Source: an uncultured Sphingobacteriales bacterium (GTDB lineage Bacteria; Bacteroidota; Bacteroidia; Chitinophagales; Chitinophagaceae). From it: a stretch of 24,000 bases of DNA. The stretch is taken from NCBI GenBank assembly GCA_963823365.1, contig CAWGLH010000007.1:831680-855679 (forward strand), in the 5' to 3' direction. This document shows, piece after piece, positions 1-24,000 of this stretch; the stretch's first letter is position 1, and the number at the start of each line of letters is the position of its first letter. The position numbers and the translations under genes are program-made. The notes below the pieces were generated by a model. It searched no databases and was not told where the DNA came from. It was given only the letters and a program-made list of their open reading frames with translations.

Positions 1-1
1 C

Positions 2-753
2 CTGCTGGAACTGGGTGGCAACAATGCCATCATCATTTCTGCATCAGCCGACCTGGATATTGCCGTGATCGGATGCGTTTTCGGTGCAGTGGGCACTGCC
101 GGTCAGCGTTGTACTTCAACCAGGAGGCTGATCATTCATGAATCGGTCTATGATGTATTCAAGGAAAAACTGGTAAAGGCATATAAACAATTGCGTATTG
201 GCAATCCTCTGGACAGAATAAACCATGTTGGGCCACTGATTGACCAGGATGCGGTTAAATGTACCTGGATGCCGTAGACCAATGCAGGAAGGAAGGTGGT
301 GTCTTTATTGTGGAACCGGGTGTACCGGAAGGAAGTGAATATGAGAAGCGGCTGTTACGTAAAACCCTGTATTGCAGAAGTTGAACCGGAATTTCACATC
401 GTACAGCAGGAAACCTTTGCCCCCATTCTATATATCATGAAATACAGAGACATGGAAGAAGCTATTAATATTCAAAATAGCGTGCCACAGGGACTCTCCT
501 CCTCCATCATGACCCTGAATATGCGGGAAGCAGAGTTTTTCTTTCTGCAGAAGGAAGCGATTGCGGCATTGCAAACGTAAATATCGGCACCAGCGGTGCG
601 GAAATTGGCGGGGCCTTCGGAGGAGAAAAAGAAACAGGCGGCGGCAGGGAAAGCGGAAGTGATGCATGGAAAGTTTATATGCGCCGGCAAACCAATACCA
701 TAAACTATTCTACCAAACTGCCTCTGGCACAGGGTATTAAATTTGACTTCTGA
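2..753 (+). CDS. Aldehyde dehydrogenase, ALDH7 / piperideine-6-carboxylate (alpha-aminoadipic semialdehyde) dehydrogenase-like. The 5' end lies outside the window. The frame is broken by 3 single-base shifts as assembled.
   Basis: Frame 2 from nt 2 reads [19 protein letters not shown]...[17 protein letters not shown], which carries the ALDH Glu and Cys active-site motifs. Homology continues after shifts near 257-259, about 345 and 536-544: [21 protein letters not shown] / [28 protein letters not shown] / [64 protein letters not shown]. Stop is TGA 751-753. Confidence 0.85.
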
Positions 754-843
754 GAATTATGCAAAAAACTCCCAAAATTGGATAAAAGGCTATTAGGATA
801 CGCCTTTCAAGCTGTATTTTTGTATCTTAAACTGAATAAATCA

Positions 844-2557
844 ATGATTGTACGTCTAGCCAGTTTTATCTCATTTCTGTACTCTTTTCCCTTTCCGCAA
901 TGTCCCAGAAATCCCTTAAAGAAGTATCCAAAGGATGGCATTTGCTGGATTTCAAGCAGGATGGCGTTTATGGAATTGGTGTTGAGAAGGCATATGAGAC
1001 TATCCTTAAGGATAAGAAACCCAAACAGATTGTAGTCGTTGCCGTTATCGATTCAGGTGTAGATACGACCCATGAAGACCTTAAGCCTGTATTATGGGTA
1101 AATTCAAAGGAAATTCCCGGAAATGGTATGGATGACGATAAGAACGGGTATATAGATGATATCCATGGCTGGAACTTCCTGGGAAATAAAGACGGAAGGA
1201 ATGTTACCAAAGACAGTTATGAAGCTGCCAGGGTGTATTATTCATACCGGAAAAAATATGAGGATCAAATACCAGATTCAACTAAAATGAATCCGGAACA
1301 GCTTGCACAATTACAGATGTACCTCCGGGCAAAAGTGCAGATAGAAAGCCAGGCTAAGGAATCTGCAATGATTGTCCTGATCCTTAAAAATATTGTTGAA
1401 AAACTGCCGGCAGCTGACAGCATCCTGCGCACATGCCATGTCAAAAGAAACTTACACCGGCGATGAACTGCTGCCCTTCAAACCGTCAACAGCCGAACAA
1501 AGCAAATCCAAAAATATCATGCTTGGTCTCTTCCAGCAAACACAGCAGATGGATGTTTCCAATAAACAATTGATTGAATGATATTACGGAATATTATAAC
1601 GGTGAAAAATCCAAAGTGGAGATGCTGGATAAAGAACCTGAAGATTACCGGGGTAAAATTGTAGGTGATAATTATGATGACATAAATGACAGGTATTATG
1701 GCAATAATGATGTTATGGCTACTGATGCTTCCCATGGCACACATGTGGCAGGTATTATCGGAGCAGCCCGGAATAATGGGATAGGCATCAATGGTGTCGC
1801 TGACAATGTGAGGATTATGGCCATAAGGGCGGTTCCGGATGGTGATGAACATGATAAGGATATTGCCAATGCCATTCGTTATGCGGTTGACAATGGCGCC
1901 AGGGTCATTAATATGAGTTTTGGAAAAAGTTTTTCACCTCAGAAAAAATGGGTGGATGATGCCATGAAATATGCTGAAAGCAAAGGCGTACTGCTGGTAC
2001 ATGCTGCCGGAAATGAATCCACAAATATTGATAATGCAGAAAATTATCCCAGCCCGGTATACCTGGAAAACGGCAAGCATACAACCAACTGGATATCCGT
2101 TGGTGCAAGCGGACCTACTGCAGATGATCTGGTGGCCTCTTTTTCAAATTATGGAAAGAAAGATGTGGATGTGTTCTCCCCCGGTGTGAAAATTTACAGC
2201 ACATTACCGGGTGGAAATGCATACGGAAACCAGCAGGGAACCAGCATGGCAAGCCCGGTTACAGCCGGACTGGCAGCCTTGATACTTTCCTATTACCCGG
2301 AATTAACTGCAACACAGGTAAAAGAAATCATTCAAAAATCTGTGACCCCTGCTCCAGAAATAAAAGTTTTCAAACCTTCCAAGGAAGGAGAAGAAGATTT
2401 GGTACCTTTCTCTGAACTCAGTAAAACCGGGGGCGTTATCAATGCCGCAGAAGCATTGAAACTGGCTGAAACGTATAAGGGTTCCACCGTTCCCAAGGTT
2501 GCACCCAAGAAAGCACCATTGCCAAAATCGACAATTAAAAAAACTAAAAAAGGATAA
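844..2557 (+). CDS. S8 (subtilisin-family) serine peptidase, probably secreted. Frameshifted as assembled (2 certain shifts, 1 possible at the N-terminus).
   Basis: Catalytic triad motifs occur in D-H-S order: AVIDSGVD (Asp codon 1050-1052), HGTHVAG (His codon 1733-1735), GTSMASP (Ser codon 2243-2245). ORF pieces 900-1466, 1393-1581 and 1574-2557 join colinearly (..AADSILR/HAMSKETYTGDELLPF..NKQLI/NDITEYYNGE..). A signal-peptide-like MIVRLASFISFLYSF from ATG 844 is in a further frame, so the start is 844 or 900. Confidence 0.85.
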
Positions 2558-2559
2558 AA

Positions 2560-3070
2560 ATGGCCAGACCAGTTCCGTCAGACTACCCTGTTTTTTATGA
2601 AACGTATATTAAACTGGTAAGTGAAGAGGACCTGGTGCAGACTATGCGTTTATCGCTGGAAGAAATTGTAGATTTCCTGGAAGGAATTGCCCCTGACAAA
2701 GCTGAATACAGGTATGCGGAAGGCAAGTGGTCTGTAAAGGAATTACTGCAACATATCATTGATACAGAAAGGATATTTTCTTACAGGGGATTATGTTTTG
2801 CAAGGGGTGAAGCAGCAATCTCTTCCCGGCTTTGATGAAAATGCCTATGCACAACATGCTGATGTAAGCGGAAAGACCCTTAAGGATTTAAAAGAGGAAT
2901 TACTTATCGTCAGGGAATCCGTATTTATGATGTTCCGGGGATTTACTCCTGAAATGCTTAACAGCACAGGAATTTCAAATAATAAACAAGTTACAGTTAA
3001 CGCGATTGGTTACATGATTATCGGTCATGTTCGCCATCACTTTAATATACTCAGGGAAAGATACTTGTAA
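2560..3070 (+). CDS. DinB-family (DinB_2-like four-helix-bundle) protein. One frameshift as assembled.
   Basis: ORFs 2560-2835 and 2759-3070 join at about 2804-2811 (gggg/aa runs): ..WSVKELLQHIIDTERIFSYRGLCFARGE / KQQSLPGFDENAYAQH..IGYMIIGHVRHHFNILRERYL. The spaced His residues (HIID, HVRHH) are typical of the DinB metal triad. The gene starts 3 nt after the S8 stop. Confidence 0.75.
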
Positions 3071-5268
3071 AAAGCAAATGGTCAATGTGATCAGGCATTT
3101 CTTCACATTGACCATTTTATATTGCTCGAAGGCAATTATTATTTCTTCACCAGTGCAGATTTCCCGGATCATATCATTCATTACGTTTACACTCTCACCC
3201 AGGTAAATATCCTTGCTCAGGTTTTTAATCCACTGTTTCCTTCTTTCGAGTTTATCGTTGTCTGCTGATAATTTTTTCTCATCGTTGGGAATCAGCGCAA
3301 GCTCAAGCGCCGGAGCTGTTTTATTGATTTCTTCAACTTTTTTAATCGTTGCTTTTATCTGCTTTTGCTCTGCCCTGTATTTCTCCATGTTGAGTGAATA
3401 TTCTTTGTCATTGATCTTGGCCAGCCAACTGGTACTTTCCTTGATGGCATTGAATGACTGATTCGTGCTTATTCGTCCGAGGCTGGCGGTCCTGATAGAG
3501 GGTAAATCATAATATGATTTACCTGACACATAATCTGCTTTTTTAATCTCATCCCATGGCAATGCATCGGGATTATCTTTTTCACGATACTTAAGGTATT
3601 CAAGCTGGTCAGGTATAACAATATCAGGAGTAACACCTTTTAATTGTGTGGAGCCTCCGTTAATGCGGTAAAATTTCTGAAGGGTCAGTTTTACTGTACC
3701 CAGTTCCTGTGCACTGCTCGCTATAAGTCCGGTATTTCCTTCAAGGCCAATATTACGCTGAACCGTTCCTTTACCGTAGGTTGATGTACTGCCAATGATT
3801 ACACCGCGGTTATAATCCTGAATGGCCGCAGCAAAAATCTCAGAAGCAGAGGCACTGAAAATTCATTCACCATTACTGCAAGAGGTCCATCATATAAAAC
3901 AGTTTTGTCCCTGTCGCGCAATATATTCGGATTTCCATCCCTGTCTTTAACCTGAACAATCGGGCCTTCATCAATAAAAAATCCGACCATCTGCACCACA
4001 TCATACAAGGATCCGCCGCCATTATTCCGCAGGTCCATAATTATTCCGTCAACATTCTGTTCTTTGAGTTTCAGTGATTTCACGTGCCACATCCATTGCA
4101 CTCCTTGCACCATTGGGCCTTTCCCAATCGGCATAAAATTCAGGCAGCCATATATAACCGATCTTCTTGTCATTTTCATTGATGATCGCACTTTTGGCAA
4201 AAGTTTCATCAGTCACTGATTTCATCCCTTATCATGGTCACGATTTTAATAGAGCCGTCTGCTTTTTTAAGGGTAAGCCTTACTTCTGTGCCTTTCTTAC
4301 CGCGAATCAGTTTTACCGCATCTTCCACGTCAAATCCGGTCAGGTCAACTGGTTCTTCAGCACCCTGGGCAACTTTCATAACAGCATCACCTACCTGGAT
4401 TTGCTGTGATTTCCATGCAGGACTTCCGGCCACAAGGGTGGCAATTTTTATGCTTCCGTCATCGGCCCTAAGTGAAGCACCAATGCCAAAAAAACGTCCG
4501 CTCATCTGTTCATCAAAATATCTTTTTTCTACAGGAGGGAAAAATGTGGTGTGGGGATCCATGGTAGTGGTAATGGTATTCACCAGCATATTAAACCTTT
4601 CCTCTTCAGTAAACTTATTATTCAGCCTTTCAAAATTCCTTCCCATGATCTTGATTACCTTTTCCCGCGCTTCTTTTTCCAGTTCAGCATCTGTTTTTAC
4701 TACAAAGCCTTCAGTGCCTTTATTCTGTTCCCTGGCATCCAGCAAATCAGCATATCGCTCCAGCGCCAGATATTTAAGCTTTTTCCTCCAGGAATCTTTT
4801 CGGGCAGTTTCGTTGGCCGGGAAATCAAGTTTATCCCCGTCAATGATGACTGTTTCATCAACGTGTATAATTGAAACGGGGTGGCAAGGATGGTCTTTAT
4901 ACAAACCAGAAACTTCTCCCAGCCTTTTCTGGTAGATCACATTAGCAGCAGTAAAAAACTGCATGGGAGCACCATGAAGTTCATCATCAATCCTTGTTTC
5001 AAATTTCTTCAGTTCTTTTATATCTGACTGAAGGAAAATATTTTTATCGGGATCAAGGATTGCCCATGAATTTCTTGAAAATCTGTTTGGAAAAATTATC
5101 ATCAATCTTTTGGGGACTGTAATGCGCCTCTTCAAGCATTTCAGCAACCTGCTGAAAAATCTTTTCATATTTGGTGGGAGGATTTCCATTCCCCAATGTG
5201 GTAAAAGCAATCAGGATTCCACCTATAACAATAGCCATTAAAACAGGGAGGGATTTTTTGCTAAACAT
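2975..5268 (-). CDS. S41 carboxy-terminal processing (tail-specific) peptidase with PDZ domain. At least 4 frameshifts as assembled, and the true stop is probably near 3139-3141.
   Basis: Minus-strand pieces 5053-5304, 4209-5210 and 3799-4209, plus a start-less frame 3563-3858 continuous with 2975-3562. Motifs: N-terminal anchor MFSKKSLPVLMAIVIGGILIAF; PDZ-like GSPAWKSQQIQVGDAVMKV; S41 core IIMDLRNNGGGSL and FSASASEIFAAAIQDYNRGVIIGSTSTYGKGTVQ (Ser/Lys dyad region, readable only after a shift near 3858). Other shifts lie near 5060, 4209 and 4085. The start is ATG 5266-5268 (alternatively 5296-5298). Confidence 0.85.
3076..3117. terminator. Bidirectional intrinsic terminator hairpin between the convergent DinB and S41 genes
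   Basis: Perfect 15-bp inverted repeat AAATGGTCAATGTGA (3076-3090) / TCACATTGACCATTT (3103-3117) with a 12-nt loop. T-rich sequence follows it on both strands (tttatatt on plus; ttgcttttt on minus). Confidence 0.7.
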
Positions 5269-5382
5269 AAATTGAAAAGTTTTATGCAGATCTAACATAC
5301 TCAAATTTAACGGAATTTCCTTCTCATTGTTGCTATTATAAAGGTCATTTAACGAACCCTTTTATATTGTTTGATGAGTGGT

Positions 5383-5412
5383 AAAAATAAAACTCCTGCC
5401 GATTGGCAGGAG
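5383..5412 (-). terminator. Intrinsic terminator downstream of tRNA-His
   Basis: On the minus strand the stem CTCCTGCC / GGCAGGAG (5393-5400 / 5405-5412, 4-nt loop) is followed directly by TTTTATTTTT (complement of 5383-5392). Confidence 0.7.
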
Positions 5413-5418
5413 CTTTTG

Positions 5419-5493
5419 GGAGGATGATGGGGCTCGAACCCACGACCCTCAGAACCACAATCTGATGCTCTAACCAACTGAGCTACACCCTCC
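5419..5493 (-). tRNA. tRNA-His (anticodon GTG), 75 nt, with genomically encoded G-1. The 3' CCA is not fully encoded.
   Basis: The reverse complement folds by hand into a cloverleaf: G(-1) GAGGGTG TA GCTC AGTTGGTTA GAGC A TCAGA TTGTGGT TCTGA GGGTC GTGGG TTCGAGC CCCAT CATCCTC C. The acceptor and T stems pair with one G-U each. The anticodon loop TTGTGGT gives GTG, and G-1 opposite C73 is the His identity element. Confidence 0.95.
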
Positions 5494-5654
5494 GTATGGA
5501 AATTCTTCCGGGCTGCAAAAATAAGCAAATGCCATTCTTGACCCAAATCTAAAACCAATTTGACCGGGAATTTACTGATCAGGTAATGGTGCCGCTTATC
5601 AATGCCCTGCTATCGGACAAATATCTGTTTCTTTGCGACACCCAATCTATTAAT

Positions 5655-6260
5655 ATGAGTATCTGGCTGCTGAGTATTCCATTTATTTCCGCTTTTATTG
5701 GCTGGTTCACCAACTGGGTGGCCATCAAAATGCTGTTTCATCCCAGGGAGCCCAGGAAATTCCTATGGATAACCTTCCAGGGTATTTTTCCAAAAAGGCA
5801 GGAACAATTCGGGGAAAAACTGGGTAAACTGGTCAGTGAGGAATTTCTTTCGTTCAGTGATATTGAACAAAGGATTTCGGACCCCGCCAACCTGCAGAAA
5901 ATTCTGCCGATGGTAGATGCACATATAGATACTTTCCTGCATACCAAACTCGGAAAGCGGTTCCCCATGATTTCCATGTTCATAGGGGAAAAAACCATCG
6001 GCAACCTGAAAGCGGCATTCATGGAAGAACTCCAGGAACTATTCCCCGTCCTGATGCAACATTATGCCGGGCAGCTGCAAAAGGAACTGGACCTGGAACA
6101 TATTGTTACAGAAAAAGTCAGGCAATTCTCGTCTGACAAACTGGAAACCGTTCTCCACCAAATTATGGCCAAGGAATTCCGCTTTGTGGAAATACTGGGA
6201 GGGGTCCTGGGTTTCCTTATTGGTATTTTCCAGGTTTTCATCACCCTGGTGGCCAAATAG
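5655..6260 (+). CDS. DUF445-family membrane protein
   Basis: Intact ORF. Its motifs FTNWVAIKMLFHPREP and GIFPKRQEQFGEKLGKLVSEEF match what I recall of DUF445, and both ends are hydrophobic. I prefer ATG 5655 (MSIWLLSIPF..) to the track start 5586. Confidence 0.7.
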   Translation: MSIWLLSIPFISAFIGWFTNWVAIKMLFHPREPRKFLWITFQGIFPKRQEQFGEKLGKLVSEEFLSFSDIEQRISDPANLQKILPMVDAHIDTFLHTKLGKRFPMISMFIGEKTIGNLKAAFMEELQELFPVLMQHYAGQLQKELDLEHIVTEKVRQFSSDKLETVLHQIMAKEFRFVEILGGVLGFLIGIFQVFITLVAK

Positions 6261-6424
6261 CACTTGTTATTTGTCATTTTTTCTGCTGGTCTGTTAAAAA
6301 GGCGGGTTTTATTCATTTCCTGCAACTATTGGCCATTCATCTTGTTAAATAGCCTTTAACATATAATTCTTGGCACTGGCACAAGTTTTTTACCCTTTTT
6401 ACATCTAAATATCAAAACATACTT

Positions 6425-9057
6425 ATGAGAGTTTTTTTGCTGCTGTCCATGAACCTGTTGCTTTTAGGTGCTTTTGCACAGGTTCCTTCTGCTGGAGGAG
6501 CCAGGGGTGGCGGTCAGAACATGAATATGGGCAGGTTCTACGGCAAAGTGGTGGATTCAAAGAATAATAAGCCGGTTGATGCCGCCTCTGTACAGTTAAT
6601 TCAAAGCAAATTCGATACCGTCCAAAAGAAAAGGGTTGACCAGGTAATTTCCGGCCAGCTTACCAAAGCCAATGGTGATTTCAGCCTGGAGAACCTCCCG
6701 ATCATGGCCCAGTTTAAACTCAAAATATCGGCTATCGGTTATGTAGCCTTATGAACAAGCCCTCAAATTTGAAATCAAGCCTGGAGGCGATATGTCTCAA
6801 ATGATGAATATGGTCGATAAAGACCTTGGTAACCTGAAACTTTCTCCGGATATAAAATCACTTGCAGAAGTTACTGTTACGGCTACAAAGCCATTCATGC
6901 AAATGGGTGTTGACCGCAGGATTTTCAATGTGGAAAAAAGCCTTGTATCAGCCGGCCAAACTGCGACAGAACTGATGCGGAATATCCCTGGATTGAATGT
7001 TGATATTGATGGTAATGTAACCTTAAGAAATGCAGCACCAACCATCTTCGTTGATGGAAGGCCAACTACCCTTACACTTGACCAGATTCCGGCAGATGCC
7101 ATTGAAAGCGTGGAAATGATTACCAATCCTTCTGCAAAATATGATGCATCGGGTGGAATGGCGGGAATCCTGAATATCGTACTGAAGAAAAACCGGAAAG
7201 CCGGCTATAACGGTAATGTCAGGGCTGGTATTGATTCCCGTGCAAAAATTAATCTGGGCGGTGATATCAATGTTAAACAGGATAAGGTAAATGTATTTCT
7301 GAGCGGAATGTATAACCAGCGGAAATCCATTGGCGAAGGACAATCCATCCGGACAGAAAAATATACCACACCCAATATACTGATCAACCAGACCAACAAC
7401 CCGATCAGTGATGGTTCTTTTATGTTCCTCAGGGGTGGCTTTGATTATTTTATTGATAACCGAAATACCATTACCATTTCAGGTAATTATGTAAAAGGGG
7501 AGTTTAACAATTCAGACTTGTTTAACATTGATACGGATTCAGTTGATAATATCATCAACTCTGATCTTTCAACCCGGACAACCAACAATGAGTTCTTTTT
7601 CAGGAATATCAATAGTGCATTGGGATATAAAAGACTTTTCAAGAAAACCGGCCGTGAGTTAACGGCTGATATCAATTACAGCAGGGCAAAGAATGGAAGT
7701 GAGGGTCTTTTTATCAACCAATATTATGATGACCTAAATAACCCGAAAGGTATACCCATTGAACAATCATCGGAAGGAAATGGAAACAATAATTTCTTTA
7801 CTTTCCAGTCTGATTTTGTAACACCGCTTTCTGAGAAAACCAAATTAGAAGTAGGTGTCCGCGCTGCCATCAGGAATGTACAGAGTGAAAACCTGAATTA
7901 TATTCAGAATCCAATTACCGGTGAACTGGTTCCTTTTGCAGCCATTAATGCCAATTATAAATATGAGGACCGTGTGCTGGCAGCATATTCAACCATTATC
8001 CGGAAAGATCGGCAAAGAATTCACGTACCTTGAGGACTCAGGATGGAAAGTTCAAATTATGAAGGAACACTGCTTACCAATGATTCCAGTTTCAGCAATT
8101 CCTTTCCATTCAGTTTCTTTCCAAGCATTTTCCTGACAAAGAAATTGAAGCAATAATGACTGACCTGCAGTTCAGTTATTCAAGAAGAATCAACAGGCCG
8201 AATTTCTTCCAGTTGCTGCCATTTGTTGATTACTCCGATTCACTCAATATCACCAGGGGTAATCCCAACCTGGTTCCTGAATTCACCAATTCATGGAATT
8301 GTCTTACCAGAAAAATTTCAAGAAAAATCACAGCCTCATGTTCTCAGGCTGGTTAAAAATGACCAATAACCTGATCACCAGGGCCCAGGTAAAAGAACCC
8401 AGTTCTGTTCCGGGAAGGGATGTGATTATCAATACTTATATCAATGCGAATAACAGCCGTGCATATGGTCTGGAAGTAACTTCAAAAAATCCGCTGGCCA
8501 AATGGCTTGATGTGACTACCAACCTGAATGTGTATAATTCCAAGATCAATAATACCGTTGACACCACATTTAGTCAGCGGGGATCTATGGAGTTTCTTTG
8601 CCAAAATGAACCTGGCCTTTAAACTTCCGAAAAACTATTCCATTCAATTGAGTGGTGATTACAGGAGTAAAACCATTCTGCCACAGGGCGGCGTGGTGGT
8701 CGTGGTGGTGGAGGCGGTGGTGGCGGTGGTGGCGGCGGATTCGGCGGTTTCACACAAACTACCTCACAGGGATATAATAATCCCAGTTATGCTGTTGATT
8801 TTGCTATCCGGAAAGAATTCATGAAAGAAAACAAAGCATCCCTTTCACTTAGTGTAAATGATATTTTCAAAACCAGGGTGTCTTCCGTGCATTCTGAATC
8901 TGAATTTTTTGTCCAGGATTATACCAGGAGGCAGGACTGGAGGGTAGTACGATTAAACTTTAATTACCGCTTTGGTAAATTTGATATGTCACTCTTCAAA
9001 CGCAAAAATACCAGGAGCGGTGCAGATGGCATGCAGGAAGGTATGCAGATGCAATAA
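6425..9057 (+). CDS. Outer-membrane beta-barrel family protein: CarboxypepD_reg-like N-domain, plug-like region and PF14905-type barrel, TonB-dependent-receptor-like. 7 frameshifts as assembled.
   Basis: Signal peptide MRVFLLLSMNLLLLGAFAQ, then GRFYGKVVDSKNNKPVDAASVQL, then plug-like NIPGLNVDIDGNVTLRNAAPTIFVDGRPT..ESVEMITNPSAKYDASGGMAGILNIVLKK. Barrel motifs: RRINRPNFFQLLPFVDYSDSLNITRGNPNLVPEF. C-terminus: VVRLNFNYRFGKF. Seven ORF pieces (6425, 6792, 7921, 8156, 8293, 8528, 8821) join colinearly, with frame changes near 6755, 7985, 8030, 8155, 8295, 8580 and 8690. Confidence 0.85.
8687..8751 (+). repeat. GGN trinucleotide tract encoding an RGG/poly-Gly loop (RRGGRG12FGGF) inside the OM barrel gene
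   Basis: In the frame continuous with the C-terminal piece, cgg cgt ggt ggt cgt is followed by 12 consecutive Gly codons (ggt/ggc/gga), then ttc ggc ggt ttc. The ORF-track reading GGVVVVVVEAVVAVV is the same tract in the wrong frame. Confidence 0.8.
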
Positions 9058-9089
9058 GTATGTTTTTGAAACACAGTCCTAGAGTTATT

Positions 9090-9122
9090 AAGGGCCACTG
9101 GAAACAGTGGCCTTTAATTTTT
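9090..9122 (+). terminator. Intrinsic terminator after the OM barrel gene
   Basis: Stem AAGGGCCACTG (9090-9100) / CAGTGGCCTTT (9105-9115) with a GAAA tetraloop, followed by TTTAATTTTT. Confidence 0.75.
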
Positions 9123-9132
9123 AGTACTGTAC

Positions 9133-9795
9133 TTAGTTATTGTTTATTTTGCCCCCGAGCATCGGCACAAAAGAAAAAAGATCAAATCTTTCTTCTGTAA
9201 ATTCTCCATTGTCCTTTTTGGTAATGCGCATCATGCGCTGAAGCTCACCTTCATTTACCGGTATAACCATCATGCCGCCGGGTTTTAGCTGCTGGAGAAG
9301 TTTTCCGGGAATCTCCGGAGCCGCAGCCGTCACAATAACCTTATCAAAGGGTGCAAAAGTTGGCAGGCCCTCAAACCCATCACCATAAAAAAATTTGATA
9401 TTGGGAAATGACCTCAGGTAGGTAAAATCCTTGTTGGTATCGAAAAGTTTTTTCTGGCGTTCGATCGTATACACATTTACTCCAAGAGTAGCGAGGATAG
9501 TTGCCTGGTAACCGCTACCGGTACCAATTTCAAGGATCTTATCATAGGGTTTCAATGATAACAGCTGTGTCTGGTATGCCACTGTATAAGGCTGTGAAAT
9601 AGTTTGCCCTTCACCAATGGGAAATGCCTTGTCATCATATGCGATATGATCAAAAGCTGAATCCAGAAAAAAGTGCCTTGGAACTTTTCCGATGGCTTCC
9701 AGTACCTGCTCATCCGTAATTCCCTTTTTCCTGACTTCTTCCACAAGTTTTTTCCTTAATCCCCGGTGACGGTAATGATCCTCTGTTGGTCGCAT
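9133..9795 (-). CDS. pcm: Protein-L-isoaspartate O-methyltransferase
   Basis: Intact 220-aa ORF with VPRHFFLD, GEGQTISQPYTVAYQTQLL and the SAM-binding ILEIGTGSGYQATILA, as in Pcm. Confidence 0.9.
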   Translation of the reverse strand: MRPTEDHYRHRGLRKKLVEEVRKKGITDEQVLEAIGKVPRHFFLDSAFDHIAYDDKAFPIGEGQTISQPYTVAYQTQLLSLKPYDKILEIGTGSGYQATILATLGVNVYTIERQKKLFDTNKDFTYLRSFPNIKFFYGDGFEGLPTFAPFDKVIVTAAAPEIPGKLLQQLKPGGMMVIPVNEGELQRMMRITKKDNGEFTEERFDLFSFVPMLGGKINNN

Positions 9796-9897
9796 CCGGC
9801 AAAAATAATGGTATTCACACGCATATTATTTTTAGGATATGAATCAGGCATGATTTTTCTATCAGGTTTATACACTATAACTTACAAAAAAAAATTT

Positions 9898-10386
9898 ATG
9901 AAAAATGTTAACCTGTTCAGGAACCTCCTGGTATTATCGGGTTTCCTGTTCCTCGTGGCGGCATGCAAACCCAGCGATTCAGCCATTGCCGAATCAGTGA
10001 AAACCGCAGTCAACACTATTTCCGGCGTTTCCGTTGATGTGAAAGAAGGAGTTGTTACGCTCAGCGGCCAGGTCGCGGATGATGCATCAAAAGCTGCTGC
10101 AGAAACTGCTGTCCAGGCAGTGAAAGGCGTAAAGTCAGTGGTGAATAACCTCACCGTTCCACCTCCCCCTCCGCCTCCCGTGGTGATTAATCCTGATGAT
10201 GTGTTGCGAGGCGGGATTGATTCTGTTTTTGCAGCTAAAGGATTCAAGGGTATAACGGCAAGTGTAAATAATGGTGAAGTTACCCTTACAGGAAATGTTA
10301 AGAAGGCCGACCTGCAAAAAGTAATGCAGGCTGCAAATGAATTAAAGCCCAGAAAAGTAATTAACCAGATGACTATTTCTAAATAA
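9898..10386 (+). CDS. Lipoprotein with two BON domains joined by a Pro7 linker
   Basis: MKNVNLFRNLLVLSGFLFLVAAC carries a lipobox. Two BON-like units follow: VSVDVKEGVVTLSGQV..AVKGVKSVVNNL and ITASVNNGEVTLTGNVKKADLQKVMQAANELKPRKVINQM. PPPPPPP is encoded at 10159-10179. I prefer ATG 9898 over the track start 9766, which overlaps pcm. Confidence 0.75.
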   Translation: MKNVNLFRNLLVLSGFLFLVAACKPSDSAIAESVKTAVNTISGVSVDVKEGVVTLSGQVADDASKAAAETAVQAVKGVKSVVNNLTVPPPPPPPVVINPDDVLRGGIDSVFAAKGFKGITASVNNGEVTLTGNVKKADLQKVMQAANELKPRKVINQMTISK

Positions 10387-10401
10387 TTTAAATACAATTT
10401 T

Positions 10402-10773
10402 ATGGCATTACAGGATAAATACAAGGAGCTCATTCAGTATGCAAGTGGAAATGGCATTACCAACCTGAATATTGTTGAACAGGAAAGCGTATTATATGTG
10501 ACCTGCACCGCGCCAAACCACCAGGCCAAGGATCATATCTGGAATTTATATGAAAAAGCAGATCCGGAAATGCGTTCAGCTGACATGGTACTGAATGTTA
10601 CCGTAGACCAGTCTGTTCCTGAAACGTATGAAGTAAAATCAGGCGATAACCTTTCAAAGATCGCCAAAAATTATTCCGGTGTCAGTTGGAAGGATATTTA
10701 TGAAGCAAACAGGGATATATTGAAAGACCCTGATAAAATATTCCCGGGGCAGGTGTTAAAAATACCTGTATAA
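10402..10773 (+). CDS. Small LysM-domain protein without a signal peptide
   Basis: Intact 123-aa ORF. The C-terminal YEVKSGDNLSKIAKNYSGVSWKDIYEANRDILKDPDKIFPGQVLKIP is a canonical LysM. The N-terminal 70 aa has no hydrophobic leader. Confidence 0.8.
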   Translation: MALQDKYKELIQYASGNGITNLNIVEQESVLYVTCTAPNHQAKDHIWNLYEKADPEMRSADMVLNVTVDQSVPETYEVKSGDNLSKIAKNYSGVSWKDIYEANRDILKDPDKIFPGQVLKIPV

Positions 10774-10777
10774 AAAT

Positions 10778-10812
10778 AAAAAAAGGCTTCCGGTTATGTG
10801 AAGCCTTTTTTT
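10778..10812. terminator. Bidirectional intrinsic terminator between the convergent LysM and phosphosugar mutase genes
   Basis: AAAAAAAGGCTTC (10778-10790) / GAAGCCTTTTTTT (10800-10812) with a 9-nt loop. The A-tract and T-tract flank the GC core symmetrically. Confidence 0.8.
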
Positions 10813-10831
10813 ATTGTATACCGTTTCCTGT

Positions 10832-12556
10832 TCAGGGATTTAGGTCCTGAATAATATTTTTAATCTTCTGATCAAGGCTGGCACTCACTGCATCATAGGA
10901 AACTTTATCTGCCAGTTTGGTATGAACGCTGAAATAAAATTTAATCTTGGGCTCGGTTCCGGATGGCCTTGCACTGATCTTGCTTCCATCAGCAAGAATG
11001 AACTGGAGCACATTACTTTTCGGAAGCTGGATGGCCCAGCTTTCACCTGTCTGTAAATTCTTTCCTTCCCTTTTTTCATAATCGAGAAGGGTAACCACTG
11101 AAGAACCGCCTAATGCAGCAGGCGGACTGTTGCGGAACTGTTCCATCATGGCAGCGATCTGCTGCTGTCCATCCATCCCTTTTTTAGTAATGGAGATCAG
11201 GTGTTCCTTATAGAATCCATATTCCACATAAAGGTCCAGCAGTTTTTCAAACAGGCTTTTGCCTTTATCTTTTTCATACGCCGCCATTTCACATAATATG
11301 GCCACTGCACTTACCGCATCTTTATCCCTTAGCCTGTCTCCAAGCATGAGTCCATATGATTCCTCTCCGCCAATCACATAATTTTCCGTTGCTTCTTTTT
11401 CTTTGATCAGTTCTGCGATCCATTTAAAACCGGTCAGGACATTATAACATTTTACACCATTCTTTTTTGCGAACTCATCAATCATATCCGTCGTAACAAT
11501 GGTTTTAACCACCATATCATTTGGTTGTGCAAGTCCTTTCGCTTTCCTGGCTTCTATCATATAATTGAATGCCAGCACTGCAGTCTGGTTACCGTTTACA
11601 AGCACCCAGTTACCCTTATGGTCTTTAACGCCGATCCCCACCCTGTCTGCATCAGGATCTGTACCTAAAAGAATATCCGCATCCAGTTCCCGGGCTTTAT
11701 TCAAGCCAATGTTCATCGCCTCGCTTTCTTCCGGGTTGGGGTATACCACCGTAGGGAAATTACCATCCGGGACGATTTGCTCTTCCACCAGGTGAACATT
11801 GGTAAAACCTGCCCTTTTCAAAACTTCCGGAACAAGCATGATGCCTGTACCATGAATTGGCGTAAATACAATTTTGAGGTCTTTTTGCCTGGCAATCACT
11901 TCAGGGTATACACTAAGGCTTTTCACCATTTCATAATATGCCTCATCCATCTCTGGACCGATCAGTGTGATATTTTTTTCACCACCGCTCCATTTAACAT
12001 CATCCAGGGAGGTAATCTTGTCCACTTCGGTGATAACATTCTTATCATGAGGCGGCACCAGTTGTCCGCCATCATTCCAGTAGGCTTTGTATCCATTATA
12101 TTCCTTGGGATTATGGGATGCCGTGCATACCACGCCTCCCTGGCATTTCAATTGCCGAATGGCAAAAGATAATTCCGGTGTTGGCCGAAGGCTTTCAAAC
12201 AGGTATACCTGTATACCATTAGCCGCCATTACATTGGCCGTAATCTCTGCAAATGTTCTGCTGTTATTCCGGCTGTCATGGGCAATAGCCACCTTAACCG
12301 ATTCACCGGGAAAGCTTTTTTTCAGGTAATTCGCATAACCCTGGGTAGCCATTCCTACCGTGTATTTATTGATCCTGTTGGTACCAACACCCATAATACC
12401 GCGGAGACCGCCGGTACCAAATTCAAGGTTGCGGTAAAAAGCGTCTGCAAGTTCCTTTTGATTTTCCGATTCGAGCTTTTTTATAGCCGATTTCGTGTTT
12501 TCATCATAGTTACCTTCTAGCCAGGCATTTACCCTTTGCTGAATCACAGCATCCAT
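10832..12556 (-). CDS. Phospho-sugar mutase (alpha-D-phosphohexomutase family, PgcA/PGM2-like phosphoglucomutase/phosphomannomutase)
   Basis: Intact 574-aa ORF with all four family motifs: CTASHNPKEYNGYK (phosphoserine loop), GTDPDADRVG (metal), GGEESYG (sugar), ARPSGTEPKIKFY (phosphate). Confidence 0.9.
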   Translation of the reverse strand: MDAVIQQRVNAWLEGNYDENTKSAIKKLESENQKELADAFYRNLEFGTGGLRGIMGVGTNRINKYTVGMATQGYANYLKKSFPGESVKVAIAHDSRNNSRTFAEITANVMAANGIQVYLFESLRPTPELSFAIRQLKCQGGVVCTASHNPKEYNGYKAYWNDGGQLVPPHDKNVITEVDKITSLDDVKWSGGEKNITLIGPEMDEAYYEMVKSLSVYPEVIARQKDLKIVFTPIHGTGIMLVPEVLKRAGFTNVHLVEEQIVPDGNFPTVVYPNPEESEAMNIGLNKARELDADILLGTDPDADRVGIGVKDHKGNWVLVNGNQTAVLAFNYMIEARKAKGLAQPNDMVVKTIVTTDMIDEFAKKNGVKCYNVLTGFKWIAELIKEKEATENYVIGGEESYGLMLGDRLRDKDAVSAVAILCEMAAYEKDKGKSLFEKLLDLYVEYGFYKEHLISITKKGMDGQQQIAAMMEQFRNSPPAALGGSSVVTLLDYEKREGKNLQTGESWAIQLPKSNVLQFILADGSKISARPSGTEPKIKFYFSVHTKLADKVSYDAVSASLDQKIKNIIQDLNP

Positions 12557-12587
12557 ATGTAATAATTTTATTCTGAAAGATAGGAAG

Positions 12588-13582
12588 ATGAAGGTATTGA
12601 ATTTTACAAATTGGAACGCTTTGGGAAGGTATTTGTATTTTTGGCTTGTTGTACCGGAAACTCCTCATACCCCTCTTGCTGTTATACAACCTTCAGCTGA
12701 AGGCACAGGACAGCCTGACCTCATCCACATACACAGGTTCCCCATAAAGGAAGAATATGGCTGGTGGCCGGGGCACAGACAGCACTATGGGCTGGTTCAT
12801 TCATCGCCCTCAATCAAGCATGGTACGCCGATTATCCAAAGGAACCATTTCACACTTTTAATGACTGGGATGAATGGCAGCAGATGGACAAGGCAGGCCA
12901 TGTATGGACAAGTTACCAGATCAGCCGTATTTCGGGAGATATCTGGAAGTGGACAGGTATACAGCGGAAAAAAGCCATCTGGCTGGGTGGCATTAGCGCC
13001 ATTGCTTACCAGAGTATCATTGAAATACAGGATGGTTTCTCTGCCGAATGGGGATTCAGCTGGGGTGATATGGCCATGAACATAGCCGGTTCGATGGCCT
13101 ATGTGAGCCAGGAACTGATCTGGAATGAACAGCGCATCCAGGTTAAGTTCAGTTATTTTCCGTATTCCTATCCTGCTGATGTCAGTGCACGTGCAGATGA
13201 ATTATTTGGAACGGGAGGCATGGAAAGGGTATTGAAAGATTATAACAGCCAGACTTACTGGATAAGCGCCAATCTTCGTTCATTCATGCCCGATAGCAGG
13301 ATTCCACGATGGCTTAATTTGTCGGTCGGTTATAATGCAAGGCTTATGCTGGGAGGAGAGGACAATATTTGGACCGATGAAAGCGGTATGGTGACTGACA
13401 GATCTGATATAGAGCGTTACCGCAGGTTTTTTCTATCTGCTGATGTTGACCTGACAAAAATAAAAACGAGGAAAAAATGGTTAAAGTCCGTTTTCTCGCT
13501 GGTAAATTCTATCAAGATTCCGGCACCTGCGCTGGAATGGAATACAAAAGGGGAATTTAAAGTGCATGGGCTGTATTTCTGA
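12588..13582 (+). CDS. DUF2279-like (predicted envelope/lipoprotein) protein. About 2 frameshifts in the N-terminal 180 nt as assembled.
   Basis: The main ORF 12764-13582 extends upstream in frame to a TGA at 12716: KGRIWLVAGAQTALWAGSFIALNQAWYADYPK..DKAGHVWTSYQ. A signal-like YRKLLIPLLLLYNLQLKAQ sits in another frame (12652-12745), and ATG 12588 is in a third. The family call is from memory and the exact start is uncertain. Confidence 0.6.
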
Positions 13583-14084
13583 TCATTCGAGGTAGGCCCC
13601 CGTTATCCTGTCTCCTTCAACGTCAAGGTATATATGTTCCTGCAGCGTGGTGGAAAGTGAGATGCCAACATAATCTGGCCTGACAGGATATTTCTTATGG
13701 CTTCTTTCCACCATCACCAGTATCTGTATTTTTTTCGGGTAGCTTTGAAGTAAAGGCTTAAGGGCATATAATCAGTGTTTTACCACTATTCGCAACATCA
13801 TCAACAAGGATCACCACCTTATCATTAAAATCAATTTGCGTATCCATTTCCACTGCTGAAGGGTGCTTTTTATCGAGTGACATGCCAATCAATTGGAAAC
13901 TGGTGTCAGAAATCTCCTTCAGCAATTCCATTAGTTTTTGTGCAATGAGGTAACCGTTTTGTTTAATGCCTGCAAGGATTACATGAGATTCCCCAATGTT
14001 GTTTTCCAGGATTTCATAGGCCATTCTCTTCAGCTTCTTTTCCGCCACATCGGCACTTAGTATATAATTTTTTTCAGTCGACAT
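13583..14084 (-). CDS. Phosphoribosyltransferase-family protein (PyrR-like). One frameshift as assembled.
   Basis: The PRPP-binding loop VVILVDDVANSGKTL lies in ORF 13758-14084. After a shift near 13755-13765 the homology continues: YALKPLLQSYPKKIQILVMVERSHKKYPVRPDYVGISLSTTLQEHIYLDVEGDRITGAYLE, with its stop at 13583-13585. That stop directly abuts the stop of the convergent gene (13580-13582). Confidence 0.75.
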
Positions 14085-14137
14085 ATTGCCTATTACAGTT
14101 ATATAGGGTGTAAATTAGCAAATTGTAACTAACGATT

Positions 14138-15454
14138 ATGGAATTGATTCAGCAAATACTGTTTGTTCTGCTGGCAGGGGCTGCCATTTGGTTCTTTGCC
14201 AGGAAAACAGGTGAATTAAAAAGGAACATCAACCTGGGCAGGCCGGAAGACTTTAGTGGCCACACCGGTGAACGTTGGAAGAATGTTTTGCTGTTAGCCT
14301 TTGGCCAGAAGAAAATGTTCAGAAAACCACTGGTGGCCATCATGCACTTTGTTATCTATGCAGGTTTCATTATCATCAACCTGGAAGTGCTTGAAATCAT
14401 GCTCGATGGAATCCTGGGAACGCACAGGTTGTTTGCCGCACCATTGGGTGCTATTTATCCCTGGTTGATTAATGCCTTTGAATTCCTGGCTATAGGTGTG
14501 ATCATCGTTTGTATTATATTCCTGGCAAGAAGAAACCTCCTGAAGGTTAAAAGGCTGAACCAGGAGGAACTGGATGGCTGGCCACGCAATGATGCCAATA
14601 TCATACTGGTGACAGAAATTATCCTGATGAGCCTTTTTCTCACGATGAATGCCAGTGACACCATTTTGCAATCAAGGGCCTACGGTCATTATGCAAACCA
14701 CCTCACAGGCAATTTCCTCTTCTCCGGAATCCTGCAGACTCTTTTTCTCAATATGTCAGATGCTTCACTGGTGGTTCTGGAGAGATCTGCATGGTGGTTG
14801 CACATCATCGGGATTTTTGCTTTCCTGAACTACCTTCCATGGTCAAAACACCTTCATATCATATTTGCTTTTCCCAATGCATATTACGCCAGGCTGGCCC
14901 CGCAGGGTAAGATGCAGAATATGCCTGACATACAAAAGGAAGTTTTGTATGCCATGCAGCCTGAACTGATTCCGGCCGGTGCGGAGGATCAACCCAAACG
15001 GTTTGGGGCAAAGGATATCATGGACTTAAGCTGGAGGAACCTGCTCGATGCCTATAGTTGCACCGAATGCGGGCGCTGCACAGCTGCCTGTCCGGCTAAC
15101 ATCACAGGTAAAAAACTTTCACCCCGGAAAATCATGATGGATACCCGCGACCGGATGGAGGAAGTGGGTAAAAACATCCGGCTAAACGGAAATTTTAATG
15201 ACGATGGGAAATCGCTGCTGCATGATTATATCAGCCAGGAAGAAATAAGGGCATGTACTACCTGCAATGCCTGTGTTGAAGAGTGCCCCGTTTCAATAAG
15301 TCCGCTTGATATCATATTACAATTACGCAGGTTCCAGGCTATGGAAGAAAGTAATGTTCCTGTAGAATGGAGCGGCATGTTCAGCAATACAGAAAACAAC
15401 TTTGCACCGTGGAAATTTTCTCCGGATGACCGTGACCGTTGGGTAGAGGGTTAA
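14138..15454 (+). CDS. Membrane-bound Fe-S protein: polytopic N-terminal domain plus 2x[4Fe-4S] ferredoxin domain (N-terminal half of an HdrD/DsrMK-like oxidoreductase). No CCG domain.
   Basis: Intact 438-aa ORF with about 5 hydrophobic helices carrying conserved-looking His residues (MHFVIYAGFIIINL, WWLHIIGIFAF, SKHLHIIFAFP). Two CX2CX2CX3CP motifs follow: CTECGRCTAACP and CTTCNACVEECP. Confidence 0.85.
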   Translation: MELIQQILFVLLAGAAIWFFARKTGELKRNINLGRPEDFSGHTGERWKNVLLLAFGQKKMFRKPLVAIMHFVIYAGFIIINLEVLEIMLDGILGTHRLFAAPLGAIYPWLINAFEFLAIGVIIVCIIFLARRNLLKVKRLNQEELDGWPRNDANIILVTEIILMSLFLTMNASDTILQSRAYGHYANHLTGNFLFSGILQTLFLNMSDASLVVLERSAWWLHIIGIFAFLNYLPWSKHLHIIFAFPNAYYARLAPQGKMQNMPDIQKEVLYAMQPELIPAGAEDQPKRFGAKDIMDLSWRNLLDAYSCTECGRCTAACPANITGKKLSPRKIMMDTRDRMEEVGKNIRLNGNFNDDGKSLLHDYISQEEIRACTTCNACVEECPVSISPLDIILQLRRFQAMEESNVPVEWSGMFSNTENNFAPWKFSPDDRDRWVEG

Positions 15455-16110
15455 CTGTTTTCTTCCTGCATTGTGGAAATGAGGTCCTTATGGCGTGCCA
15501 TTCTTATCGCTTGTATGATGGCGGTAACCAGGAAAATCAAGCCTATAACAAGGTTAACCACATCCTGGCGTGTATTCAGTTTTTCCACCAGCAGCCTGCC
15601 CCCGAATATAAATATGCAATGACCAATGATGGTACCTATGCCAATACCCGCCATATAAGTGAGGAACACACTTTCTTTGGGCGGCAGCAGATTCTTTGAC
15701 GCCAGTATTGAACTCCAGCCAAACCAGAAAGGTACCTGTAAGGGATTAATGGCACTCATGCCAACCCCCAGCCAGAAACGGTGAATGGTATTTGACAAAA
15801 TGGGACTTGCCTTTACTGATGGGTTCAACGCTGTATAAAAACTGGAAACTGCCAGCGCCATGATCAAAGCCAGGGTAAACCACTCCATACCCAGTAACAG
15901 TCTTTTATGTTTTCTGAACCAATTCATCGCCACAAGGGTAATCCTGACATAAATGATTTCCACCAGCACTGCCCCCGCGGAAAAATATAATGCCGGCCTG
16001 ATCCCGTCTGACAATGAAATCTGCATGGCTGAAATATTCAGCGTGCCCATGGGAAGTGTTCCCAGGAAACTGATGAACATACCGGTCATGAATAAGCGAA
16101 AAAAAGGCAT
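15451..16110 (-). CDS. LysE/RhtB-family amino-acid-type exporter
   Basis: Intact 219-aa ORF, hydrophobic throughout (about 6 helices). The N-terminus FISFLGTLPMGTLN and overall size fit the LysE superfamily. Its stop overlaps the Fe-S gene stop within GTTAAC (15450-15455). Confidence 0.75.
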   Translation of the reverse strand: MPFFRLFMTGMFISFLGTLPMGTLNISAMQISLSDGIRPALYFSAGAVLVEIIYVRITLVAMNWFRKHKRLLLGMEWFTLALIMALAVSSFYTALNPSVKASPILSNTIHRFWLGVGMSAINPLQVPFWFGWSSILASKNLLPPKESVFLTYMAGIGIGTIIGHCIFIFGGRLLVEKLNTRQDVVNLVIGLIFLVTAIIQAIRMARHKDLISTMQEENS

Positions 16111-16118
16111 TAATGAAA

Positions 16119-17185
16119 TTATTGAATTTGTGCCGACATGGCAAGCAGTATTTCCGAGTTTTTCTTCTCGTCCCGGAACATTTTAACCCCATCCCTGAAT
16201 GAAAGGTAGGGAATGCCCTTCTTATGGTTTTTCCGGCTGATTTTCTCCATTATACTCCAGTGGCGTATGATTTCTTTCCATGCAAAAAAAACGGAATGAG
16301 ACGGGTCATACATATGGGTTGGTTCAGCGCCGGCGCCATTTACTTCAATAATTACGAGATCCTTGCCCTCCTTTAACCTGTCCCAGCTGAGATACCGTAT
16401 ATCGAACCTCCCGTAATAAAAACCAGGGATTGATTTACTGATTGCATCAATGGTATCTTCAAGCTGCTTATCACACCAGGCAGTACAATCAAGGAACTTT
16501 GAACCCCGTGCATGATTTCCATAAGGCGAAACCACTCTTTGTTCGCCTTCCGGAATCACTTCATCCAGCCGGCCATGGTGCATGGCTTCAAGGCTTTTCG
16601 AGGTACATGATACTCCTGCTGTCGGCTTTCAGCAATTGAAGGAGGTTATCTTTTCCATTACCCGTTACTGTTAAAAACTGCTTGCCAACAATTCCTGATA
16701 TATGGCCTTTTTCAGCATCCGGGTAACGGTAATAAAAAATACCTGCTTCACACGGGTAATCAATATACTCCTGGATATGATAATCAAGCAGGGCCTTATG
16801 GGAATAATGGATCACATCATTTTCATTTTGAAGCAATTTTACCCCCCTTCCCTTCCCGCCAATATCCGGCTTACCGATGAGCGGGAATTTCAAGCCTGCT
16901 GTCCCGATGCCTTTTATGACTTCTGCGGCATCGGTTGAATGTTTGAAATGCAGTGTGCCGGGATATAAATTTTTTGGCAGGATTTCATGTATGTTTTTTT
17001 TTGATTCCCCGATCAATCCGCCATTTTCAATAGAGGGGTTTGATGCTGAAAAAAAGAAAAAAGATCTTGACCGGAGGCAAAAGAATAACCAGGCAGGAAT
17101 GGTCCAGAAATATACTGCGCCAAAAGACCAGTATTCCCAGTTTAAACAGCCTGATGAAAAAAGGATGATGAAAGATTTTTTTCAT
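16119..17185 (-). CDS. ATP-grasp family ligase (RimK/Ddl-like amidoligase) with an N-terminal hydrophobic anchor. 2 frameshifts as assembled.
   Basis: Motifs: FPLIGKPDIGGKGRGVKLL (P-loop-like ATP-grasp lysine region) and LVIIEVNGAGAEPTHMYDP (Mg/ATP E-x-N). ORFs 16588-17016 and 16119-16583 join at the aaaa run near 16590 (..SIMYLEK/LEAMHHGRLDEV..). The N-terminus MKKIFHHPFFIRLFKLGILVFWRSIF..LLPPVKIFFLFF starts at ATG 17183-17185 and joins after a shift near 17035-17045. The gene starts 5 nt after the NRDE stop and ends 8 nt before the LysE start. Confidence 0.75.
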
Positions 17186-17190
17186 ATTTA

Positions 17191-17919
17191 TTAATGGACG
17201 GAGGGACAGGGACTGAACATCAATCCTGAAATGGATAAGCGGTTATTGCGAAGGTCCTTGTAAATCATTTCACCGTTATCTTTTCCAATTTTCATTCCGG
17301 TTATACTTACCGTATATAACTCGCCGTTGCGGTTCATCAGGAGATCATTATGCTGATCGCCCTCGCCCGTAAACTGGTGAAAGTGCAGAATATCTTCAAG
17401 CACCGGATCCTTGCAGGCAATAAGCCATTCACGGAACCAGCCTTCACGGCGGGTCCTTATATCCCGGTCATATAATGTTACAGACGACCATATATGGGGC
17501 CTGGTCTCATCTTTGCGGGATATATGCCTGTTTTCTCCATCCCATACTCCTTCCAGTAGTTTACCATTATCCCAGCAAACTACTGTAAATGGCTCAATGT
17601 TATACAGGTCCAAAGACAAAAAAGCCGATGCAGGTGAAGGTTCAACGATCAGGTCAAGCAATACAAGGCCGCGGCTTTTCCGGTATGGCGGATCTGCGAT
17701 ATGTGCATCCGTTCCGCCATTTAATAATACCACAGCGTTGCCATTTGCATGCATGGCAATCCAGGTGCCTCCTGCCTCGGCGTCCTTAGGATATAAAACA
17801 TGGCCACCTGGTGATGAATATGCTACTGGTTCATGCGCATCCATACGGGTATGTTTCTCATCCCTGTTTGATACCAGGAAGATTTTATCCCTGGAAGGAA
17901 TAAAGGTTACTGTGCACAT
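17191..17919 (-). CDS. NRDE-family protein (PF05742 / TANGO2-like, Ntn-hydrolase fold with N-terminal Cys)
   Basis: Intact 242-aa ORF beginning MCTVTFIPSRDKIFLVSNRDE. It has Cys2 as the candidate Ntn nucleophile and the eponymous NRDE motif. Its start overlaps the upstream DinB gene by 13 nt. Confidence 0.8.
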   Translation of the reverse strand: MCTVTFIPSRDKIFLVSNRDEKHTRMDAHEPVAYSSPGGHVLYPKDAEAGGTWIAMHANGNAVVLLNGGTDAHIADPPYRKSRGLVLLDLIVEPSPASAFLSLDLYNIEPFTVVCWDNGKLLEGVWDGENRHISRKDETRPHIWSSVTLYDRDIRTRREGWFREWLIACKDPVLEDILHFHQFTGEGDQHNDLLMNRNGELYTVSITGMKIGKDNGEMIYKDLRNNRLSISGLMFSPCPSVH

Positions 17920-18407
17920 GACCTTTTATGCTTGACCGTTGCAGAAGCTACCCCGTAGGTTTCCGGTAATTCAATTTGAGTAAGTTCCTTCAGTCCAACC
18001 CTGATCAGTGCCATATGATGAATGGTATGTTCAAGATTATACACGATTTCACGGTAATAGTTGGTCGGGAATTGCATGAGGTTGGAGGAATCATCGTTAT
18101 AAACGCCTTCAAGCATCAGTGATTTATCGGGTTTACCCAGGCCCTGGTGTATTTCCCGGAGTTGCAGCATGGCGAATGCCATGTCCCTTTCTATCTGCTG
18201 GTCCCTTTTCCTGTTTTCGTAATTGACTATACCTGACTGATAGCCTTTTTCAAGGCATAAAAACATTTCAATGATATGCCTTACGTGCTGGCCGATGGTG
18301 GCTTCACTGAGATTCTGGCAGGGCTTTGCATACTCATCCGGACTAAGTGTTTCAAGGGATCCGGATAATTGAACAAAAACATTATTCACGGCTTGTTGCA
18401 ATTGCAT
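17907..18407 (-). CDS. DinB-fold protein (second in the window)
   Basis: Intact 166-aa ORF. It has a helical pattern with spaced His residues (IGQHVRHIIEMF ... YNLEHTIHHMALIRV), typical of the DinB/YfiT metal-binding triad. Confidence 0.65.
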   Translation of the reverse strand: MQLQQAVNNVFVQLSGSLETLSPDEYAKPCQNLSEATIGQHVRHIIEMFLCLEKGYQSGIVNYENRKRDQQIERDMAFAMLQLREIHQGLGKPDKSLMLEGVYNDDSSNLMQFPTNYYREIVYNLEHTIHHMALIRVGLKELTQIELPETYGVASATVKHKRSCAQ

Positions 18408-18445
18408 CAGTTCAAGTTAGTTTTCAAATATTTGGCAAATTAATA

Positions 18446-18987
18446 TTAATCCGCAAAGACTGACAAAAATATAATCAAATTGTCACTAAGTGAAATGCTT
18501 GATCCGCCAACATTGAATTCCCTCCGGTTAATACTGAATGACCCCGTAAACCTTGTTCCTCCTTGCTCCAGCGTTTTCGGTAAATGGAAAACTTATCTGT
18601 TTGATCCTTGTCCTTGATAAACAGTTTACCCGTTACCATGTATCTTCCGTCACTGGCCCGGGTCACCTTTTCTGATACAAAGGAAATTGCAGGAAACTTC
18701 TCAATATCCAGATAATCAGGTTTCTTCAGATGCCTGTCCCTCGCCCCGATCCCTGTATTAACCGAAGAAGCATCAACCCTTGCTTCGAAAGATGCTGCCC
18801 CGGGATTATTTTTATCAAACGTAATATTCCCCGAAAGCCCTGAGAAACTGCCATTCACCGCTATGCCCAGGTTCCTGATCCTGAATTTCACGGTAGACTT
18901 GCCACCCACTAAACGTAGCTGGCCAAGGCCGCTTAAGCAGGTCAGCATTACAACAGCAAAAAAAATCAGGTACCTGGAAATCCACAT
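18446..18987 (-). CDS. YceI-family (polyisoprenoid/lipid-binding) periplasmic protein. 2 frameshifts near the 3' end as assembled.
   Basis: Signal peptide MWISRYLIFFAVVMLTCLSG, then STVKFRIRNLGIAVNGSFSGLSGNITFD..SVNTGIGARDRHLKKPDYLDIEKFPAISF..YMVTGKLFIKD. The family C-terminus is recovered only after shifts near 18590 and 18545: SFPFTENAG.. then FTGSFSINRREFNVGGSSISLSDNLIIFLSVFAD, stop 18446-18448. The track ORF ends at 18475. Confidence 0.8.
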
Positions 18988-18992
18988 GTTTT

Positions 18993-19724
18993 TTAATTAA
19001 ACCCATAGCTGATACCCAGTCCGAAATTATTGGCTTTATTCCTGAACCTGTCCACTTCAGTTCCATCCGGAGCCACCTGGATAATGTTGTTAGTCTGGTA
19101 TTCAATAAATACAAACTGGTAAATCGCTTTAATCCCTATTCTCCTGCCAACCTGGTATTTAACGAAAAACTCGGAATTAAGATTACCACGGTCATGGTCA
19201 CCTGTGAGCAAAAGATTCAGCGAAGCCGGAACAGCTTCAGGTTCAGTCAGGGTATTTCCATTACTGGTCAGAATAGCCCCGCTTTTCTGACCGAAAGAAA
19301 TTCCAATCACATCAATGTTTACACCTCCGTACAACCTTGGCGTAATGTGATATCCCATATTAAAACTAAGGTTCAGCATATTGACCAATGGCCGCTGCAC
19401 GGTCAGGGTATCCATATTTTCCGTTTTTTGACCGGCGAACACAATCAGGAATGGGAAAGTAAAACTGCGGGTAAGGCTGGCCGGACCAGCCGTCACAAAA
19501 TCCTTTTTCTCGCCGTAATATAATGTCCATCTGGCGCCCGCTCCTATTTCAAACTTCCTGTTTTTACCTGTTCTCCAGTTGTGCACATAAGATGCAGCAA
19601 AGGTGCCCTGTTCACTTCCAAAGGTTGCAGAAAGGTCGGCAAACCGGTTAACCCGCGGTAATTGTTGAGCGCTAACAGAAAGGGAAAATGATAAAAAGAA
19701 AACGATGGTGCTGAACTTAATCAT
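18993..19724 (-). CDS. Small outer-membrane beta-barrel (porin-like) protein of unknown function
   Basis: Intact ORF. From ATG 19724 it reads MIKFSTIVFFLSFSLSVSAQ (signal peptide). Alternating hydrophobic/polar strands follow, with frequent G/Y/F/N, and the C-terminus is NNFGLGISYGFN. It ends 5 nt before the YceI start. Confidence 0.65.
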   Translation of the reverse strand: MIKFSTIVFFLSFSLSVSAQQLPRVNRFADLSATFGSEQGTFAASYVHNWRTGKNRKFEIGAGARWTLYYGEKKDFVTAGPASLTRSFTFPFLIVFAGQKTENMDTLTVQRPLVNMLNLSFNMGYHITPRLYGGVNIDVIGISFGQKSGAILTSNGNTLTEPEAVPASLNLLLTGDHDRGNLNSEFFVKYQVGRRIGIKAIYQFVFIEYQTNNIIQVAPDGTEVDRFRNKANNFGLGISYGFN

Positions 19725-19781
19725 TGAACTACTAATTATAATGGAGCATGGAGAATTATGAAAATGAATCCCTGTAAGCAA

Positions 19782-20200
19782 TCAGTTAATGGTTGCAGAA
19801 CCAAATAAAACGGTAAATTGTTCACACCAGATAAGTACATGCTTATATTCCGCAAAATCAGGCATTCCCGTGAATTACATAATTCTGGTTTCCGCTTGAC
19901 TGATTTCAATGACCCAAGGCTGATGAATGAGGATGCATTGAGATCTTTCGAAAGGTAAACCCTGAGATCAGGTCCGTTTGTACTGGTAAAATTTTCAAGC
20001 CTTAATTCCTTCCTGCCGTTATCCTCAAATATTTTTGCAGTACCCTGAACATTATGTCCTGGGGTAGACGTAAAAGTACCTTTTACAATTTGCATACCCG
20101 GAGGTAGCATTTCATCAACAGGCTGGTCCGGCGTATTATTTTCCTTTTTGCAGGAAAGAAGAAATACAATGAACGACATCATTAACAGGAATCGAAGCAT
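19782..20200 (-). CDS. DM13-domain lipoprotein. 2 frameshifts near the 3' end as assembled.
   Basis: MLRFLLMMSFIVFLLSC carries a lipobox. The DM13 pattern is GTFTSTPGHNVQGTAKIFEDNGRKELRLENFTSTNGPDLRVYLSKD. The conserved end is recovered after shifts near 19895 and 19850: SGNQNYVIHGNA / PDFAEYKHVLIWCEQFTVLFGSATIN, stop 19782-19784. The track ORF runs on to 19736. Confidence 0.7.
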
Positions 20201-20245
20201 AATCAGTGTTTTGCCTACTAAGCTAGTACAGGCAGAAACTTTAAA

Positions 20246-20263
20246 ATGTCATCTAGCTGACAT
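20246..20263. promoter_or_regulatory. Candidate Crp/Fnr-type operator: perfect palindrome ATGTCA-N6-TGACAT
   Basis: ATGTCA (20246-20251), tctagc, TGACAT (20258-20263). The centre lies about 54 nt upstream of the DM13 ATG (20200) and immediately downstream of, or overlapping, the end of the adjacent Crp/Fnr gene. The geometry matches the 5-N6-5 Crp-family dyad. Confidence 0.4.
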
Positions 20264-20953
20264 CTGCTGCTTTTAGCAGACCATTAACATCAGGAATGAA
20301 GATTTCTTTCCGGTTCATATTCAAACAGAGCCAAGGGACTGCGCTTCATTGATAATGGATGTTACAGTCTGGCGGGATGAACCAATTAATCGCGCAATAT
20401 CATCATGTGTTAGAAAACTTTCCATCCTGAATTCCTTTGTTGATCCGGAAAAGCCCTGCTGAATGGCCAGGTTATAAATGAACCCAAGCAGCCTGCTCCG
20501 CACATCCTTATGCAAAAGATTGACGATCCGGTTTTCCGCACTGCGCAGTTTCTGTCCTATCTTTTTACTATAATGTATTGCAAGGCCTGGTTTTTGTGCA
20601 AGTATTTTTTCAAAGTCGCTGATATTAAAGGCGCAGAGACTCACATCGGTTTTATGTGCCTGGGCAAATTCTCCATGAATGTTCTGGCGGGTTAATGTGA
20701 ATTGACCAAACACTTCCCCTTTTTGAATGATTTCCCTGATGACCTCCTCTCCTTTTTCATTGATAAAACCTATTCGAATGAAACCTTCCTTTATAAAGAA
20801 AAGTTTATCCAGCATAAAGGATTCAAAATATATATAGTCGCCTTTCCTTGCTTCAAGAAAATTGTGAACCACCTTAATGTCTTCATATTCCTCATCAGTG
20901 AGATGTGACCAAAGGTCATAATTCCTGAGCAGGACCATTTTATCCGCATGCAT
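20253..20953 (-). CDS. Crp/Fnr-family transcriptional regulator (cNMP-binding domain plus C-terminal HTH). About 2 frameshifts in the last 100 nt as assembled.
   Basis: cNMP-barrel pattern: YIYFESFMLDKLFFIKEGFIRIGFINEKGEEVIREIIQKGEVFG. HTH: LTHDDIARLIGSSRQTVTSIINE. The track ORF stops at 20321. A family-typical tail (LKRSPLALFEYE / NRKEIFIPDVNGLLKAADVS) is readable after two shifts and ends at TAG 20253-20255. This 3' reconstruction has moderate confidence. Confidence 0.8.
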
Positions 20954-21030
20954 CGTTCGCTGAATTTACAGTTTATAAAATAATTAAAAACTATATCTTC
21001 TGCTTTATATTTGACCTAAATACAGATCGA

Positions 21031-21810
21031 ATGAACGTTCCCGTAATGGCTGAACTTGCTGCCGGTGGCAAATCACCTGACATACTTTTCTGGGTAGGTT
21101 GTGCAGGAAGCTTTGATCAAAGGGCACAAAAAATTACCAGGGCTTTTGCCACCATATTAAACAAGCTGGAGGTGAACTATGCCATACTGGGTAAAGAAGA
21201 AGCCTGTACAGGTGATCCCGTAAGACGTGCGGGGAATGAATTTATGTTTCAGATGATGGCATACCAGAATATCCAGGTCCTGAATAATTATGGTGTAAAA
21301 AAAATTGTGACTACTTGCCCCCATTGTTTTAATGTGTTGAAGAATGAATACCCGGAACTGGGCGGAACTTACACAGTAATGCATCATAGTGCTTACCTGC
21401 AGGAACTCATCAATGAAGGAAGAATAAAAATGAAAGAAGGCGGAACCTTCAAGGGTAAACGCATCAGCTATCATGATTCCTGCTACCTGGGCCGTGCAAA
21501 CAATATTTATGAAGCACCCAGGAAAGTGCTTGAACTGCTTGATGCAGAACTGGTGGAAATGAAAAGGTGCAGGTCAAACGGGTTATGCTGCGGGGCAGGC
21601 GGGGCACAAATGTTTAAGGAAGAAGAAGCAGGAAACACCCGGATCAACCTGGAAAGAACCGAAGAGGCCATTGAAACCGGGGCTTCCATCATTGCTGCTG
21701 CATGCCCCTTCTGCAATACCATGCTCACTGACGGTATCAAGGGAAAGGAGAAAGAAACTGAAATCGGTGTGATGGATATTGCAGAACTTATCGCTGAATC
21801 CATGAAGTAA
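21031..21810 (+). CDS. CCG-domain (cysteine-rich, HdrD/GlpC C-terminal type) Fe-S protein; partner of the 14138-15454 protein
   Basis: Intact 259-aa ORF with two CCG-type repeats: WVGCAGSF..EACTGDP..TTCPHCFNVL and HDSCYLGR..GLCCGAGG..AAACPFCNTML. Confidence 0.85.
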   Translation: MNVPVMAELAAGGKSPDILFWVGCAGSFDQRAQKITRAFATILNKLEVNYAILGKEEACTGDPVRRAGNEFMFQMMAYQNIQVLNNYGVKKIVTTCPHCFNVLKNEYPELGGTYTVMHHSAYLQELINEGRIKMKEGGTFKGKRISYHDSCYLGRANNIYEAPRKVLELLDAELVEMKRCRSNGLCCGAGGAQMFKEEEAGNTRINLERTEEAIETGASIIAAACPFCNTMLTDGIKGKEKETEIGVMDIAELIAESMK

Positions 21811-21840
21811 GATCTGGCCGGTTATTTTTATATTTGCACC

Positions 21841-22356
21841 ATGAACTTAGCATACGATCATTTACTGCCCGATGAATTTCATGAAGGATCCAGGGTATGG
21901 ATATACCAGTCTGACCGGCTTTTCACCCTCAGTGAAGCACTGGATATTGAAGTTATGCTGGAAAATTTTGTGGCAGGATGGCAATCTCATGGCGATCCGG
22001 TGAAAGGATTTGCGACACTTTTTTTCGGGCAGTTCATTGTGCTCATGGCTGATGAAACTGCAACGGGTGTAAGTGGTTGCAGTACGGACAGTTCTGTGAG
22101 GCTGATGAAACAAATAGAAGAAAAATTCAGGGTAAACCTGTTTAACAGGCAACTGCTTGCCTTTGTGATAAAAGATAAGGTCCAGCTCCTGCCGGTATCA
22201 CAGGTTAATTATGCCATAGTCAATGGATTTATTACAGGTGATACCCTTTATTTCAACAATACAGTATTAACGAAAAAAGAACTCCTCGAACACTGGATCA
22301 TACCTATGCAGAAAAGCTGGTTGAAATCGAAATTACCAGGTAAGGTTTCATCCTGA
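21841..22356 (+). CDS. Conserved hypothetical protein. From memory, this family is often labelled ABC-transporter-ATPase-like in Bacteroidota, but it has no Walker motifs.
   Basis: Intact 171-aa ORF with good coding character (RVWIYQSDRLFT..WQSHGDPVKGFATLFFGQFIVLMADETATGVSGCSTDSSV). No P-loop is visible, so the function is unknown. Confidence 0.6.
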   Translation: MNLAYDHLLPDEFHEGSRVWIYQSDRLFTLSEALDIEVMLENFVAGWQSHGDPVKGFATLFFGQFIVLMADETATGVSGCSTDSSVRLMKQIEEKFRVNLFNRQLLAFVIKDKVQLLPVSQVNYAIVNGFITGDTLYFNNTVLTKKELLEHWIIPMQKSWLKSKLPGKVSS

Positions 22357-22361
22357 ATTGA

Positions 22362-24000
22362 TCATACTTTTTTCTGAAACAGGTATGTCAGGGTCAGCCG
22401 GAAATTCCTGGTTTCCGTCAGTCCGGTACTCTTCACCGTAAAGTTGGTTCCCACAGTAAGATTATCATACCGTTGCTGCAAAATGGGATCAATGGCATTA
22501 AGCGTAATCAGTAATTTCTTGCTAAACAGTTTTCTTTGTACCCCTACATTCATAGCCATTGTACTTCTTACTGTTCCCTGTGGATTGGCAAACCGGTTTA
22601 CATGCATGTTGCCGGTAATATTCCAGACCGATGCCGGTGCGTAGCTGATATTGATGTTTGCGTTAAGTGAACCCCCATTGCGGTAATTGTTGACATCAAT
22701 ATCGTAAGCACTGTATTGATTATACACATATCCCACACTAAGTCCTGTCCTGAGTTTTGAACTAAACCTGTAGTTGAGCCAGCTGCTGGCTTCATATTCT
22801 TTACGGGCACTGATATTTTCCCATGTAATGGTTGTCTTTCCATCTTCGACCAGTGTACGGACATTGGTAAAAATATCTTCAACGATATTATATCCAAGCC
22901 CGAAATTTACAGAGAACTGTTTATTGTTTTTCCCAAAGACAAGGTCAACATTATGCGACAGCGATGGCAATAATGTGGGGTTCCCGAAACGGATATTATA
23001 CGGATCTGTATAATCCACGGAAGGATTTAGCTCACGAATACCGGGTCTGCGTATGGCTTTTCGGTATGAGAGGCTCAATGTTTTACCATTCTCAAAATTT
23101 CCGGAAAAAGTTCCGAATGGAAGCCAGTTTATATAATTGTTTGCCGCGGTTTGCTTGATGTTGTATAATTCAAAAAGTATATCCGTTTTCTCCCAGGCTA
23201 TTCCCGCCGAAGCATGGTAACGCTTGCCTAATTTCTGCCTGGCGGAAGCACGAAAATTAAATACCTGCTGTCGAAATAAAAGGTCATTGCTCAGCCTTTC
23301 GCTGTTTATTACTTCCCCTGTTGGCTGCTCATAATATGAATTCAGTACCACATTGCTCCGGTTCTGCAGGTAGGCACTACCAAAGGAAAAAATGGTTCTC
23401 TGTTCATTAAAAGGTTTATCATAGCTGAGCCTTGCATTCCCGCCCCGGTTCCTGGTATCGCCCAGTTGCCACTGAACGGAATCAGGCCCTGTCGGATAAT
23501 TGTATGCATCAAAGAATTGCTGAACATAATACCTGTCATTTGCCTGCCAGGACGTATTATATCCCGTTACGATCCTGAATACCTCTCCCGCTGTTTTTCC
23601 CCTATACGTATACGTTATATTGGCAGATGGATTCAGGTTATTACCCGGTGGAATAAATACTTCTTTCACTCCTCTTGTATAATTCACCATAGGTATTGAT
23701 ATTTTCATAGCCAGTGAGGCCATTATTGTCAAAATCATTTTCATTCACCTGGAGTACCATGTTGATGGTCTGCCGGGTATTGAGGTCATAATCAAGACTG
23801 AACCTGGAATTAGGCCTCCTGGTAATATTTTTATACCGGTTGGTGGTCTGCAATGCATTGGACGAATCAGGATACTGGTTTTGCCTATACCCGGATCCGT
23901 TTCCCTGGTATTCATTATATGTTCCGCCCATGACAAAATTTATCGCCAGGCCTTTCTTGCGATAACTCAGGCTGCCGTTGGCGCCGGCTTCTCCCCTTGA
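22362..24000 (-). CDS. Second outer-membrane beta-barrel family protein (PF14905-type, TonB-dependent-receptor-like). The 5' end lies beyond the window. One frameshift as assembled.
   Basis: Barrel motifs parallel the 6425-9057 gene: YRKAIRRPGIRELNPSVDYTDPYNIRFGNPTLLPSLSHNVDL, with C-terminus RNFRLTLTYLFQKKV. The frame running from 24000 (..GANGSLSYRKKGLAINFVMGGTYNEY..) joins ORF 22362-23744 after a shift near 23650-23700. Confidence 0.8.

Follow-up and report, generated by a model that had tools for sequence, protein, structure and literature searches.

A recurrent gene module of an ATP-grasp ligase, an NRDE/TANGO2 protein, a DinB-fold protein and a LysE-type translocator, with a possible role at the inner membrane

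Genes for an ATP-grasp carboxylate-amine ligase, an NRDE/TANGO2-family protein, a DinB-fold protein and a LysE-type translocator are carried together, and often fused, by hundreds of soil and water bacteria, and they very probably form a real functional module. We found no earlier description of this association of ligase, NRDE/TANGO2 protein, DinB protein and exporter in the literature. In the stretch of DNA analysed here (the window, 24,000 nt; all coordinates count from its first letter), the four genes lie on the minus strand: DinB-like (17907-18407), NRDE (17191-17919), ATP-grasp (16119-17185) and LysE (15451-16110). An earlier note on this DNA had described them as tightly packed, and its positions and spacings were confirmed: the DinB stop and the NRDE start share a 13-nt overlap (spacing -13; 17907-17919, minus strand, ATGTGCACAGTAA), 5 nt separate NRDE from ATP-grasp (17186-17190) and 8 nt separate ATP-grasp from LysE (16111-16118). 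The geometry from which the note had deduced co-transcription and coupling is conserved, as 77 of 80 related loci share the -13 overlap, which is also found in Pedobacter, Mucilaginibacter and Chitinophaga. Because of this overlap the C-terminal ...CAQ of the DinB protein is conserved, though disordered. Comparison with L174, a relative with 89-89.5% nucleotide identity, gave dN/dS values of 0.075-0.25 across all four genes.

Conservation of the gene neighbourhood, which the earlier note had proposed to survey, was analysed in 120 loci with adequate flanks, representing 24 lineage groups at 60% identity. The gene set holds across phyla and recurs in 13-16 of the 24 independent lineage groups, its carriers being Chitinophagales, Sphingobacteriales, Flavobacteriales and Acidobacteriota. 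DinB and NRDE accompany ATP-grasp in 103 of the 120 loci (16 of 24 lineage groups), and not one of the 120 loci has NRDE without DinB; this pair of genes co-occurs strictly and is translationally overlapped. The order DinB, NRDE, ATP-grasp is kept in 79 of 80 species loci, and loci with the same membership in shuffled order were also found (LysE-DinB-NRDE-ATP-grasp; DinB, a DedA~ATP-grasp fusion, NRDE). Such an arrangement is far beyond chance. NRDE and ATP-grasp are fused into one protein of about 595 aa in complete genomes of cultured Pedobacter, Mucilaginibacter and Chitinophaga. Psychroserpens and others have LysE~ATP-grasp; further fusions are DedA/VTT~ATP-grasp and, in Blastocatellia, abhydrolase~VTT~ATP-grasp. 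Since the fusions recur, a functional link between ligase, Ntn-hydrolase, DinB protein and translocator is strongly supported. The ATP-grasp protein is the hub of the module.

In the window the ATP-grasp frame is broken by one inserted base at each of two sites (about 17143-17146, and 16598), as seen by three-frame translation and comparison with L174. Removal of both insertions gave a clean ORF of 354 aa, which aligns with intact homologues of 351-356 aa over 100% of its length at 78% identity. The two insertions are most likely assembly errors, because the L174 copy is intact and the corrected sequence has a dN/dS of 0.075, the lowest among the four genes. The IIEVNGAGAEP motif reported previously is present, with E280 (codon 16346-16344) and N282 (16340-16338, corrected numbering) providing the E-x-N signature. 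With these and the other invariant residues (K105, R259/D261 and a GNHARG motif), the protein has a full ATP/Mg catalytic set. The AF2 model (pLDDT 86.7) matched CphA1/2, GshF, Ddl and ArgX in Foldseek with E-values of 3e-9 to 1e-6, whereas sequence matches to PDB entries, that of the GshF ATP-grasp domain included, were marginal. Nesting within Ddl or RimK was rejected (15-17 bits vs cut-offs of 143-850), and none of the thresholds of the GSH-synthetase families was reached in profile searches. Such nesting, loss of synteny and a variable Cys2 had been named in the earlier note as outcomes that would speak against its idea, and none of the three was observed. The window copy was missed by Pfam, and RimK PF08443 was matched by 48 of 110 diverse family members. 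Clustering at 50% identity gives over 3,000 clusters for this family, which is distinct, RimK/GshF/CphA-like by fold and mostly missed by Pfam.

The hydrophobic N-terminus of the ligase, taken previously for a membrane anchor, is indeed present and conserved, but it looks re-entrant rather than like a plain anchor helix. The segment W16-L37 (WEYW..Y..P...; 17074-17139, minus strand) is exactly 22 aa long in 84 of 97 family representatives, has conserved prolines at +4 and +11, is 40% aromatic and is flanked by net charges of +2.2 before and +1.8 after it. Fusion proteins are joined to LysE, DedA/VTT or NRDE at this same position. We read this proline-kinked aromatic segment as a putative re-entrant membrane anchor, judging from these sequence statistics.

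The NRDE/TANGO2-family Cys-Ntn protein (242 aa) matched PF05742 above threshold (48.3 bits, cut-off 22.6; E=1.9e-12). Its MCT start, noted before, was verified: Cys2 (codon 17916-17914) is invariant across the homologue alignment, and all 76 full-length orthologues begin with MCTV, MCTVS or MCTVA. The motif N18-R19-D20-E21 is encoded at 17868-17857, and R25 and R83 are conserved. Human TANGO2 is a Cys-Ntn enzyme by structure, and its nearest relatives are the lipid-amide hydrolases/acyltransferases bile-salt hydrolase, NAAA, acid ceramidase and IAT (PMC13044924).

No match to the window DinB copy (166 aa) was obtained with Pfam or NCBIfam profiles, and a few of its 3,195 homologues are named DinB family or match PF12867. 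The fold assignment was borne out by structure prediction (AF2 pLDDT 79.6; C-terminal tail below 50) and Foldseek, in which all ten top PDB matches were DinB-like proteins (YjoA 3dka, 3gor, ClbS and others; best E 0.02, probability 0.85-1.0, TM about 0.55); the EgtB N-domain and mycothiol S-transferase ranked lower. An invariant cluster comprises H41, H44, H127, H130 and H131, plus E47/E126.

LysE is a LysE/RhtB-type six-helix translocator of 219 aa that also exceeded its family threshold (PF01810, 52.8 bits, cut-off 25.6; E=4.7e-14). It has no conserved cysteine, and a CcdA/DsbD-like assignment was therefore rejected. Characterised members of the family are mostly exporters of small amino acids, not of lipids. 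The earlier proposal of LysE as export partner holds in part: in 16 of 24 lineage groups it is a direct neighbour of ATP-grasp, but it is not universal, and in some lineages a fused DedA/VTT domain takes its place. A translocator of some kind is present in 19 of 24. Some DedA proteins are implicated in lipid flipping.

The four genes form the distal half of a longer array in which every gene runs in the same direction, on the minus strand. At its head is a Crp/Fnr-type regulator (20321-20953; cNMP_binding and HTH_Crp_2), followed by a DM13-domain lipoprotein (19736-20200; PF10517, E=6.9e-7), a predicted outer-membrane beta-barrel-like protein of about 243 aa (18993-19781; no Pfam match) and a YceI-like periplasmic lipid/isoprenoid-binding protein (18475-18987; PF04264, E=2.4e-24). 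YceI proteins bind lipids, including polyisoprenoids. The DM13 gene and the YceI C-terminus are frameshifted in the window; the L174 orthologues have 132 aa and an intact 179 aa, respectively, the latter 38 nt upstream of DinB. YceI is present in 48 loci and Crp lies upstream in 46, yet each in just 5 lineage groups. The cluster of the barrel protein, OMP243, recurs in 24 loci; a Pedobacter gene (locus L086) that was matched to it only by position has a weak OMP_b-brl match. DoxX occurs in 13-15 lineage groups and YHS in 12-13. The flanking CCG/HdrD-like Fe-S genes, which the earlier note had called compatible with a thiol theme but no evidence for one, are conserved in Chitinophagaceae alone and therefore represent synteny by descent.

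Every functional step of the module is deduced here from fold, context and fusions. We consider it rather probable that the genes follow a logic of ligation, editing and translocation at the membrane face, in which an undescribed pathway on the cytoplasmic side of the inner membrane would build, edit and move a conjugate of an amino acid. The re-entrant segment would keep the ATP-grasp protein on the membrane, where it would phosphorylate a carboxylate and then add an amine. The amine is most probably an amino acid; the nearest relatives of the ligase (RimK, GshB/GshF, CphA, LysX and Ddl) all extend carboxylates in this manner. NRDE/TANGO2, paired 1:1 with the ligase in a complex, may cleave or transfer the acyl-amide bond of the same substrate family, and the DinB-fold metalloprotein may contribute an accessory metal-dependent step. 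LysE, or the fused DedA elsewhere, would carry the product across the inner membrane, and envelope partners encoded upstream (YceI, the outer-membrane barrel, DM13/DoxX/YHS) could take it up.

As a possible product the earlier note suggested a low-molecular-weight thiol or a cysteine conjugate. Spelled out, the module would make, process and export such a thiol or a cysteine/thiol conjugate, with ATP-grasp as a GshB/GshF-like ligase, DinB as a BstA/MST-type thiol S-transferase, NRDE as a conjugate amidase (cf. EgtC, Bca, gamma-GT) and LysE as an exporter like the cysteine exporter EamB; the purpose would be to supply the envelope with reductant or to clear it of electrophile conjugates. We regard this as a serious rival, albeit an unlikely one, and as one reading among several. 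Its case draws on the GshF matches, on a DinB fold with a His cluster common to bacillithiol and mycothiol S-transferases, and on a canonical DinB/MST-like gene after LysE in several lineages. Neighbours add to it: a Mucilaginibacter LysE fused in-frame with a thioredoxin-like lipoprotein; thioredoxin genes next to the module in 3-4 lineage groups; genes for MsrB, an ECF sigma factor, FMN reductase and glyoxalase close by in L169-171; two MsrA, AhpC, AhpD-like and Grx-Grx-disulfide reductase genes around LysE~ATP-grasp on Psychroserpens-type contigs; the widespread DoxX; and, inside the cluster in 3 lineages, a standalone gene like CoaB, a cysteine-ligase domain family. Such thiol and oxidative-stress neighbours fit this reading better than a lipid acceptor. 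However, the redox genes are scattered (1-4 lineage groups each), the window holds no thiol-pathway or cysteine-biosynthesis gene, nothing seen specifies cysteine as the substrate, and the ligase falls below every GSH-synthetase threshold. It is not obvious why a soluble thiol ligase would need a conserved re-entrant segment or a DedA fusion, and adjacency to OlsB/OlsA is left unexplained. The same adjacency, with the DedA/abhydrolase fusions and the periplasmic and outer-membrane partners, is unaccounted for if ATP-grasp and LysE are a metabolon of ligase and exporter for a soluble amino-acid product, either a dipeptide of the kind made by L-amino-acid ligases or a short poly-amino-acid of the RimK or CphA kind, with NRDE as an amidase for trimming, maturation or self-protection and DinB as an accessory enzyme. 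In 6 lineage groups ATP-grasp and LysE do occur with neither DinB nor NRDE, which suggests that ligase and exporter are the smallest unit; by fold the nearest proteins are ligases that polymerise or extend (CphA1/2, RimK/LysX), and small amino acids are known LysE-family substrates. Precursor-supply or immunity genes are not conserved nearby, and we hold this option to be distinctly improbable.

Modification of a polyprenyl-linked cell-envelope precursor, e.g. amidation or branching of a lipid II-type carboxylate, is less plausible still. It would resemble MurT/GatD, the ATP-grasp protein activating the carboxylate and the Ntn protein giving the nucleophile, and it agrees with the putative tether, the polyisoprenoid-binding YceI family and the DedA fusion, some DedA proteins being implicated in undecaprenyl-phosphate recycling. 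The pairing of a ligase with an N-terminal-nucleophile enzyme also recalls the way amidotransferases work. ATP-grasp+LysE pairs lacking NRDE, and the lack of conserved mur, fts or cell-wall genes nearby, argue against it, as does the structure of NRDE/TANGO2, which is nearer the PVA/BSH/NAAA branch than the class II glutaminases (PMC13044924). That the operon is dead here, or that the four genes are adjacent by descent without joint function, is very unlikely. The two ATP-grasp frameshifts could suggest a pseudogene, and much local synteny (PGM, DUF2279, PyrR, Fe-S/CCG) is inherited in Chitinophagaceae; but frameshifts are scattered over many well-conserved window genes (PyrR, YceI, S8 protease, S41 protease, TonB receptor), all intact in L174, the low dN/dS of the corrected ligase speaks for function, and mere inherited adjacency is excluded because fusions and order-shuffled conservation span phyla. 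Finally, the statement that bacterial NRDE proteins have no assigned function needs correcting, as the S. oneidensis TANGO2 homologue HtpA was reported to bind heme and raise cytochrome c maturation (PMC10470608). A heme-trafficking chaperone with unrelated neighbours would suit the DM13 gene upstream (Pfam 'electron transfer') and the nearby Fe-S proteins. The role is disputed, however, the human crystal structure having given just nonspecific heme contacts (PMC12782551, PMC13044924); invariant Cys2, the NRDE motif and the ATP-grasp fusion argue for an enzyme of a ligase pathway. Genes for heme or cytochrome maturation are not conserved in the vicinity, and we give this idea hardly any weight.

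Our best overall explanation, offered tentatively, is a membrane-face module acting on N-acyl amino-acid lipids. The specific choice of an aminolipid as acceptor is itself doubtful. It draws on distant relatives that tie the module to aminolipid acyltransferases and DedA: OlsB-like (PF13444) and OlsA/PlsC-like (PF01553) genes lie in the operon or abut it in 4 of 5 DedA~ATP-grasp lineage groups. This link is limited to the DedA-fused, Acidobacteria-type branch, and no aminolipid N-acyltransferase gene lies within 6-10 kb in the window or the Bacteroidota loci. The lipid reading assigns no specific role to DinB, DoxX or YHS. Our leading guess is that an N-acyl amino-acid lipid would serve as acceptor through its free carboxylate, the head group being extended and edited before translocation, for example from glycine lipid to Gly-Ser and Gly-Ser-Orn lipids, for which no ligase genes are known. 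Lipid 654 is made by Bacteroides and Porphyromonas. The Ser ligase for Gly-Ser lipid awaits identification, and the Pfam screen for it lacked PF08443 (PMC12746155); the gene of the ATP-dependent taurine ligase for ornithine lipid is not known (PMC12971839). Both Gly-Ser and Gly-Ser-Orn lipids belong to the core metabolites of Chitinophaga and Olivibacter (PMC8433624).

The four genes of the operon lie on the minus strand (15451-18407) and encode a 166-aa DinB-like protein (17907-18407) without a Pfam match, a 242-aa NRDE/TANGO2 protein (17191-17919) that scored 48.3 bits against PF05742 (cut-off 22.6), an ATP-grasp protein (16119-17185) whose gene is interrupted and which has no Pfam match, and a 219-aa LysE protein (15451-16110) that scored 52.8 bits against PF01810 (cut-off 25.6; profile positions 3-187 of 193). 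The positions and spacings of these ORFs reported in the earlier note were recovered: a 13-nt overlap, then gaps of 5 and 8 nt. Translation placed the ATP-grasp gene of the window in three reading frames. The stitched protein aligned over its full length (100%), at up to 78% identity, to intact proteins of 351-356 aa. A close relative was the homologous locus L174, which is 89.5% identical over 13.7 kb, has the identical gene order and contains all genes intact, including a 356-aa ATP-grasp protein. A gapped alignment of the four-gene stretch to L174 revealed only two net indels, both of them single extra bases in the window (at approximately 17143-17146 and at 16598), and without these two bases the ATP-grasp ORF is 354 aa long. 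The dN/dS values calculated against L174 were 0.25 for DinB, 0.20 for NRDE, 0.13 for LysE and 0.075, the lowest of the four, for the corrected ATP-grasp gene. Pseudogenisation of the operon was dropped on the basis of the intact L174 orthologues and this last value.

Many other genes of the window are split by +/-1 indels, namely those of an S8 protease, a DinB_2 protein, an S41 tail-specific protease, a TonB-dependent receptor/OMP_b-brl_3 protein, PyrR, YceI and a DM13 protein, which jointly occupy 900-2557, 2560-3070, 2975-5210, 6425-8824, 13758-14084, 18475-18987 and 19736-20200. The PyrR, YceI and DM13 genes, which fall within the part covered by L174, are unbroken there. Since many well-conserved genes are split in the window and those of them within the reach of L174 are intact there, the most parsimonious reading is that the window looks like an indel-prone assembly and not like a decaying genome. 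The DinB_2 gene at 2560-3070 (plus strand; PF12867), split by a frameshift into two ORFs, is a second, canonical member of this class and is unrelated in sequence to the DinB-like gene of the operon.

An Rfam scan of the 24-kb window returned a tRNA (5419-5492, minus strand) as its sole match, with no riboswitch or other family in or upstream of the operon. Sites resembling sigma-70 promoters and terminators occurred at the frequency expected from shuffled sequence. The Bacteroidetes -7 motif TAnnTTTG was rare upstream of DinB orthologues (8/72), leaving an internal promoter unsupported. In related loci, fewer than 80 nt usually separate DinB from the gene upstream of it, which indicates that a longer operon typically ends with these four genes. 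At the other end, the 3' end of the LysE gene overlaps that of a convergent gene for a 438-aa membrane Fe-S protein (14138-15454) by 4 nt (15451-15454), so that there is no space for separate terminators.

The conservation of the gene set was analyzed in one genome per species, a scan that detected the ATP-grasp gene in at least 531 species; nearly all of its best 80 loci are labelled Chitinophagaceae, Sphingobacteriales or unclassified Bacteroidota. The DinB, NRDE and ATP-grasp genes were adjacent in that order in 79 of these 80, and the 13-nt overlap of DinB and NRDE was found in 77. To correct for relatedness, 120 loci with adequate flanks were sorted into 24 ATP-grasp lineage groups at 60% identity. 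DinB and NRDE accompany the ATP-grasp gene at 103 loci from 16 lineage groups and LysE does so at 75 loci, likewise from 16 groups; counting either LysE or a fused DedA as a translocator raises this to 83 loci and 19 groups, and all four functions are united at 73 loci from 13 groups. The association thus exceeds inherited synteny. NRDE without DinB was not encountered among the 120 loci, and six lineage groups have ATP-grasp and LysE alone, suggesting that ligase and translocator form a core to which DinB and NRDE are added strictly as a pair. At one Chitinophagaceae-type locus (L019:5974-9259) the DinB/NRDE pair is absent and a gene for an MFS transporter lies between ATP-grasp and LysE. A typical Chitinophagaceae-type YceI-DinB-NRDE-ATP-grasp locus was also found in a metagenome-assembled genome labelled Brevundimonas vancanneytii (L045, CALRLC020000002.1), which is probably a mislabelled or contaminated bin.

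Members of the set are also covalently joined. NRDE~ATP-grasp fusions of approximately 595 aa, named 'NRDE family protein' by NCBI, are common in cultured Pedobacter, Mucilaginibacter and Chitinophaga, complete genomes included, where the DinB gene precedes the fusion with the same 13-nt overlap and LysE follows it. LysE~ATP-grasp fusions occur, for example, in Psychroserpens; a metagenome scan for this type returned mostly unfused ATP-grasp/LysE neighbours and DedA fusions. The ATP-grasp domain is further found in DedA/VTT~ATP-grasp proteins and, in Blastocatellia (Acidobacteriota), in abhydrolase~VTT~ATP-grasp proteins. Metagenome loci also present the same members in other orders, LysE-DinB-NRDE-ATP-grasp and DinB-[DedA~ATP-grasp]-NRDE. 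Two fusions were seen once each, with a C-terminal YqcI/YcgG domain (P0343, 589 aa; PF08892, E=3.8e-52) and with MORN repeats (P0272, 558 aa).

Further recurrent neighbours of the module are DoxX (13-15 lineage groups; in four groups the profile also catches a class of DM13-type lipoproteins of 142 aa) and a periplasmic YHS protein (12-13 groups), followed by an ECF sigma factor (7), YceI (4-5) and Crp (4-5). The flanking CCG/HdrD-like proteins pointed out in the earlier note are indeed present; their conservation is restricted to 4-6 lineage groups, all Chitinophagaceae-type, and we do not count these CCG/Fe-S genes as part of the module. The window also encodes a 171-aa protein without a Pfam match (21841-22356, plus strand), whose orthologues (cluster c10, about 171 aa) adjoin CCG-domain and radical-SAM (MiaB-like) genes in many Chitinophagaceae loci. 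A CoaB-like protein (PF04127, E=2.4e-62), a second carboxylate-amine ligase within the cluster, is encoded at L086:5403-6071, L087:5383-6063 and L155:~4460-5134, which are Pedobacter, Mucilaginibacter and Acidobacteria-type contigs. PF04127/CoaB is the phosphopantothenate-cysteine ligase domain family, which is of note as CoA and pantothenate links have been reported for human TANGO2.

The AF2 model of the ATP-grasp protein (pLDDT 86.7, pTM 0.86) has the three-domain ATP-grasp fold, and Foldseek returned 225 PDB matches at E<=1e-3. The top matches, CphA1/2, GshF, Ddl/VanA/VanG and ArgX, were obtained with E-values of 3e-9 to 1e-6 and probability 1.0 at 10-17% identity. Conservation was scored in 24 close and 110 distant members: the ATP/Mg catalytic residues K105 (in KPDIGGKGRGV), Q138-E139 (QEY hinge), R259/D261 and E280/N282 are invariant or nearly so, and the conserved catalytic set also includes the GNHARG motif. 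Together with the fold, the Gly-rich loop, the hinge, GNHARG and the R-x-D/E-x-N Mg site are shared with RimK, LysX-ArgX, GshB-GshF and the cyanophycin synthetase G-domain. Profile searches did not assign the protein to any of these enzymes. The window protein reached 15-17 bits with NCBIfam models (cyanophycin synthetase, RimK) against cut-offs of 143-877, and searching PDB sequences with the family profile gave only marginal E-values, all for ATP-grasp enzymes. Among 110 diverse representatives, the most frequent Pfam match was RimK PF08443 (48; best E 1.5e-9), followed by PF02222 (23), TTL (22) and the Ddl C-terminal domain PF07478 (6). Based on this spread, the protein is a member of a separate RimK-like family and not an orthologue of Ddl, RimK or GshB. 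Some databases label homologues 'D-alanine--D-alanine ligase'. Identity as Ddl was rejected because PF07478 does not match the window protein and matches those six relatives weakly (best E 6e-4), the identity to Ddl structures is 10-14%, and the N-terminal domain is replaced by a hydrophobic segment. RimK membership was rejected at 17 bits with TIGR00768 (cut-off 143.4), and glutathione synthetase/GshF membership in view of the lack of a GSH-S_ATP match and a marginal profile-to-GshF E-value of 0.047, which leaves a likeness of fold. The family is large, with 3,222 clusters (50% identity) at E<=1e-3 and 1,366 at E<=1e-30.

The first ~70 residues of the protein stand in place of the usual pre-ATP-grasp domain, which, with the obligate NRDE/DinB partners and the membrane-protein fusions in the family, sets it apart from the RimK/GshF/CphA group. 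This region carries a motif, W-E-Y/F-W-P ... Y-x-P ... R-x-R-S-x-F-F-x-A-x-N-P-x-I-x-x-G-G-x-x-G-E-S-K, that is kept down to about 32% identity. Its hydrophobic stretch is exactly 22 residues long in 84 of 97 sequences, is 40% aromatic, contains two conserved prolines and has a net positive charge on either flank. A canonical single-pass helix was rejected, as it clashes with the two prolines, with the basic residues on both sides and with the cytoplasmic NRDE domain fused upstream. From the segment statistics and the fusion architecture we infer that this region may form a re-entrant (monotopic) membrane anchor.

PDB sequence searches with the three soluble proteins gave nothing useful. The AF2 model of the DinB-like protein (pLDDT 79.6) is predicted to adopt the four-helix-bundle DinB fold: its ten best PDB matches are all DinB-like (YjoA, 3gor and ClbS among them), and the EgtB N-domain, DR0053 and mycothiol S-transferase appear lower down, the best E-value overall being 0.02 with TM scores of 0.5-0.57. 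The match to the mycothiol S-transferase 8f5v (E 1.2, TM 0.52) is a likeness at the fold level only. The window copy matches no Pfam family, and PF12867 is found in 3 of 120 homologues. H41, H44, H127, H130 and H131 are invariant (39+39 sequences), as are several Arg and Glu residues, and the pattern of an early His followed by H127-x3-H131 in the last helix would fit a metal-binding His triad. The conserved C-terminus, ...CAQ, is disordered in the model; the reason for its conservation is that its codons overlap the NRDE start, ATG-TGC-ACA-GTA-A, which is invariant. A different, canonical DinB protein (cluster c30, about 163 aa; PF05163, E=7.7e-16, with a weak mycothiol-S-transferase match) is encoded directly after LysE at L132:9755-10243 and also in L019, L021, L048 and L081; one of the lineages carrying it is without the DinB-like/NRDE pair.

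The NRDE protein aligns to PF05742 with E=1.9e-12. The claim that it starts with MCT, so that Cys would become residue 1, also holds for all 76 full-length orthologues. Within the conserved N-R-D-E motif, R19 and E21 are invariant, as is C2, and D20 is found in at least 90% of the sequences. The protein shares PF05742, Met-Cys2 and the spacing from the NRDE motif to a downstream Arg with human TANGO2 and S. oneidensis HtpA, the distance from the motif Asp to R25 being equal to that from Asp27 to Arg32 in the human protein. It differs from them in its alignment to the Pfam profile, which is limited to the first 120 residues, and in its genetic context, with translational coupling to the gene of a DinB-fold protein and coupling or fusion to an ATP-grasp ligase. 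An NRDE profile search against the PDB gave no match. The crystal structure of human TANGO2 was interpreted as that of a Cys-Ntn hydrolase, the nearest structural relatives being lipid-amide hydrolases and acyltransferases (PMC13044924).

For LysE, a role as a CcdA/DsbD-like electron conduit was rejected: no alignment column exceeds 30% Cys in 51 orthologues. On a Mucilaginibacter-type contig (L087:8785-9879), the LysE reading frame extends without interruption through a lipoprotein-like signal (…GFASC) into a thioredoxin-fold domain that has a WCPTC motif; this may represent either a genuine fusion or two genes that lack a stop codon between them.

We classified the module as an operon for biosynthesis or modification that includes its own dedicated translocator, and ranked first a model, drawn from folds, gene context and fusions, in which a membrane-held ATP-grasp enzyme at the face of the cytoplasmic membrane would ligate a substrate onto the carboxylate of an N-acyl amino-acid lipid, the product then being edited and translocated. 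It is the sole reading that covers the monotopic segment, the DedA and abhydrolase fusions, the aminolipid acyltransferases within the operon and the TANGO2-like Ntn type, and this decided the ranking. In four of the five DedA-fused lineage groups, an OlsB-like (PF13444) and/or OlsA/PlsC-like (PF01553) gene lies in the operon or abuts it, as in L155, where the order is OlsB-OlsA-CoaB-like-YHS-DinB-DedA~ATP-grasp-NRDE, and in L146, where the OlsA-like gene overlaps DinB. On Acidobacteria-type contigs the DedA~ATP-grasp, DinB and NRDE genes stand in one operon with OlsB-like and OlsA-like genes. The head-group step of the OlsBA/OlsF/GlsBA aminolipid pathways, the addition of an amino acid onto an N-acyl amino acid carboxylate, would by analogy be the reaction type of this ATP-grasp clade. 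We know of no aminolipid pathway with an ATP-grasp, NRDE or DinB protein. Some DedA members are implicated in lipid flipping, YceI proteins bind lipids, and an outer-membrane barrel gene lies upstream of the operon. The model is weakened by the fact that the acyltransferase link is confined to one branch (PF13444 and PF01553 genes are absent from the window and, within 6-10 kb, from the Bacteroidota loci), that DinB, DoxX and YHS are left without explanation, and that LysE substrates are normally small solutes.

Two aminolipid steps lack a gene in the literature: the ligase that adds Ser to glycine lipid 'remains to be identified', the Pfam screen for it having omitted PF08443 (PMC12746155), and no gene is known for the ATP-dependent ligase that adds taurine to ornithine lipid (PMC12971839). 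Chitinophaga and Olivibacter have Gly-Ser and Gly-Ser-Orn lipids among their core metabolites (PMC8433624), and the module is found in the same clades. We tentatively suggest, while holding it doubtful, that the ATP-grasp family could be the missing ATP-dependent head-group ligase of bacterial peptide-aminolipids, joining Ser to glycine lipid to yield lipid 430/654 and the doreamides, with related members using Orn or taurine, and that the fused or coupled NRDE/TANGO2 protein could serve as the lipid-amide editing or acyl-transfer enzyme.

The thiol model of the earlier note, in which the module makes, processes and exports a low-molecular-weight thiol or conjugate, is a possibility that we place a close second. 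It draws on a thioredoxin-like lipoprotein fused in-frame to LysE in Mucilaginibacter, on thioredoxin genes adjoining the module in 3-4 lineage groups, and on redox genes around the fusions: MsrB, an ECF sigma factor, an FMN reductase and a glyoxalase around DedA~ATP-grasp in L169-171, and two MsrA, AhpC, AhpD-like and Grx-Grx-disulfide reductase genes around LysE~ATP-grasp on Psychroserpens-type contigs. A canonical DinB/MST-like gene after LysE in some lineages, a standalone CoaB-like gene within the cluster in three lineages and the presence of GshF among the nearest folds to the ATP-grasp protein favour it as well. Against it, the window itself contains none of these thiol/redox accessory genes. 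The analogy to ergothioneine biosynthesis (EgtA-E) and to bacillithiol-mycothiol detoxification, which likewise combine a DinB-fold metalloprotein, an amide-cleaving enzyme, an ATP-dependent amide ligase and an exporter, did not extend to the components. EgtC is an N-terminal-Cys amide-cleaving enzyme, as NRDE would be, yet of the class II glutaminase type of Ntn hydrolases, and EgtA is not an ATP-grasp enzyme. The EgtD methyltransferase, the EgtB FGE-sulfatase domain and EgtC are absent from the window and from 170 related loci, and no EgtE, bsh or msh genes were found near the module; the lack of EgtD, of the FGE domain and of EgtE led us to reject an ergothioneine-like pathway.

The remaining readings rank after the thiol model. 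A soluble peptide or amino-acid product is unlikely and a modification of cell-wall precursors quite improbable; MurT/GatD and PgsBCA follow a similar logic, in which an ATP-dependent amide ligase acts at the membrane with a translocation component and a partner that supplies a nucleophile or does the processing, whereas they belong to other superfamilies (Mur-ligase type ligases, class I glutaminase), and no sequence or fold relation to them was found here. A dead operon, the reading to which the frame-split ATP-grasp gene speaks and the intact orthologues answer, is very improbable. The least probable is a role of NRDE as a heme chaperone: the view in the earlier note that no function is assigned to bacterial NRDE proteins needs amending insofar as HtpA of Shewanella was proposed to act in heme trafficking (PMC10470608), a role that is contested for TANGO2 proteins (PMC12782551, PMC13044924). 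A defence system was rejected, as none of the four proteins matches any PADLOC family at E<=1e-3.

The component superfamilies were already known, and our literature search found no paper joining NRDE/TANGO2 with ATP-grasp or DinB; in the literature searched, the combination of NRDE/TANGO2, a DinB-fold protein, a membrane-tethered ATP-grasp enzyme of a distinct family and an interchangeable LysE or DedA was not found described. Many members of the ATP-grasp family slip past standard domain screens; the Ser ligase behind the immunomodulatory Gly-Ser lipids was sought with such a screen and not found (PMC12746155). The family offers a concrete candidate for both missing aminolipid ligases (Ser/glycine lipid and taurine/ornithine lipid), and a monotopic ATP-grasp enzyme fused interchangeably to LysE or DedA would be an unusual coupling of synthesis to translocation. 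If the thiol reading were true, Bacteroidota and Acidobacteriota would have in this module a new pathway of redox or conjugate chemistry in the envelope.

The human gene TANGO2 underlies a disease (metabolic-crisis disorder), and its biochemical function is disputed between a heme chaperone, an acyl-CoA binder and a Cys-Ntn hydrolase. Hundreds of bacterial proteins join a TANGO2-family protein covalently to an ATP-grasp amide ligase, and this fusion, together with the strict co-inheritance with a putative DinB-fold metalloprotein, argues for an enzymatic role of the TANGO2-family protein in amide chemistry at the membrane, as judged from gene and domain arrangement. The module is a tractable bacterial handle on the biochemistry of the family, as cultured Pedobacter, Mucilaginibacter and Chitinophaga carry the fusions, and, if the head-group-ligase reading is true, it would for the first time place the TANGO2 family in an enzymatic pathway.
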